Part shown: piece after piece, positions 1 through 64,000 of the stretch
Position numbering within the stretch: the stretch's first letter is position 1
Layout of the letters: every line of letters starts with the position of its first letter
Source of the DNA: Vicinamibacterales bacterium
Lineage (GTDB): Bacteria > Acidobacteriota > Vicinamibacteria > Vicinamibacterales > 2-12-FULL-66-21
Direction of reading: 5' to 3'
Assembly: GCA_035637115.1 (NCBI GenBank)
Contig: DASPXV010000108.1
Coordinates: forward strand, 6,386 to 70,385
DNA length: 64,000 nt
Program-made: the position numbers and the translations under genes
Notes under the pieces: generated by a model
The model's input: the letters and a program-made list of their open reading frames with translations, nothing else
The model's database searches: none
Told to the model about the DNA's origin: nothing

Positions 1-367
1 CCGACGTCGATCCCGATAACGCCAATTCGAAATCGTGAATGACGCCGGCGCCGTTCATCGCCAGCGCCGATATGAAACCCCGCTCCATCAGATCGATCAG
101 GACAGGCGAGAGACCGGTCTTCAGGACATGCGCTCCGAGGCCCCAGAGGATGCCGCGCTTCTCCTCGCGCGCCGACGCGACGGCCTGCACCACGGCCTTG
201 AAATCGGCGCCGGCGAGAATGGCGGGCAGCGATGCGACCAGCGCGCGGGCGCCATCGCCCGGCTTGTACACGCTGGCGAAATCCGCGTGGACGGCCTTGC
301 TCTTGCGGCTGGCGAGCGGGTACGTTTTCAAGCCCGACAGGTCGAATTCCTCGTAGCTGAACTTCAC
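1..367 (-). CDS. conserved hypothetical protein, partial (C-terminal part runs off the window start)
   Basis: Absent from the ORF track because the window edge truncates it. My minus-strand translation from GTG at 367 reads VKFSYEEFDLSGLKTYPLASRKSKAVHADF...GAHVLKTGLSPVLIDLMERGFISALAMNGAGVIHDFELAL. It lies 27 nt downstream of the queA stop. It loosely resembles deoxyhypusine-synthase-like fold proteins; family not firmly recognised. Confidence 0.45.
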   Translation of the reverse strand, partial: MKFSYEEFDLSGLKTYPLASRKSKAVHADFASVYKPGDGARALVASLPAILAGADFKAVVQAVASAREEKRGILWGLGAHVLKTGLSPVLIDLMERGFISALAMNGAGVIHDFELALSGSTS

Positions 368-394
368 GGCGCGACTATACCAACGTCCAACCTC

Positions 395-1471
395 TTAGAG
401 AATGAGCATCGCGTCGCCATAGCTGTAGAACCGATAGCGCCGCTCCACCGCGTCGCGATAGGCCGCGAGCACATGCTCGCGGCCGGCGAATGCCGAGACG
501 AGCATCAGCAGCGACGACTTCGGCAGGTGGAAGTTCGTCATCAGTCCGGAGACGACGCGGAATTCGAATTCTGGATAGATGAAGATCTCCGCCATCGCGG
601 TTCCCGCTCGGACGCGGCCGCTGCCGCGCCTCGCCGCGTCCTCGAGCGCGCGCGTTGTCGTCGTACCCACGGCGACCACACGGCGGCCGGCGTCGAGGGC
701 GGCATTGATCGATCTCGCCGCCGCGTCCGAGATTTCATACGGCTCCGGATCGACGACGTGATCTTCAACGTGCTCGGCGCGAACGGGTTTGAACGTGCCG
801 TAGCCGACGTGCAGCGTGACGGTCGTCCGCTCGATGCCCGCACGATCGAGCGCCTCGAGCAGCGCGGCGTCGAAGTGCAGCCCCGCCGTCGGCGCTGCGA
901 CGGAGCCGCGATGCGCCGCGAAGACGGTCTGGTATCGCTCGCGATCTTCCGGCGTGTCGTCGCGATGAATGTACGGCGGCAGCGGCACGTGCCCCATCGC
1001 ATCGACGAGCGCCTCGACGCCATCCCCCTGCTCCGCCCACAGGCGGATCCGCCGCCGTCCGAAGAACTGGCGTTCCAGAACCTCCGCCATCAGGACGCCG
1101 GACGGGTGCTGGAATCGCACGAGCGCGCCCGGTTTCAGTTTCTGGCCGGGGTGCATGAGGGCGGACCAGAGTTGGGAGGTCGGAGGTCGGAGGTCGGAGG
1201 TTGGAGGTTCTGGTTCTCGACTCAGTAATAGACATTCGACGGTTCCACCGCTTGGTACTCGATGGCCGAGGAGCCGGGCGGGAAACACGCGCGTGTCGTT
1301 CGCGACGAGCAGCTCTCCCTCGCGCAGAAAGCGCGGCAGATCGCTGACAACCGCGTGTTCGATGTGGCCGGAGTTGCGGGCGAGAACGAGCAGACGCGAG
1401 GTTCCGCGTGGCAGAGCCTGCTGAGCGACCAGCTCTTCAGGCAGCTCGAAATCGAAATCGGAAACATTCAC
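395..1471 (-). CDS. queA: S-adenosylmethionine:tRNA ribosyltransferase-isomerase
   Basis: 358 aa. N-terminus MNVSDFDFELPEELVAQQALPRGTSRLLVL and C-terminus FYSYGDAMLIL are the QueA signature; length is typical. Confidence 0.9.
   Translation of the reverse strand: MNVSDFDFELPEELVAQQALPRGTSRLLVLARNSGHIEHAVVSDLPRFLREGELLVANDTRVFPARLLGHRVPSGGTVECLLLSREPEPPTSDLRPPTSQLWSALMHPGQKLKPGALVRFQHPSGVLMAEVLERQFFGRRRIRLWAEQGDGVEALVDAMGHVPLPPYIHRDDTPEDRERYQTVFAAHRGSVAAPTAGLHFDAALLEALDRAGIERTTVTLHVGYGTFKPVRAEHVEDHVVDPEPYEISDAAARSINAALDAGRRVVAVGTTTTRALEDAARRGSGRVRAGTAMAEIFIYPEFEFRVVSGLMTNFHLPKSSLLMLVSAFAGREHVLAAYRDAVERRYRFYSYGDAMLIL
1175..1209. repeat. heptanucleotide tandem repeat (GGAGGTC/GGAGGTT x5) inside the queA CDS
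   Basis: Read directly: ggaggtc ggaggtc ggaggtc ggaggtt ggaggtt. It encodes PEPPTSDLRPPTSQLW on the minus strand. Confidence 0.85.
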
Positions 1472-1524
1472 CGGGGCCGTCTACCCTCGGCGTTCATCTT
1501 GCACCGCTCACGGCTCAGATTGTA

Positions 1525-2733
1525 ATGGGCGAAGAACATCACATCCTGACCGGTACGCGAGGCGTCGAGCCTGCGCGCGCTCCATTGCCGCCGACGAAAG
1601 GGGCGCCCGAGGAACCGCCGCCGACGGTGGTGGACGTCAACGAAGGGCCGGGCCTGGCTATCGCGATCGTGGCGGCGATCGCGCTGGTCTACCTGCTGCA
1701 GTGGACGCAGTCGGTCCTCATTCCCGTCGTGATCGGGATTCTCGTTGCCTACGCGATGGAGCCGCTCGTCTCCACGATGGAGCGAGCGAAGATTCCGCGG
1801 TCCGTCGGCGCGGCCGCCGCACTCGTCATGCTGGTCGGTGTGCTCAGTCTTGGCACGTACAGCCTGTCCGGACAGGCGCTGCAGATCGTGCGGCAGGTTC
1901 CGGAAGCGGCGCAGCGCATTCGCGAGCGCGTCCGCAACCGCACCGTGCACACGGGCGCCCTGGGCGAAGTGCAGAAGGCCGCGACCGAGCTGCAGAGGAC
2001 GGCGGAAGTGGCATCGGCACAGTCGGAGCCCAAGCGGGATCCGAGCACGCCACCAGTGCAGAGAGTCGAGATCGTCGAACCGGCGTTCGATGCGAGGAGC
2101 TATCTGTACTGGGGAGGCATGAACCTGCTCGGCGCCACCGGACAGTTCGCGGTGGTTCTGTTCCTGGTCTATTTCTTCCTCGTCACGGGCGACTTGTACA
2201 AACGAAAGATCGTGAAGATCGCGGGACCCGCGCTCTGGCAGAAGAAGCTGACCGTGCAGATTCTCGACGAAATCAACATGCAGATCTCGAGTTTTATCCG
2301 GGTCCAGGTCTTGACGAGCGCGCTCGTCGCAGTAGCCACCGGCGTCGCGCTGTATTTTCTCGGTGTGCAGCAGTACATCATCTGGGGACTGCTGGCCGGG
2401 ATCTTCAATTCAATCCCTTACCTCGGCCCCGTGCTCGTGTCGGGCGGCCTGGCGATCGTCGCGTTCATCCAGTTCAATAACATCGAGAAGACGGTGCTCG
2501 TCTGCACCGTCGCGTTCCTGATCACCAGTCTCGAAGGATTCCTGCTGACGCCCGCGCTCATGGGTCGTGCGGCACGGATGAATCCCGTCGCGATCTTCGT
2601 CGGGCTCCTGTTCTGGAGCTGGATCTGGGGCGTCTGGGGCGCGGTCCTCGCCGTGCCGATGCTGATGATGATCAAGGCGGTCAGCGATCACGTCGAGGAT
2701 CTGCAACCGCTCGCCGAGCTGCTCGGCGAGTGA
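1525..2733 (+). CDS. AI-2E family (PerM/YhhT-like) membrane transporter
   Basis: Multi-TM protein with the family-typical NSIPYLGP and WGxxG(A)xLAVP segments. I chose ATG at 1525 (MGEEHH...) because the track start at 1408 would overlap the divergent queA. Confidence 0.8.
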   Translation: MGEEHHILTGTRGVEPARAPLPPTKGAPEEPPPTVVDVNEGPGLAIAIVAAIALVYLLQWTQSVLIPVVIGILVAYAMEPLVSTMERAKIPRSVGAAAALVMLVGVLSLGTYSLSGQALQIVRQVPEAAQRIRERVRNRTVHTGALGEVQKAATELQRTAEVASAQSEPKRDPSTPPVQRVEIVEPAFDARSYLYWGGMNLLGATGQFAVVLFLVYFFLVTGDLYKRKIVKIAGPALWQKKLTVQILDEINMQISSFIRVQVLTSALVAVATGVALYFLGVQQYIIWGLLAGIFNSIPYLGPVLVSGGLAIVAFIQFNNIEKTVLVCTVAFLITSLEGFLLTPALMGRAARMNPVAIFVGLLFWSWIWGVWGAVLAVPMLMMIKAVSDHVEDLQPLAELLGE

Positions 2734-2736
2734 GCG

Positions 2737-5700
2737 TCACCGCACCGTCACGCGCACCGCGCCCGTGACCGAGAACTGTCCCGTCGCCAGGCTGAAGCCA
2801 TAGACGACGATGTCGTAGGTGCCGGCCGGCAGTCCGGCGACGCGCACGCCAAATCCGCTCTGAAGGAAACGCGCGCCGAACACCGCGGCCACGTCGGGAC
2901 GGGCGCCGCCGTATGCGGCCACACCGATGAAGCGCGGCGCGCTTCCATCCACGGGATGCGCCCAGACGTGCAGGACGTCGAGGCCGGTGCCCGTCGCGGG
3001 GCCGGCAGGATCGAACGCCCATCCCGCGACCAGGAACGGCTGCCCGACCGCCGCGCCCGCCGACGGTATGTCGATGACGACGCGCGCCGGCTGCTCCGCC
3101 ACTCGCTGTGCCTCGATGACGACGTCGATGCGAATCTGGCGTTCCGTACCCGCCTCGCGCCGCACGAAGACGAGCGGGTGCGTACCGCCGAACCCGAGTC
3201 CGGGAGCCCACGAGAACACACCGCTCTGCGCATCGAGATGCGATCCGACGGGGAGTCCGACCAGCTGGTCACCCGCGATCCCGTAGCCGCGATAGGTCAC
3301 GCCGGGCCGCGCGCCGTCGCCGAGATTCACTTCGAGGCGTTCGAGCTGGACGACGCGGTATTGACGCACGTCGCGGGGATCGACCGGCGCGAGGATCGGT
3401 GGATTGTCCGCAATGGCGGCATTCGATCGGATGACGGTGCTGCTGCTCGGCGTGGCATCGAGAACCAGCGAGCTGCCGCTGTTCGCCACGGTGAAATAAC
3501 GGCTGCCGATGCCCGACGTGATGCCACCGTCATCGGTCGCGATCCACGCGATCGTGTGGACGCCGTTCGACAGCTGGGTCGTGTCGATGATGCGGTAGCC
3601 GACCGCGCCGTCCGTGTTCTTGTAGCCGGGCAGCGTCTGCTGGATGTCCGACCGGGCGAGGTTGTACGTGACCGTGCCGATCGTCATCGAGTCGATCAGC
3701 ACGTTGATCGTCGATCCGTCGATCGGAATCATCTTCGGTTGCGGCGTGAGCACCCAGCCGAAGTTCACGAAGGCGGTACCCGAGACCATGCCGCCCTGGG
3801 TCGGCGTATCGATCGTGCCGAACGGCGCCGTCGCCGTCGCGTTCGTACACGTGATCGTCTTGAAGCCAAGCAGCGCGGACCTTCCCTCTACATCCGTCGC
3901 ATACGCGTAAAGGGTGAAGGTACCGTTGCCTTGGTTCGGCAGGGCGTTCGTCAGCAGCATGTAGCCCCAGCCGGCCTGATCCTTCAGCGGCTTCGTCGGA
4001 TAGATCGCCGCGACGTCGGGACGCGCGCCGCTGACGAAGACGCCGTTGCCGACGAATATCAGCTGGTTCGGATTCTCGGGTGTCACCGAGGTCCGGAAGA
4101 TCTGCACCTGCGTAACGCCGACGTCGTCGAGCGCCCAGCCGGTCACCGCAATCGCGCCGGTCACGTTGGACTGCCCGTCCGACGGCGAGTCGATGAACCC
4201 GATCGGCGGGCCCGCCTGGTCCGGCGTGAGCACGGTGAGGTTGACCGTCGCCGTGGGCGAATTCGCCGAACCGACGGCGGTCACCGTCACGGTCGACGTC
4301 GCCGCGCCGGGCGCCGGCAGCAGCGCCGGGTTGGACGTGATCGTCGCCGTGATCGCGCCGGGTCCGGATCCCGACGCGGGACTCACCGACAGCCAGGACA
4401 CGTCTGACACCGCCGTCCACGTCACCGTGCCGGGACCGTTTTGCAGGAGCGTCAGGGTTTGCCCCGGCGTCACGGCGGTGATCGTTCCCGCCGAATTGAT
4501 GACGCCGAAGTTCACGGTGGATGGCGTCAGCGTCAGCGTCGGCGTCGGGTTGATCGTCACCGAGAAGTTGCGCGATCCGGTGCATCCGTTGACGTCGGTC
4601 GCAATCACCATAAAGTCGAACGTCCCGGCCGTCGTCGGCGTGCCGCTCAACACGCCGGCGCTCGAGAGCGCCAGGCCCGGAGGCAGCGTGCCGATGCTCA
4701 GGAACGTCGCGGTGCCGTTCCCGCCCGACTGCGTGAACGTGGTCGTCGGGTAGGCGTTGCCGACCGTTCCAGCCGAAACCGAAGACGGGCTGACCGTGAT
4801 CGTCGGACACGGTACCGTCGTGGTCGCGGTCGCGCTGGTGCTACATGGCTCGGAACTGCTCGACACCGTGACCGTGTTGTTGATCTGTGTTCCCAGCGTG
4901 ACGGAGCTCGCCACGGTGCCGGTCAGCGTAAACGTGTAGGTGAGGCTCACCGACGGCGCGACGGCGATGTCGGTCAAGCTAAACGGGGGAAAAAAGCCGA
5001 CCAACGTCGCCGCACCGGTGGCCAGGTTGATCGTGTACTCGCCGGTGGCGCCGCCAACGGTCAGCAGCGCGTACGCCGTGCCTGACGGCGAGATATCGAA
5101 GCCGGCGATCTCCGACGTATCGACGCCGAGCGGGCCAACGGCGGTGAGGACGCCCGAGTTCGGCGACGTCGGTGTGCCGTTGATGCTGCCGAGCAGGAAC
5201 AGCTCGTCAGTCAACGAATCGATGACGTACAGCGTCGTGGCGATCGCGCCGGCGACGTTGTTCGTGTACGCCGCCGCCACCACGTTCAGGGGTGGCGTCA
5301 GGGGGGTGTCGGTCGCGGCAAGCGCGCCGGTGTCGGGATTGATGCGGATGTTCTGCTCGAAGTCGCTGACGACGCGCAGACGATCGACAACCGGATTGAA
5401 ATCGACGCCAAAGGAAGTGCCGTTCAATGTGAAGCTGCCCGCCGTGCCGACCTGCGTCGCGGCGCCGGTGGTGGTGTTGATCTGATACAGCCGGCTGGTG
5501 CTGCCGACGCCATACAGCGTCTGCGTCGCGGGACGGAGGTCGATGCCCAGGAGCACTTCTCCCGACTGAAGGCCTGTCACCGGCACGGCGCTCAGCAGGA
5601 TGCCCGGCGAGTGGCTGGCGAAGGTCATGAGCAGGTTGCTGCTCGTGATGGCATAGATTCGATCCGGGTCGTAGTTGAACGTGCACGTCACCGTACCGGT

Positions 5701-6081
5701 GCCGCCCACCGCCGGAGTCGTGCAGGTGGTGCCGGCCGGCGACACGAGCGACTGAAACTGCACGCCGGCGGGCAGCACGTCGGTGAGCGTCGCGTTCAGC
5801 AACGGCGTCGAGCGGCTCAGATTGATCGTGTAGGTGAGCGCGCCGCCGGGACTGACCGGATCGGGACTGTCGGCGATCGTCAGCGTGAGTCCGCTGCACG
5901 CCTGCGCCCAGAGTCGAATCTGCTCGACGCTCGCGAGCGCCGCGACCACGAATGCGAACAGGATCCACTTGGAGGAGGGTCGGAGAGAAGGGATCGTCAC
6001 AGAGCACCTCGCTGGACGCGCCGCCCGAGTCGCCGACAAGCTCGACCATTGCGAGCGCGGCCGGCGTGACAAGGAGAGCAC
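2737..6081 (-). CDS. large secreted multidomain protein (DUF11 repeats, DUF4394 beta-propeller-like region, He_PIG/BACON-like Ig domains, three C-terminal GWAxD Ig-like modules)
   Basis: 1114 aa with a hydrophobic N-terminal signal (KWILFAFVVAALASV). DUF4394-like stretch: LGIDLRPATQTLYGVG...GVDFNPVVDRLRVVSDFEQNIRINPDTG. Putative Ig motif: GTLPPGLALSSAGVLSGTPTTAGTFDF. An alternative GTG start at 6000 is possible. Confidence 0.8.
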   Translation of the reverse strand: MLSLSRRPRSQWSSLSATRAARPARCSVTIPSLRPSSKWILFAFVVAALASVEQIRLWAQACSGLTLTIADSPDPVSPGGALTYTINLSRSTPLLNATLTDVLPAGVQFQSLVSPAGTTCTTPAVGGTGTVTCTFNYDPDRIYAITSSNLLMTFASHSPGILLSAVPVTGLQSGEVLLGIDLRPATQTLYGVGSTSRLYQINTTTGAATQVGTAGSFTLNGTSFGVDFNPVVDRLRVVSDFEQNIRINPDTGALAATDTPLTPPLNVVAAAYTNNVAGAIATTLYVIDSLTDELFLLGSINGTPTSPNSGVLTAVGPLGVDTSEIAGFDISPSGTAYALLTVGGATGEYTINLATGAATLVGFFPPFSLTDIAVAPSVSLTYTFTLTGTVASSVTLGTQINNTVTVSSSSEPCSTSATATTTVPCPTITVSPSSVSAGTVGNAYPTTTFTQSGGNGTATFLSIGTLPPGLALSSAGVLSGTPTTAGTFDFMVIATDVNGCTGSRNFSVTINPTPTLTLTPSTVNFGVINSAGTITAVTPGQTLTLLQNGPGTVTWTAVSDVSWLSVSPASGSGPGAITATITSNPALLPAPGAATSTVTVTAVGSANSPTATVNLTVLTPDQAGPPIGFIDSPSDGQSNVTGAIAVTGWALDDVGVTQVQIFRTSVTPENPNQLIFVGNGVFVSGARPDVAAIYPTKPLKDQAGWGYMLLTNALPNQGNGTFTLYAYATDVEGRSALLGFKTITCTNATATAPFGTIDTPTQGGMVSGTAFVNFGWVLTPQPKMIPIDGSTINVLIDSMTIGTVTYNLARSDIQQTLPGYKNTDGAVGYRIIDTTQLSNGVHTIAWIATDDGGITSGIGSRYFTVANSGSSLVLDATPSSSTVIRSNAAIADNPPILAPVDPRDVRQYRVVQLERLEVNLGDGARPGVTYRGYGIAGDQLVGLPVGSHLDAQSGVFSWAPGLGFGGTHPLVFVRREAGTERQIRIDVVIEAQRVAEQPARVVIDIPSAGAAVGQPFLVAGWAFDPAGPATGTGLDVLHVWAHPVDGSAPRFIGVAAYGGARPDVAAVFGARFLQSGFGVRVAGLPAGTYDIVVYGFSLATGQFSVTGAVRVTVR

Positions 6082-6106
6082 TGTAGCACGCGGCAGTTAA
6101 GGGATT

Positions 6107-6568
6107 TCAGATCAACTGACGGCCGATCCAGCTGCCGAGGAGCCACAGGAGCAGCAGCGGCAGCATCGCCGCGGCGGCGAGCAGCACGCAGCAGAAGATA
6201 ACGAAGATCCAGTCGCCGCGAGTGGGCCGTTGTCCCGGCATCGCGTGCCGTTCGAGCAGCGCGAGGTTCCACACGGTGGCCTTCCACCCGAAGTCGAAGA
6301 GATCGCCGACGACGGGGACCACGCCGGCCGCGGCGTCGATGAGGGCGTTGAGCACCATCCGTGCGAGGACGATCTTCGGCACCTTGAGGCGCGCGCCATG
6401 CCAGACCATGAACATCGACAGGATGGGGGACGCGAGGTCGCCGATGCCCGGCACCAGCCCGAGGAGCGGATCGATGCCGAATGTGATCTGCGTGCCCGGA
6501 ATGCGGAACGCGCTGTCAAAGATCCGCGCCCACCGCCGAAGCACCTCGAGCCCGCGCTGGTCCTTCAT
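6107..6568 (-). CDS. DUF4112 family membrane protein
   Basis: Only the C-terminal 153 aa of the 553-aa track ORF is credible: [48 protein letters not shown]...[15 protein letters not shown], a DUF4112-like pattern. The upstream part of that ORF is antisense to glgX. Confidence 0.75.
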
Positions 6569-6625
6569 AGATTCCCACGTTACCCGATTTCCAAATTCCC
6601 ACATTTCCACATTTCCACATTCCAA
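6569..6625. promoter_or_regulatory. 57-bp divergent intergenic region with an 8-nt tandem repeat (CACATTTC x3, 6600-6623)
   Basis: Locally AT-richer spacer between the DUF4112 start (6568) and the glgX start (6626). Repeats read directly: attccca...attccca catttcca catttcca cattcc. Confidence 0.4.
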
Positions 6626-8812
<2,187 letters not shown>

Positions 8813-8815
8813 AGA

Positions 8816-10705
8816 TTGGCGAAGAAGGTAGCGAGGCCGGCGACTGCGACGCCGCGCCGAGAGCTTGACTCGCAGTTGTTGCGGCGCGTCATCGTCGAAG
8901 GCGTCACGCCGCAGGTGGACGAGGGGCGGTATCCCGCGAAGCGGACCGTCGGCGAAGACGTGGTCGTCGAGGCTGATGTGTACGCCGACGGGCACGATGT
9001 CATCGCGGCAGTGCTGCTGTGGCGCAAGCAAGGGGACGCGAAGTGGCGCGAAACGCGGATGGCGCCGCTCGGCAACGATCGGTTTCGTGCGTCATTCAAG
9101 GCGGAACGCGAGTTCGCCACCTACGAGTTCACGATCGAGGGCTGGGTCGATCGTCGCGAGACGTGGAGGCAGGGACTCGAAAAGAAGATCGCCGCCGGCC
9201 AGGACGTCACCAGCGAGCGGCTCGAAGAGAAGCTGCTGCCGAAGGATGCCGGCCGCAGCGCAGGAACACGGTACGAGCGCGTGCTCTCCGTGATTGTCGA
9301 ACGTGAGCGCGCGCGTTTCGGCGCCTGGTACGAAATGTTCCCGCGCTCCGCGGGAACCGACCCTACGCGAAGCGCCACGTTCGCCGAGGCGCAGCGGCTC
9401 CTTCCGTACGTCGCCGCGATGGGATTCGACGTGCTGTATCTCGCGCCCATTCACCCGATCGGCCGCAGCTTCCGCAAGGGGCGCAACAACGCGCTGACGC
9501 CCGAGCCTGGCGATCCGGGGAGCCCGTGGGCGATTGGTGCGGAAGAAGGGGGGCACACGGCAATCGATCCCGGACTCGGCACGCTGGCCGATTTCGAGAA
9601 GTTCGTGAAGGCCGCGAAGAAACACGGACTCGAGATCGCCCTCGATATCGCGTACCAGGCGTCACCGGATCATCCGTACGTGAAGGAACACCCGGCCTGG
9701 TTCCGCCATCGTCCTGACGGAACCATCAAGTACGCGGAGAACCCGCCGAAGAAATACCAGGACATCTATCCATTCGATTTCGAGTCCGACGATTGGCCGG
9801 CGCTCTGGCTCGAACTGAAGCGGGTGATCGAGTTCTGGATCGGGCGCGGCGTCGCGATCTTCCGCGTCGACAATCCGCACACGAAGCCATTCGGGTTCTG
9901 GGAATGGGCGCTTGGCGACATTCGCCGCGCGCATCCCGAAACGATTTTCCTTGCCGAAGCGTTCACGCGGCCGAAGATCATGCGGCACCTCGCGAAGATC
10001 GGCTTCTCGCAGTCGTACTCGTACTTCACATGGCGGAATACCAAGGACGAACTCGAGGAGTACTTCACCGAGCTCACCGGGACGGACGTGCGTGACTACA
10101 TGCGTCCCAACCTGTTTGCGAACACGCCCGACATCCTTCACGAGTACCTGCAGAAGGGGGGCCGTCCCGCGTTCGAAGTGCGCCTGATGCTCGCGGCAAC
10201 GCTCGGCGCAAACTACGGGATCTACAGCGGGTTCGAGCTCTGCGAGAACGTGCCGGTAAAGGAAGGCAGCGAAGAGTACCTGGACTCGGAGAAATACCAG
10301 ATCAAGCCCCGGGATTTCCAGCAGGCCGATAGCCTCAGCGAGCTGATCGCGAGGATCAACGGCATCCGCCGCGCGCATCCGTCACTGCAGTTCGATCGCG
10401 GCCTCGAGTTTCACGAAACCGACAACCCGCAGTTGATTTGCTACTCGAAGCGCGCGCCCGATGACACCGATCCGATCCTGGTTATCGTCAATCTGGATCC
10501 CCTGAACATGCAGCACGGCCACGTCAAGCTGCCGTTATTTGACTGGAAGCTGCCGCTCGATTCGATCGTCGAAGCGGAAGATCTCCTGTGGGAAGAAACC
10601 TATACGTGGCGCGGCGAGTGGAATTACGTTCGCCTCGATCCGCAGTCGCGCGTCGCCCACGTGCTCGCGCTGCGGCTGCCGGAGCCCGTCGACGCCAATG
10701 AGTGA
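8816..10705 (+). CDS. glgE: alpha-1,4-glucan:maltose-1-phosphate maltosyltransferase GlgE
   Basis: 629 aa. VIVEGVTPQVDEGRYPAKRTVGEDVVVEADVYADGHD is the GlgE N-domain signature. FRVDNPHTKPFGFWEW and GFSQSYSYFTWRN motifs are present. TTG start 4 nt after the glgX stop. Confidence 0.9.
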   Translation: MAKKVARPATATPRRELDSQLLRRVIVEGVTPQVDEGRYPAKRTVGEDVVVEADVYADGHDVIAAVLLWRKQGDAKWRETRMAPLGNDRFRASFKAEREFATYEFTIEGWVDRRETWRQGLEKKIAAGQDVTSERLEEKLLPKDAGRSAGTRYERVLSVIVERERARFGAWYEMFPRSAGTDPTRSATFAEAQRLLPYVAAMGFDVLYLAPIHPIGRSFRKGRNNALTPEPGDPGSPWAIGAEEGGHTAIDPGLGTLADFEKFVKAAKKHGLEIALDIAYQASPDHPYVKEHPAWFRHRPDGTIKYAENPPKKYQDIYPFDFESDDWPALWLELKRVIEFWIGRGVAIFRVDNPHTKPFGFWEWALGDIRRAHPETIFLAEAFTRPKIMRHLAKIGFSQSYSYFTWRNTKDELEEYFTELTGTDVRDYMRPNLFANTPDILHEYLQKGGRPAFEVRLMLAATLGANYGIYSGFELCENVPVKEGSEEYLDSEKYQIKPRDFQQADSLSELIARINGIRRAHPSLQFDRGLEFHETDNPQLICYSKRAPDDTDPILVIVNLDPLNMQHGHVKLPLFDWKLPLDSIVEAEDLLWEETYTWRGEWNYVRLDPQSRVAHVLALRLPEPVDANE

Positions 10706-13700
10706 TTGGTTTAAAGACGCGATCATCTACGAGGCGCATGTCCGCGCCTTTTTCGACAGCAATAACGACGGGATCGGTGATTTCCCGGGGCTCACGAGCA
10801 AGCTGGATTACCTGCAGGCGCTCGGCATCAACGCGCTGTGGCTGCTGCCCTTCTATCCCTCGCCGCTGCGCGACGACGGGTACGACATCGCGGACTATGA
10901 GGGCGTCCATCCCAGCTACGGCACGATTCAGGACTTCGAGCGCTTCATGGACGAAGCGCACAGGCGCGGGATCCGCGTCATCACCGAGCTCGTTATCAAT
11001 CACACGTCCGATCAGCATCCGTGGTTCCAGGCCGCGCGACGTGCTCCCGCGGGATCGCCCGAACGCGAGTTCTACGTCTGGAGCGAGACGAAGCAGAAGT
11101 ACCAGGGCGTCCGCATCATCTTCACCGACAGCGAGACGTCGAACTGGTCGTGGGACGACGCGGCTGGGGCGTACTACTGGCATCGCTTCTTCCATCACCA
11201 GCCGGATCTGAACTTCGACAATCCGAACGTGCTCGACGCGGTTCTCAAGACGATGAACGTCTGGGTCGATCGCGGCGTCGACGGGCTGCGGCTCGACGCG
11301 GTGCCGTACCTGATCGAACGCGAAGGGACGATCTGCGAGAACCTCGAAGAAACGCACGCGATCCTCAGGAAGATCCGCCGCGCGATGGACGAGCGCTACA
11401 ACGACCGGATGCTGATCGCGGAAGCGAACCAGTGGCCGGCGGACGTGCGGCCGTACTTCGGCGACGGCGACGAATGCCACATGGCATTCCACTTTCCGCT
11501 CATGCCTCGCATCTTCATGGCGCTGCGCCAGGAAGACCGCCACCCGATTACCGAGATCCTGCGGCAGACGCCGGAGATCCCCGAGAACTCCCAGTGGGGA
11601 CTCTTCCTGCGGAATCACGACGAGCTGACGCTCGAAATGGTGACGGACGAAGAGCGCGACTACATGTACCAGGCGTACGCAGCCGATCCGCGGATGCGCA
11701 TCAACGTCGGCATCCGGCGGCGGCTCGCGCCGCTCGTCGAAAACAGCCGCAGGCAAATCGAACTGCTGCACTCGCTGCTGTTCTCGTTTCCGGGGACGCC
11801 CGTCATCTATTACGGCGACGAGATCGGCATGGGGGACAACATCTATCTCGGCGACCGCAACGGTGTTCGCACGCCGATGCAATGGACCAGCGATCGCAAC
11901 GCCGGCTTCTCGCGCACCGATCCGGCGCAGCTCTACGCGCCGCCGATCATGGACCCCGTCTATGGCTACCAGGCGATCAACGTCGAGGCGCAGGAACGTT
12001 CCCCGTTCTCGCTCCTGAACTGGATGAAGCGGTTGATCGCGCTGCGCAAGCAGTTGAAGGTGTTCGGCCGCGGTACGCTCGAATTTGTCCCGAGCGCCAA
12101 TCGCAAGATCCTGACGTACGTGCGCGCCTTCGAAGGAGAAACTGTGCTGTGTGTGGCGAATCTCTCACGCACGGTGCAGCCGGTGGAACTGGATCTGTCG
12201 AGATTCAAAGGCATGACGCCGGTCGAAATGCTCGGCCTGACGGAGTTTCCGCGCATCGGCGAGGTGCCGTATTTCCTCACTCTCCCCGGTTACAACTTCT
12301 ACTGGTTCCGCCTGCAGGCGCAGCCGTCGTCGATTACCGGGCAACGCCTGTCCGACGCGGGGACGTCCTCCGACGACATCAGGGCGTCGCTGCCGGCGTT
12401 CTTCATGGGCGTCGCATGGGACACGCTGCTGGACGGCAACGTCCGGACGCTGATCGAGCGCGAGTCGCTCGTGCCATTCCTCCAGCGGCAGCGATGGTTC
12501 GGCGGCAAGGCTCGGCCGATCCGCGCGGCGCATTTCCTCGACTGGGGTCCCGTCCGCCGCGGTTCCGATCCACTGTTCGCAACGATCGTCGAAGTGGATT
12601 ACCAGGACGGCGGCCGCGAGCGCTATTTCCTTCCGCTCGGCGCGGCCAAGGGCGCCCATGTCGATGCGACGATGGCGTCCGCGCCGCAGCTCGCCCTCGC
12701 ACGGCTGACGGGCGCAAGAAAAGGCGTGGTGATCGATGCGACGGTGGACGAGCGATACGGCGCTGCGCTGCTCGAATCGTTCGACAAGCTTGAATCGATT
12801 CCGCTGAAACGCGGCGTGCTGCGCCCGCGCCGTACGGATCCGTACGAACAACTGCGTGGAGATGGACCTCTCGCCATGCGCCGGATCGGCGCCGAGCAGA
12901 GCAACTCGTCTCTCGCGTTCGGCGACCGGCTGATCGTCAAGCTGTTCAGGCGCATTGAAGACGGACCAAACCCGGACGTCGAGATCGGCGAGCACCTGAC
13001 GGCGCACACGGCGTTCAGGCGCTCGCCACAGGTGGCGGCGTGGCTCGAGTACGAAAGCCCGGGGGCCATCGCACACATCGCCGTCGCACAGCAGTTCGTC
13101 GCGAGCCAGGCGGACGGATGGCAGCACGCGCTCGGCGAGCTCGATCGCTTCTACGAAGAAGTGGAGCTGAGGCCGGAGCCGGGAATCGACCTGCTCGGCC
13201 CGGAGCCGCTGCTGGATCTCGCGGCCATGCTGACGCCGCAAGCGATCCGCGAGGTGTCGGGCGCCTATATCGACAGCGCGCAGATGCTCGGCCGCCGCAC
13301 TGCGGAACTGCACATCGCGCTGGCAAGCGACACGCGGACCCAGGCGTTCGCACCGGAACCGTTTGCGCGCGACGACTACGCGCGCCTGCTGGCGGATGCG
13401 ATCGGCCAGGCGCGGCGAGCGTCAGAGTTGCTCGGCGGCCGCGCGGCGACGCTGCCGCAGGACGTTGCGTCCAGCTCGCGAAGCGCGGTCGAACAAGCGG
13501 AGCAGGCACTTCACGCGCGGCACATGGCTCACACCGCGAAGCCGTTCGACGTGACGACGTCGCGCACGCGCGTGCATGGCGACTATCACCTCGGGCAGGT
13601 GCTGTGGTCGGAGGGGGACTTCTACATCCTGGATTTTGAGGGGGAACCCTCGCGTCCGCTCGCCGCGCGCCGTGTCAAGGATTTGCCGCTCAAGGATATT

Positions 13701-14015
13701 GCCGGGATGTTGCGGTCGTTCAGTTACGCGGCGTACGCGGCGCTGTTCGTCCGCGCCGCGGGACGAGAGCCGGATTTCGAGCGTCTCGATTCGTGGGCGC
13801 AGGTCTGGGCGCGATGGGCAGGGGCGGCGTTCCTGAAGGGATACCTCGCAGCCGCCGGCGACGCGCCGTTGCTGCCCGCCGATCGCGTTCAGCGTGGAAC
13901 GCTGCTCGATCTCTATTTAATCGACAAGGCGCTGTACGAGCTGAACTACGAGTTGAACAACCGGCCGGACTGGGTCCGGATTCCGCTGCGCGGCCTCGCG
14001 GATCTTCTTTCATGA
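10698..14015 (+). CDS. treS: trehalose synthase / maltokinase fusion (TreS-Pep2)
   Basis: N-terminal half: MSDWFKDAIIYEAHVRAFFDSNNDGIGDF, LDAVPYL, EANQWP, FLRNHDELTLEMV (TreS). C-terminal about 450 aa: RVHGDYHLGQVLWSEGDFYILDFEGEP (maltokinase/aminoglycoside-kinase-like). ATG at 10698 overlaps the glgE stop (ATGAGTGA). Confidence 0.9.
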   Translation: MSDWFKDAIIYEAHVRAFFDSNNDGIGDFPGLTSKLDYLQALGINALWLLPFYPSPLRDDGYDIADYEGVHPSYGTIQDFERFMDEAHRRGIRVITELVINHTSDQHPWFQAARRAPAGSPEREFYVWSETKQKYQGVRIIFTDSETSNWSWDDAAGAYYWHRFFHHQPDLNFDNPNVLDAVLKTMNVWVDRGVDGLRLDAVPYLIEREGTICENLEETHAILRKIRRAMDERYNDRMLIAEANQWPADVRPYFGDGDECHMAFHFPLMPRIFMALRQEDRHPITEILRQTPEIPENSQWGLFLRNHDELTLEMVTDEERDYMYQAYAADPRMRINVGIRRRLAPLVENSRRQIELLHSLLFSFPGTPVIYYGDEIGMGDNIYLGDRNGVRTPMQWTSDRNAGFSRTDPAQLYAPPIMDPVYGYQAINVEAQERSPFSLLNWMKRLIALRKQLKVFGRGTLEFVPSANRKILTYVRAFEGETVLCVANLSRTVQPVELDLSRFKGMTPVEMLGLTEFPRIGEVPYFLTLPGYNFYWFRLQAQPSSITGQRLSDAGTSSDDIRASLPAFFMGVAWDTLLDGNVRTLIERESLVPFLQRQRWFGGKARPIRAAHFLDWGPVRRGSDPLFATIVEVDYQDGGRERYFLPLGAAKGAHVDATMASAPQLALARLTGARKGVVIDATVDERYGAALLESFDKLESIPLKRGVLRPRRTDPYEQLRGDGPLAMRRIGAEQSNSSLAFGDRLIVKLFRRIEDGPNPDVEIGEHLTAHTAFRRSPQVAAWLEYESPGAIAHIAVAQQFVASQADGWQHALGELDRFYEEVELRPEPGIDLLGPEPLLDLAAMLTPQAIREVSGAYIDSAQMLGRRTAELHIALASDTRTQAFAPEPFARDDYARLLADAIGQARRASELLGGRAATLPQDVASSSRSAVEQAEQALHARHMAHTAKPFDVTTSRTRVHGDYHLGQVLWSEGDFYILDFEGEPSRPLAARRVKDLPLKDIAGMLRSFSYAAYAALFVRAAGREPDFERLDSWAQVWARWAGAAFLKGYLAAAGDAPLLPADRVQRGTLLDLYLIDKALYELNYELNNRPDWVRIPLRGLADLLS

Positions 14016-15931
14016 CCCGCACGCCTCGTGAGCCGGTGTTCGGCGCCGTCCCGCTCGCCAATGGGGGCGTCCGGTTTCGCGTGTGGGCCCCCACCGCATC
14101 GGGGGTGGATCTGCATCTGCGGCGTCCCGGGGGTCAGGTCTGCGTTTCGCCCCTGCGGGGTGCCAGGTCTGCGGGCATCGATGACCCGCAGACCGGGCAC
14201 CCGGAAGGGGCGAAACGCAGACCTGACCCCGGGATCTGGGAGCTCCTCGTCCCCGACACGAGGACGGGCGACCACTACGCGTTCGCGGTCGATGGCGGGC
14301 CGCCGCGCCCCGATCCCGCCGGACGCTTCCTGCCCGACGGCGTGCACGGCTGGTCCGAGGTGATCGACCCGCGCGCGTTCGCGTGGACGGATGCCGCGTG
14401 GAACGGCCTCGATCCGCGGCGCGCGGTCATCTACGAGCTGCACGTCGGGACGTTCTCCCCGGAAGGCACCTTTCGTGGCGCTGCAGCCAGACTTCCCCAT
14501 CTTCGCAACCTCGGGATAACCGCGATCGAACTGATGCCCGTCGCGGACTTCGCCGGGCGCCGCAACTGGGGCTACGACGGCGTCGCGATGTTCGCGCCCG
14601 CGCATGGGTACGGAAGTCCCGACGACCTCCGCGCGCTCGTCGACACCGCGCACGCTCATGGCATCGGCGTGATCCTCGACGTGGTCTACAACCATCTCGG
14701 ACCGGAAGGCGCGTACCTCCCCGAGCTGAGCCCCTTGTTTCTGACCGACAAGCACTCCACGCCATGGGGGGACGCCGTCAACCTCGACGACGAGGGAAGC
14801 AGCGGCGTGCGCGCGTTCCTCACGGACAACGCGCTGCACTGGGTCGACGAGTACCACATGGACGGACTGCGGCTCGACGCGACGCATTCGCTCCACGACT
14901 CGCGCGACCGCCACTTTGTCGCAGAGCTTGCGGAAGCCGTCCACGCCAGCACGGATCCGCCGCCGGTCGTGTATGCGGAGGATCATCGCAACCTGTCGAC
15001 GATGCTGAATGCGCCGGACCACGGCGGCTGGAATCTCGATGGCGTGTGGGCGGACGATTTTCATCACGTCGTGCGCCGGATGGTCGGCGGTGACAGCCAC
15101 GGCTACTACGTCGATTACGAGGGTACCGCGGCGGAACTGGCCGCGACGCTGCGCCAGGGCTGGCTCTTCGTCGGCCAACATTCCGTGCACCAGCGCGGCG
15201 CCCGCGGGACGGATCCCTCCAGCGTCCCGCTGCGCAAGGCGATCGTCTGCGTCCAGAACCACGATCAGGTCGGCAACCGCGCGCTCGGCGATCGACTGCA
15301 CCACACGATCGATGCCGCATCGTGGCGTGCCGCCGTGACGGTGCTGCTCACCGCGCCCATGACCCCTCTGCTCTTCATGGGTCAGGAATGGGCGACGTCG
15401 GCGCCATTTCAGTTCTTCACCGACTTCGAAACTTCTCTCGGGGATCTCGTCTTCCACGGTCGACGGCAGGAGTTCAAGGCATTTCCGCAGTTCGCGACCG
15501 CAGAAGGCGCGCGGCGTGTTCCCAATCCACAAGCGGAGAGCACATTCGAGGCAAGCCGCCTGCGCTGGGACGAGCTCGATCGTCCGGATCACGCGCGCGT
15601 GCTCGCGCTTCATCGCGCGTTGCTGCGGCTCCGCCGGGAGTACGCGTTCATGCGCGCGAGCGATGCGTGCGATGCCGACGCGCAATCAATAGGCGGCGAC
15701 ACGGTCGTCTTCCGCCGCGGCAGCGAAGATGCCGGTTCTGCGCTCGTCGTCGTCAGACTTCGCGGATGCGGGTTGGTGAACGTGCCCGCCATGGCGAACG
15801 CGCAGGCCACGTTGCTCGACACTGAAGACGCGGCGTTTGCGGGCGATCCGCGCCCCGCCCGCATCCATCCGGCTGATGGCGCGATCGAATTCGCGCGTCC
15901 CGGCGCGCTCGTCGTCGCGGAGCGCACGTAG
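14012..15931 (+). CDS. treZ: malto-oligosyltrehalose trehalohydrolase TreZ
   Basis: VRFRVWAP start of the E-set domain; [45 protein letters not shown] motifs. ATG 14012 overlaps the treS stop (ATGA). Carries an extra 36-codon palindromic segment (next feature). Confidence 0.88.
   Translation: MTRTPREPVFGAVPLANGGVRFRVWAPTASGVDLHLRRPGGQVCVSPLRGARSAGIDDPQTGHPEGAKRRPDPGIWELLVPDTRTGDHYAFAVDGGPPRPDPAGRFLPDGVHGWSEVIDPRAFAWTDAAWNGLDPRRAVIYELHVGTFSPEGTFRGAAARLPHLRNLGITAIELMPVADFAGRRNWGYDGVAMFAPAHGYGSPDDLRALVDTAHAHGIGVILDVVYNHLGPEGAYLPELSPLFLTDKHSTPWGDAVNLDDEGSSGVRAFLTDNALHWVDEYHMDGLRLDATHSLHDSRDRHFVAELAEAVHASTDPPPVVYAEDHRNLSTMLNAPDHGGWNLDGVWADDFHHVVRRMVGGDSHGYYVDYEGTAAELAATLRQGWLFVGQHSVHQRGARGTDPSSVPLRKAIVCVQNHDQVGNRALGDRLHHTIDAASWRAAVTVLLTAPMTPLLFMGQEWATSAPFQFFTDFETSLGDLVFHGRRQEFKAFPQFATAEGARRVPNPQAESTFEASRLRWDELDRPDHARVLALHRALLRLRREYAFMRASDACDADAQSIGGDTVVFRRGSEDAGSALVVVRLRGCGLVNVPAMANAQATLLDTEDAAFAGDPRPARIHPADGAIEFARPGALVVAERT
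14126..14233. repeat. 108-bp imperfect palindrome (nested hairpin) lying in-frame inside treZ
   Basis: Arms CCCGGGGGTCAGGTCTGCGTTTCGCCCCT...AGGGGCGAAACGCAGACCTGACCCCGGG, with an inner pair GGTGCCAGGTCTGCGGG/CCCGCAGACCGGGCACC. Symmetric about CATCGATG (centre 14179/14180). By hand alignment roughly nine in ten positions pair. Confidence 0.85.
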
Positions 15932-18697
15932 ATGAAGCGGCCCCGCTTCGTTCCTGCAAGCACCTATCGATTGCAGGTGCATGCGCGGTTCACTCTCGTC
16001 TCGGCGCGGGAGATCGTTCCCTACCTTCAGCGGCTCGGGATCGACGCGGTGTATACGTCGCCGTATTTCGCCGCCGAGCCCGGGAGCACGCACGGATACG
16101 ACGTCACGAATCACAACGTGATTAACCCGGAAGTGGGCGGCGCCGAAGCCCACACGGCCTTCACGGATTCGGTGCGTGCAGCAGGCATGCAGCACATCGT
16201 CGACTTCGTGCCGAACCACATGGGGATCAGTACGGCGACCAATCCGTGGTGGCGCGAGGTGCTGGCGAATGGTCCCGAGGCTCCGTCGGCGCGTTTCTTC
16301 GACATCGACTGGAACCCGTTCAAGACGGAACTGCGCCGCAAGCTCCTGCTGCCGATCCTGGGGGATCAGTACGGCAACGTGCTCGATCGCGGCGAGCTGC
16401 AGCTGAATCTGATCGACGGCCAGCTCGTACTGAAGTACTTCGATCACCGCCTCCCCATCAACCCGCGGGATATTCCGGAGCTGCAGGGGCTCGCCGAGAT
16501 GGCCCCCGATGCCGCGGCGAGGGTGATCGCGGAATTCAACGGCACGCCTGGAGACCCGCGGTCGTTCGATCGCCTGCACGAACTGCTGGAAGCGCAGGCG
16601 TTCAGGCTTTCGTACTGGCGGACGGCGGCGCACGAGATCAACTACCGGCGCTTCTTCGATGTGAACTCTCTCGCCGGTCTGCGGGTCGAAGACGAGCATG
16701 TATTCGCGGCAATTCACAGGCTCCTCGCGACGCTGCTGCAAGAGGAGCGCGTGACTGGCGTGCGCATCGATCACCCCGACGGCCTCTTCGATCCTGCAAA
16801 GTACTTCGAAATGCTGCAATCGCTGGCGGTCCAGGCGTGGAGCAGGGAGCGCCGTCCCGGTTCGCGCACGCTCTACGTCGTCTGCGAGAAGATCCTGTCC
16901 GGACGGGAGCGGTTGCCGTCCGGGTGGTGCGTCCATGGCACGACCGGCTACAACTTCCTCAACCAGGTGAACGGTCTGTTCGTGCAGCCGGGCCACGCGC
17001 GGCGCATGCGGCGCACTTACGCGAAGCTCACCGGCCGGACGCAGAGTTTCGACGACCTGCTGTACGAAACCAAACGGCTGATCATGGACACGTCGATGGC
17101 GAGCGAGCTCACGGTGCTCGCGCACATGCTGGATCGGATCGGCGAGACCAACCGCAAGTCTCGCGACTTCACGCTGAACAGCGTCCGCGACATGCTCGTC
17201 GAAGTGGTCGCGTGCTTTCCTGTGTATCGCACTTACGTGAACGAGCAGGGATGGGCGCCAGACGACCGGGCGGCGCTGGAGCGCGCCATCGTTCGCGCGC
17301 GGCGGCGCAACCCCGCAATGGACCCGACGATCTTCGATTTCTTCCGCGAGGTGATGTTTCCCCGCGATCCTTCCGACGTGCCGGTTTCGGGACAGGAACG
17401 GCGTGAAGGCTATCCGCCTGTCGACGCAGAGGAAGCGGCCGCGCGGCTCCGGTTCGCGATGAAATTCCAGCAGTACACGGGGCCGCTGCAGGCGAAAGGA
17501 CTCGAGGACACGGGGTTCTATCGCAACAACGTGCTCATCTCGCTCAATGAAGTCGGCGGCGATCCTTCCCGGTTCGGGTTGCCGGCATCCGACTTCCATG
17601 CGTTGAACCTGCTTCGCCGCCAGGAGTGGCCCTACGAGATGATCGCCACGTCAACGCACGACACGAAGCTTGGCGAGGACGTGCGCGCACGAATTAACGT
17701 CCTGTCTGAAATACCCGGCGAGTGGGAGCGCGAGGCGGCGAAGTGGATGCGAACCAACAAGAATCTCCGCACACTCGTCGACGGCGAGCCGGCACCCGAC
17801 AGGAACGATGAGTATCGCTTTTATCAGGCGCTGCTCGGCATCTGGCCCGACGCGGACCGCCCGGTGGACGATCTCGTTGAGCGCCTGCAGCAGTACATGA
17901 TCAAGGCGGTCAAGGAAGCGAAGCTCCATTCGAGCTGGATCAATCCGAACGATGGCTACGAGCGCGCCGTCTCGACATTCGTCGAGCGCGCGTTATCAGG
18001 CCCCGGCGCCGACAGATTCCTCCCCGCCTTCATCCCGTTCCAGCAACGCATAGCGCGTGGCGGTCTCGTCAACTCGTTGGCGCAGACGCTGCTGAAAATT
18101 GCGTCTCCCGGAGTTCCGGACTTCTACCAGGGCTCGGAGCTCTGGGATTTCAACCTGGTGGATCCCGACAACCGGCGACCGGTGGATTTCGATGTCCGGC
18201 GAGCGTTGCTCGAAGAAGTCGAGGCGGTGCTCGGCCTGCCGGTGGACGAGCGCGCCGCGCGAATCAAGGCGTTCACGCAGAACTGGAGTAACGGCGTGGT
18301 CAAGCTCCTGGTCACGACCGCGGGCCTGCGCCTTCGCGCGCAGATGACGGACGTCTTCCTCGAAGGGGATTACCTTCCGCTCGATGTGGAACCGACTGTT
18401 GAAGGGCGCGCGATTGCGTTCGCGCGATTCTCGCCTGGCGGCCGCGCGGTCATTGCCGTCGCGCCACACCTGGCTTTTGCACTCCTATCAGCAGAACGGC
18501 CCCTGCCTCTGGGCGACATGTGGCGCACGTCGCGCATCATGCTCCCGCCGGGCCTCGCGGCGCTGACCTTCACCGACGCGATCACCGGCGCCGCCGTCAA
18601 ACCCGTGACGGCGGCGTCGGGATCCTGGCTGTTCGTGGGCCAGACGTTCGACTTGTTGCCGGTCGCTCTCTTGGTTGCAGTAGAGCGTAAACAGTAG
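15932..18697 (+). CDS. treY: malto-oligosyltrehalose synthase TreY
   Basis: 921 aa. STYRLQVHARFTLVSAREIVPYLQRLGIDAVYTSPYF, DFVPNHMG, GVRIDHPDGL, TSTHDTKLGEDVRARI motifs. ATG immediately follows the treZ stop. Confidence 0.9.
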   Translation: MKRPRFVPASTYRLQVHARFTLVSAREIVPYLQRLGIDAVYTSPYFAAEPGSTHGYDVTNHNVINPEVGGAEAHTAFTDSVRAAGMQHIVDFVPNHMGISTATNPWWREVLANGPEAPSARFFDIDWNPFKTELRRKLLLPILGDQYGNVLDRGELQLNLIDGQLVLKYFDHRLPINPRDIPELQGLAEMAPDAAARVIAEFNGTPGDPRSFDRLHELLEAQAFRLSYWRTAAHEINYRRFFDVNSLAGLRVEDEHVFAAIHRLLATLLQEERVTGVRIDHPDGLFDPAKYFEMLQSLAVQAWSRERRPGSRTLYVVCEKILSGRERLPSGWCVHGTTGYNFLNQVNGLFVQPGHARRMRRTYAKLTGRTQSFDDLLYETKRLIMDTSMASELTVLAHMLDRIGETNRKSRDFTLNSVRDMLVEVVACFPVYRTYVNEQGWAPDDRAALERAIVRARRRNPAMDPTIFDFFREVMFPRDPSDVPVSGQERREGYPPVDAEEAAARLRFAMKFQQYTGPLQAKGLEDTGFYRNNVLISLNEVGGDPSRFGLPASDFHALNLLRRQEWPYEMIATSTHDTKLGEDVRARINVLSEIPGEWEREAAKWMRTNKNLRTLVDGEPAPDRNDEYRFYQALLGIWPDADRPVDDLVERLQQYMIKAVKEAKLHSSWINPNDGYERAVSTFVERALSGPGADRFLPAFIPFQQRIARGGLVNSLAQTLLKIASPGVPDFYQGSELWDFNLVDPDNRRPVDFDVRRALLEEVEAVLGLPVDERAARIKAFTQNWSNGVVKLLVTTAGLRLRAQMTDVFLEGDYLPLDVEPTVEGRAIAFARFSPGGRAVIAVAPHLAFALLSAERPLPLGDMWRTSRIMLPPGLAALTFTDAITGAAVKPVTAASGSWLFVGQTFDLLPVALLVAVERKQ

Positions 18698-18699
18698 AC

Positions 18700-19006
18700 C
18701 ACAGTGGCGCGCTGGCTTTCTTGAGCGGATCCACGAGGTAGAACCGGCGGCCGTCGCGAGCCTGGTAGGTGTACCAGAACCGATCGCTCGACTGCAGCCA
18801 GCGCGGCGCCACGCTCGTGTCGAAACACCAGCTTGCCGACCTTCGACGACGTCCAGCGCGAAGCGAGCTCGAAATTCGGCGCGACGGGGCCCGGTGTGGC
18901 CGCGGGCGCGCTTTGCGCCGTGGGACCGAGGCGGGCGACACGAACATCACGGCGGCGCACAAGGCGAGGACGACCCTCGCCAGCCGCGGGCGGCAAGCGC
19001 AAACAT
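18700..19006 (-). pseudogene. frameshifted, 3'-truncated remnant of an S9 (DPP-IV-like) peptidase gene, N-terminal about 100 codons only
   Basis: AAGGAG-N7-ATG at 19006. A signal-peptide-like and conserved N-terminal sequence is spread over three frames: MFALAARGWRG / VVLALCAAVMFVSPASVP / TAQSAPAATPGPVAPNFELASRWTSSKVGKLVF / DTSVAPRWLQSSDRFWYTYQARDGRRFYLVDPLKKASAPLW. Similarity stops at the treY stop codon. Confidence 0.5.
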
Positions 19007-19068
19007 ACGAAAACTCCTTGAACTGCGGGAAACGTGGCGGGAATTGTTGGCCGGGTCGCGAGGCGCGG

Positions 19069-19980
19069 CTACAAGTATTTGCGAAGGTCGGTCCGGCCGG
19101 TTTTCTGCAGCAGCGGCTTGAACAGGTCCCCCGTTTTCTTGAACCGGGTGCGGACGTTATCGAGACGAAAATCCTCGATGCGGACGCCTTTGTCCACCTC
19201 TTTCCAGGTGATCGGCGTCGAGACGCACGCGCGCGGATGCGGGCGCACCGAGTACACCGACGCGAGCGTCCGCCCCCACGCGTTCTGGTTGTAATCCACC
19301 AGCACGCGTCCCTTCGGCCGCTTCGCGACGAGATACTCGGATGTCATCAAACGCGGATGGCGTCCGGCGAGCTCCTGCGCGAGCGCCTTGGCGAACGTCC
19401 AGACCTGTTTCTGAATCGGTCCCCGCACGATCGGCACGTAGACGTGGATGCCCTTCGATCCCGTCGTCTTCGCATATGCCCGCATCTTCAGCGTCGTGAG
19501 GGCTTCGTGCACGATGAGCGATGTTTCGAGCACTTGCTCCCAGGTCGCGCTGCACGGATCGAGATCGAAGTGCAGGTAGTCCGGACGATCGACGTCGTCA
19601 CACGTGGCGTACCACTGGTTCAGGTCAATGCATCCGAGATTGATCACCCAGAGGAGAGAGGGCAGGTCGCCAACGATCGGAAAATCGATGACATTGCCGG
19701 AGTCGTGCGGGATGCGGCAGGTCTTGATCCAGTCGGGCCGCGGCGAAGGCGCGCGCTTCATGAAGAAGAACTCACCGGCGGCGCCGTGCGGGTAGCGCTT
19801 CATCACCATCGCGCGATCGCGGATGTGCGGCAGTAGCAGCGGCGCCACGTCCGCGTAGTACTGGATCAAGTCCCCCTTGGTGATCCCGAGTTCCGGCCAG
19901 AAGGGCTTCTCGAGGTTCGTGAGCTGCACGTCCTTGCTGTCGGCGCGCACCTTTTCCGAACCAGCCGTGGGGATTTTCAC
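19069..19980 (-). CDS. stand-alone LigD-type primase-polymerase (NHEJ polymerase domain)
   Basis: LTNLEKPFWPELGITKGDLIQYYADVAPLLLPHIRDRAMVMKRYPHG...DYLHFDLDP...TTGSKGIHVYVPI...VLVDYNQN are LigD Pol-domain motifs. A GTG start at 19980 overlaps the upstream stop (GTGA). The track's 383-aa version has a non-homologous Arg-rich extension. Confidence 0.85.
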   Translation of the reverse strand: MKIPTAGSEKVRADSKDVQLTNLEKPFWPELGITKGDLIQYYADVAPLLLPHIRDRAMVMKRYPHGAAGEFFFMKRAPSPRPDWIKTCRIPHDSGNVIDFPIVGDLPSLLWVINLGCIDLNQWYATCDDVDRPDYLHFDLDPCSATWEQVLETSLIVHEALTTLKMRAYAKTTGSKGIHVYVPIVRGPIQKQVWTFAKALAQELAGRHPRLMTSEYLVAKRPKGRVLVDYNQNAWGRTLASVYSVRPHPRACVSTPITWKEVDKGVRIEDFRLDNVRTRFKKTGDLFKPLLQKTGRTDLRKYL

Positions 19981-20642
19981 TTCAGGATCCCCTTGATCGG
20001 GGTCAGCTTCGGCGGCCGCGGCCCGTGTCGCACCGCGCCTTTCACCGGAACATAAGGAAGTTCCTCGCCGGATCGCGCGCACCGCAGCAGCAGACCGCCG
20101 CGGCTCATGTCCCCGCGGCCGACGAAGTCGATCGGAAACTTCAACCGTTCCGCGAAGACCTCGGTCAGCACGTCGACGTATTTCGCGGAGGCAATGCTGC
20201 CCAGCAGCACGACTTCGCAATCCTCGCCGATCTCTTCTGCGAGCGCCTTCGCACTGGCGAGCAGCGGACGCCGGTAGCGCGGATCGTTGGCGGCAATGTC
20301 GACCCCCGCGAATGCCTTCAACGCGTCAGCGGTGATGGCGGTCTCGACCGGACGCAGGCCTGCGGTCGGCGTGATGACCAGCGCACCACTGCCGGCGAGC
20401 TCCGCGCCAGGTTCAGGGGGTCTTGCAAATGCGAGCGCGTAGGCGAGCTTGCCTTTGAAATACAGGCCGCTGACAAAGGCGAACGCCTCGCCGATCGCAA
20501 CTCCGCGGCTGCTTCGCAGCCGTACGGCAAGATCGAATTGCGCGCGGTCGGACAGAATGATCTTCGCGCGCGGGCCTGAGCAGTTCGCCGGCGAGAGGAG
20601 GAAGATGCGTCCCGTTTCCTTCCGAGCCCGCCGTCGACCCAT
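19977..20642 (-). CDS. conserved hypothetical protein (221 aa), translationally coupled to the LigD polymerase gene
   Basis: Clean ORF 2 nt after the fabH stop. No TM segments. Notable segment: VVLLGSIASAKYVDVLTEVFAERLKFPIDFVGRGDMSRGGLLLR. Family not recognised. Confidence 0.6.
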   Translation of the reverse strand: MGRRRARKETGRIFLLSPANCSGPRAKIILSDRAQFDLAVRLRSSRGVAIGEAFAFVSGLYFKGKLAYALAFARPPEPGAELAGSGALVITPTAGLRPVETAITADALKAFAGVDIAANDPRYRRPLLASAKALAEEIGEDCEVVLLGSIASAKYVDVLTEVFAERLKFPIDFVGRGDMSRGGLLLRCARSGEELPYVPVKGAVRHGPRPPKLTPIKGILK

Positions 20643-20644
20643 GG

Positions 20645-21652
20645 TTACAGCGACCAGCGAAGTAGTACGGCTCCGACCGTAAAGCCCGCGCCAACGGACG
20701 CGAGCAGCACGAGGTCCCCTTTTTTGATCCGTCCCTGCCGCCGCGCGTCGGCGAGCGCGAGTGGGATCGTGCCCGCGGTCGTGTTCCCGTACATCTCGAG
20801 ATTGATGATCACTTTCTCCGGCCCGAGGCCGAGCCGTTCCGCCGCGGCTTCGATGATTCGGCGGTTGGCCTGGTGGGACACGAAGAGATCGATCTGCGAC
20901 GGATCCATTCCATTACGCTCCAGGAGACGCCGCGCGATCTCCTCGGTGTTCTTCACCGCGAATTTAAAGACCGTCGCCCCTTCCTGCTTCACGTAGTGCA
21001 GCCGTTTCTCGACGGTCTCGAGGGACGCCGGCATTTTGCTGCCGCCGGCCGGCATGCACAGCGCGGGGCCGCCGCTGCCATCAATCACGTGCGCGAAGTC
21101 GATGATGTGCGGCTCTCCTTCTTCCGCAACACTGACGACGACCGCGCCTGCGCCGTCACCGAACAGCACGCAGGTCGTGCGGTCGGTGTAATCAATGATG
21201 CTCGACATCACGTCCGCGCCGACCGCAAGCGCGTGATCGTGCGCGCCGGTCGCAACCATCTGCATCGCCGTCGTGAGCGCATAGGTGAAGCCCGAACACG
21301 CGGCGCCCAGATCGAAGCCCCACGCACCGCTCGCGCCGAGCTTCGTCTGCAGCATGCACGCGGTGCTGGGAAAGATCGTGTCCGGCGTCGACGTGCCTAC
21401 GACGATGAACCCGAGCTGATCCGCCGTGATGCCGGCTTCCTTCAACGCGCCTTCTGCGGCGACCTTTGCGAGATCGGATGTCGGTACACCGGGCTCAGCA
21501 ATGTGCCGTTCGCGGATCCCTGTGCGCTGAAGAATCCACTCGTCCGTGGTATTGACGAGCTTTTCTAAATCCGCATTGGTCAGGACTTTCGGTGGAACGT
21601 AGGTCGAAAGCCCGGAGATTTTGACGGGGCGCAGTTGACGCGGCTGACTCAT
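20645..21652 (-). CDS. fabH: beta-ketoacyl-ACP synthase III
   Basis: 335 aa. TDEWILQRTGIRERH, active-site context GAACSGFTYAL, HQAN, GNTTAGTIPLAL; typical FabH. Confidence 0.9.
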   Translation of the reverse strand: MSQPRQLRPVKISGLSTYVPPKVLTNADLEKLVNTTDEWILQRTGIRERHIAEPGVPTSDLAKVAAEGALKEAGITADQLGFIVVGTSTPDTIFPSTACMLQTKLGASGAWGFDLGAACSGFTYALTTAMQMVATGAHDHALAVGADVMSSIIDYTDRTTCVLFGDGAGAVVVSVAEEGEPHIIDFAHVIDGSGGPALCMPAGGSKMPASLETVEKRLHYVKQEGATVFKFAVKNTEEIARRLLERNGMDPSQIDLFVSHQANRRIIEAAAERLGLGPEKVIINLEMYGNTTAGTIPLALADARRQGRIKKGDLVLLASVGAGFTVGAVLLRWSL

Positions 21653-21713
21653 CTGGCAGGCTCAAAGGACATAATCCTAAGAAGAATTGGGTAACTTAGA
21701 CTCTCCAGAACTG

Positions 21714-21741
21714 TTGACGTGTAGGAGCTTAACTGTAAGAT
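21714..21741 (+). promoter_or_regulatory. sigma70-like promoter candidate (TTGACG-N16-TAAGAT)
   Basis: Read directly in the AT-richer fabH-upstream spacer. The -10 element ends about 7 nt before the TTG at 21749, which would give a leaderless or near-leaderless transcript. Confidence 0.3.
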
Positions 21742-21748
21742 ACCCCGT

Positions 21749-22036
21749 TTGCCGATGGCGGGTCATCTATCCGGTCGCAACGAACTCGGCGAGTTCGAAC
21801 ATCCGATCGGCGTCGGCATGGACCTGGAGCACATCTACGTCGCGGATCCGCAGAATCACCGCATCCAGATTTTCGACCAGCAGGGGGAACGGCAAGCGAT
21901 TCTTCGGCAGCGCGGCCCCGGAGAGCAGGCTATCGCTTCACGAGCTGGAAACGAAAGGACATCGACCTTCCCGGCGGGGCGCTGGAGGCTGCAGAGGCCG
22001 CCGGTATTTACCAGAGGCGCGTGTCGCGATCGATAG
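21749..22036 (+). CDS. small ORF carrying a single NHL-repeat-like unit (possible gene remnant)
   Basis: [33 protein letters not shown] matches the NHL repeat pattern. There is only about one repeat, and the 3' end overlaps the convergent ruvB end by 29 nt. Confidence 0.3.
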
Positions 22037-23027
22037 GAGGCAGGCCGAAGTACTCGTAGGCCTTCGAGGTCGCGACGCGTCCGCGCGGCGTACGATCCAG
22101 GAACCCGGCCTGGATCAGAAATGGCTCGTGGATATCCTCGAGCGCATCGCGCTCCTCGCTCAGCGCGGCAGCAAGGCTGCCGACGCCGACGGGACCGCCG
22201 TTGAACTTGTCGATGATTGTCCGCAGCAGCCGTCGATCGACTTCGTCGAAGCCCTGCTCGTCCACCTCGAGCATCTTCAACGCCTTTGCCGCGACGTCCG
22301 CCGTAATCCTTCCATCGGCGCGCACCTGCGCGTAATCACGCACCCTGCGCAACAACCGGTTGGCCACGCGGGGCGTGCCACGCGAGCGTCGCGCGATCTC
22401 GCGCGCCGCGTCGGCATCGATCGGCACGCCGAGGATCCGCGCCGACCTGATCACGATCTCGAGGATGTCGCTATTCGTGTAGAAGTCGAGGCGATGGACG
22501 ATCCCGAACCGCGCGCGCAGCGGCGATGTCAGCAGCCCTGTCCGCGTTGTGGCCCCGACGAGCGTGAACCGCTGCAGGGGGACCTTCACCGATCGCGCGC
22601 TCGGACCCTGCCCGATCATGATGTCGAGCTCGTAATCTTCCATCGCGGGATAGAGGATCTCTTCGATCGCGGGGCTCATCCGGTGGATCTCGTCGATGAA
22701 CAGCACTTCGCGTGCCTGCAGGTTCGACAGCATCGCCGCAAGATCGCCGGGCTTCTCGATCACGGGCCCCGCGGTCGGCCGAATCGGCACGCCCAGCTCG
22801 TGCGCGATCACGCCCGCGAGCGTCGTCTTTCCAAGTCCTGGAGGCCCATACAGCAGCACGTGGTCGAGCGCCTCGCCACGTTGGCGAGCCGCCGCGATTG
22901 ATACCTGGAGCTGCTCCCGCACGCGATCCTGGCCGATGTATTCATCGAGCGATCGCGGCCGCAGCCCCGCCTCGTACTGGACGTCGTCGTCTTGCGAGGC
23001 GGCGTTTACGAGGCGATCGTCAGTCAT
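22008..23027 (-). CDS. ruvB: Holliday junction branch migration helicase RuvB
   Basis: [19 protein letters not shown], Walker [12 protein letters not shown], Walker [15 protein letters not shown]. Start set at the internal ATG 23027 (MTDDRLV...) rather than 23135. Confidence 0.92.
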
Positions 23028-23067
23028 CGAGGCGTCGGAGGTGATTGAGTTCGCGGAGAACGTACAA

Positions 23068-23397
23068 CACAGAGCCGCGGAGGACACAAAGACACACAGC
23101 AGAGACGTACGATTTTTCGCAGAGGGCGCCGACAAGCAGTGGGCGCAGAGCAGTGCCGCATGTCACGCTGTGCCGCGGCCCGACGTACTCGCGGTCGACG
23201 CGCCGCGCTTCGCGCGGCAGGAGGTCAGGCGCGCACGCAAATACAAGCTCGAAGAACGAAGGCACGGCTCGTATTTGCGCGCGCGGCTGACCTCCCCGAG
23301 GCCGGCCGAAGGTCGGCCGCGTCGACACAGGGGACGGCCCGCGCTGATCTTCGCTTGACGCTCTGTGCGTCTCTGTGGCCTTTGTGGCTCTGTGGTG
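23068..23397. repeat. about 330-bp structured repeat / MITE-like element filling the ruvA-ruvB spacer
   Basis: Left end: CACAGAGCC..ACACAAAG..CAGAGACG. Right end carries the reverse-complement motifs CTCTGTG x3 and CTTTGTG. Interior has a long imperfect stem, 23220-23244 pairing with 23271-23295 (GGAGGTCAGGCGCGCACGCAAATAC / GTATTTGCGCGCGCGGCTGACCTCC), plus smaller hairpins at 23202-23218 and 23302-23318. Confidence 0.5.
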
Positions 23398-23402
23398 AAA
23401 GA

Positions 23403-24002
23403 TCATGCGCGCGTCATGCCGCGCAGGATGTCGCGCAGCAGTTCTTCGAAACCGGCTTCAGGCGTCTTCTTGATTGCAAAATCTACTGCCTTTTCGGACA
23501 CCGCCTGGTTGTAACCCAGGTTCGTGAGCGCAGACAACAGATCGGCCTTGATGCCGTCCACACCCGATGCGGCTTCGCCCGTGGCCGAAGTCGCCGCGGG
23601 TTGCGGCATGCGATCCTTCAGTTCGAGACCGATGCGTTCGGCTGTCTTCTTGCCGACGCCGGGGATCCGCGTGAGGCGCGCGACGTCCTGGGAACGGATG
23701 GCGCGAACGAGCTCGCCGGTGTCGATGCCGGACAGAACGGCCAGCGCGAGCTTGGGTCCGATACCGCTGATCGAGATCAGGCGTTCGAAGAGTTCCTGCT
23801 CGAGCGTGGACCCAAATCCGTAGAGGGCGATGACGTCCTCGCGCACGTGCGTGTGGACCCGCAGCGCAACCGAGGCGCCGGCGTCGCCGAGCCCGTAGAA
23901 CGTCGACAGCGGCACGAGCACCTCGTAGCCGACGCCGTTGACGTCGACGATGATCCTGTTCGGGTGTTTCTCGATGACCGTCCCGCTGAGCCGCGCGATC
24001 AT
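23403..24002 (-). CDS. ruvA: Holliday junction DNA-binding protein RuvA
   Basis: MIARLSGTVIEKHPNRIIVDVNGVGYEVLVP, and HhH motifs ISGIGPKLA / IPGVGKKTAERI. Confidence 0.92.
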   Translation of the reverse strand: MIARLSGTVIEKHPNRIIVDVNGVGYEVLVPLSTFYGLGDAGASVALRVHTHVREDVIALYGFGSTLEQELFERLISISGIGPKLALAVLSGIDTGELVRAIRSQDVARLTRIPGVGKKTAERIGLELKDRMPQPAATSATGEAASGVDGIKADLLSALTNLGYNQAVSEKAVDFAIKKTPEAGFEELLRDILRGMTRA

Positions 24003-24550
24003 TTTGCCGCGGGACGATACTGTCGCCAGCTGGTCAGCTTTGACCCGCCTTCACGAGGGCTTGCTGCAGCGGCAATCGAACCGGTGGCGCTGTGAATGTG
24101 GCAGATCGCCACGGCGATCGCATCCGAAGCATCGAGCGACGCCGGCGGCGCCTCGAGCCCGAGCAGCAGCTTGACCATCTGCCCGACCTGTTGCTTCTCG
24201 GCGCGGCCAAAGCCGACGACGGCACGTTTGATCTCCGCGGGACTGTATTCGATGATCGGGACGCCCGCACCGGACGCGGCGAGCAGCGCAACGCCGCGCG
24301 CGTGGCCGAGCCGCAACGCGCTGCGGACGTTCTTTGCGTGAAAGATGTTCTCGATGGCGACGCAGTCGGGCCGGCACTCCGCGATCAGCGCGACGAGGCC
24401 CGCGTGGATGACGTGCAGCCGTTCGGGGAAAGCAGTGTGGGCGGGAGCGGAAAGCGCTCCGCAGATGACAAGACGGTGGCGGCGGCCGTCGGTCTCGACG
24501 CAGCCGTAACCCGTGCGCTCGGAGCCGGGATCGATCCCGAATATCTTCAC
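23999..24550 (-). CDS. ruvC: crossover junction endodeoxyribonuclease RuvC
   Basis: MKIFGIDPGSERTGYG, AIENIF, DASDAIAVAICH. ATGA overlap with ruvA. Confidence 0.92.
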   Translation of the reverse strand: MKIFGIDPGSERTGYGCVETDGRRHRLVICGALSAPAHTAFPERLHVIHAGLVALIAECRPDCVAIENIFHAKNVRSALRLGHARGVALLAASGAGVPIIEYSPAEIKRAVVGFGRAEKQQVGQMVKLLLGLEAPPASLDASDAIAVAICHIHSATGSIAAAASPREGGSKLTSWRQYRPAAK

Positions 24551-25296
24551 GCCAACGAGGCCTCGATCTCCTTTTCCTCGATATCGGCGTTCGTCCAGAC
24601 CTTTTTCGTGTCTTCGTGCTCCTCGAGGGCTTCCATCAACCTGATCATCTGCTGCGCGGCCTTGCCTTCGAGCTTGATGTAGTTCTTCGGGAGCAGCGCG
24701 ATCTCGGCGGCAGCCGGCTCGATGCCGAGCGCTTTCACCGCTTCGAGCACGGGAGGATACGTCTCCGGCGACGACACGACTTCCCAGTTGTCATCGTCAT
24801 CCTGCAGGTCGTCCGCGCCCGCGTCGATCGCCGCCGCCAGGAGCTTCTCCTCGTCCGCCTTGCTCTTTTCGATGACGATGTAGCCCTTCTTTTCGAACAT
24901 CCAGGCGACACTGTTGGCTTCGCCGAGATTCCCGCCATATTTGGTCAGCGTGTGGCGCATTTCGCCGACCGTGCGGTTCTTGTTGTCCGTCAGGGTCTCG
25001 ATCATGATCGCGACGCCGCCGGGACCGTAGGCCTCGTAAGTGATTTCTTCGTACGAGACGCCGGGAAGCTCGCCGGTGCCGCGCTGGATGGCGCGCTTGA
25101 TATTGTCGGCCGGCATGTTGACCGACTTCGCTTCCGCGATGATCGTGCGGAGCCGCGGGTTGCTGTCCGCATCGCCGCCGCCGTTGCGCGCGGCGACCGT
25201 CAGTTCCTTGATGATGCGCGTGAAAATCTTCCCGCGCTTGGCGTCGGCCGCGCCCTTCTTGTGTTTAATCGTGTGCCATTTTGAGTGGCCGGACAT
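24547..25296 (-). CDS. YebC/PmpR family DNA-binding transcriptional regulator
   Basis: MSGHSKWHTIKHKKGAADAKRGKIFTRIIKEL is the family signature. Start taken at the second Met (25296). Confidence 0.9.
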   Translation of the reverse strand: MSGHSKWHTIKHKKGAADAKRGKIFTRIIKELTVAARNGGGDADSNPRLRTIIAEAKSVNMPADNIKRAIQRGTGELPGVSYEEITYEAYGPGGVAIMIETLTDNKNRTVGEMRHTLTKYGGNLGEANSVAWMFEKKGYIVIEKSKADEEKLLAAAIDAGADDLQDDDDNWEVVSSPETYPPVLEAVKALGIEPAAAEIALLPKNYIKLEGKAAQQMIRLMEALEEHEDTKKVWTNADIEEKEIEASLA

Positions 25297-25353
25297 CGCA
25301 ACTCCCAAAAAATGCTAGAACAAAAACTTCAGAAAAGACCAATGAAATAGGAC

Positions 25354-26505
25354 TCACGATGGTAGCACGGCGGCACCAGCGGCCGCCATCCGGCGATGCG
25401 CCGCAGCGGCATCGTGGGATCCCATCATCTCGTGCAGACCCGAGAGCATTTTGTGGTCGTCCCAGTGACGGGGATCGACGATCCGGCGGTCGGGATTCGA
25501 TGACCACGGTCCGCCGAGCGGGGCCGCGCCGTGAAGGCCCAGTGCCAGCGCGCGTTCGAACGCGCGAATCGCCGCAGGCGTGTCCCCTAGACCCGCGGCG
25601 GCTGCTCCCGCGATCCGCCATCCGTCCAGCGATTCGGGAATCGCCGCGAGGGCGCGTTGCGCAAGCTCGCGCGCCTCCGCCCACCGCTCTTGCCGCGCCG
25701 CGATGATCGCGAGTCCGAGCTGCGCGTGCGGATCGTCATGGTCGAGGTCGAGCGCCTCGCGATAGACCTGTGCCGCTTCATTCAGCCGGCCTCGCCGAAG
25801 AAGGTACGGGCCGCGGGTTCGAAACGGATGCCCGTAAAACGGATCGAGCTCGCAGGCGCGCCGATATACCGCTCTCGCGGCGTCGAGCTGTCCTTGCGCC
25901 TGGAGTCTTGTCGCGATTGCGAAGTGCTTGGCGGCATCGCATTTCGGCGGCGCGAGTCCGTCAAGGCGCGCCCCGAGTTCGTGCGCGAGGTGCGCCCATC
26001 GCAGCGGAGTGAATCCCCCCGTGACCGACATCGCGATCGTCGTCACAACCGGCACGAGGCTCAGTGCGCGTATACGATCGGCCAGCGTCTCGGCCGAACA
26101 CCAGGGCCGCGCCAGCGGCTCCGCCGATCGCCCATCGGCATAGCTCGCCGTTACCAGGTAATCGACGTCGATATCGAGCAGGACGTCGCCACCGATGCGA
26201 GGCAGCGCGTCGAGCGGCCCCATCCAGATGTCGACACTCGATTCAGAGATGTCGTCGCGCTCGCGCACGAGGACCGCGCGGGTATCGAAGTCCTGCCACA
26301 TCGGATCGGGAACGACCCAGCAAAACGCGCGGACGAGCCGGTCCCGGATCGCCGCGCGGACGAAATTTCCGATATCGATCGTCTTCCACTCCGGATCTGC
26401 CGTTGCGTCGTGGTGTGCGTCCACATGGACGAGCGTCGCATCGCGTACGCCGGCGTCGCGCCACGCGTAGTACGCGCCGTCGTGCAGATCGAAGATGTTG
26501 GTCAT
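25354..26505 (-). CDS. UPF0489-like (arginase/deacetylase-fold) domain fused to C-terminal TPR repeats
   Basis: N-terminal half: DLHDGAYYAWRDAGVRDATLVHVDAHHDA ... VLLDIDVDYL, a metal-binding-like HxDxHxD / DxDxD pattern. C-terminal half has TPR-like AxxxYxxAL repeats. ATG 26505 overlaps the upstream stop (ATGA); the track's 450-aa start is discarded. Confidence 0.65.
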   Translation of the reverse strand: MTNIFDLHDGAYYAWRDAGVRDATLVHVDAHHDATADPEWKTIDIGNFVRAAIRDRLVRAFCWVVPDPMWQDFDTRAVLVRERDDISESSVDIWMGPLDALPRIGGDVLLDIDVDYLVTASYADGRSAEPLARPWCSAETLADRIRALSLVPVVTTIAMSVTGGFTPLRWAHLAHELGARLDGLAPPKCDAAKHFAIATRLQAQGQLDAARAVYRRACELDPFYGHPFRTRGPYLLRRGRLNEAAQVYREALDLDHDDPHAQLGLAIIAARQERWAEARELAQRALAAIPESLDGWRIAGAAAAGLGDTPAAIRAFERALALGLHGAAPLGGPWSSNPDRRIVDPRHWDDHKMLSGLHEMMGSHDAAAAHRRMAAAGAAVLPS

Positions 26506-27455
26506 GCGCCTGAGGCGAATTCCTGTATGAGCGCAGCGGCCGCGGACAGGTGGCGCGAACCGTTGCGGACGCGCAGGCGCATTACCGGGACGGAGGCCGC
26601 CACCTTGGACAGACCTGCGAACACCACCGCGAGATCCCGCCGATCCTCCACGTCGAGCACGTAGGCGTAGCGCAACAGTCCCATCAGGCGGAGGGACGCG
26701 CGGCACCGGCGAATTGCCGCGGCTGCGCCGGCAGACGACCGCGGCGAAAGCAGGAACAGCGCGCGAAGCGGGCTCCGCTGCGGATGAAATGTGGCCGCGC
26801 CGCGATCGATTCGTTGCTTGGTCGAGTAATGCGCGACGCGGCTGCTGCGGATCGCACCGAGGAGCGCGGTCGCCGCTGCGCCTGGGAACAGGCGCAGTCC
26901 GGGATAGCCGGGCACCGCCACCGGCGGCCGTTCGCCGACGTCAATGGCGAGGCAATCATCCGTCACGATGCGCGCGCCCCGCGCGGCGAGCGCCGCGGCG
27001 AGCGTGGACTTTCCGCGTCCTGCTTCCCCGACAAAGCCAATCGTTCCTATGCCGCGAATGTGCACGGCGCTCGCGTGCAGAGAGAGATGTCCGCGCCGGC
27101 TCGCGACCAGCGGCAGCACCTGGTCGATCAGAAGGTGACGCAGCGTATCGGCGGGAAGCGTCGGAGAAGGACGGGCGACGATCCGCGTCGCATCAGCGCT
27201 GATGACGAAGTCCGCGAGCTGCTCCGCGAAACGCAGCACGTAGGCGTTGTCGAGACGACCGAACGAAAGCCAGAGCGGTCCGCGCGGTTTGCGCCATTCG
27301 TGAAACCAGGTAACCGCCCCGAGCGGCTTCGCCGAGGTGTCGAGGGAGATGACGCATTGCGCCGGGCCCCTGCCCGGACGCAGCGGCGGCAGCGGGATGT
27401 CGCTCGATACGCGCATCCCGCAAAAGGTGTAGGTTCGCGCGCTACGTCGCATCAC
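26502..27455 (-). CDS. HPr-kinase-related (HprK C-terminal-like) P-loop kinase
   Basis: LHASAVHIRGIGTIGFVGEAGRGKSTLAAALAARGARIVTDDCLAI is the P-loop plus TDD arrangement of the HprK-like kinases found in RiPP/PqqD-associated clusters. Confidence 0.75.
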   Translation of the reverse strand: MMRRSARTYTFCGMRVSSDIPLPPLRPGRGPAQCVISLDTSAKPLGAVTWFHEWRKPRGPLWLSFGRLDNAYVLRFAEQLADFVISADATRIVARPSPTLPADTLRHLLIDQVLPLVASRRGHLSLHASAVHIRGIGTIGFVGEAGRGKSTLAAALAARGARIVTDDCLAIDVGERPPVAVPGYPGLRLFPGAAATALLGAIRSSRVAHYSTKQRIDRGAATFHPQRSPLRALFLLSPRSSAGAAAAIRRCRASLRLMGLLRYAYVLDVEDRRDLAVVFAGLSKVAASVPVMRLRVRNGSRHLSAAAALIQEFASGA

Positions 27456-28587
27456 GCGTGTACCTGGTCACAACCTCACCGACGAACGCCGCCGCGTCGG
27501 CGGACGACGAGAACAGCGGCCGGTGTTTCGCGTAAATCTCGGACTCGATCTCGGCGAGCGTGCGCGATCCGTCGCAGAGATCGAGGACCGACTGGCGCGC
27601 AACGCCACGCTCGGTGAGCGCGGGACGATAGGCCGGATGCGTCCGGTGAACGTCGGCTGCGTCGATCAACATGCCGTTCAAAGTCGAGTGGGTCAACGTC
27701 ACAGGTTCACCAGTGCGCGGGCGCACGGTCACGGTCCACGATACCTGGACGTCGTCCGGAAGGATCCGCATCGTGACGTCGATCCGATCGCCGGCGGCGA
27801 CGGCCACAGGAGTGCCGACTGGCAGAAACGCCTGGCGCCGCATGATGCGCTCGCGGTCGAGCGGTGAATTCGAGACGTCCACCGACGGGGAGAGCTGCGC
27901 GCCGAACCAACCCCCGACGCCATCGAGCGTCCCTGCGCGTTGCACCTCGAAGGACGCATCGAACCTCAGGGGATACGTCACAGGTTCCGACAGAGTCACC
28001 GAAACGCCGCGATGCGGAGCGGACAACAGCTGCGACGATGCGAAGCGCGCCGGGTAGCCTGAATTTGCGGCGATACGGTGTGCGGGCGAGAACTCGAAGT
28101 CCGCGGGCCGGCGGGACCAGAACGCGACACGCGCCGAGCCGCGACGGTATTCAACGGGCGCGATGAAGAGATCCAGGCGCGACGGTACGAGCCGTCCGCC
28201 CGGCTTCAGAAAATGCGCGCGCGCGTCAGCGAAGAGCGAAAGAAGGCCCGCTTCGAAACCAAACCGGCCGATCTGATCGGAAACGACAACATCCGCGAGC
28301 TCGGGAATGCGAACGTCGCTGGAGTGGCCGCGGATGACGTGCAGGCGATCGCCGAATCCATTCTCCCGGGCGATCGCGCGGGCGAGATCCGCGATGGGTT
28401 CCGCTTCGACTGCGTACACGCGCGCGGCACCTGCGCGGCACGCCAGCAATGCCAGGATTCCCGTCCCGGATGCCAGATCGACGACAACATCGCCGGGCCG
28501 GACGACCTCGTGCAACGCGCGCTCGTACCGCGTGACGCGCGAACGATCGGCGAGGTAGCGGCGGTGCTCGTCAAGGACGAGAGACAC
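27442..28587 (-). CDS. PRMT-like class I SAM methyltransferase with a PqqD/RRE-like C-terminal segment
   Basis: VVVDLASGTGILALLACRAGAARVYAVE (motif I); VVVSDQIGRFGFEAGLL; a PRMT-type beta-barrel region (LDGVGGWFGAQL...RQAFLPVGTPVAVAAGDRI). C-terminus VLDLCDGSRTLAEIESEIYAKH....AAAFVGEVV resembles PqqD. GTG start preceded by GAGG. Confidence 0.7.
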   Translation of the reverse strand: MSLVLDEHRRYLADRSRVTRYERALHEVVRPGDVVVDLASGTGILALLACRAGAARVYAVEAEPIADLARAIARENGFGDRLHVIRGHSSDVRIPELADVVVSDQIGRFGFEAGLLSLFADARAHFLKPGGRLVPSRLDLFIAPVEYRRGSARVAFWSRRPADFEFSPAHRIAANSGYPARFASSQLLSAPHRGVSVTLSEPVTYPLRFDASFEVQRAGTLDGVGGWFGAQLSPSVDVSNSPLDRERIMRRQAFLPVGTPVAVAAGDRIDVTMRILPDDVQVSWTVTVRPRTGEPVTLTHSTLNGMLIDAADVHRTHPAYRPALTERGVARQSVLDLCDGSRTLAEIESEIYAKHRPLFSSSADAAAFVGEVVTRYTRDAT

Positions 28588-28611
28588 GCGGAACCTCTCA
28601 GGTCCAAGGGC

Positions 28612-28782
28612 CTACAGACACGGACGGAACATCGAGGAGGAATCGCGGGTCGTGATACCGCCGGTCAGCGTTAGCTTGCTTACCAGGCCGTAGTCGGTCA
28701 GGCGCGGCTTTTCGTACTTCCGCTTTCCCTCCGTGCCGGACGGACTTTGCCGTTCGGGCTTGCCGGGCTTCGATGCGGTCAC
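28612..28782 (-). CDS. candidate lasso-peptide precursor (56 aa)
   Basis: (M)TASKPGKPERQSPSGTEGKRKYEKPRLTDYGLVSKLTL-TGGITTRDSSSMFRPCL. The leader matches YxxPxLx3Gx5Tx exactly. An acidic residue sits at core position 8. GTG 28782 overlaps the cyclase stop (GTGA) and is preceded by AAGGAG-N8. Start trimmed from the 75-aa track ORF. Confidence 0.6.
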   Translation of the reverse strand: MTASKPGKPERQSPSGTEGKRKYEKPRLTDYGLVSKLTLTGGITTRDSSSMFRPCL

Positions 28783-30638
28783 TGGCGACGCTCCTTGGAA
28801 TGCCGGATGAACCAGAGTTCGGCGGCGGCCACGCTCCACACGGCGTCCGCCAGAGGAATGTACGACTCATTTCCGCGCCTGTAAAGTCGCGTCATGTCGT
28901 CGTAGGTGCGCTGGATCGCGGGCAGATCGACCCATCCCGCCTCCGCCACGGACAGCGACGAGAGGAAAGCGCGCCCGCCGAGGCCTTCGATCGTTTCCAC
29001 GAGGACGGGCGTGAACTCCGCCTTGTCATTGCGGTCGCGCACGAGTGGAGGGAGCACACTGTCGAGCGCCCGGCGCATCAGGACCTTCGTCTCGCCGCCG
29101 GACCAGCGCTGTGATTCGGGCAGCGAGAAGCCGAACTCCGCGAGGCGACGATCGTTGAACGGATGACGCTGATCGATGCCGGCGGCCGCCGCTGCGCGAT
29201 CCTCGAGCTCGTCGCCGAGCACCTGCGCGAGGCTGTTGGCCATGCGGTGTATCTCGGATTGGACGAACGTGCGGCACCGGCGCCGCGGCACAGGCCGCAG
29301 CCGATCGGCCAACTGCACGCGGGCGGCGAATTCCGGACGAATCCAGGGAAATCCCGAAGCAGACGTCCCGGCGATCGGCCGTAACCACGCACGCGTCCGC
29401 GGCGACAGCAGCGGTGCGATCGCGGTCCGGAGCAGGGCGGCGGTTGAATATCCGCGCCCCGGCAGCACGATGTCGTGAGCGAGCTGCGTCGCGGCAGCGG
29501 CAAAGCGTCCCGCCTTCAGCAGGTCCGCGGTGTGCAGCGGTGTTCCCGTGAACCAGTCGTCACCACCGTAACCGGTGAGCACGACGCCCACGTCGGCGGC
29601 CGCGCGACGTCTCAACGGATCGAGCATCGCGCCATTCGGGTATGCCGGCAGATCGCGGTGTCGCGCGATCTCCGTCTCGATCTCGCCGCGTGCCGGAGCG
29701 CGCGCGGGGAGCTGCACCGACGGCAGGTGCCAGCGATCGCGGACGGCGCTGATGTACGGCGTTTCGTCTACAGAAAGGCCAGGAAACGTCAGCGAGAACG
29801 CGCGGACGTGCGGTCCACCGCGCTCGCGTGCGAGCGTCTCCGCGGTACCGGCAATGGCGGACGAATCCAATCCCCCGCTCAAGAAGATGCCGACAACGTT
29901 CGCATCGCGCGTCCGGCATTCGACGGCTTCGCGGAACAGCGCGGTGAAATGTTCCGCATACTCTTCGTCGCGCGCGTACTCCAGCCGCGCCTCCGGATCG
30001 AAGTCCCAGTAGCGCGCGCACCTGGTTCCACTCTCGTTCGCCAGCAGCGCGTGCGCGGGTCGCAGGCGCATCACGCCCATCCAGACGGTTTCGTCGACCG
30101 ACGCCGGCCGTCCGGTCAGGAATTCGGCGACGGCTCCATCGTTCATTGTGGCGGTGACGGATGGATGCGCGAGGATCTGCTGAGGCTCCGACGCGATCAG
30201 CGTAATGCCGCCGAGGGACGCGTAGAACAGCGGCCGTTGCCCGAGCGAATCACGCGCCGCGACGAGGCGGCCGCGGGCCGCATCCCATAACGCGAATGCG
30301 AAATCGCCGAGGATGAAGGCGGGCGCCTGTTCCCCCCACTTCGCATATGCCTCGCGAGTGATGCGTGCGTCATGCGCATCGCGATCCAGAAACAGCTGAC
30401 GGCGCAGATCGTCGCGGTTGTCGATTCGCCCGTCGAAGACGATCGCGGATCCGTCGGATCCTTCATCGAACTCCGCGCGTGTCGCGCAACGACCTCGATA
30501 ACCAAGGGTGACGCGATGGGATGACCAGGTGAAGGGGCGCAGATGGCCGCGGTGCGGCGCCGCGTCGAGCATCCGCGTCACCTCGGCGTTCCGATCGGGT
30601 GCGCCGCCGGCGGAGAAGACGGCAGCCAGTGCGGTCAC
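28779..30638 (-). CDS. asparagine-synthase-homolog, lasso-cyclase-like (no N-terminal glutaminase Cys)
   Basis: PP-loop GIFLSGGLDSSAI; FDGRIDNRDDLRRQL; about 619 aa. The GTG at 30638 (VTALAAVFSAGG...) overlaps the PqqD stop (GTGA). The N-terminus lacks the MCG nucleophile of true AsnB. The track's upstream Arg/Cys-rich extension overlaps the PqqD gene and is rejected. Confidence 0.8.
   Translation of the reverse strand: MTALAAVFSAGGAPDRNAEVTRMLDAAPHRGHLRPFTWSSHRVTLGYRGRCATRAEFDEGSDGSAIVFDGRIDNRDDLRRQLFLDRDAHDARITREAYAKWGEQAPAFILGDFAFALWDAARGRLVAARDSLGQRPLFYASLGGITLIASEPQQILAHPSVTATMNDGAVAEFLTGRPASVDETVWMGVMRLRPAHALLANESGTRCARYWDFDPEARLEYARDEEYAEHFTALFREAVECRTRDANVVGIFLSGGLDSSAIAGTAETLARERGGPHVRAFSLTFPGLSVDETPYISAVRDRWHLPSVQLPARAPARGEIETEIARHRDLPAYPNGAMLDPLRRRAAADVGVVLTGYGGDDWFTGTPLHTADLLKAGRFAAAATQLAHDIVLPGRGYSTAALLRTAIAPLLSPRTRAWLRPIAGTSASGFPWIRPEFAARVQLADRLRPVPRRRCRTFVQSEIHRMANSLAQVLGDELEDRAAAAAGIDQRHPFNDRRLAEFGFSLPESQRWSGGETKVLMRRALDSVLPPLVRDRNDKAEFTPVLVETIEGLGGRAFLSSLSVAEAGWVDLPAIQRTYDDMTRLYRRGNESYIPLADAVWSVAAAELWFIRHSKERRQ
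28791..28796 (-). promoter_or_regulatory. Shine-Dalgarno (AAGGAG) for the precursor ORF
   Basis: Minus strand reads ttccAAGGAGcgtcgccaGTG. The spacer to GTG 28782 is 8 nt. Confidence 0.6.
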
Positions 30639-30928
30639 GATCCCGCGCCGGGTGCGGGATCGCTCACGAGCAGGCCGCGCGAGAGGAGCTCGGCGATCAG
30701 ATCGTCCACGTCGCGCGCGACTTCGTCGGCCGGCGCATCGAACTCCGCCGCAACAGCCGCGACCGCGACATCGACCGATGCGCCTGACGCCAGCAGTGTC
30801 CATATGCGCGTGCCGACGGCGTTCAAGCCGAAGTAGCGTCCGCTCGCGAAATCGAGCAACACCGCTTCCCCATCCAGCTCGCGGAAGATCACGTCGGTGC
30901 TGAGGCGCACGGAATCGAATCGTGTCAT
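30635..30928 (-). CDS. PqqD-family RiPP recognition element (lasso B1-like)
   Basis: 97 aa. VIFRELDGEAVLLDFASGRYFGLNAVGTRIWTLL...VARDVDDLIAELLSRGLL is the canonical PqqD pattern. Confidence 0.85.
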   Translation of the reverse strand: MTRFDSVRLSTDVIFRELDGEAVLLDFASGRYFGLNAVGTRIWTLLASGASVDVAVAAVAAEFDAPADEVARDVDDLIAELLSRGLLVSDPAPGAGS

Positions 30929-30932
30929 GTCG

Positions 30933-31703
30933 TCACGCTCGCGAGGCCAGGATGATCCAGACGTCGGCGTCCGGATGCCACGGGCCGCCGCGGTAGTCGC
31001 CGAGCACGGCGCGGACGTGGAGTCCCGCCTTCTCGAGGCGACGTCGCATCTGCGGTACCGACAGCGTGCGGAACGTCAGCGCGAACTTGTGAAGCCGCCT
31101 CGCGCCGCCGCGCTTCTCGACGTATTCCTGGTCGAACATCGTCAGGCCGCGCCGCCGATCCTGACGCACCGTCTCGCGCAGCGTGAGATGCGTCCTGGCG
31201 TCACGCGAACCGGAGAGCGTCACACGACGGTTGTACTCGGACCACCGAGGGAGATCAGGCACGAGGTCGATCCCGAGAATCCCATCGCGCCGCAGCACGC
31301 CGGCCACGGCCGTCAGCGTGGCGGAGAGATCGCGCTCGCGAGTCAGCGATTGCAACATCCCGTACGGGGCCATGACGAGTCCGAAGCCGGGCCGCTTCCG
31401 AAACGGCAGATGCCGGATGTCCCCCCGCACGAAGCGCGCGCGATCGATGAGCCCGGCACGCCGCGCTTTCATCCGCGCGCGCCCGAGCATCGCTTCAGAA
31501 CGGTCAATGCCCACGAGCCGCGCTCCCGACTTGAGAAGCGGCAAGGCGAGCCGGCCGGTCCCGCACCCCAGCTCGAGCACCGTCCCGATCTGCCGCTTTG
31601 CCAGGTCCTGCCAGAAGCGCACGTCCCGCCGCGCGACAGTGCGCGCGTTCTCCCAGTCGTAAAACGGCGCGTACTCGTCCCACCCCTGCCAGCCTTCGCT
31701 CAT
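30933..31703 (-). CDS. class I SAM-dependent methyltransferase
   Basis: VLELGCGTGRLALPLLKSGARLVGIDRSEAML (motif I/II). First gene of the operon, 4 nt upstream of the PqqD gene. Confidence 0.8.
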   Translation of the reverse strand: MSEGWQGWDEYAPFYDWENARTVARRDVRFWQDLAKRQIGTVLELGCGTGRLALPLLKSGARLVGIDRSEAMLGRARMKARRAGLIDRARFVRGDIRHLPFRKRPGFGLVMAPYGMLQSLTRERDLSATLTAVAGVLRRDGILGIDLVPDLPRWSEYNRRVTLSGSRDARTHLTLRETVRQDRRRGLTMFDQEYVEKRGGARRLHKFALTFRTLSVPQMRRRLEKAGLHVRAVLGDYRGGPWHPDADVWIILASRA

Positions 31704-31947
31704 GGAATCAGCGGGTGTAGAGTAGCAGAACCAGCACGGGTTCAGCTATTTGCGGGAAATTGGCCGATTACAGAATTGTGCAGGAATGCGCAGTTCCGAC
31801 ACAGCATCCGCTCTTCAACACGGCCATTTCCGCTATAAGGCCGTGTATCATGTTGGTACGCTTGATGTAGAGGACTACACCTGGATCTACATCGCAGTTA
31901 AGTCACTGCGCCCCGGCCCGGCCCGTGCCGATAATGGTCATACATAC

Positions 31948-32451
31948 GTGAAGTCCATCCTTGCCGCCGTCGCAATGACTGCTTCGGTCGCGGCAGTGAG
32001 CGCTGCCGGGCCGCCGCCTGCCCGAGTGGCGGCCAGGGCTGCGGCGACGTCCGCCCGGTCGACATCGGTGATGGGCGCAGCCTGGAACCAGGACAACGCC
32101 CCAATTCCGGGCGCCCGCCTGCAACTCCGCAACCTCGTGAGCGGAAAGCTCGCCGGCACGACGGTCGCCGACGAGGCGGGGCGGTTTTCATTCTCCAACA
32201 TCGAGGGCGGCACCTACGTCGTCGAACTCGTCGGAACCAACGGAAAGATCGTCACCGTCGGACACGCGTTCGTGATTGCGCCGGGTGAGGCGGTCGCGAC
32301 CTTCGTCCGCCTTGGATCGAAGGTCCCCTGGTTCAATGGATTCTTCAGCAATTCAGCGGCGGCCGCCGCGTCCAGCGCGGCCAGCCAGGGCATCACTGCC
32401 CTCGCGCCCGTGCAGCTGCCGCTGAGCGCACCCGGTTCCGGCTCGCAATAA
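31948..32451 (+). CDS. small secreted protein with carboxypeptidase-regulatory-like (CarboxypepD_reg) beta-sandwich
   Basis: GTG start gives VKSILAAVAMTASVAAVSAAG (signal-like). ARLQLRNLVSGKLAGTTVADEAGRFSFSNIEGGTYVVEL is the typical CarboxypepD_reg pattern. Lies 6 nt upstream of wzc. Confidence 0.55.
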   Translation: MKSILAAVAMTASVAAVSAAGPPPARVAARAAATSARSTSVMGAAWNQDNAPIPGARLQLRNLVSGKLAGTTVADEAGRFSFSNIEGGTYVVELVGTNGKIVTVGHAFVIAPGEAVATFVRLGSKVPWFNGFFSNSAAAAASSAASQGITALAPVQLPLSAPGSGSQ

Positions 32452-32457
32452 CCGCCG

Positions 32458-34731
32458 ATGTTCGACACGCAGGAACTTCGCGCCCAGATGCCGTCGGACG
32501 TGGCGGGCGCATCAGCATCCGTGCAGCTGCCCGCGCCCGGGCCGCAGCCGGTACACCTGCTCGACCGGTTAAATGCGGTCTTCCGCCATCGCCGCCTCGC
32601 GGGCGTCGCGTTCGCGCTCGTCGTCACGGCGATGATGGTGCAGACCTACTCCACTATCCCGGTCTACCAGGCGTTCTCGAAAGTCCAGATCCAGGACGAG
32701 CGGACGACGCAGATCGGCACGCTGAACGCGAACGATCCGGCGTTCTGGCAGGATGCCGAGCCGTACTACCGCACGCAGTACAGCATCATCGAGAGCCGCG
32801 GACTCGCGCGACGCGTCGTGCGCAAGTTGAATCTCGCGGGCAATCCGCTCTTCAACGGTTCAGCCCCCGCTCCGCGCGATCCGATCTCGCTCGCACGCCA
32901 GGCGCGCGCCGCTGCGGGGACGAAACTGCGATCCATGTTTTCCGGACCGCCGCCGGCCGCCGCCGCGCCCGCGCTTGACGAGTCAGAACAGGAAGCGCGG
33001 CTGATCAGCGCCTTCCTCGGCGGCCTGCACGTCCAGCCCGAAACGTCGACGCGTCTCGTTCGCATCGTGTACCAGCACAGCGATCCGCGCTTCGCGGCGC
33101 TGGCGGCCAACACGGTCGCCGAGGAGTATGCGCAGCAGAACATCGATCTGCGCCTCGCGAACACACAGAAGACACTGAAGTGGCTCGGCGAGGAGCTGGA
33201 GCGGTACCAACAGCAACTGTCCGAGAGCGAAGCCGCGCTGACGCAGTATCGCGAACAGCACAACGCGGGCTCGCTCGAAGAGAAGCAGAACCTTGTTGTT
33301 TCGCGCCTGAACCAGCTGAACGACACGCTCACGAAGGCGCGGAATGAACGCGTGAGCAAGCAGGCGATCTACGACCAGTTGAAGCGCGCAGATCCCAACA
33401 GCGACGCGATCGACAACTTCCCTGTCGTCGGCACCAATTCGGCCGTCGTTGAGGCGAAGAACAATCTCGCGACGCTGAATGCGACCAAGGCGAGCTACGC
33501 GGGCCGATACCTTGCGGATCATCCGAAGATGATCGACGTCAACACGCAGATCGACAACGCGAAGCGCAGGCTGGTGGCGGAACGGACGAAGGTCCTTGAA
33601 CACATCCGGAACGACTACAGCGCGGTTCTCGCGCAGGAGCGCAGTTTTGCCGGGCAGCTGCAGGAGCAGCAGGCGGCAGTCAACGATCTCGACAAAAAGG
33701 GCGGAGACTATAAGATTCTGCAGCGCAAGGCGGACTCCGAGCGCACGGTCTACCAGACGCTCCTGCAGCAGCAGAAGGAACTGTCGGTCGTGGCAAACAG
33801 CCGCGCCAACAACGTGCAGGTCATGGACCGCGCGGAAGTTCCGGGCGCGCCAATCCTGCCCAATCCGCGTAAAGACTGGATCACCGCGATCCTCGCGGGT
33901 CTCACGCTCGCCGTCGGCCTCGCGTTCGGGATCGAATACCTGGACGACACGGTGAAGACCCCCGAGGACATCCGCCGCCTGAATCTCCCGCTGCTCGGCC
34001 TCGTACCCGCGGTCCGCGGCGACCGCGTACCGGTGCTGACGCAGGCCGTGCCGCATGACTTCGGCGAGGCGTTCCGCTCGCTGCGCACGTCGCTGGTGTT
34101 CACGAGCGGCGCGCAGGGCACGCGGATGATCGCCGTCACGAGCAGCCAGCCGCTCGAGGGCAAGACGACGACGGCGTGCAACCTGGCCACCGCGCTCGCG
34201 CTCGGCGGATCGCGCGTGCTGCTGATCGACGCGGACATGCGGCGTCCGGGCATGCACAAGACGATGGGCCTGCAGAATGGGATAGGGCTGTCGCACATCC
34301 TCGTCGGCCAGGCGCGCGTCCGCGACGCCGTGCAGCGCACGAGCGAGCCGAACCTGCTCGTCATTTCCGCGGGACGAACGCCCCCGAACCCATCAGAGCT
34401 GCTGTCGTCGGAGCGGATGAAGAGCCTGCTCACGAACCTGCAGGTCGGGCCGTTCGACTGGGTCATCATCGATACCCCGCCCGTGCTCGCCGTCACGGAT
34501 GCCGTAATCCTCGCGCAGTACGTGTCGGGGGTCGTTTTCGTCGTTGGCTCGGAAATGACGCGGCGCATGCACACGCAGCGCGCCCTGGAGACGCTGCAGT
34601 CGGGTCATCCGCGCAGCATCACGGTGGTGCTGAACCGCGTTGACTTCAACCGCAACAAGTACTACTACTCTCGCTACTACGGCTATCAGTACAAGAGCTA
34701 CTACGGACAGTCCCAGCAGGGCGCGGCTTAA
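32458..34731 (+). CDS. polysaccharide co-polymerase / tyrosine autokinase (Wzc/GumC-like)
   Basis: Wzz-type N-terminal region, long coiled-coil periplasmic region, second TM. Kinase domain has Walker A SSQPLEGKTTTACNLA and Walker A'/B LLIDADMRRP / VIIDTPP. Tyr-rich tail: YYYSRYYGYQYKSYYG. Confidence 0.88.
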   Translation: MFDTQELRAQMPSDVAGASASVQLPAPGPQPVHLLDRLNAVFRHRRLAGVAFALVVTAMMVQTYSTIPVYQAFSKVQIQDERTTQIGTLNANDPAFWQDAEPYYRTQYSIIESRGLARRVVRKLNLAGNPLFNGSAPAPRDPISLARQARAAAGTKLRSMFSGPPPAAAAPALDESEQEARLISAFLGGLHVQPETSTRLVRIVYQHSDPRFAALAANTVAEEYAQQNIDLRLANTQKTLKWLGEELERYQQQLSESEAALTQYREQHNAGSLEEKQNLVVSRLNQLNDTLTKARNERVSKQAIYDQLKRADPNSDAIDNFPVVGTNSAVVEAKNNLATLNATKASYAGRYLADHPKMIDVNTQIDNAKRRLVAERTKVLEHIRNDYSAVLAQERSFAGQLQEQQAAVNDLDKKGGDYKILQRKADSERTVYQTLLQQQKELSVVANSRANNVQVMDRAEVPGAPILPNPRKDWITAILAGLTLAVGLAFGIEYLDDTVKTPEDIRRLNLPLLGLVPAVRGDRVPVLTQAVPHDFGEAFRSLRTSLVFTSGAQGTRMIAVTSSQPLEGKTTTACNLATALALGGSRVLLIDADMRRPGMHKTMGLQNGIGLSHILVGQARVRDAVQRTSEPNLLVISAGRTPPNPSELLSSERMKSLLTNLQVGPFDWVIIDTPPVLAVTDAVILAQYVSGVVFVVGSEMTRRMHTQRALETLQSGHPRSITVVLNRVDFNRNKYYYSRYYGYQYKSYYGQSQQGAA

Positions 34732-36091
34732 CACACCGCGCGCCGAGTGGGGCGCGCGCGCGATCGTCCTGCTGATCGGCGTCACCGCCTTCCTCTTTGC
34801 CGGCAGTTACCTTTCGACGCTGATCTTTCCGGCACTGCTTTGTGCGCTGCTGACGATCATGTATCGCCCGTGGGCGGGCCCCGACGTGTCGCCGGCGCTC
34901 GATCGAACACTCCTTGTCGTTGCCGCTGCGATCGCGCTGCAACTCGTGCCTCTGCCCTCGTTCGTCATCGATCGCCTGTCCCCCACCGCGCGCACGATCT
35001 GGCAGAGCCTCAGCCTCGGTCCAGTTAGCGGACCGCTTCCCATCAGCGTCGACCTGTCGTTCACCGCTTGGGCGCTGGGCATCTACGCGGGAGCGATCGC
35101 CATCTTTTTTGTGTCGCGCCAGGTGTTCGCGGAAGGCGGCGTGCGCATCGTCGCGCGTGGAATCGGGACGGTCGGTCTGCTGCTCTCGGCCGAGTGCCTG
35201 GCGCAGGATGCGACGGCCCATGGGTTGATGTACTGGCGCTGGAAGCCGCCATTCGAAGTCGCTTATCCGTTCGGGCCCTTTCTCAATCGCAATCATTTCG
35301 CGACGTGGGTCGTGATGGCCGTGCCGACGGCGTTCGGATATCTCCTCGCGCACGGCTCAGCGCATGCGCGCCGGCGGACGGACCGGATCACGTGGCACCA
35401 GGCGCTGCTGGAGCTGCTGGACGGCCGCTCGATCTGGCTCGCCGCGGCAATCTGCCTTATGCTCGTGGGGCTTGTCGCGTCGTTGTCGCGGGCCGGCATG
35501 CTCGGGTTAGTTGCCGCGCTCGTGGTCGCAATCTATTTGCGTGGCAGGAGCGCGGACGCGCCGGCGTCAGGGTGGGCGCTCGCCGCGCTCGGCCTGGCGG
35601 CGCTCGCGGCAGTCATTCGTATCAATCCGCTGGAGCTCTATCACCGTTTCGGCGCCGCGGGGATCGCGGCGAGCGGCCGGCTGGAGATCTGGCGCGCCAC
35701 GCTGCCCGTGGTGAAAGATTTCTGGCTGACCGGCGCCGGCGCCGGCACCTTCGAGACGGTCATGCTCGTGTACCAGCGCGCGCCATCGTTGTTCAGGATC
35801 AACGCAGCGCATAACCACTACCTGCAGGTCGTCGCCGAAGGAGGCCTCCTGGTCGGCCTGCCCGTTGCCGCGGCGGCGTGGCTTTTCGTCCGCGACGCTT
35901 GGCACGCGCTCGATCGCGATCAGTCCGGCATGTACCTCCTTCGCGTCGGAGCTTTCAGCGGACTCGTCGGCGCCGCGGTGCAGAGCCTCTGGGAAACAGG
36001 AGTAGCGACACCCGCGAATGCGATTCTTGCGGCGGTTCTCGCCGGCGTTGTGATGCATCGATCCGCCAGGCCCGTGAGGGTGAGCGACTGA
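34640..36091 (+). CDS. O-antigen ligase / Wzy-like polymerase family membrane protein
   Basis: Polytopic membrane protein. SLSRAGMLG and the AHNHYLQVVAEGGLLVGLPV motif are typical of the Wzy_C/O-antigen ligase family. The only ATG/GTG/TTG in frame upstream of the first TM is 34640, which overlaps wzc by 92 nt, so the start is uncertain. Confidence 0.7.
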   Translation: MTSTATSTTTLATTAISTRATTDSPSRARLNTPRAEWGARAIVLLIGVTAFLFAGSYLSTLIFPALLCALLTIMYRPWAGPDVSPALDRTLLVVAAAIALQLVPLPSFVIDRLSPTARTIWQSLSLGPVSGPLPISVDLSFTAWALGIYAGAIAIFFVSRQVFAEGGVRIVARGIGTVGLLLSAECLAQDATAHGLMYWRWKPPFEVAYPFGPFLNRNHFATWVVMAVPTAFGYLLAHGSAHARRRTDRITWHQALLELLDGRSIWLAAAICLMLVGLVASLSRAGMLGLVAALVVAIYLRGRSADAPASGWALAALGLAALAAVIRINPLELYHRFGAAGIAASGRLEIWRATLPVVKDFWLTGAGAGTFETVMLVYQRAPSLFRINAAHNHYLQVVAEGGLLVGLPVAAAAWLFVRDAWHALDRDQSGMYLLRVGAFSGLVGAAVQSLWETGVATPANAILAAVLAGVVMHRSARPVRVSD

Positions 36092-36092
36092 C

Positions 36093-36821
36093 ATGTCGCT
36101 CCGTCTTGGTTTCGACGTCGACGGCGTGCTTGCAGACTTTCGCGCGGCGTTTCGCGCCGTTGCGACGCGCATCACACACGGGGATCCGCACGACTTCGAC
36201 GACATGTCCTCGCCGCAGAGCGACGTGCCGTTGTCGCAGGACGAGGTGCGACGCGTCTGGGATCACATCGCGAAAACGCCGAACTGGTGGATGGAGATCG
36301 AGGCGTACGAGCCGGAACAGATCGCGCGGCTCTACGGGCTGGCGAGGGCGGCCGGGTGGGAGGTCTTTTTCCTGACGAAGCGGCCCCCGTCCGCAGGGGA
36401 CTCCGTGCAGTTCCAGACCCAGTGGTGGATCGAGCGGTTCGGCTTCTATCTGCCGTCAGTGCTGACAGTGCCGGGCTCGCGGGGAGAGATCGCGAACGCG
36501 CTCAGGCTCGATCTGATCCTCGACGACCAGTTGATCAACTGCGTCGAGGTCGTAAGCGCGTCGACGACGAAAGCGATCCTGATGCAGCGCACGGTGGATG
36601 CCGTCGCGCGCGATCACGCGACGAGCCGGGGAATCGGTGTCGTGTCAAACCTGGCGGATGCGCTCGGCGTCATGGAGCGGCTGCAGGACGTGCTCGCCCA
36701 CAAGCGCGGGCGGCTGCTCCGTCTTACAGACTGGTTTTCGAGGGCGCCCGGGATGCAGACGCTTCCGCAGAATCCGCGCGCCATCCGGCCGGTTCCTCCC
36801 GTCGACCGCTCCCATCGGTAG
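36093..36821 (+). CDS. HAD-superfamily 5'(3')-deoxyribonucleotidase-like (NT5C-like) protein
   Basis: MSLRLGFDVDGVLADF (DxDGVLADF motif I); FFLTKRP; LILDDQ. Confidence 0.7.
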   Translation: MSLRLGFDVDGVLADFRAAFRAVATRITHGDPHDFDDMSSPQSDVPLSQDEVRRVWDHIAKTPNWWMEIEAYEPEQIARLYGLARAAGWEVFFLTKRPPSAGDSVQFQTQWWIERFGFYLPSVLTVPGSRGEIANALRLDLILDDQLINCVEVVSASTTKAILMQRTVDAVARDHATSRGIGVVSNLADALGVMERLQDVLAHKRGRLLRLTDWFSRAPGMQTLPQNPRAIRPVPPVDRSHR

Positions 36822-37842
36822 GCGCGCTCCACTTCAACGCTCCCGCGGCCGCGCGACGCGCATACGAAAACGGCAGCCATTCAGCGCGGTTTGTGATGGC
36901 GCGCATGTACTCGGCATCGGGCCAGAGATGCTCTCGCAGGAGCGTCAGCCGCTCGCCCCATCCGTTCGAGACCCGCAGGTCGAGCCACAATTCATCGACT
37001 CGTCGCGATGCGCGCAGCAGTTGTGCGCTCGGCTCGTGCGCTGCCGCATGCTCATGGAGCCGCTGCGCCAGCTCGTAAAGTCGCGGGCTGCCAAAATGCA
37101 TTTGGGCGCGCTGCAGCGCTGCCGCGCATACCGCAGTAATTCGTCCCGCCACCGCGCATTCAACAAACGCGTTCACGCCGGCCTCGTCGAGCGCCCGAAC
37201 GAGCGCGGCGATCTCGTAGAACCAGAGGAGCAGCGGATCTTCGCGGTGGTGTGCGACGACGTGAACGCAGGCGATTAAGAGCGCGTGCGGCAACGCGGGC
37301 CCCCACGCAGCGGAACCAAGCTCGGGAATCGGAACGGCGCTCGCCCGAAGCGTGTCCGCGCTCATCACGTCCCTGAACACTAACGGCGAGGCGATTCGCC
37401 AGTGGACGTCGAGCGCATGCTCGACATCCGCATCGTCGCGTCGTATGAAGTGGGATTGTCCGAGGATGAGCGTGCCGCGCACGTGTACCAGACGTTCGTA
37501 GCCGAGTTCCTGCAGCGCGCGGGAGGCGCGTTCCTCTTCTTCCTGCGCGATCACCAGGTCCGTATCCGATCGCGGTCGAAGCGCAGGGGATTCGTAGAGC
37601 ACATGCGCGAGGTGCGCCCCCTTGATGATGATTGGGCGCAGTCCCGCGGTCGCGAGCGCGTCAAGAACGCGGCGCAGTTCCTTTGTTCGTAGCAGGGACA
37701 GCGCCTCGTACCCCGCGAGCAGCGCTTTGAGGCGATCGGCGTCGGCGGGCAGCGCCTGCACGGCCAGCGCTGACCGCGCGAGCAGCGCGTCCACGCCATG
37801 CGCGTGCGCGAAGTCCAGCAACGCTTCTGTGTCGGCTTGCAT
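36724..37842 (-). CDS. uncharacterised nucleotidyltransferase family protein (NTP_transf_5-like)
   Basis: 372 aa. PIIIKGAHLAHVLYESPALRPRSDTDLVI ... LDVHWRI matches the pattern of the 'uncharacterised nucleotidyltransferase' family. As I recall, that family co-occurs with HprK-like kinases and PqqD proteins. Confidence 0.65.
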   Translation of the reverse strand: MQADTEALLDFAHAHGVDALLARSALAVQALPADADRLKALLAGYEALSLLRTKELRRVLDALATAGLRPIIIKGAHLAHVLYESPALRPRSDTDLVIAQEEEERASRALQELGYERLVHVRGTLILGQSHFIRRDDADVEHALDVHWRIASPLVFRDVMSADTLRASAVPIPELGSAAWGPALPHALLIACVHVVAHHREDPLLLWFYEIAALVRALDEAGVNAFVECAVAGRITAVCAAALQRAQMHFGSPRLYELAQRLHEHAAAHEPSAQLLRASRRVDELWLDLRVSNGWGERLTLLREHLWPDAEYMRAITNRAEWLPFSYARRAAAGALKWSAPTDGSGRREEPAGWRADSAEASASRAPSKTSL

Positions 37843-38540
37843 TACGCCCTCGGCGTGCAGATGAACCAGGCCTGGCTGTTCAGCAGCGATCGAGTGAGCG
37901 GAACGGGCGAGAACGTACGCCGCTCGATGATGAGGCGTTCGCCGATTTCACGTTCCACGTCGCGCCACTCGAAACCTTTATGTCCGTAGTACATGAAGGG
38001 TCCAGTGGCCCCTTCTCCGTCGTAGACGACCCGAGAGACCGGCAATCCAGCGACGGAGCGCGCCATCTCTATCGGCGAGTATCGCTCGCGATGAGCGTAG
38101 TCCCCGAGGCGGCGCAGACCGGCGACCGCACGAACGAGCTGTTTCCCGAGGACGCTCGGGCCGGTTTCAATTGGAACGCTGACGACGACGCGTCCGCCCG
38201 GCGCGCAGAGGGTTGCCAGCTCCTGAATGATATGCCGCCGTTCCGGCTCGAGACAGTGCTCGAGAACCTCCATGCAGGTGACAATGTTCCACGTGCGAGC
38301 GTCGGATGAGCCGAGATCGCGCGTGAGCGCGAAACTGACTCCGGGCAGATCGCCGAGGCGCGTGCGGCAACCTTCGATCTGCCCGGGCTCCACGTCTACG
38401 CCGCGGGTTGCGGCGAATGTCGCGTGCACCATCGCGACGAACGTCCCGTCGCCACAACCGTAGTCCAGCAGCCGCCCGCCCGCGTAAGGCTCGACCAGGC
38501 GCCGCGCCAGATCGAACCGGCTGCCGTGGCTCCAGGCCAC
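37842..38540 (-). CDS. class I SAM-dependent methyltransferase
   Basis: GRLLDYGCGDGTFV motif I; IVTCMEVLEH; PGGRVVVSVP. Confidence 0.75.
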   Translation of the reverse strand: MAWSHGSRFDLARRLVEPYAGGRLLDYGCGDGTFVAMVHATFAATRGVDVEPGQIEGCRTRLGDLPGVSFALTRDLGSSDARTWNIVTCMEVLEHCLEPERRHIIQELATLCAPGGRVVVSVPIETGPSVLGKQLVRAVAGLRRLGDYAHRERYSPIEMARSVAGLPVSRVVYDGEGATGPFMYYGHKGFEWRDVEREIGERLIIERRTFSPVPLTRSLLNSQAWFICTPRA

Positions 38541-38641
38541 GACGCGGCTCGGGCAGTGAATCTGCTTGCGCGCGTAGTGGCCTCCGGCGATCCGATCGGC
38601 GTCTACGCTATCGCTTTTGGTATCGCGAGTAGGAACGGGCG

Positions 38642-39805
38642 TCAGCTCCAGAGAGACGAGAGCAGGATGCGGCGGAACTGCGAGTGACGGAGGAGCGCCA
38701 GTGCGGACTGGCGATGCCAGTTGAAGTCCGCCGTCTGGCGCAGCAGCGGGACGATGCCGTCGACACGCGCGAGCTCGACGAGCGAATCGATCGCGCGATC
38801 GTTGAATCGCGACGCGAGGTGGCGGAATGCGAGACCGATGCGGATTTCCGCGCCAAGTCGATCGCGCCAGCGGTTTTCATACGCGCGAAGGCGCGTCTCG
38901 CGCAGGTCGTCGGCCTGCAGCGCGGAGTCGAGCGCCTCGGCGGCGAATTGACCGCTGAGCAGCCCGTAGTAGATCCCCCCACCTGTCGTCGGTTTCACGA
39001 GACCCGCGGCGTCCCCCACCGCGAGGACGCGCGTGCCGTACGTCTTCGCCACGGGACCGAGTGGAAGGATTTTCAGGCGCGGCTCCGGCCACGGGTCGTC
39101 GCCTGGAGCGAATCTCGCGCGGACGTCCGCGGCGAAGCTCGTGAAGAGCGATCCCGCGCGCGCGTCGGCCATCAGGCCAAGCCGCTGGCAGGGTTGCCCG
39201 TCACGCTCGAATGGAACGACCCACGCGAACCCGCGCGGCGCTCGTGCGCGCCCGAGATGCACTTCAACCTGCTCGGGGCCGGCGAACGGGCGCTCGAGCT
39301 GCGCGCTCTGCACGAAGGCGCGCGGAACGCCCAGGCCCAGCTCGCGATTGAAGCGATAGTTGGCGCCGCACGCGAGCACGCAGGCACGCGCGGTGATCGT
39401 GCCGGTCTCTCCATCCGCGGTGACCGTGACGGCGTTCTCCGAGATTGCAATCCGGCGCACGCGCGCGTCGCTGCGCAACTCCACGCCAGCCGCGCGACTC
39501 GAGTCTGCGAGCGCCTGATCGAAGCGTGCGCGATCGACGATCGCCGCGTTGACGCGATCCGCATCGACGAGTACCGAGCTCCCGTCGGGAGCGATGAACC
39601 GCGCGGCACGCGCGGTGCTGAGAATCGTCTGGCGCGGGATGTCGAGCTCGGAGAACGCCTCCATGCCAAGGAGGCCCGTGCAGTGTGAGGGAAGGCCGAT
39701 GCTGGCGTGCTCTTCCAGCACCATCACGTCGTGACCGCGCCGAGCCAGCTCGCGTGCTGCCATGAGACCGGCGGGGCCGGCCCCAATCACCAGGACGTCA
39801 CGCAA
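38642..39805 (-). CDS. geranylgeranyl-reductase-family FAD-dependent oxidoreductase
   Basis: DVLVIGAGPAGLMAARELARRGHDVMVLEE (dinucleotide fold); HCTGL; VLAVGDAAGLVKPTTGGGIYYGLLSG (GG-reductase family signature). TTG start preceded by GAGGAA. Confidence 0.8.
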   Translation of the reverse strand: MRDVLVIGAGPAGLMAARELARRGHDVMVLEEHASIGLPSHCTGLLGMEAFSELDIPRQTILSTARAARFIAPDGSSVLVDADRVNAAIVDRARFDQALADSSRAAGVELRSDARVRRIAISENAVTVTADGETGTITARACVLACGANYRFNRELGLGVPRAFVQSAQLERPFAGPEQVEVHLGRARAPRGFAWVVPFERDGQPCQRLGLMADARAGSLFTSFAADVRARFAPGDDPWPEPRLKILPLGPVAKTYGTRVLAVGDAAGLVKPTTGGGIYYGLLSGQFAAEALDSALQADDLRETRLRAYENRWRDRLGAEIRIGLAFRHLASRFNDRAIDSLVELARVDGIVPLLRQTADFNWHRQSALALLRHSQFRRILLSSLWS

Positions 39806-39843
39806 GCGTCATTCCTCAATAAGGGCCTCAATGCGGGCGCAGA

Positions 39844-40461
39844 TCAAAACTTGCGCCCGCGCGCTTCCCATGTGCCAAGCACGCTAATCCAAAATGACAC
39901 GAGAATCAATCGCACGTCGAGCCAGAACGATCGTCGGCACACGTAGATGCGATCGTACCGGAACTTGTGGCGGCGTGGAACGTCGCGCGGCGCGTACACC
40001 TGCGCCACGCCCGTGAGCCCCGGTCTCACCATGACGCGCGCGGCGAACCCCGGTACGTCTTCGAGGCGCTCGAGGAGGCCATCGCGCCCAGCTTCGATCT
40101 CACCGGGTCGCAGCGCGCGCGGCCCCACGAAACTCATGTCGCCGCGCAGGATGTTCCACAGTTGCGGGAGCTCGTCCATCGCGGTGGCGCGCATCATGCG
40201 GCCGATATTCGTCACGCGCGGATCGTCTGCAACCGCCTGGACCGCGCCGACTCCGGCCTCGGCGTCCGGTCGCATCGAACGAAACTTCAGCGCCATGAAC
40301 GTCCGGCCGTTGAGGCCTACACGGTCTTGCCTGAAGAACACCGGCCCATAGTCCTCCCATTTGATCGCTGCAGCGAACAGCGCCCATAACGGCGCCGATG
40401 CGATCAATCCCACGAGCGCGAGCGTGAAGTCGAAGGCGCGCTTCAACATGCGGATGGCCAC
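39844..40461 (-). CDS. priming polyprenyl-phosphate sugar phosphotransferase (bacterial sugar transferase family)
   Basis: KRAFDFTLALVGLIASAPL...FRQDRVGLNGRTFMALKFRSM...DELPQLWNILRGDMSFVGPRALRP; canonical WbaP/EpsB C-terminal domain. Confidence 0.88.
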   Translation of the reverse strand: MAIRMLKRAFDFTLALVGLIASAPLWALFAAAIKWEDYGPVFFRQDRVGLNGRTFMALKFRSMRPDAEAGVGAVQAVADDPRVTNIGRMMRATAMDELPQLWNILRGDMSFVGPRALRPGEIEAGRDGLLERLEDVPGFAARVMVRPGLTGVAQVYAPRDVPRRHKFRYDRIYVCRRSFWLDVRLILVSFWISVLGTWEARGRKF

Positions 40462-41555
40462 GGCGGCAGCACGGCCATCTCCTCGTAGAAGAGGCGCAGG
40501 CGCTCGCGGAGCCTCTCCATCGTGAACTCTTCCTCGACGCGCGCGCGACCCGCCGCGCCCATCTGCGCCCGGCGGTGCACGTCGTTCACCAGCGTATCGA
40601 TCGCGTTCTGGAGCGCGGCAGCATCACCTGCCGGGACCACCAGTCCCGTACGACCGTGCTGATTCACCCATGACACGCCGGTCGGCACGTCGGTGCTGAT
40701 CACTGGCTTGCCCGCGGCCATCGCTTCGAGCTGTACGTACCCGAACGCTTCCGCCTGCGTCACGGACGGCAGCACCAGCGCGGCGCATGTATGCATCAGG
40801 CGCCGAAGCTCCGCGTCAGGGATCTCACCGGTGAACGTGACGCGGCCGTTGAGTGCAAGCTCGCGTGCCAGTGATTCCCATGCGGAGCGGCGCGGTCCAT
40901 CGCCTGCGATGACCGCGCACGCACTACTGCCGGCCAGGGCGCGCAGCAGCACGTCAACCCCCTTGTAGTCGACGTGACGGCCGGCGAAGAGTACGAATGG
41001 ATCTGCCGCCGCCTGGGTCTCCTTCTCCGTGTGCCAGCAGGCGGGATCGATGCCGAATGGAATGACGCGCACTCGCGATTGAACCGTCGCCAGCGCGGAT
41101 GCGTGCATGCCGAGCGGTGGTGACGACACGACGAAGCGCTGCGCGCGGTTATAGGCGACGCGGGCGACCGGTGCGTAGAACAGCTTGTACTGAAGCGCGG
41201 GACGGACGACATCGCTGTGATACCAGATCGCGAGCGGCGCTTTTGGACGCGCGATCGCGTATGAAAGCAACGCCCACGGATTCGGCTCGTGGAGCACGAT
41301 CAGATCCGCGTTTGCACGCCGCAGCCGTGACGCAAACGCCGGCGCGATATGCACTGATCCGACTGCACCCATCGTCCCGACTCGGGTAACCGGGATTCCA
41401 GCGACCTCTTCTTCAATCGTGCGGCGTGAGGAGTTGGCGACGAGGACGTGACTGTCCACGAAGCCGCGGCCTGCCTGGCAGAGTGTCTCGAGCACGCGTT
41501 CCATGCCGCCATGGTGCGGCGGGTAGAACTTCCCCACGTGGAGCACGCGCATCAC
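40443..41555 (-). CDS. glycosyltransferase family 4 (GT-B)
   Basis: MRVLHVGKFYPPHHGGME; LPSVTQAEAFGYVQLEAMAAGKPVIST (E-x7-E region). Confidence 0.85.
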   Translation of the reverse strand: MMRVLHVGKFYPPHHGGMERVLETLCQAGRGFVDSHVLVANSSRRTIEEEVAGIPVTRVGTMGAVGSVHIAPAFASRLRRANADLIVLHEPNPWALLSYAIARPKAPLAIWYHSDVVRPALQYKLFYAPVARVAYNRAQRFVVSSPPLGMHASALATVQSRVRVIPFGIDPACWHTEKETQAAADPFVLFAGRHVDYKGVDVLLRALAGSSACAVIAGDGPRRSAWESLARELALNGRVTFTGEIPDAELRRLMHTCAALVLPSVTQAEAFGYVQLEAMAAGKPVISTDVPTGVSWVNQHGRTGLVVPAGDAAALQNAIDTLVNDVHRRAQMGAAGRARVEEEFTMERLRERLRLFYEEMAVLPPWPSAC

Positions 41556-42733
41556 GCGGGTTGCTCCGAAGCCACCGCCGCGACGTCGCCGGCGATGGCG
41601 CGATAGCGTTCGACGACGGCCGCCGTGTAGCGGGACCAGCTGAAATCCGCGGCACGAGCGAGGCCCGCGGAACGCCGCGCCTGCCAGGCGGCGCGATCGC
41701 GTTCGCGCTCGTCGAGCAGTTGCAGGATTGTTGCCGTCCAGCTGTCGATGGATCCGACGGGACAGTACGTAACCGCCATGCTGCCAATTTCCCGCAGAAC
41801 CGCAATGTCACTCGCGACCATTGGCGTCCCGCTGGCCAGCGCTTCGACGATGGGAAGACCAAAGCCTTCTCGATCCGATGTCAGCAGCGCCAAGGCGCTG
41901 CGCCGATAGACGGCGGCAAGCGTCGCGCGATCGACGAACGGCAGCACGTTGATCGCGTCCAGCACGCCCAGCTCTCGCGCGCGCACGCGCTGTTCGGCGG
42001 TGAACGGACCGCCGACGCGGGTCAGGCGCACTTCCGCGCGTTTGCGCCGCACGGCCGCGAACACCTCCAGCAGCACGTCTATGCGCTTGCGCGGAATCGT
42101 GCTGCCGACGTGCAGGAGCTCGATGCCGCGCCGCGGGCCGAGCATTCGCGCGGCTTCGACGTCCGCCGCCGCGTCGCCGTCCGGATAACCGCCCGTGTCG
42201 GAGCCGTTGGCCACGATCGACAGACGATCTTCAGGAAATGCCGCCAGCGCGATCAGCGCGTCTCTTGTCGCCTCGCTGTCACACGCGACGTGCGCAGCGC
42301 AGCGGAGCCCCGAGAGAATCCGCTTCGCCAGCATCCGGAATGCCCACGACCGATGTTCCTCCTCCGGCTGCAACACGGATCGAAACGCGTCGAGATCGTG
42401 ACAGGTCACGATTGTCTGGTTCGCGGGCAGACCGTGCACGAGGTGTGCGTAGCTGTGATCGACGACGTGGTACACGTCGAAAAGGGCGCGCGCCGACGCG
42501 AGGGCGCGCGGGTAATCCAGCAACCGTGCCATGACGCGATCGACCGAGCGCGCACCGGCGGTCAGGCGGCCGAAGCGCACCGGCATGGCCGGACGGATGA
42601 GCGTCGCTTCGACCGAGTCCGAGTGTTCGGCTGAAAGGTGCGCCATCAGCATGTCAGCAACGAGGTCCATGCTCGGCCAGCCCTCTTCGGCGTAGTCGGC
42701 GATGACCGCGACGCGCAACGGACCCAACTTCAT
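41552..42733 (-). CDS. glycosyltransferase family 4 (GT-B)
   Basis: Start set at MKLGPLRVAVIADYAEEGWPSMD (42733). LLTSDREGFGLPIVEALASGTPMVASD. Confidence 0.8.
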   Translation of the reverse strand: MKLGPLRVAVIADYAEEGWPSMDLVADMLMAHLSAEHSDSVEATLIRPAMPVRFGRLTAGARSVDRVMARLLDYPRALASARALFDVYHVVDHSYAHLVHGLPANQTIVTCHDLDAFRSVLQPEEEHRSWAFRMLAKRILSGLRCAAHVACDSEATRDALIALAAFPEDRLSIVANGSDTGGYPDGDAAADVEAARMLGPRRGIELLHVGSTIPRKRIDVLLEVFAAVRRKRAEVRLTRVGGPFTAEQRVRARELGVLDAINVLPFVDRATLAAVYRRSALALLTSDREGFGLPIVEALASGTPMVASDIAVLREIGSMAVTYCPVGSIDSWTATILQLLDERERDRAAWQARRSAGLARAADFSWSRYTAAVVERYRAIAGDVAAVASEQPA

Positions 42734-42746
42734 CGACCTTCGGCCC

Positions 42747-43895
42747 TCATGCGTGGCGATCCGGGAGTGACTCGAAGAACTCCAGATGCGCGCGTGCCAC
42801 CAGCGGCCACGAATAATGCGCGTGCGCGCGCTCGATGCCGCGCGCGGCATGCTCCCGTCTCAGGGTCTCGTCGTTCAGGAGTCGATCGATTGCCTCGCTC
42901 CAGGCACTGACATCACGCTCACGCACGATCGTGCCGGCATCCGCCACGACGAACGGCATCTCGCCGCTGTCGCTCGCGATGACCGGGATGCCGCAGGCCA
43001 TCGCCTCGATCAGCATGCGGCCGAACTGCTCGCGCCACCGCGGCGTAGCTTCACTGGGCGCGCACAGGACGGTCATCGCATTGAGCCACGCCGGCACGTC
43101 GTCGTGCCCGACGCCCGTCGCGATATGAACGTGCCCGGGATTCTCGCGCGCAAAGGTCTCCAGCGCGGGCTGCATCGGCCCGCCGCCAACGAAAAGCGCG
43201 CGCCAAGGCGTGCTGGCGCCGCGCAGCGCGTCGAGCAGCGTCGCGAGCCCTTTCTCAGGAACAAAGCGCCCGAGGAATCCAACGACGTGATCGCCGCAGT
43301 CCCAGCCGATGCGTGCGAGCGCCTGCCTGCGCGATTCCGCGTCCGGCCGAAAGCGATCGACGTCAAGCCCCGGAGGGATCACGCGGGACGGTTTGCCGGC
43401 ATAACCTTCGCGTCCGCGCAACGTCTCATTCACCGTCTCGCCGAACGCAATCCAGCCGTCCGCGCGCGACATGCTCGCGCGTTCGAGCGCACTCAGCGGC
43501 CACGGATACTGCTTCGATAAGTTTTGAAACGACGCGATCACGAGGCGCGCCTGCGGTGGCACGTGGCGCGCCACCTGCGCGCCCGCGGCGACGTACGGTT
43601 CTTCCCAGCAATGCACGACATCCCACGGCGCGTCGAGCACGCGATCGAGGCCGGCGTACCACATGAAGTGCGGCATGCGATCGAACCTGACCTCCAGCGT
43701 CTTCAGCCGGCTTGCTTCACCCGGCAGCGCCTGCGCCGCGACGCGTCCGAGATCCGCGCGATAATGCAGCGGCGCAACAGCCGTCACTTCCCATCGTCCC
43801 TTTCCCTGCACCGCGATTTCGTGCGCGAGCCGCCGGTTTGCAGCGATGACGTAGGAGTGACCGAGCGTGAGCAGCCGACGCGTACTGGCGCTCAT
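42747..43895 (-). CDS. glycosyltransferase family 4 (GT-B)
   Basis: CAPSEATPRWREQFGRMLIEAMACGIPVIASDSGE; N-terminal Rossmann-like half. Confidence 0.8.
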   Translation of the reverse strand: MSASTRRLLTLGHSYVIAANRRLAHEIAVQGKGRWEVTAVAPLHYRADLGRVAAQALPGEASRLKTLEVRFDRMPHFMWYAGLDRVLDAPWDVVHCWEEPYVAAGAQVARHVPPQARLVIASFQNLSKQYPWPLSALERASMSRADGWIAFGETVNETLRGREGYAGKPSRVIPPGLDVDRFRPDAESRRQALARIGWDCGDHVVGFLGRFVPEKGLATLLDALRGASTPWRALFVGGGPMQPALETFARENPGHVHIATGVGHDDVPAWLNAMTVLCAPSEATPRWREQFGRMLIEAMACGIPVIASDSGEMPFVVADAGTIVRERDVSAWSEAIDRLLNDETLRREHAARGIERAHAHYSWPLVARAHLEFFESLPDRHA

Positions 43896-45055
43896 TTGGA
43901 AACGGCGCGCACTCGGGAGAGCGCAGATTCATAGACGGCGAGCGTCTGTTCCGCCGTGGACCGCCAGGTCATTCTCTCGACAGCGGCGCGCGCCTTATCC
44001 GCGACTTGGCTGGCCTCGACGGGATTCTCGAGGACGCGGCGAACCGCTGATGCCACTGCTCGTCCGTCTCGCGTCGGGACGCGATAACCGGTTTCGCCAT
44101 CACGCACCAGTGTTGCGGCGCATCCTGCGGACGTCGCGATGACGGGTAGACACTGACTCATCGCTTCGATCACGACGAGCCCGAATCCTTCGTAGGTCGA
44201 CGTGAACAGCAGTGCATCGTGCCTGCGGTACTCCTCCATCACACGCTGCTCGGCAACACGATCGACAACAGTGACGAACGGCCGCACGGCGGCATCAAAG
44301 CCGGCGAGGACCGTCTCGGCCGGCGCACCCGGCCCGAGCACGGTGAGACGCACTTGTCTTCCATCGGCGTGCAATCGATTGAGCGCGGCACATACGTATG
44401 GCGTGCCCTTGACGTAATCCCACGTTCCGCAGAAGAGCAGGCCCGCGCCACGCGCCGCGCCGGAGAGGGGCGCGTCAGCGATGAAGCGCGTTGAAATCCC
44501 ATGGGGTATCACGGAAACGCGATCGGACGGTTGCCAGCCCCTGTCAACCGCGTACTGCCGGTCGACGTCGTTGATGACGATGAGCGCATCGGCAAGGCGC
44601 GCGGCGGCGGCGACCTGCGTGAGCCGGCTCGCCGGGTACCAGGCGCGCCGCAGCCACGACTTCGACCGCAGTCCTTCGTGGTGATCGTCGAGCATGCGCG
44701 CGTAGTTCAGGTGCTCGAGCCCATGCGAGCGGCATATATAGGCTGCGCGACTGCGATCGGGAAGCAGATCGAAGAGGCCCATGAACAGGCCTTCGGCGCT
44801 GGCGACATCGATCACGTCGTAGCGCTTGCGCCCTTCGCGCGCAACGATCGCGCGTCCCGCCATCCACGGCGACACGAGCTGGCGCACCTGACGCCATGCG
44901 GGGCGCACGCCGATGTCTGCAGACCACAGCACGTCGCATCTGTGGCCCAACGCGGCGAACTCTTCTCGAAGCTTGTGGGAAACCTTCGACGACCCGAGGC
45001 GCGGATCGTCAGGATAATCGCCAACCAACAGGATGGAGAGAAGGCGTGCCGGCAC
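43892..45055 (-). CDS. glycosyltransferase family 4 (GT-B)
   Basis: LFTSTYEGFGLVVIEAMSQCLPVIATSAGC. ATGA-type overlap with the next gene. Confidence 0.8.
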   Translation of the reverse strand: MPARLLSILLVGDYPDDPRLGSSKVSHKLREEFAALGHRCDVLWSADIGVRPAWRQVRQLVSPWMAGRAIVAREGRKRYDVIDVASAEGLFMGLFDLLPDRSRAAYICRSHGLEHLNYARMLDDHHEGLRSKSWLRRAWYPASRLTQVAAAARLADALIVINDVDRQYAVDRGWQPSDRVSVIPHGISTRFIADAPLSGAARGAGLLFCGTWDYVKGTPYVCAALNRLHADGRQVRLTVLGPGAPAETVLAGFDAAVRPFVTVVDRVAEQRVMEEYRRHDALLFTSTYEGFGLVVIEAMSQCLPVIATSAGCAATLVRDGETGYRVPTRDGRAVASAVRRVLENPVEASQVADKARAAVERMTWRSTAEQTLAVYESALSRVRAVSK

Positions 45056-45057
45056 GC

Positions 45058-46131
45058 TCAGTTCCGCCGGAGGCGCGACAACGTCACTGGCAGCGCAAAC
45101 TGTTCGTCGTAAAGACGGCGTCCGCGCGCGCCCATTTCGCGCCGGAGCTCCGGGTTGCGGGCAAGCTGCACCGCGCGTTCGACGAATGCCTCGTCGTCAC
45201 CCGCCGGAGCAAGCGACACGGCATTGCTCTCGGTCCACACCGCTTCTGTGAGCCGTCCTTGCGTCGTGATGACGGATACGCCGCTGGTGAGCGCCGCCAT
45301 CATCGACGTTCGCCGCGTTGTCACGCCATCGGGGTACGGCTGTACGAGGATGTGGCACGCGCGCAATGCCGCAGCGATTGCGACACCGTCTTCATCGGGA
45401 ACAACGTCGATGCGCTTACGCACGGCGGGGATGAGGGAACGCGCGAACTCGCCGGCGCCGCGTCCCGCCAGCTGCATGCGGGCGTCCGGCAAAGTCCGAA
45501 GGATTTCCGGGAGGACTCGCGAAAGCTCGCCCGCGACATGGTCGCCGTATGTGCCGAAGTGCCCGATAACAAGTGTGCCGCGCGAGCGGCCACGCGCGGC
45601 CGTCACTGCTTCTGACGCGACATCAACCGGAATGGTCGCAGGAATTGGAAGTACCTCTGCGTCCATTCGCGATCCGAATGGAGCGAGCAGTCGTTTCCAC
45701 GTTTCGGTCGAGTAATACACGCGTGTCGCTGACTGCAGCAGGAGGCGGGCCATTCCACGCTGAACGAGCGCGAACACATTTCGCCACGGACGGCTGAAAC
45801 CAAAATAGAAAAACGGCTCGTGGAACATGACGCGCACGTCCACGCCTCGCCGCCGGAGCTTTCCGATCCAGCGGCAGAACGGCACGTTCATGCCGCGCAG
45901 TCCGAATGCCGCGGGGACGTACTGGACCAGCACGATGCCGGGCTCTGATGCGATCGCAGAGTCGAGAACGTGTCGGCTTCGACGTCCGAAGCGATCGGGA
46001 AGCAGGTGTGGATGCCAGACGCGAACGCGATCGCCGCTCCGCTCGAGTCCGCCCGCGAGCAGCGCGGAGTAATCGCCCACACCGCCGCAGCCTGGGGGGA
46101 ATTCGGGCGCGAGCAGATGCCAGGTTTTCAC
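45058..46131 (-). CDS. glycosyltransferase (GT-B fold)
   Basis: The GTG at 46131 (VKTWHLLAPEFPPGCGGVGDYS...) overlaps the upstream stop (GTGA). C-terminal half: ILVQPYPDGVTTRRTSMMAALTSGVSVITT. The track's 480-aa N-terminal extension is Arg-rich and overlaps the upstream gene. Confidence 0.7.
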   Translation of the reverse strand: MKTWHLLAPEFPPGCGGVGDYSALLAGGLERSGDRVRVWHPHLLPDRFGRRSRHVLDSAIASEPGIVLVQYVPAAFGLRGMNVPFCRWIGKLRRRGVDVRVMFHEPFFYFGFSRPWRNVFALVQRGMARLLLQSATRVYYSTETWKRLLAPFGSRMDAEVLPIPATIPVDVASEAVTAARGRSRGTLVIGHFGTYGDHVAGELSRVLPEILRTLPDARMQLAGRGAGEFARSLIPAVRKRIDVVPDEDGVAIAAALRACHILVQPYPDGVTTRRTSMMAALTSGVSVITTQGRLTEAVWTESNAVSLAPAGDDEAFVERAVQLARNPELRREMGARGRRLYDEQFALPVTLSRLRRN

Positions 46132-47324
46132 TCGGCCGCGGTGGGCAGCCCCGATGCCTGCTGCAGGACGCGCGTCAACGCGGCGACGTGCGCATCGATC
46201 GTAAATCTTGCCGCGGCGGCGAGCGCGCCCGCGGAGAGACGTGCGTGCAGCGCCGGGTTTCCCAGAATCTGGGCGATCGCGTCCCCCATGCCATCCGAGT
46301 CTGTGGCGGGATCGATCAGCCGCCCGTTCTCGTCGTTCGTCAGCCAGTCGCGGATACCGCCGATATCGAACGCGACGGCAGGCGTGCCGAACGCGGCCGC
46401 CTCGAGCCCGACCAGTCCGAACGGCTCCGGCCATCGGCTCGGAACGGCAAGAATGGACGCGTCGCGAATCAAGCGATCGCGCTCGTCCGCAGTCACCCAC
46501 CCTGGAAACGTTGCGTTCACTCCACGCGCGACAGCAAGGTCGCGGACGTACGCAAGCTCCGGCCCTTCGCCGGCAAAGACGGTCGTGAGCGGTCGTCCGA
46601 GGCGACGACCGGCGGCCGAGACCGCGTCAACGACCGCGTCCGCACCCTTCAGATTGGTCAGCCGGCCGATGAACAGCACGTCGATCGGACGGGTTCCGCC
46701 GACCTGTGCATCGCGCGGCACTGGTGGCGCGAACAACGGGATTGCGTGCACGCTCCCCGGCGGCACGCCGGCGCGCAGATACTCGTCTCGCATGTAGCGG
46801 CTCGCCACGACGATGGCCTGGTATTCGGAAAACAGCGAACGCTGCTCGTTGCCCCACTTGTACTCGCGCATCATGCGTACCGGACTCGCATGACCGCATC
46901 GCCTCGGCAGGTAGTGGACCAGGCAGCCGGGGCCGAACGTCCTGGCGCACGCGACGATCGCCGGAAACACGAACGTCTTCTGCCCGCTGACGCACGTCCC
47001 GAAATGTCCGTGCATCATCTTCACGACCGGCCATTCGTCAATCAGGCGCGACTCGACGTCCAGCGAACGCATGTTGTGCGAGAGGCAGACATCAGGGGCG
47101 AATTCACGCACCTTGCCGATCGCGTTTTCAAGCCCGAGATCCTGGACGCCGGCATGCCACGTGCCCTCCGGGGCAATGCGTTGCGGCGCTGTTTGGCTTG
47201 CAGGATTGTCGTGCAGAACACCGATATCGTGTCCCGCGCGGTGCAGCGCGGGCAGCAGCGTCGACAGATACGTCTCGACGCCTCCTCCTCCGGTGAGCCC
47301 CTCGTTGACAAAAAGGATGCGCAT
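46128..47324 (-). CDS. glycosyltransferase family 4 (GT-B)
   Basis: MRILFVNEGLTGGGGVETY; AVPSRWPEPFGLVGLEAAAFGTPAVAFDIGG. Confidence 0.85.
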   Translation of the reverse strand: MRILFVNEGLTGGGGVETYLSTLLPALHRAGHDIGVLHDNPASQTAPQRIAPEGTWHAGVQDLGLENAIGKVREFAPDVCLSHNMRSLDVESRLIDEWPVVKMMHGHFGTCVSGQKTFVFPAIVACARTFGPGCLVHYLPRRCGHASPVRMMREYKWGNEQRSLFSEYQAIVVASRYMRDEYLRAGVPPGSVHAIPLFAPPVPRDAQVGGTRPIDVLFIGRLTNLKGADAVVDAVSAAGRRLGRPLTTVFAGEGPELAYVRDLAVARGVNATFPGWVTADERDRLIRDASILAVPSRWPEPFGLVGLEAAAFGTPAVAFDIGGIRDWLTNDENGRLIDPATDSDGMGDAIAQILGNPALHARLSAGALAAAARFTIDAHVAALTRVLQQASGLPTAAE

Positions 47325-48154
47325 CAGGCAGCCCTCATGCGAACGCAGATTCCTTCTACCGACCAGGGATCAGCGATCCCGGGCAGCGCTTCGATCACGA
47401 GCTTCTGATTTCGCAGCTCCTCCTCGATGTCCGCTCGAGTAATGCCCAATGCCGGCCAGACGGCTGGATGCAATTCAACGAAAAGCGCGAGGTCACCCCG
47501 CCGCGCGGCGATCGTGCGCCGCGCGCCGCGAAGCGCCGCGAGCTCCGTCCCCTCGATGTCGATCTTGATCACGTCCGGCGAGATGTGCGCGTCCTCGCAG
47601 AAGTCATCGATGCTCAGTGACGGAACGGAGCAGGCATGGGTCGCCTCCCCGGTCACGATCCGGTTATCGCCGTGCGTTCCCGCATCTGTGAAGCTCGCGA
47701 TGCCGCTGCGATCGCTGATCGCTTCAGAACGAACGACAACTCGGCGGGACAAGCCGTTCACATCGACATGCCGAATCAGTCCGGCGCGGCTCGCCGACGC
47801 CGGCTCGAACGCAAACACGCGTCCGGACTCACCCGCCCAGGAGGCGAACAGCAGCGTGTACGACCCGACGTTCGCGCCGATGTCGAGCACCGTTGATCCA
47901 TTGCGCACGTGTTGCTTGAGCGCAGCGTACTCTTCGAGATTCCAGGTGAGATGCCGGTATTCGGGATCGACGCGAAACGACTCGCCACCGGGAAGCCGGC
48001 AGACCAGATGATCGCCTGGCATCGCGCCGAGCAGCAGCGAATACCCGCGTTTGAGCGGCCGCCGCAGCCAACCGGGCACACGACGTGCTGATCCGGACCC
48101 GATGCGTTCGAGCCAGTTCGCGTGCCGATAGTTGCGGCCGACGCCCGTTTGCAT
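47324..48154 (-). CDS. FkbM-family methyltransferase
   Basis: VLDIGANVGSYTLLFASWAGESGRVFAFEPASAS ... IKIDIEGTELAALRGA is the FkbM family pattern. Start set at Met 48154, directly after the upstream stop. Confidence 0.8.
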   Translation of the reverse strand: MQTGVGRNYRHANWLERIGSGSARRVPGWLRRPLKRGYSLLLGAMPGDHLVCRLPGGESFRVDPEYRHLTWNLEEYAALKQHVRNGSTVLDIGANVGSYTLLFASWAGESGRVFAFEPASASRAGLIRHVDVNGLSRRVVVRSEAISDRSGIASFTDAGTHGDNRIVTGEATHACSVPSLSIDDFCEDAHISPDVIKIDIEGTELAALRGARRTIAARRGDLALFVELHPAVWPALGITRADIEEELRNQKLVIEALPGIADPWSVEGICVRMRAA

Positions 48155-48156
48155 CG

Positions 48157-49062
48157 TCACGACTGTGCGGGACCCGCTGCGCGGACGATGGCGCGCGCTA
48201 TCCCCGAGAGCGTGGCTCCCCATCCCGCGCCTGTGGCGCGGCGAGCCCACGTTCGCCTTGAACGCGGATGCTGTCCGGCTATCGTCGCATCCCAGCGTTC
48301 GTGAAACAGCAAGCCGTTACGCAGCACGCGCGCGAGGTAGGCGGCCGACGGGTTCGCACCAGTCGTCGTGCTTCCCAGGTGGTCATAGCCGCCGATCCGT
48401 TCGTAGCCGCACGTGGCGACCTTCCAGCCCGCCTCGCGAATCCTGTATGCGAGATCTGCCTCGTCCCACTCGGTCGGACGAAACGCTTCGTCCAGCGCAC
48501 CGACGCGATCGATGCAGGCGCGCCTTACGACCCATGGGCGAATGACAACGTCAACTTCCTGAAGGCGAAACCAGTTTCCCGGCCGCGGGCCGATCGTGCT
48601 CTGCAGCCGGCGCCAGTCCGTCAGATCCTCCCATCGCACGATCGGATCATCCACCGGCGTGCAGTTCAAGCCGCGGCTGAGACTTATCAGGCCGAGGTCG
48701 GAATAGGCATCGAACGTTCGCACCAGCTCGGGAACCAGCCAGCCCGCGCGCAGGAACATGTCATCCTGCCACGCCATCAACAGTCCACCGCGAGCGTGCG
48801 CCATCCCCGCGTTCGTACAGCGCAACTCGTGCGCGTCGTCCTGGTGGATCCAGCGCAGGCGCGAAGCGCCCCACGATGTCGCTGACAGTTTCTCGAGGAA
48901 CGCGGGAGTCTCGTCGCGACAGCCGTCCTCGACGACGATGATTTCAATGTCGTCGCCGCCGAAACGCTGCCAGGCATCGAGGCACTGACGGAGCACCGCT
49001 TGGTTGTTGAACGTCGGAATGACGACGCTCAGCGCCGGAACGCGTTCAGCTGCGGCGGCCAT
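48157..49062 (-). CDS. glycosyltransferase family 2 (GT-A)
   Basis: LSVVIPTFNNQAVLRQCLDAWQRF...IEIIVVEDGCRDET (DxD-type motif). Confidence 0.85.
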   Translation of the reverse strand: MAAAAERVPALSVVIPTFNNQAVLRQCLDAWQRFGGDDIEIIVVEDGCRDETPAFLEKLSATSWGASRLRWIHQDDAHELRCTNAGMAHARGGLLMAWQDDMFLRAGWLVPELVRTFDAYSDLGLISLSRGLNCTPVDDPIVRWEDLTDWRRLQSTIGPRPGNWFRLQEVDVVIRPWVVRRACIDRVGALDEAFRPTEWDEADLAYRIREAGWKVATCGYERIGGYDHLGSTTTGANPSAAYLARVLRNGLLFHERWDATIAGQHPRSRRTWARRATGAGWGATLSGIARAIVRAAGPAQS

Positions 49063-49969
49063 AGGCCTGCAGATTGAACGAGATCGGCAGCGCGGCGCCG
49101 CCAGGCAGTACGCGTGCGACGTAGTACGTCGCGAGTCGAACCATGCGATCCGCGCTGAAACCGGGGGCCTCCGGCAGTTCGGGGACAGCAGTCTGGACGG
49201 TCACGTCGCGAAAGCCAGCCTCCGACAGCGCGCGCCGCAACGATGCCGCGGAAAAGTGATTCACGTGCACGAGATTGTCCGCGAGGGTCGCGCGATATGA
49301 CCGCCGGAGGCGCGCCCGCAGGTTCTCCTTGAATCGCTGCGCATGACCGTTGGGCACTTTGACGGCGATCCAGCCGCCGGCGCAGAGCAGCGATCGCGCG
49401 CTTCTCAGCACCTCCATCGGCTGAGGCACGTGTTCGAGCACGTCCGTCAGCGTCACCGCGTCATAGCAGCGCGTCCGATTGAACGTGTGGATGTTTCCCT
49501 GGTGCACGATCGCGCCCGACGCCTGTGCAGCGTATGCCGCGGTCCTTGGATTGAGCTCCAGACCTTCGCCGTCCCAACCCTCGCGCCGCGCGAGGCGGAG
49601 GAAGCGGCCGGCGTGCGCGCCAACGTCGAGGAGCGCTCGCCCCGCCTTCGCACGCGCGCGCAATGACGCGAGGATGTCCGCGAAGATTCGATCCTTGTAC
49701 GGCGCCTCGTGCTCCCTGACGATCCAGTCGTCCGACCACCGCTGGTCGTACATCCGGTCGAAGTAATTCGGCAACGACGGCAACGCCGCCGGTTGCGTGA
49801 AGCCGCAGCCACGACATCGCTGCAACACGATGCGCGCTCCGGTGTACTCCGCGAGCTCCGGATCCTGCTTCGTGTATTCGGACAGATCGAAGATTGCTTC
49901 GTGAACCGCGTCGAACTCGCGCTCCTCGCAGACCCAGCATGCAGGAACATCGACGAAGCCGGCCGGCAT
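49046..49969 (-). CDS. class I SAM-dependent methyltransferase with N-terminal CxxC...CxxC zinc-ribbon-like element
   Basis: CWVCEE ... CRGCGF; then LLDVGAHAGRFLRLARREGWDGEGLE, DAVTLTDVLEHV. Confidence 0.8.
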   Translation of the reverse strand: MPAGFVDVPACWVCEEREFDAVHEAIFDLSEYTKQDPELAEYTGARIVLQRCRGCGFTQPAALPSLPNYFDRMYDQRWSDDWIVREHEAPYKDRIFADILASLRARAKAGRALLDVGAHAGRFLRLARREGWDGEGLELNPRTAAYAAQASGAIVHQGNIHTFNRTRCYDAVTLTDVLEHVPQPMEVLRSARSLLCAGGWIAVKVPNGHAQRFKENLRARLRRSYRATLADNLVHVNHFSAASLRRALSEAGFRDVTVQTAVPELPEAPGFSADRMVRLATYYVARVLPGGAALPISFNLQAYGRRS

Positions 49970-51207
49970 CAGAGCTGTTCCACAATGCCGGCTACTTCGA
50001 CGGCCATGTCATCCCAGGAGCGGCGCCGCAGCACCGCCCCGAACGCCTTCGCGCGCTGCCGCCATCCAGCATCATCGGAGCGCCACAACCGGAAGCGATC
50101 GACGAGATCCTTCGACGCAAGGGGAAGCGGCAAGGTCAACGGCCTCAGTTCTGGCGGGATCCGCTCGGCGACGCCTGCAATCGCCGACACGATCGCCGGG
50201 ATGCCGCGGCACAGCCCCTCGTGGACGCCAAGGCCGTAGGCTTCGTAGCGCGCAGGGTGCACGAGGACATCAGCGGCCGCGAGCAGGCGCGGCACATCGT
50301 CACGAAATCCAAGGAACGAGATTCGGCCTTCGAGCCCCTGCTCCACCGCGCGCCGTTGCCAGGAGGCGACCTCTGCGCCCGTTCCGACGACGGCGAGATC
50401 CGCGTCCCACGACGCATCGCGACAGAGCTCCTGCCATGCATCGAACAGGATGTCGAATCCCTTGCGGCGATCGCCAAGGGCGCCGATGAACATCGCCAGC
50501 GGGCGGCATACGTCGTTGTTCAGCGACGTGCGCGCTTCGCGGCGCGCGTCATTGTTCAGCGACGCGCGTGCTTCGCAGCGCGCGTCATTGTTCAGCGACG
50601 CGCGTGCTTCGCAGCGCGCGTCATTGTTCAGCGACGCGCGCGCTTCGCGGCGCGCGTCTTCGGATATCGCACCGAACTGGGCCGCATCCGTTCCGTAGTA
50701 CACGACGCGAATTTTCTCCGCGGGCACGTTGTAGTGACACCGAACGTCCTCGGCCGTGCGCTCGCTGTTGCAGATGACGGCGGGCGCACGCGCGATGGCA
50801 TCTGCCTCGCTCGCGAGAAATCGCTTTCGGCCCGCCCTCGCCGTCATGCGCGCGCGTGGTTCCGCCGTGTCCGGCGCGTAGGCGGCGTGCAGGTAGTGAA
50901 TCCACGTGGGACCGCGCCATCGCGCATTGCCGCCGTTCGAGAGCAGGCGGGCGGCAGGCCCGAGGCGGCGCGCCGTCGCCGATGCCTGGAGCGCGAGAAG
51001 CGGCCCGCCCATCAGGTGAGACCCGAGCGGTCGCGATGCGTGATGGATCGTGATGTTTCGCAGCGACGCGAGATCGGGCCACACACGGTGCGCCACCAGG
51101 TGCACGTCGCGTCCTGAAAGCGCCAGGTACCGCGCCAGCGCGTAGTTCGCGCGATCCATTCCGCCGAGCGGCGTGAAGTCGCCGGCCGCGAGCGCCCACC
51201 GCATCAT
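49969..51207 (-). CDS. glycosyltransferase family 4 (GT-B) carrying an internal 12-aa x4 tandem repeat
   Basis: Start MMRWALAAGDFTPLGGMDRANYALARYL (51207), overlapping the upstream stop. VHPARYEAYGLGVHEGLCRGIPAIVS. The upstream 318 codons of the 730-aa track ORF overlap the neighbouring Wzy-like gene and are rejected. Confidence 0.8.
   Translation of the reverse strand: MMRWALAAGDFTPLGGMDRANYALARYLALSGRDVHLVAHRVWPDLASLRNITIHHASRPLGSHLMGGPLLALQASATARRLGPAARLLSNGGNARWRGPTWIHYLHAAYAPDTAEPRARMTARAGRKRFLASEADAIARAPAVICNSERTAEDVRCHYNVPAEKIRVVYYGTDAAQFGAISEDARREARASLNNDARCEARASLNNDARCEARASLNNDARREARTSLNNDVCRPLAMFIGALGDRRKGFDILFDAWQELCRDASWDADLAVVGTGAEVASWQRRAVEQGLEGRISFLGFRDDVPRLLAAADVLVHPARYEAYGLGVHEGLCRGIPAIVSAIAGVAERIPPELRPLTLPLPLASKDLVDRFRLWRSDDAGWRQRAKAFGAVLRRRSWDDMAVEVAGIVEQL
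50512..50655. repeat. 36-bp direct tandem repeat x4 (in-frame, inside the GT4 gene)
   Basis: Units start at 50512, 50548, 50584 and 50620 (gtcattgttcagcgacgcgcgtgcttcgcagcgcgc and near-identical variants). They encode ARASLNNDAR(C/R)E x4. Confidence 0.9.
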
Positions 51208-52568
51208 GCGTCCTGCACGCCGTAGCGCCACGCAACGCCGTGAAGCGCGCCGGCGAGGAACCAGTACTGAATGCCGATCTGCGCGACGAACGGCGTGAAG
51301 CTGAGAATCGTGATCGCAGGGCCCAGGCCGGCAGCGAGCACGACCGCGGCACAGACAGCGAGGCGCGGGAACTGCGTCTCCATCGCGACGCGCCATTGCG
51401 ACCGGGTCACCGACACGAGCGCGCCGAGGTAGGCGGCCACCATGAGGACGCCGCCGTCGATCATCCACCCTGTGAACTGAATCTCCGCCCAGATTGGGGG
51501 ACTGTTTGGATTGTTGCTGCCGAAATAGTTGGCCGCCATTCCCCAGCGCGCCAGGCCGGCGCCGATGGGATACCGGAACAGCAGTTCGAAGAAGGTAAAC
51601 GACAGCTGCGTTCCGCGCGCACCCTGATAAACGGAGAACGGATCCGAGGCGAAGAGCGATGCAACGCGTTCGGTGATCGCCGTACCGCCGAGCGCAACAG
51701 CGGCCGATAGACTGACGAAGACGATGGCCCCCGCGAGGATGGAGAACTGCGACGCGCGACCCGATCGGCCCTGACGAAACGCGACCGCCGCATACGTGAG
51801 CATCATGACGACCGTGGCGACAAGGCTGACGCGGACCTGGCTCAGATAGATCGCGGAGAGCCCGGCGGCCGCAACGACGAGCGACAACAGGCGCTTCCAT
51901 ACCGGAATCGCGCTCACGGCGAACACCATGCCGAGCAGCGCCGCGAACATCGCGGGGCCGGCGACGGCGCCCGGCGTATCGAACAGTCCAGGGGGACGGA
52001 TGATGCGCACGCCGTTTGGACCGATGTACGTGACCGGACCAAGACCGGCGTCGCCAGCCGTCAGGATGCGGGAGAATTCCGCCGGAAGCCAGCGCGCGGG
52101 ATCGTAGACCTGCAGCACGCCGACGACGGCGTTGGCGCCCGAACACAACAGGAGGATCCACATGATCCGGGCGAGCTGTTCGGGAGATTTGACGAACTCG
52201 GGCGCCCAGAAGAGCGGCGCGAGCACCGCAAAGTACACGGCCATGTGCGCGAAACCGCCGACCAGTGAAGACGTCTCAGGGTGGAAAACCATCACGGCGA
52301 GCAGCGACATGATCACGGCGACCCACGGTTGCGCTCTCGATCGCGGCGCCTGCGAAACAGACTCGACGTGGTACCAGGCGAACGCCGCGAGACTGATCGC
52401 GAACGCGCTGAAGCGGATCGGCAACCGGAACGCCTGGCTGCCCGGCAGGTACAGCAGCGCGGGCAGCGCCGTCTGGCTGATGATGAAGATTTCCGCAAAG
52501 CCGAACGGCACGCGCGAGGGAACACTCGCTTCGATGTAGGCGGCCGCGCGAACTTCAGTGACCGGCAT
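51204..52568 (-). CDS. polytopic membrane protein, Wzy/O-antigen-polymerase-like
   Basis: About 10 or more hydrophobic segments and a large loop, with no soluble-enzyme motifs. Start set at MPVTEVRAAAYIE (52568). Position among GT genes supports a polymerase/ligase-like role. Confidence 0.6.
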   Translation of the reverse strand: MPVTEVRAAAYIEASVPSRVPFGFAEIFIISQTALPALLYLPGSQAFRLPIRFSAFAISLAAFAWYHVESVSQAPRSRAQPWVAVIMSLLAVMVFHPETSSLVGGFAHMAVYFAVLAPLFWAPEFVKSPEQLARIMWILLLCSGANAVVGVLQVYDPARWLPAEFSRILTAGDAGLGPVTYIGPNGVRIIRPPGLFDTPGAVAGPAMFAALLGMVFAVSAIPVWKRLLSLVVAAAGLSAIYLSQVRVSLVATVVMMLTYAAVAFRQGRSGRASQFSILAGAIVFVSLSAAVALGGTAITERVASLFASDPFSVYQGARGTQLSFTFFELLFRYPIGAGLARWGMAANYFGSNNPNSPPIWAEIQFTGWMIDGGVLMVAAYLGALVSVTRSQWRVAMETQFPRLAVCAAVVLAAGLGPAITILSFTPFVAQIGIQYWFLAGALHGVAWRYGVQDA

Positions 52569-53811
52569 GGGTCGTGACGCGCGCGCGCGCCTCCTGGTAC
52601 ACGTCGATGAACGCGCGGGTAAAGTCGTCCGGATCGAACTGCCGGATTGCGGATCGGCGACCCGCCTCGCCGAGCCTCGCGCGCAGGGCTGCATCGGATG
52701 CGAGCCGCTCGATGCACGTCGCAAGCCCCTGCGCATCGCCTGGTGCGTGCGTCAGCGCGTCGACCCCGTCGGTCACGAGCTCCGCGGCGCCTCCCGCGGC
52801 GCTGACGATGACCGCGCGCCCCGACGCGAGCCCTTCCGCGATGACAAGGCCGAACGGTTCCGGCTGCGTGCTCGCGTGCACGACGACGTCGAGGGCACGC
52901 AGCGCGGCGGCAGGTCGGTTGACGAAGCCCGTCAGTCCGACGCGGCCCGCCAGACCGGGAGAGGCGATCGTCCGTTCGAGCTCTTCACGCGCGTGCTGGC
53001 TTCCGGAGGTGTCGTAGAGCGCGCCACCGATAATGTACGCGCGACAGGGAATCGCCGGATTGATCTTCCGGATCGCTTCGAGGAACGTCATGTGTCCCTT
53101 CCAGCGTCCGTACGTCGCAACGAGCCCGACGCGCACCGTGCCGGCAGGCGCGGGCGGCAGGCCGGCGAGACGATCGAGATCGAGCGTGTCGCCAACGGGT
53201 GAGAATTCACACGTGTCGACCGCGTTATGGATCGTCGTCACCGGAACCGGTGCGTCGAGCGCTGCGGTGACTTCCGACGCGACGCTGCGGGAATTCGCGA
53301 CGAGCGCGGCGCACCGGCCGATGTAGCGGCGCAGCAGCCTTCGGCTGATCGGGCGCCGCGCGACGTATTCGTGAATGTGCCAGACGAGCGCGGCGGGCGG
53401 CCGCATAACGCGCGCGCTCAGCACGTGCACCTTGAATCCGTTGCTGTGCACGACGTCAGGAGACAGCTCGGAAAGCAGTCGCTCGAGGCGACGGCTGTAA
53501 GGCGCGAGGCTGCCCGCGGCCAGCAACAGCGACGCGCCGCGGCCGATCAGGGCCGCGGCACTCGCGCCCCGGGATTCACCCACGCGCGTCAGTCGTTCCG
53601 GCAGCGGCAGGATGTGAGCTCGCGCGCCCGACGCCTCGACCGCTCGCGGCAGCGGACCTTCGCGCGGGACGATCACGTCGAGCGGCCAGGCCGGAACGAT
53701 TCGCCGCAATCCGCGAACGAGCTCGAGCAGGCTGACTTCCGATCCCCCCATCTCGGCCGACACGCTCAGGAACGCGACCCGCAGCGGCGGCGCCGTGGCC
53801 GTGACGGTCAC
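52555..53811 (-). CDS. glycosyltransferase family 4 (GT-B)
   Basis: GTG 53811 (VTVTATAPPLRVAFLSVSAEMGGSE) overlaps the upstream stop (GTGA). VHASTQPEPFGLVIAEGLASGRAVIVSAAGG. Confidence 0.8.
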   Translation of the reverse strand: MTVTATAPPLRVAFLSVSAEMGGSEVSLLELVRGLRRIVPAWPLDVIVPREGPLPRAVEASGARAHILPLPERLTRVGESRGASAAALIGRGASLLLAAGSLAPYSRRLERLLSELSPDVVHSNGFKVHVLSARVMRPPAALVWHIHEYVARRPISRRLLRRYIGRCAALVANSRSVASEVTAALDAPVPVTTIHNAVDTCEFSPVGDTLDLDRLAGLPPAPAGTVRVGLVATYGRWKGHMTFLEAIRKINPAIPCRAYIIGGALYDTSGSQHAREELERTIASPGLAGRVGLTGFVNRPAAALRALDVVVHASTQPEPFGLVIAEGLASGRAVIVSAAGGAAELVTDGVDALTHAPGDAQGLATCIERLASDAALRARLGEAGRRSAIRQFDPDDFTRAFIDVYQEARARVTTHAGH

Positions 53812-54470
53812 TTGCGTCCCACCGCGACGATGTTGTCGGAGAAGCGACGCGGCGCCAGCCGGGCGACGGCCGAAGGATAGTGAAGGGCGCTCAACGGCAG
53901 CCGACCGTGGCAGGTGAAGGTGACGCCGGTATCGCACAGGCCGCACTCCGAGAAGATGCGGCGAAGGTCGGCTTCGAGGAGAGCGGTCACGTGCGCCGGA
54001 TATTCGCCGTCCTGGAACGCGGAGAAGCGTCCCTTGAGAAGCAGTGTGAGCAGGCTGAGCGCGCTCAACTGATTCGGCGTCGTCACGACCACCCAGCCGC
54101 CGGGCCGCACGACGCGCGTAAGCTCGCGGACAAACGCGCGCGGATTCTCGAGGTGCTCGATGACTTCGACGGCGACCGCCGCGTCCACGCTTCCGTCTGC
54201 GAGCGGCAGACGTCCGGTGTCCAAATCGATCGATCGGAAATCCACGTCGTCCGGCAGCCCTTCATAGCGGACGGCATCGAGTCCAATGCAGGATGCAAAC
54301 GTTCCCCTTAGCGCCGGCCACAACGCGCCAGAACCGCAGCCCACGTCGGCGACGATGCCGCGCGCGCCGCGCGCGGACAGCAGATCCGCGACAGTGCGAC
54401 AGATCCGATCGTCGCTGCGACCGAGACTGAGGCGGGCACGGGCCTCGATGGTGGGGGCAGGTGACATCAT
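53808..54470 (-). CDS. class I SAM-dependent methyltransferase
   Basis: IVADVGCGSGALW motif I; AAVAVEVIEHLENP; PGGWVVVTTPN. Confidence 0.8.
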   Translation of the reverse strand: MMSPAPTIEARARLSLGRSDDRICRTVADLLSARGARGIVADVGCGSGALWPALRGTFASCIGLDAVRYEGLPDDVDFRSIDLDTGRLPLADGSVDAAVAVEVIEHLENPRAFVRELTRVVRPGGWVVVTTPNQLSALSLLTLLLKGRFSAFQDGEYPAHVTALLEADLRRIFSECGLCDTGVTFTCHGRLPLSALHYPSAVARLAPRRFSDNIVAVGRK

Positions 54471-55567
54471 GCCGCGGAGCTACGCAGGCGCTGTTCGCGA
54501 ACCGCATCGCACACGTGTCGAACGGCGTCCGCGGGATCGCTGATGCGCCGCGCCCGGGCGGGTCCTTGCGAACCGAGCGCATTCCGTAATGACGAATCGT
54601 CGATGAGCCGTTGCAGCGCCGCACCGACGAGTGCAGGCGTGGACTCGCGCACGAGAACGCCGCACTGCTCGTCCACGATTTCAGTCGCACCACCCATCGC
54701 GGTAGTAATGACAGGTGTTCCAGCTGCGAGCGCCTCGACGAAGACGACGCCGAATGGTTCCGGAGCCGTGTTCGGCTGGCAGTAGATGTCAGCGGCAGCC
54801 ATCAACCGGGGAACATCGACGCGCTCTCCCAGGAAGCGGACGGCCGTTCCCGCCGCGAGACGGGACAACATCTCGGCATACGCAGCTTCCGCCGGTCGCT
54901 GAGGTCCACCCGCAATCCACACGACGATGTCGCCGCGAAGCTGGCGCGCCGCCTCGATCAGGACGCGATGCCCTTTCCACGCTTCGAGCCGCGCAGCAAT
55001 GAGAATGACGGTGGTCGCCTCGCGCGCGCCGAGTTCTTCGCGGAGAGTCCGGCGTTCAATCGTGGAGACATCCGGAGCCGCGGCAACCGCCGGATGGATT
55101 ACGTCCTTCGCTACGCCGGGCATCCATTGCGCGACGAGCGCTGCCGTATAGCCGCTGTTACAAATGAACCGGTCGGGGGGCATGCGTGCGACGCGCCGCT
55201 CGGACCATTGATCGCCGTGTGGCGCATCGTGCACCCACATCAGAAGCGGGACGCCCGCCCGGCGCGCGGCTGGCCCGGCCAGCGCACAGGACCATGGCGC
55301 GTGCGCGATCACTGCGTCATACGCGGATGCCGAGATGACTCGCCGCAGCGCGCGTCGCGCCCGCCACACCGTGTCGGGGCGCCGGAAGCGCACGTCACCG
55401 ATGACGTGAGGTGTTACGCCATAGTCACGCAGCTCGCGCGAGAGTCTCGCATCGAAGCTGAGCGCGATGTCGTGCGCGCACTCGTCGTTCGCGGCCGAGA
55501 CGATCCCGAGCAGCATCCGCTCGATGCCGCCAAAGAGATTGCCTGCCGTGACGTGAAGGATGCGCAC
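54467..55567 (-). CDS. glycosyltransferase family 4 (GT-B)
   Basis: MRILHVTAGNLFGGIERML; CQPNTAPEPFGVVFVEALAAGTPVITTAMGG. Confidence 0.85.
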   Translation of the reverse strand: MRILHVTAGNLFGGIERMLLGIVSAANDECAHDIALSFDARLSRELRDYGVTPHVIGDVRFRRPDTVWRARRALRRVISASAYDAVIAHAPWSCALAGPAARRAGVPLLMWVHDAPHGDQWSERRVARMPPDRFICNSGYTAALVAQWMPGVAKDVIHPAVAAAPDVSTIERRTLREELGAREATTVILIAARLEAWKGHRVLIEAARQLRGDIVVWIAGGPQRPAEAAYAEMLSRLAAGTAVRFLGERVDVPRLMAAADIYCQPNTAPEPFGVVFVEALAAGTPVITTAMGGATEIVDEQCGVLVRESTPALVGAALQRLIDDSSLRNALGSQGPARARRISDPADAVRHVCDAVREQRLRSSAA

Positions 55568-55578
55568 GCGTCTAGTGT

Positions 55579-56385
55579 CTAGAAGATGCGCTGCGGTACG
55601 CGGATGGTGTCGTTTGCGAGAACGGGGTCGGTCAACTTCGCCCGCCGCTTCTCCATCCTGCCGTTCACCACGCGCTCGATCTCAATTCGCCCGAGGCCGG
55701 CACGCTCGGTCGGCCCGCCGGCCAGCGTCAGCGCGCGTTCGACGGTCAATCCGTCTTCCCACGTGTAAGAAGAGGGCGAGCGCACCTGGCCGGTGATGAA
55801 GAAGCTTTCAGCTTTGGGGACGAGGACGGTATCGCCGTCCTTCAGCAGCACGTTCTGCGCCTTGCCGGTTTCGATGTCCCGCCGCGATACGCGGATTTCT
55901 TCGATGGCGCCGGCGGCGTTTCGCCGGCTGATGAGCACGTACGATCCGGCGTCAGTGGTCAGCGATCCGGCCTGTGCGAGAACGCTCGTCAGCGACACGT
56001 TCCCCTGCAGGATGTATTCACCGGGACTGCGAATGCCAACACCCTGCACGCTGACGGTCTTGCTGCGGTACTTGACCACGGTCACGCTGACGGACGGATT
56101 CACGAGGAACCCTTTCGACAGCCGATCCTTGACCTCCTTCTCCGCGGCGCGAGCGCTGAGCCCACCCACCTTCACACGGCCGATGTAGGGACAATCAATG
56201 GTGCCGTCGTTGTCCACCGTGACGCTGGCGCGCGACGCGTCCGGTTCGCCGAACACAGTGATGTCGATCACGTCCGCAACGCCGATGACGTAGTCGTCGG
56301 ACGCCGGCTGCGTCCCCCTTGCCGTGGCCGTGGCCGGCGGCAGCGCGGACTGGAACAGCAGCAATAGAAGCGCGAGCATGTTCAT
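55579..56385 (-). CDS. polysaccharide export protein (Wza-like: Poly_export + SLBB domains)
   Basis: Signal peptide MNMLALLLLLFQSALP. YVIGVADVIDITVFGEPD...VTVDNDGTIDCPYIGRVKVGGLSARAAEKEV is the Poly_export motif. ATG 56385 overlaps the upstream stop (ATGA). Confidence 0.85.
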   Translation of the reverse strand: MNMLALLLLLFQSALPPATATARGTQPASDDYVIGVADVIDITVFGEPDASRASVTVDNDGTIDCPYIGRVKVGGLSARAAEKEVKDRLSKGFLVNPSVSVTVVKYRSKTVSVQGVGIRSPGEYILQGNVSLTSVLAQAGSLTTDAGSYVLISRRNAAGAIEEIRVSRRDIETGKAQNVLLKDGDTVLVPKAESFFITGQVRSPSSYTWEDGLTVERALTLAGGPTERAGLGRIEIERVVNGRMEKRRAKLTDPVLANDTIRVPQRIF

Positions 56386-57590
56386 AGCGTCGTCCCCCAC
56401 GTCAATCCCGCGAAGATGCGGTGATTCCGATAACGGTGCTCGGCGGATCGATCGGAGTCGCGGCGGGACCAATCCATGTTGATGCCGATGCGCACGCGGG
56501 TCGAGAACCGATAGCCGATGCCGCCGCCATAACTCATCATCGTGTCGCGACCGGCATCAGCAGCCACGCCGCGGTAATCCATCAGGCTGCGCGTCCCGGT
56601 ACCGCGCACATCCAGCGGACCGACAACCGCCGTCGTCCATGTGATGCCAACAGTGCTGCCGATGTAGTAGTCCGTCGCCTCGTCGTACGAGTACTGCACG
56701 TCGCGGTTGACGAGGGCCTGGAGCTGGTGCCGGCCGTAGATGGTTGCGGCGACCGAAACCGTGGAGACCAGGCCCGAATAATCCGGAAGCGTCGGCGACA
56801 GCGTTTCGAAACGCCGGAAACCAACCGACGCATTGCCCGTGATGAGGCCGCTCGGACTGAACGTGAGGCCGGGCGTCACTCGCCATGTGTTCGAGTTGCG
56901 ATCGGGTGCCAGCTGGAAGCGCTGCTGCTCGCGCGCGACGAGCATGGTGAAGCGCGTCAGCGGCGTCAGCTCGATCCCGAAGCCGCCGTCGACAGTCTGC
57001 CTGTGGCCGTCGAAGCTCCGGCGCAGGTCCACGCCGCGGAATTCCGCGCCGGGATCGAACGCGATCTTCGTGCGTGTCGCGTTCAATAACAGACGCGTGC
57101 GCGAAGCAACGGCGATCGCCACGCCCGCGCCGTACATCAAGTCGCGGTGCCGGGCGCGCGCGTCCACTTCGGCATTGAGCCGCGAGCGGCTGCTCACGCC
57201 CTGCGCTGTCGCATACGGGCGGAATCGTCCGAGGTCGAATTCGAGACGCGCGAGCCCTGACGTGTTCGTGCCCCGCTCGCTTGAGTACTTCCGGTAATAC
57301 ACGTAGTCGGTCGTCGTCCCGTACGTCAGGCGCAGGCGGCGCATGCGAAACGTGACGTCCGCGCGCGGCGTCAGCGTGAACGTGAAGTCCGTTTTGGGAT
57401 CGACCGGTTCGTTGAACACGTTGTTGTCCACGCCCATGTCTCGCAGGAGCAGACTCGGCGTCAGGCGAACCGGCCCGAGAACGACCGTGCCCGGCGGCGG
57501 GGTGTCGGGATCCTGCGCCGCTGTGGCGATTGGCGCAAGCGCTCCGGCGGCACAGGCAAGAGCAGCTGCGAGACGAAACACGCGGCGCAT
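56382..57590 (-). CDS. putative outer-membrane beta-barrel protein of the EPS locus
   Basis: Signal peptide MRRVFRLAAALACAAGALAPIATAAQ. Alternating beta-strand-like pattern throughout, aromatic-rich C-terminus ending ...IFAGLTWGTTL. Lies adjacent to the Wza-like gene. Confidence 0.6.
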   Translation of the reverse strand: MRRVFRLAAALACAAGALAPIATAAQDPDTPPPGTVVLGPVRLTPSLLLRDMGVDNNVFNEPVDPKTDFTFTLTPRADVTFRMRRLRLTYGTTTDYVYYRKYSSERGTNTSGLARLEFDLGRFRPYATAQGVSSRSRLNAEVDARARHRDLMYGAGVAIAVASRTRLLLNATRTKIAFDPGAEFRGVDLRRSFDGHRQTVDGGFGIELTPLTRFTMLVAREQQRFQLAPDRNSNTWRVTPGLTFSPSGLITGNASVGFRRFETLSPTLPDYSGLVSTVSVAATIYGRHQLQALVNRDVQYSYDEATDYYIGSTVGITWTTAVVGPLDVRGTGTRSLMDYRGVAADAGRDTMMSYGGGIGYRFSTRVRIGINMDWSRRDSDRSAEHRYRNHRIFAGLTWGTTL

Positions 57591-58567
57591 CAGGACGCCA
57601 CCCGCGTAGAGGTTCGCCGCATGATGCCGAGCTGTCGTGTCTTGCGATAGAGATTGGCGCGCTCAATACCGAGCGTGCGCGCCGCCTCACTCATGCGCCA
57701 GCGATGGCGTTCGAGGACAGACGCGATGTACTCGCGCTCGAACTGCCGCCGCGCCTCGCGCAGGCTGACGTGCGGCGCGATTCTCGCGAACGCACCGTCG
57801 ATCGGCAGGTGTGCGAGTACGTCTTCCTGACGGATCGCCCCTTCGGGCGCGGCCGACAGCACCCGTTCGAGTACGCTGCGTAACTCGTCGAGATTCCCGG
57901 GCCATGCAGGGGCCGCGAGGACAGTCAGTGCGGCTTGCGTGAACGAAGGCGGCCGGCCGCCGCACAGCCGCGCCGCGATCGATTCCGCGATCGCAGGAAT
58001 GTCATCCGGCCGCTCGCGCAAGCTCGGGACCGTGATGCACACCTGCGATAGGCGGCGAAAAAGATCCGAGCGGAGCTGGCCGTCGCCGACATCCGACGCG
58101 ATCGAGGCGGGACCTTCCGCGAGCACCCGGGCGCGAACGGCAACCCGGCGTCCACCTGTTGCCACTTCGCGATCGCGCAGCACGCGCGCGAGCCGCCGCT
58201 GCGTCGCAGCCGGAAGCTCCAGGATCTGCTTCAAGTAAAGCGTGCCCCCCTTGGCGCGGAGCAGGGCCGAGCGTGATCCAACGGCTTCGACTTCCGCTTG
58301 CGTAACTTGGCGCGGCAGCTTGCCGAAAATCACGCTGTCCACGTCGGCATCGGCGGACGAGCAGTCAATGACGACGAGTGGCTGACGGGGCCGGCTGCCT
58401 TCATGGAGCGCGCGCGCGATCGCATCGGCGTCGAGCCCACGATCCGCGATGATGAGCGCCGGCGCCGCGCTGCCGGCGGCGGCCTCGAACGCGGCGCGGG
58501 CCCGTGCGGTAGCCGCCGAAGGCCCCATCAACGGGAGGGGCCAGTCGTCCCTTCGCAATGTATGCAT
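57590..58567 (-). CDS. EBP-like (NtrC-family AAA+ / Fis-HTH) regulator with degenerate ATPase and sigma54-contact motifs, no receiver domain
   Basis: C-terminal HTH_8: ARRQFEREYIASVLERHRWRMSEAARTLGIERANLYRKTRQLGI. Walker A position reads ALIIADRGLDADAIA. Walker B position reads GGTLYLKQI, where the canonical motif is ..LDEI. No GAFTGA. Confidence 0.7.
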   Translation of the reverse strand: MHTLRRDDWPLPLMGPSAATARARAAFEAAAGSAAPALIIADRGLDADAIARALHEGSRPRQPLVVIDCSSADADVDSVIFGKLPRQVTQAEVEAVGSRSALLRAKGGTLYLKQILELPAATQRRLARVLRDREVATGGRRVAVRARVLAEGPASIASDVGDGQLRSDLFRRLSQVCITVPSLRERPDDIPAIAESIAARLCGGRPPSFTQAALTVLAAPAWPGNLDELRSVLERVLSAAPEGAIRQEDVLAHLPIDGAFARIAPHVSLREARRQFEREYIASVLERHRWRMSEAARTLGIERANLYRKTRQLGIMRRTSTRVAS

Positions 58568-58630
58568 GTTTGTTGAGTAGATAGAGCTTCGCCCCGTGAC
58601 TTACAGGGCGCAGGATGGCGGGAAGCACGA

Positions 58631-58659
58631 ATTCTGACGGAATGGGGCCTTTGTGTCAA
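58631..58659 (-). promoter_or_regulatory. sigma70-like promoter candidate (TTGACA-N17-CAGAAT) upstream of the regulator gene, overlapped by a nested inverted repeat (58648-58695)
   Basis: Minus strand reads ...CCTTGTGTCtcttGTGATGCGttcgCGTATCACtatTGACACAAAGGccccattccgtCAGAATtcg. The outer repeat CCTTGTGTC/GACACAAAGG and inner repeat GTGATGCG/CGTATCAC were read directly. Confidence 0.35.
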
Positions 58660-58697
58660 TAGTGATACGCGAACGCATCACAAGAGACACAAGGGGT

Positions 58698-59627
58698 CTA
58701 TCGGCGGGGCGTTCTTGTGAATGTGCGCCGCAGCCAGCGGCCCGGACGTCCTGCGTGATGACGGATCGTTCGCTGGCGCCTCAGCGTGGCGCCGACCAAC
58801 CTGCGATCGAACGTCTCCACGTCGGCATCGACGTTCCGCAGGGTCCAGCCGGGATGCCGCAGCGGCCACGCGAGCGATGTGACTGGCCGGTGACAGAGGT
58901 CACCTCCCGTCGTATGCGTTGCGCGGGGATCGCTGCCGGCGTTCGAGACGAGGTTCACGCCGGGATGGATGGCGAGTCCTTGCGTCATGCAGCTGTACCA
59001 CCACGCGTAATCCCAGTCGGTCAGCGATCCGCCGGCGCGCTGCTGGAAGACATCGGTGAGGTAGTTGCGTTCGTCGGCTGTATCGAAAAGCGACTCGAGT
59101 TCGGGACGCGCGCGCAACGTGGCCCACGTGGACAGCTCGCGATCGCAGAGCGCCCACGCGCGCTTCCACGTCGCCCACCCCCACGTCAGCGGGTACTTCG
59201 AAAAATAGTACGAGTCATCGATCGGACGAGTCGCGTAGGTTTCGCCGCTGATGTGCATGATCCGCGTGTCATCACGGTAGCGGTCCAGCAGCTCCCCGCA
59301 GAACGGGAAGAAATCCTGCGCCGGCACGCAGTCGTCCTCGAGCACGATGCCGCGATCGGCGTGCGTAAACAGCCAATCGAGTGCGGACGTGACGCGCGCG
59401 GCGCAACCGAGGTTGTGCGCGGAGAAATCCGTCTGCACTTCGCACGGCCAGGTGACGCTGGTCGCCGCCACGCGCGCGGCTTCGCACGCCGCACGCTCGG
59501 AGTCGCCGGCCGGACCATCCGCCGCGACGAACAGCCGCTTCGGACGCGCGGCCGCGATCGCCTGCAGCGTCACCGCCGCGAGATCGGCGCGGCGGTAAAC
59601 GATGAGGAGCACGGGCACGTCGATCAT
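58698..59627 (-). CDS. GT-A fold nucleotide-diphospho-sugar transferase (GNT-I / GT2-like)
   Basis: VPVLLIVYRRADLAAVTLQAIAAARPKRLFVAADGP ... GIVLEDDCVPAQDFF (EDD motif). Confidence 0.65.
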   Translation of the reverse strand: MIDVPVLLIVYRRADLAAVTLQAIAAARPKRLFVAADGPAGDSERAACEAARVAATSVTWPCEVQTDFSAHNLGCAARVTSALDWLFTHADRGIVLEDDCVPAQDFFPFCGELLDRYRDDTRIMHISGETYATRPIDDSYYFSKYPLTWGWATWKRAWALCDRELSTWATLRARPELESLFDTADERNYLTDVFQQRAGGSLTDWDYAWWYSCMTQGLAIHPGVNLVSNAGSDPRATHTTGGDLCHRPVTSLAWPLRHPGWTLRNVDADVETFDRRLVGATLRRQRTIRHHAGRPGRWLRRTFTRTPRR

Positions 59628-59629
59628 GG

Positions 59630-60679
59630 TCAGGACCTCGGCGCTACGCGCGACCCCTCGAGAATCCGTTCGAGCACATGTGCCGGCGAGAACTCGCGCA
59701 GCGCGCGCGCGCGTCCGCGATCGACGTACGCCTGCCGGCGCTGATCATCGGTCAGCAGCTCCACACAGGCCCGGACGAAACGCCGGCGATACAGCCATCC
59801 ACGTGGATGGCCGGGGATCAGCACGCCGCCGTCGCCCACTGTCTGCACGAGCGCATAACGTTTTGTCGTGACCGGAACGGTTCCCGCCGCAAGACACTCA
59901 GCGGCCGCGAGACAGAAACCCTCTTCGAAGTTGCACGGGTACGCCATCACACGCGCGCGCTGCTGCCACGCCACGAGTTCGGAACGCGACACGTGGCCGA
60001 GATAATCCACCCCCTCATGTCCCTCAAAGAATCGCATGAATGCGGCCTTTGCCGGCTGCCCTCCCCACAACGAGAAATCCGACGTGATCGCAAGGCGCGC
60101 ATCCGGCACCTGGCGTCGAATCCGCGGGAATAGATCCTTGAGGTAGAACAGCCCGCGATCCGGCGCCGAACAATACACGAGGAGCCGCTCCTTCCTGCCG
60201 GGCCCGTCGCTGTAGTCGCTCGTGTCAATCGGAGCGCAGCCGAGCGACACGAGCGCGGATTCACCGGTTGCCGCGGCAAGATGCATCCGCTGGAAGTCGG
60301 ACAACGTGAACGAGACGTCCGCCCATCGGCGGCATCGCTCGATCGACGCGCGATCCGGAATGTGCACGTCGGTCCAAATGAAGATTTTTTGTCCGCTGCA
60401 TTCGGCAGCGGCCGGTGACCAGTGCTTCCAGAGAACGACCGCGTCGAACGCTGTGTCGGGGATAGCGTTGAGCGGCATATAGCGTACGCCGCGCTCTGTT
60501 GCCACCGAGCCCACGCGATTCGCCACGACAACGTCAGCCCCGCGCGCCGCGTATGCTTCCGCAAGAAGCACGACGCACGCTTCGGTCCCTCCGACACCCT
60601 CGCCGCGAAAGTCTGCCGCCGTGAACGGAATTCCGAAGTCGCAGACGAACAGGACCCGCTGGCCCTGCAGGTCATTCAT
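59630..60679 (-). CDS. glycosyltransferase (GT-B fold, GT4/GT1-like)
   Basis: Start MNDLQGQRVLFVCDF (60679, ATGA overlap with the ABC gene stop). MAYPCNFEEGFCLAAAECLAAGTVPVTT. Confidence 0.7.
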   Translation of the reverse strand: MNDLQGQRVLFVCDFGIPFTAADFRGEGVGGTEACVVLLAEAYAARGADVVVANRVGSVATERGVRYMPLNAIPDTAFDAVVLWKHWSPAAAECSGQKIFIWTDVHIPDRASIERCRRWADVSFTLSDFQRMHLAAATGESALVSLGCAPIDTSDYSDGPGRKERLLVYCSAPDRGLFYLKDLFPRIRRQVPDARLAITSDFSLWGGQPAKAAFMRFFEGHEGVDYLGHVSRSELVAWQQRARVMAYPCNFEEGFCLAAAECLAAGTVPVTTKRYALVQTVGDGGVLIPGHPRGWLYRRRFVRACVELLTDDQRRQAYVDRGRARALREFSPAHVLERILEGSRVAPRS

Positions 60680-62484
60680 GCGGTGAGCCCGTGCACCAGC
60701 CGATCGAACGTGCCCTTCGCCGCCTGCAGCGTTGTCCACGTCCCCTGCTCGACGATGCGGCCGTGCTCGAAGACGACGATCCAGTCAGCGTCGCGGATTG
60801 TCGACAGACGGTGCGCGATCACGATGGTGGTGCGGCCGCGCGCCGCGTTGGTCAGCGCCTGCTGCACGAGCTGCTCCGAGACGGAATCCAGGTGCGATGT
60901 GGCTTCGTCGAGGACGAGGATGCCGGGATCGCGGACGATGGCGCGTGCGATCGCGATGCGCTGGCGCTGTCCGCCGGATACCATCGCGCCGCGCTCGCCG
61001 ACAAGCGTATCGAGTCCGTCCGGCAACGCCGCGACCATGTCCGAGAGATTCGCGGCGGCGATCGCGTGCTCCAGCGCACCCTCCTTCACGTCCTGCCATC
61101 CGTAGAGCACGTTCTCTCTGAGCGTGCCGTGGAAGAGGAATGCATCCTGCTCCACGAGCGCGATCGATCGGTGCCAGCTCTCTGGTGAGAATTGCCAGTA
61201 GTCAGTCCCATCCACCGTGATCCGGCCGGACGTCGGGACACGGAGGCGAAGCAACAGCGAGGCGAGCGTCGACTTGCCCGATCCGGACGTGCCGACGATG
61301 GCGAGCGTCTGGCCGGCGCGTACGTCGAACGAAACATTCTTGAGCGCCTCCGTGCCGGTACCGTAGGTATACGAGACCTTTTCGAGCCGGAGTGCATCAC
61401 GAAGGCTGCCGAACTCAATCGACCCAAACGGCCGCTGCGGGTAGATCGGCGTGCTCAACCACCGATCGACTTCGCGAATGCCTCCCGCCACGTAGAACAG
61501 ATGCCCCTGCATGCTGTAGAGCGTGTTCATCAGCGGCAGCAGGCGCAGCAGCACGAACCCATACCAAAGGAGGTAGCTGCTCAGCATGTGACCGGGACGC
61601 ACGAAGAAGATGTACGCGCACGCCACGATGACCATCGCGCCGATGACCGCCAGCGTTTCGGTGACGGGGAACAGCAATCCGTGCGCGCGGCTGGTCTGCT
61701 CCTCCGTCGCGGCCTGTGCGACGTTGACGTCGCCGAAGCGCTCGATTTCCGCCAGCTGCGCGTTGGTCGCGCGCACGACTCGAACGCCGGCGAATGACTG
61801 CTCGAGGACAGTGGACAAACGATGATTCAGGTCGGTGAGGTTGCGTCCGGCCTGGGTGAGCCGGCGATAGATCGCGCCAAGCGCTCCGCCGAGTCCGGCT
61901 CCGAGACCGACGACGAGCAGCGTGAGCGGCCACGAAATGTAAAAGAGCGCGCCCACATAGAACAGCGCGATCCCGAGTCGCTGCGTGAAGCTGATCGCCG
62001 CGTCTATCGCGATCGTCGTGCGGTATGTCTCGACGAGAAAGATGTTCGCGATCTCGCCGGTGGGCCGCCGGTCGAAGAGATCGAGGTCCGCGCGCTGCAG
62101 CCGCTCGAACAGCGCCGAACGCAGGCTCGTCGCCACCCGTCGCTTGAGCCGCGCGGCGAAGAGTTGCGCGACGTACGCCGAGAGATTTTTCGCGGCGATC
62201 GCCAGAACGATCGCGACGCAGCACACGCCGACGTAGTACGCGGGCGAGTGGTTGGGAAACTGCGCCTGCAGCCACTGGAGCGGGCGCATCGGGACGGCGT
62301 TCGTGCCGCCGAGCAGCAGCGACAGCAGCGGGACGAGGAGTCCGACGCCGACGCCCTCGAACACCACCATGACGAACGAGCTGGCGAGCGTCGCCGCCAG
62401 CAGCCCTCGACCTGCGCCGAGGTACGGCCGCAGCTGCCTCAGCAACCGCCATACGTCGGCGGACTGGATCAGCCAGGATTTCAT
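60676..62484 (-). CDS. ABC transporter, fused permease/ATP-binding (MsbA-like type I exporter)
   Basis: Six-TM N-terminal half. Walker A GTSGSGKST, signature VSGGQRQRIAIARA, Walker B ILVLDEATSHLD, H-loop IAHRLST. Confidence 0.9.
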   Translation of the reverse strand: MKSWLIQSADVWRLLRQLRPYLGAGRGLLAATLASSFVMVVFEGVGVGLLVPLLSLLLGGTNAVPMRPLQWLQAQFPNHSPAYYVGVCCVAIVLAIAAKNLSAYVAQLFAARLKRRVATSLRSALFERLQRADLDLFDRRPTGEIANIFLVETYRTTIAIDAAISFTQRLGIALFYVGALFYISWPLTLLVVGLGAGLGGALGAIYRRLTQAGRNLTDLNHRLSTVLEQSFAGVRVVRATNAQLAEIERFGDVNVAQAATEEQTSRAHGLLFPVTETLAVIGAMVIVACAYIFFVRPGHMLSSYLLWYGFVLLRLLPLMNTLYSMQGHLFYVAGGIREVDRWLSTPIYPQRPFGSIEFGSLRDALRLEKVSYTYGTGTEALKNVSFDVRAGQTLAIVGTSGSGKSTLASLLLRLRVPTSGRITVDGTDYWQFSPESWHRSIALVEQDAFLFHGTLRENVLYGWQDVKEGALEHAIAAANLSDMVAALPDGLDTLVGERGAMVSGGQRQRIAIARAIVRDPGILVLDEATSHLDSVSEQLVQQALTNAARGRTTIVIAHRLSTIRDADWIVVFEHGRIVEQGTWTTLQAAKGTFDRLVHGLTA

Positions 62485-62503
62485 GGAGCGCCCCTAGGAT
62501 ATG

Positions 62504-63406
62504 TCAGGACGTTCCCTTACGCCGCTCGAGCTCCTCTAGTGTCTTCGGCCAGTCCTCGCGCAAAAGCCGCGACAGCGCGCGGTCGGCCAGGAGCTTCCCG
62601 CCCGTCTGGCATACCGCACAATAGTTCGACTCGTTCCGCGCGAAGACAATGCGCTGAACGGGCGCGCCGCAGCGTGGACACGGCTTCCCGTACTTTCCAT
62701 GGACGGCCATTCCCGGTCGAAACGCCGTCACCTTCTCGGGAAATGCCTCCCCCGTCTCTCTCTGCAGCTCCACCGTCCAATGCGCGAGGACTTCGCGCGT
62801 GGCCCGGTACAAGGTCGCAATATCGGGGTCGGTCAGCGCCTGCGTCAGTTTTATCGGAGACAACTGCGCTGCATGAAGAATCTCGTCCGAGTAGGCATTG
62901 CCGATCCCGCTGAACACGTGCGGATCCGTCAGCACGCGCTTGAGCGTGTGATTCTCCGCGCGAAGCGCGCGGGCGAAGTCCGCCTCGCTCATCGAAAACA
63001 CTTCCCTGCCTCCGGGATCCATCTGCTCGACGGCTGTCTCGCCGCGGACGACGTGCAGCGAGGCCTGCTTGCGCGATCCGGCTTCGGTGATAAGCAGCGT
63101 GGCATCTTCGAAGTCGAACGCCGCGAGACCGACCTTCGCGGGAATCGCGATGCTGCGTTCCTTCCATCGCAGCCGGCCGGCGATCATGAGATGCAGTACC
63201 ACGAACAAATCGGCGTCGAAGCCGAAGACGAGTCGCTTGCCCAGCCGGCGCAGCTCGCGCACGGTCCGTCCTTCGAGCGCGGAGATCGGTGGATCGAACG
63301 TCCGGACCAGGAAGGGACTGGCGATCCTGACGCGCTGTACCTGGCGTCCGATGATGCGCGGACGCAAGGCCGACAGATAGAGCTCGACGTCGGGAAGTTC
63401 AGGCAT
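62504..63406 (-). CDS. Fpg/Nei-family DNA glycosylase / AP lyase
   Basis: MPELPDVE N-terminus (start set at 63406); H2TH region NAYSDEILHAAQLSP; C-terminal zinc finger CPRCGAPV...YCAVCQ. Confidence 0.88.
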   Translation of the reverse strand: MPELPDVELYLSALRPRIIGRQVQRVRIASPFLVRTFDPPISALEGRTVRELRRLGKRLVFGFDADLFVVLHLMIAGRLRWKERSIAIPAKVGLAAFDFEDATLLITEAGSRKQASLHVVRGETAVEQMDPGGREVFSMSEADFARALRAENHTLKRVLTDPHVFSGIGNAYSDEILHAAQLSPIKLTQALTDPDIATLYRATREVLAHWTVELQRETGEAFPEKVTAFRPGMAVHGKYGKPCPRCGAPVQRIVFARNESNYCAVCQTGGKLLADRALSRLLREDWPKTLEELERRKGTS

Positions 63407-63995
63407 CCGGAGAGGAACGCGGATGCCACCGCAGGACGTCGTCGCGTACTTCGACAACGGCATCGGGATCCGCGTGCTGAATCCAGCCGACCAGCTCGTC
63501 GAGCCCGAGATAGCCGTCGCGGCCGTTGAAATAGCGCATGTCGTCGATCAGGACCACGTGTCCCATGACGCCATGCTGCCTGATCGCCCGGAGTTCCTTC
63601 ACGATCGGGCTATCGAGCGCTCCTCTCGCGGTGACTGGTCCCGAGTAATGCGCATCGAGCCAGAACAGCGCGGGTTCGGCGATTGCGCCCAGCACCTCCG
63701 GCAGACGCGCGCCGCTGTCGCCGTGCAGCAGCGTGACGTGCGGCTGCGATCGAAAGCGATCAACGGCGCGACTGTGCCAACCCGGATCCAGTTCGATCGA
63801 ATAAATTCGATCGAAGCGTTGTGAGACGGCATCGATCATGCCGCCCGCGAAAGTGCCGGTTTCGACGAACACGCGCGGCCGGAACCGCCGGCGGTACTCT
63901 TCGACGATGGCGTGTTTCACGGTAGGCGGCGGCGGAATGGGACGTCCGCGCATCTGCCACTGCAGGACGATCCGGCGATCGTTCAGCGGCCGCAC
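63399..63995 (-). CDS. putative SAM-dependent methyltransferase-like protein
   Basis: VFVETGTFAGGMIDAVSQRFDRIYSIELDP ... LFWLDAHY resembles class I methyltransferase / TylF-like folds. Family not firmly recognised. The start is close to the window end, so the true N-terminus could lie beyond it. Confidence 0.5.
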   Translation of the reverse strand: MRPLNDRRIVLQWQMRGRPIPPPPTVKHAIVEEYRRRFRPRVFVETGTFAGGMIDAVSQRFDRIYSIELDPGWHSRAVDRFRSQPHVTLLHGDSGARLPEVLGAIAEPALFWLDAHYSGPVTARGALDSPIVKELRAIRQHGVMGHVVLIDDMRYFNGRDGYLGLDELVGWIQHADPDAVVEVRDDVLRWHPRSSPDA

Positions 63996-64000
63996 CAGCG

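What the first reader, a model, noticed from the sequence alone, without database searches (positions are those of the whole stretch)
14126..14233. 108-bp near-perfect palindrome inserted in-frame inside treZ
The segment is exactly 36 codons long and symmetric around CATCGATG. It has a long outer stem (GGGTCAGGTCTGCGTTTCGCCCCT / AGGGGCGAAACGCAGACCTGACCC) and an inner stem. It encodes RPGGQVCVSPLRGARSAGIDDPQTGHPEGAKRRPDPG within the N-terminal E-set/CBM48-like domain, between VDLHL and IWELLVP. With it, treZ is about 639 aa, longer than I expect for this enzyme. This looks like a REP/MITE-type palindromic element that landed in a surface loop without breaking the frame. Alternatively it is an mRNA structure regulating translation between treS and treY.
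Basis: seen in the sequence. Interest (0 to 1): 0.6.

Follow-up and report, generated by a model that had tools for sequence, protein, structure and literature searches.

The report
Translated hairpin repeat inside treZ
A 108-base DNA hairpin repeat that normally sits between genes lies in frame in a floppy loop of a trehalose-pathway enzyme gene of a soil acidobacterium; this is a known kind of event, but related bacteria carry old or different hairpin repeats at the same spot.

Summary
Window 14126-14233 is a near-perfect 108-bp palindrome with 49-nt arms that are 92% complementary. Its RNA folding energy is -111.5 kcal/mol (z = -13). It fills exactly codons 39-74 of treZ.

The segment is one complete copy (A-B-loop-B'-A') of a dispersed hairpin repeat family, unit GGGGTCAGGTCTGyAAATCGCCC, with about 100 units at about 30 loci. 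A RAYT-like Y1/HUH transposase gene on contig C131 is bracketed by arrays of the same unit. That transposase fits the published TIRYT/TIRtron type, whose inverted repeats carry a GGGGWSAS motif.

The insert is real: an independent metagenome contig has it base for base. A second in-frame copy sits in fmt.

Deep-branching TreZ homologs have an 18-19 aa loop at this position. One derived clade has loops of 14-48 aa that carry decayed copies of this repeat, or a different palindromic repeat, at the same spot.

AlphaFold places the left arm (VCVSP) as a confident beta-strand. Residues 51-70 are modelled as disordered.

I found nothing that supports a treZ-specific regulatory hairpin, though it is not excluded.

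In-frame REP/RPE insertions are already published, and this scan has reported them on other DNA. This is a new member of a known kind, of modest interest.

The parts
14012..15931 (+). treZ (malto-oligosyltrehalose trehalohydrolase, GH13 with an N-terminal CBM48), 639 aa. The ATG overlaps the stop of the upstream gene (ATGA).
   Evidence: Translation. Pfam CBM_48, Alpha-amylase and DUF3459. PDB 2BHU TreZ at E 1.5e-140. AF2 model with mean pLDDT 93.2, Foldseek TM 0.92 to 2BHU. Orthologs start MTRAPR.P.FGA.
14126..14233 (.). The complete 108-bp hairpin element (A-B-loop-B'-A'), equal to codons 39-74 of treZ. It encodes PGGQVCVSPLRGARSAGIDDPQTGHPEGAKRRPDPG.
   Evidence: It is identical in an independent contig.
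14130..14153 (+). Outer left unit A, GGGGTCAGGTCTGCGTTTCGCCCC. It is a member of the genome-wide family with consensus GGGGTCAGGTCTGyAAATCGCCC. It encodes GGQVCVSP, and the model makes VCVSP (residues 43-47) a beta-strand.
   Evidence: Family consensus. AF2 strand 43-47, with residues 41-50 at mean pLDDT 96.
14157..14175 (+). Inner left unit B, GGGGTGCCAGGTCTGCGGG. The GGTGCCAGGTCT variant is the innermost unit in most full-length copies.
   Evidence: Comparison of 12 full-length copies.
14176..14184 (.). Centre of symmetry and apical loop, CATCGATG plus A.
14185..14202 (+). Inner right unit B', CCCGCAGACCGGGCACCC, the imperfect complement of B.
14207..14230 (+). Outer right unit A', GGGGCGAAACGCAGACCTGACCCC, the perfect complement of A. 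It encodes GAKRRPDP.
10539..14015 (+). Upstream gene, a TreS-maltokinase fusion. The ORF is taken as listed and the true start was not determined.
   Evidence: Pfam Alpha-amylase, Malt_amylase_C, Mak_N_cap and APH.
15932..18697 (+). Downstream 921-aa GH13 gene in the position treY (malto-oligosyltrehalose synthase) holds in this operon.
   Evidence: Pfam Alpha-amylase only. The same gene order is seen in ortholog loci.

Best explanation
The palindrome is one complete copy of a miniature hairpin-forming mobile element of this Vicinamibacterales-type acidobacterial genome.

Element and family. The element consists of a 24-nt unit A (GGGGTCAGGTCTGyAAATCGCCC), a shorter variant unit B (GGTGCCAGGTCT), a loop, and the two units again in inverted order. 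About 100 units lie at about 30 loci, always as forward units followed by reverse units. Nearly all are between genes.

Likely mobilising enzyme. This is a RAYT-like Y1/HUH tyrosine transposase of the TIRYT type on contig C131. Arrays of the same unit bracket the gene. By analogy with REPIN-RAYT and IS200/IS605 systems, it would act on the folded single-stranded repeat.

The treZ copy. This copy lies in frame in the CBM48 N-domain of TreZ and is most likely translated straight through. The left arm supplies a beta-strand (VCVSP). The remaining residues, about 50-70, form a disordered excursion. The catalytic GH13 core is untouched. The element is therefore a tolerated passenger that adds about 20 residues.

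The site. Deep-branching TreZ homologs have an 18-19 aa loop here. One derived clade shows decayed copies of this family, fresh-looking copies of this family, or a different palindromic repeat at the same position. The loop therefore appears to have been colonised long ago and remodelled repeatedly.

Shown: the palindrome, family membership, the transposase flanked by the units, the open frame, presence in independent assemblies, and the ortholog loop states.

Inferred: mobilisation by this transposase, translation, structural tolerance, and the order of events.
For: - Palindrome and energy.
- Dispersed family: 48 BLAST matches in the genome. There are 83 exact GGTCAGGTCTG cores against 2 expected. 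There are 103 fuzzy matches to the 23-mer consensus against 0-5 for shuffled consensus sequences. A profile scan finds 39 clusters, in which forward units precede reverse units (two loci repeat the block in tandem).
- Shared layout: at least 12 full-length copies have the same A-B-loop-B'-A' architecture, each folding at -65 to -110 kcal/mol.
- Transposase: Pfam Y1_Tnp at 50.7-53.2 bits. The 297-aa ORF carries NHSHLV, YVLMNPV and WRWSSY motifs. Units +++- lie upstream and --- overlap its 3' end.
- TIRYT type: the unit starts GGGGTCAG, which fits the GGGGWSAS motif of TIRYT-flanking repeats described with an Acidobacteria-specific group (PMC3733652; PMC6006769).
- Lineage-restricted family: 60 strict matches in G000, 14 in G010, 6 in G015 and 0-1 in 38 other relatives. 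Only one other GTDB species was hit.
- Coding status: the element is in frame and stop-free, and 2 of its 3 plus-strand frames are open. The element is identical in an independent contig.
- Intact enzyme: GH13 motifs LRLDA, AEDHRN and NHDQ are conserved. The AF2 model has mean pLDDT 93.2, with only residues 51-70 low, and TM 0.92 to TreZ 2BHU.
- Second in-frame copy in fmt: orthologs have about 12 aa at that site, and G004 carries the same family there.
- Ortholog loops: L153 has a perfect 19-nt inverted repeat CCCCGGGGGTCAGGTCTGC/GCAGACCTGACCCCCGGGG at the same site. L066, L068 and L152 have 15-16-nt arms that are 87-88% complementary. L154 has a different nested repeat.
- Homology is at nucleotide level: the right arm is read in different frames in G000 (RRPDPG) and in L065, L066 and L068 (SADP/SADL).
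- Tree: all deep branches have 18-19 aa loops, and loop types are intermixed in one derived clade.
Against: - No experiment or read data show that the element moves, that this transposase moves it, or that the segment is translated.
- The transposase scores 67.5 bits on NCBIfam REP_Tyr_transpos, below the 80-bit cut-off, and has no relative in the PDB by sequence.
- The single unit is not self-complementary and carries no GTAG or CGTC tag, so it is not a canonical REP.
- A profile of the unit does not score the ortholog remnants significantly (best E = 3.1 in 386 kb). Homology of the decayed copies therefore rests on position, short inverted repeats and peptide motifs.
- The element does not behave as a clean 36-codon insertion. 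RR plus 8 residues plus PL aligns without gaps to the ancestral loop, so the left arm may have overwritten native codons instead of being added.
- The treZ copy has the most perfect arms of the 12 full-length copies compared (0.93), yet shares its unusual CGTTT spacer with orthologs. Its age is therefore ambiguous.
Confidence: 0.82

Rival explanations
1. The hairpin is kept because it works as an RNA or DNA structure. For example, it could protect the upstream treS-mak message from 3' exonucleases, slow ribosomes early in treZ to set the TreS:TreZ:TreY ratio, or act as a binding site for the transposase.
For: The stem is extremely stable and lies 115 nt into treZ in a translationally coupled operon. 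The treZ copy has the best arm match of the 12 full-length copies compared (0.93). Its private spacer variant is compensated in the other arm (CGTTT/AAACG), while the left-arm variant is shared with orthologs. Hairpins of two unrelated sequence families occupy the same site in different lineages. Published work holds that many REPs act as RNA elements (PMC3733652).
Against: There is no Rfam family, only spurious miRNA-shaped hits far below threshold. No T-tail follows the stem. The same kind of insert occurs in fmt and, for another repeat family, in a TonB-receptor gene, so it is not specific to the trehalose operon. Many orthologs have let the arms decay or lost the insert. Across copies, arm identity within a copy (0.80) is no higher than between copies (0.78).
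Confidence: 0.1
2. The element is the same, but it arrived differently. The left arm was not inserted. Native codons of the beta-strand were overwritten by repeat sequence through gene conversion or template switching against an adjacent inserted right half, so only about 60-80 nt were truly added.
For: RRPGGQVCVSPL aligns without gaps to ancestral RRGSRVESHQPL. The net gain is about 20 aa, not 36. The model treats VCVSP as a confident native-like strand. P0081 read from its true start has a 20-aa loop, SGAVCTMPLQRCA, resembling the repeat-coded peptide.
Against: The treZ copy has the full canonical architecture and length of free-standing copies such as C69:11929-12035, which is what a whole-element insertion gives. 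Insertion followed by deletion of redundant native residues explains the same data. Loops up to 48 aa exist.
Confidence: 0.2
3. It is not a mobile element. It is a local inverted duplication or slippage product of native treZ sequence, or an assembly artefact.
For: Palindromes can arise by template switching. The window comes from a fragmented metagenome-assembled genome (254 contigs, 85% complete).
Against: About 100 units of the same sequence lie elsewhere in the genome, with a cognate transposase. The element is identical in an independent metagenome contig and is encoded in three assemblies.
Confidence: 0.02
4. The segment is not translated. Ribosomes hop from the CCC GGG at its start to the CCC GGG at its end, as with the bypassed GC-rich hairpin inserts of some yeast mitochondria and phage T4 gene 60 (comparison from my own knowledge).
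For: Identical CCCGGG words flank the stem, and the stem is very stable.
Against: The treZ and fmt inserts are both in frame and stop-free. Orthologs keep the region in frame while the stem decays. Skipping would leave about 4 residues where every homolog has at least 14 and would remove a beta-strand.
Confidence: 0.01

Closest known systems
TIRtrons: TIRYT (TIR-associated tyrosine transposase) genes with dispersed TIR repeats (Di Nocera et al. 2013, PMC3733652); TnpA-REP subclass 2.1 of Quentin et al. 2018 (PMC6006769)
   Same: A RAYT-like Y1/HUH transposase is flanked by inverted repeats that begin with GGGGWSAS (here GGGGTCAG). The repeats also occur around the genome as dimers and clusters. 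An Acidobacteria-specific TIRYT group is described.
   Different: This is a new sequence family in an uncultured Vicinamibacterales-type lineage. The flanks are arrays of 3-4 units, not single TIRs. The free copies have a two-tier A-B-loop-B'-A' layout. The C-terminal HTH expected for subclass 2.1 is only weakly indicated (LacI HTH, E = 0.04). I did not align the protein with the published TIRYTs.
REPIN-RAYT systems (Bertels and Rainey 2011, PMC3116915; E. coli and Pseudomonas REP/BIME)
   Same: Inverted doublets of a short repeat form long hairpins and are mostly extragenic. A dedicated HUH transposase gene is flanked by the repeats. The family is lineage-restricted.
   Different: The single unit is not itself a palindrome and has no GTAG or CGTC tag. 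The transposase is below the NCBIfam RAYT cut-off (67.5 against 80 bits). Four Y1_Tnp genes are present in the genome, not one.
Intragenic REPs and Rickettsia palindromic elements (Ogata et al. 2000, cited in PMC10969869; Di Nocera et al. 2013)
   Same: A palindromic repeat sits in frame inside a conserved enzyme gene, adds 20-40 residues and leaves the protein apparently functional. Dimers and grouped repeats encoding 20-80 aa are reported.
   Different: I did not test for sequence relation to RPEs and claim none. The host is a free-living soil acidobacterium. The same loop also carries decayed copies or a different repeat family across a whole clade of orthologs, and part of the repeat encodes a regular beta-strand.

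Membership tests
TIRYT/TIRtron (RAYT-like transposase with GGGGWSAS inverted repeats) | Y1/HUH transposase domain with an HUH motif and a catalytic tyrosine | tested here: met
   Pfam Y1_Tnp at 50.7-53.2 bits against a cut-off of 23. NHSHLV and YVLMNPV were read in the ORF L061:1459-2352.
TIRYT/TIRtron (RAYT-like transposase with GGGGWSAS inverted repeats) | Gene flanked by inverted repeats that carry GGGGWSAS | tested here: met
   Units GGGGTCAGGTCTG lie at L061:1229-1377 (+++-) and L061:2331-2417 (---), the latter overlapping the stop codon. The motif definition comes from PMC3733652 and PMC6006769.
TIRYT/TIRtron (RAYT-like transposase with GGGGWSAS inverted repeats) | The flanking repeat is also a dispersed family, as dimers or clusters | tested here: met
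   There are 83 exact cores against 2 expected, and 39 clusters in the profile scan, about 30 of them with two or more units.
TIRYT/TIRtron (RAYT-like transposase with GGGGWSAS inverted repeats) | C-terminal helix-turn-helix domain (subclass 2.1) | tested here: inconclusive
   Only a LacI-type HTH at E = 0.041 and 14 bits on LEEIARCAGLSAKTVAKVVN.
Canonical REP/REPIN-RAYT | Each repeat unit is a 20-40-nt imperfect palindrome tagged by GTAG or CGTC | tested here: not met
   The unit consensus GGGGTCAGGTCTGyAAATCGCCC has neither tag and is not self-complementary. Hairpins arise only from inverted pairs.
Canonical REP/REPIN-RAYT | Inverted doublets form hairpins and are mostly extragenic | tested here: met
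   Clusters run forward units then reverse units, and most multi-unit clusters fold far better than shuffles (typically z -5 to -21). Among the multi-unit clusters I found only two (treZ and fmt) inside long coding frames, judged by ORF span and third-position G+C, not by gene calls.
Canonical REP/REPIN-RAYT | The transposase reaches the curated RAYT model (NCBIfam NF047646 equivalog) | tested here: not met
   67.5 bits against a cut-off of 80.
In-frame protein-coding palindromic elements (RPE-like, intragenic REPs) | A member of a dispersed palindromic repeat family lies inside a conserved ORF, in frame and stop-free, with orthologs lacking it | tested here: met
   Codons 39-74 of treZ. Deep-branching orthologs have 18-19 aa loops. 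The second case is fmt.
In-frame protein-coding palindromic elements (RPE-like, intragenic REPs) | The inserted residues are actually translated and the protein is functional | not testable with these tools
   The evidence is indirect only: conserved frame in strains and orthologs, intact catalytic motifs and a confident fold.
TreZ (GH13 malto-oligosyltrehalose trehalohydrolase) | CBM48 plus GH13 catalytic domain with the Asp-Glu-Asp motifs, a TreZ fold, and the treS/treY neighbourhood | tested here: met
   Pfam. LRLDA, AEDHRN and NHDQ are conserved in 27-87 homologs. 2BHU at E 1.5e-140 and TM 0.92. Neighbouring genes.

The most novel reading that the evidence does not exclude
This loop of TreZ, and likewise one loop of Fmt, is a long-lived landing pad. 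Successive hairpin repeat families insert there, decay and replace one another, possibly because old repeat remnants attract the transposase. Repeat-encoded residues have been taken over as a structural beta-strand of the CBM48 sandwich. In G000 the stem is kept near-perfect by selection or by hairpin-templated repair, not by recent arrival.
Probability: 0.25. Interest if true: 0.55.

Novelty: new member of a known kind. Interest (0 to 1): 0.35.

Why it matters
This is a clear, well-anchored case of selfish hairpin DNA being read as protein in a free-living soil bacterium, outside the Rickettsia and Proteobacteria examples. It links a TIRYT-type transposase to an abundant repeat family in the Vicinamibacterales.

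It also shows a practical consequence. Loop lengths in conserved enzymes of these genomes vary because of repeat insertions. This affects gene calling, alignment and structure prediction.

The recurrent use of one loop across a clade gives a natural series for asking two questions: whether such repeats target their own remnants, and how quickly inserted peptides are trimmed or co-opted.

The event type itself is already published (PMC3733652; Ogata 2000), and this scan has reported in-frame REPs repeatedly on other DNA. The finding therefore extends known biology and does not change it.

Tried and rejected
These served only as background sequence for the profile scan.
- A profile HMM of the unit did not detect the ortholog remnants above noise. 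I do not claim statistical homology for the decayed copies.
- I suspected that the two arms of each copy evolve in concert. Across 12 full copies, within-copy arm identity (0.80) is about equal to between-copy identity (0.78), so I rejected this as a general rule. Only treZ, C69 and fmt show private compensated spacers.
- The closest genome, G010 (TreZ 71% identical), lacks the N-terminal part of treZ in its assembly, so the nearest empty or filled site could not be seen.
- DNA for P0016 (class 2 loop) was not retrievable. P0014 was used instead.
- Several other clusters that lie in long open frames proved to be upstream of the real start or in non-coding frames: C131:12581, C29, C247, C156, C145, C126 and C69.
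- Rfam returned only generic long-hairpin miRNA models far below threshold.
- Predicting the structure without the segment was not possible, because edited sequences may not be submitted.
- Translational bypass and local inverted duplication were considered and rejected (see rival explanations).
Full report
**1. The observation**

The sequence at window 14126-14233 is a 108-bp near-perfect palindrome. The repeat finder gives arms at 14127-14175 and 14185-14233. Each arm is 49 nt, they are 92% complementary, and they are 9 nt apart around CATCGATG.

The 23-nt outer stem and its perfect complement are the only two matches in the window at up to 3 mismatches. None is expected by chance. As RNA the region folds at -111.5 kcal/mol, against -59.7 +/- 4.0 for shuffles (z = -13).

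The treZ frame starts at ATG 14012, which overlaps the upstream stop as ATGA, and runs to 15931 (639 aa). The palindrome is exactly codons 39-74 and has no stop. Two of its three plus-strand frames are open.

Pfam finds CBM_48, the GH13 catalytic domain and DUF3459. The neighbours are a TreS-maltokinase fusion upstream and a 921-aa GH13 gene downstream.

**2. It is real, not an assembly artefact**

The protein collection holds three 639-aa versions from separate sources, each 638/639 identical. An independent JGI metagenome contig (L181) differs from the window at 8 of 4920 bases. None of these lies in the element.

**3. It belongs to a dispersed repeat family**

- The window's genome is 5.65 Mb in 254 contigs, 65% G+C and 85% complete.
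- A search of the genome with the 121-bp region gives 48 matches on many contigs.
- The repeated unit is about 24 nt, with consensus CCCgGGGGTCAGGTCTGyAAATCGCCC. Its 11-mer core occurs 83 times against 2 expected.
- The 23-mer consensus has 103 matches at up to 5 substitutions. Shuffled consensus sequences give 0-5.
- A profile scan groups the units into 39 clusters. Forward units are always followed by reverse units (++--, +++--, up to +++------), so each cluster is a nested hairpin. Most multi-unit clusters fold far better than shuffled sequence.
- At least 12 loci share one layout of 95-125 nt: unit A, a short variant unit B (GGTGCCAGGTCT), a loop, B', A'. The treZ segment is a complete copy of this layout.
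- The closest full copy, C69:11929-12035, is 79% identical.
- The usual habitat is intergenic, often starting a few bases after a stop codon.

**4. A cognate transposase**

Pfam Y1_Tnp hits four places in the genome. The best hit, on contig C131, is a 297-aa ORF (L061:1459-2352) with NHSHLV (HUH), YVLMNPV and WRWSSY motifs. Units +++- lie directly upstream (L061:1229-1377). Units --- overlap its stop codon (L061:2331-2417).

NCBIfam's RAYT model matches at 67.5 bits, below its 80-bit cut-off.

Di Nocera et al. (PMC3733652) describe RAYT-like 'TIRYT' genes flanked by inverted repeats that share GGGGWSAS. Those repeats sometimes form dispersed families organised as dimers or clusters, and the paper describes a sharply defined Acidobacteria group. 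Quentin et al. (PMC6006769) equate these with TnpA-REP subclass 2.1 and give the same GGGG[AT][CG]A[CG] motif. The unit here starts GGGGTCAG, so the system fits that description.

It does not fit canonical REPs. The unit has no GTAG or CGTC tag and is not self-complementary.

The family is lineage-restricted. A strict pattern gives 60 hits in G000, 14 in G010, 6 in G015 and 0-1 in 38 other relatives. A scan of all GTDB species genomes finds it in only one other genome, an Acidobacteriota MAG with arrays of up to 4+8 units.

**5. What the insert does to TreZ**

Solved TreZ structures have 12 residues where G000 has 37 (2BHU). Family-level and deeper homologs have an 18-19 aa loop such as RRGSRVESHQPLKDDEGI. 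The net gain is therefore about 20 residues, not 36.

An AlphaFold2 model built on 87 homologs has mean pLDDT 93.2. It makes residues 43-47 (VCVSP, encoded by the left arm) a beta-strand within a block of mean pLDDT 96. Only residues 51-70 are left at pLDDT 50-56. The next strand is 75-80. The model superposes on D. radiodurans TreZ with TM 0.92. The GH13 catalytic motifs are conserved.

The enzyme therefore looks intact. The repeat supplies one strand plus a disordered excursion. The high confidence for the strand may partly reflect how the alignment places repeat-coded residues over native ones.

**6. The same loop in relatives**

I compared the loop between L36 and W76 across 118 homologs. 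It is 18-19 aa in all of the more distant proteins and 14-48 aa in the closer ones.

- One peptide class (GGQVC[VI].DLAP...ADLTPG) is the translation of this repeat family. At DNA level, L153 (59% identical N-terminal region) has a perfect 19-nt inverted repeat CCCCGGGGGTCAGGTCTGC/GCAGACCTGACCCCCGGGG at the same position. L066, L068 and L152 keep 15-16-nt arms that are 87-88% complementary. L065 keeps both arms in recognisable form.
- The right arm is read in a different frame in G000 (RRPDPG) than in L065, L066 and L068 (SADP/SADL). What is shared is therefore nucleotide sequence, not peptide.
- A second class (PAASYQLPAPGSQLPAGSRKPEAG) corresponds in L154 to a different nested inverted repeat, GCTTCCAGCTG.../...CTGGAAGC.
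- Short forms of 16 aa show no inverted repeat, though L149 retains CTCAGACCTGATCCCGGG.

I built a FastTree tree with the loop masked. All deep branches have the 18-19 aa state. Repeat-bearing, short and ancestral-length forms are intermixed inside one derived clade. The tree is midpoint-rooted and I did not examine branch supports, so it is only indicative.

The simplest reading is an old colonisation followed by repeated remodelling in place, or recurrent insertion at a favoured site. The data do not separate these two.

A unit profile does not score the decayed remnants significantly. That part of the argument therefore rests on position, short inverted repeats and peptide motifs.

**7. It is not specific to treZ**

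A scan of all clusters for spanning open frames with a coding signature on both sides found one more solid case. This is fmt (methionyl-tRNA formyltransferase) on C243, where a ++- cluster plus an inner hairpin encodes about 46 residues. Orthologs have about 12 residues there. G004 carries peptides of the same repeat family at the same site (PGVRSAN...FADLTPG), and G001 and G032 carry other inserts.

This pattern argues for tolerated passengers in permissive loops, not for a trehalose-specific regulator.

**8. The regulatory alternative**

The hairpin lies 115 nt into treZ in a translationally coupled operon and would be a formidable RNA structure. However:
- it matches no Rfam family beyond spurious miRNA-shaped hits;
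- it has no T-tail;
- its counterparts in orthologs have been allowed to decay.

The points in its favour are circumstantial. The treZ copy has the best arm match of the 12 full copies compared (0.93). Its unusual spacer CGTTT is mirrored as AAACG in the other arm, while similar T-rich spacers occur in the orthologs' left arms. Across copies there is no general excess of within-copy over between-copy arm identity (0.80 against 0.78). I give this reading about 10%.

**9. How it got there**

Whole-element insertion followed by trimming of native residues, and partial overwriting of native codons by repeat sequence, both fit the data.
- The full canonical architecture favours insertion.
- The gap-free RR+8+PL alignment with the ancestral loop, and the 20-aa loop of P0081 (SGAVCTMPLQRCA), favour overwriting.

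Local duplication, assembly error and ribosomal bypass are rejected (see rival explanations).

**10. Comparison with known systems, and verdict**

In-frame palindromic repeats in conserved genes are established. Examples are Rickettsia RPEs (Ogata 2000, cited in PMC10969869) and intragenic GTAG/CGTC REPs encoding 20-82 residues (PMC3733652). This scan has reported many in-frame REP cases on other DNA.

The present case is a new family of the TIRYT/TIRtron kind, with in-frame copies in treZ and fmt. The added observation is a clade-wide hotspot in one loop. I rate it a new member of a known kind, with interest about 0.35.

Noticed in passing
G000 contig C243:43001-43143 (outside the window; locus L155): Second in-frame copy of the same repeat family. 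It lies inside fmt (methionyl-tRNA formyltransferase) and encodes about 46 residues (LGVRSANRPNPGVRSADRPDTGARARDSALAPGKGRSADLTPGRPGT). Orthologs have about 12 residues there. G004 has the same family at the same site.
   Followed up: partly
G000 contig C131:41799-42987 (locus L061:1229-2417): A 297-aa Y1/HUH (TIRYT-type) transposase gene bracketed by arrays of the repeat unit. The upstream gene's last residues and stop codon (…PGSGL*) are supplied by the first unit (GGGGTCAGGTCTGTAA).
   Followed up: partly
G000 contig C59, minus strand, upstream of the motif LAGQVVDARTG: A TonB-dependent receptor has about 26 residues after its signal peptide encoded by a related but different repeat (GGGGTCAAACC/GGGGTCAGACC tandem plus inverted copies). 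The lead came from earlier finding e1-2327905.
   Followed up: partly
G000 genome-wide: Several other abundant short repeat families. One is a GTAG-tagged REP-like hairpin (GTAGCTTCCGCCTTCAGGCGGAAGC; its 14-mers occur 50-78 times). Others are heptamer arrays CAACTGG/CCAGTTG (about 90) and AAACGGGGACTGTCCCC (about 50). Three further Y1_Tnp genes (C34, C45, C206) may serve some of them.
   Followed up: no
L154:980-1125 (TreZ ortholog P0014) and peptide loops of P0004, P0016, P0029, P0034 and P0068: A different palindromic repeat (GCTTCCAGCTG/CAGCTGGAAGC; peptides PAASYQLPA…SRKPEAG) occupies the same TreZ loop in another sublineage. TGDWQLE-type peptides there resemble the CAACTGG heptamer family.
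   Followed up: partly
L175 and L176 (Acidobacteriota MAG GS_EKS_MAG_00030, probably G010): The same repeat family forms very large nested arrays (5 forward plus 4 reverse units, 4 plus 8). Several contigs of that assembly end inside such arrays.
   Followed up: no
L151:870-1000 (ortholog P0081): The gene call for this TreZ ortholog starts too late. The frame continues upstream to MTRAPRRPVFGA…, so the database protein of 580 aa is N-terminally truncated.
   Followed up: yes
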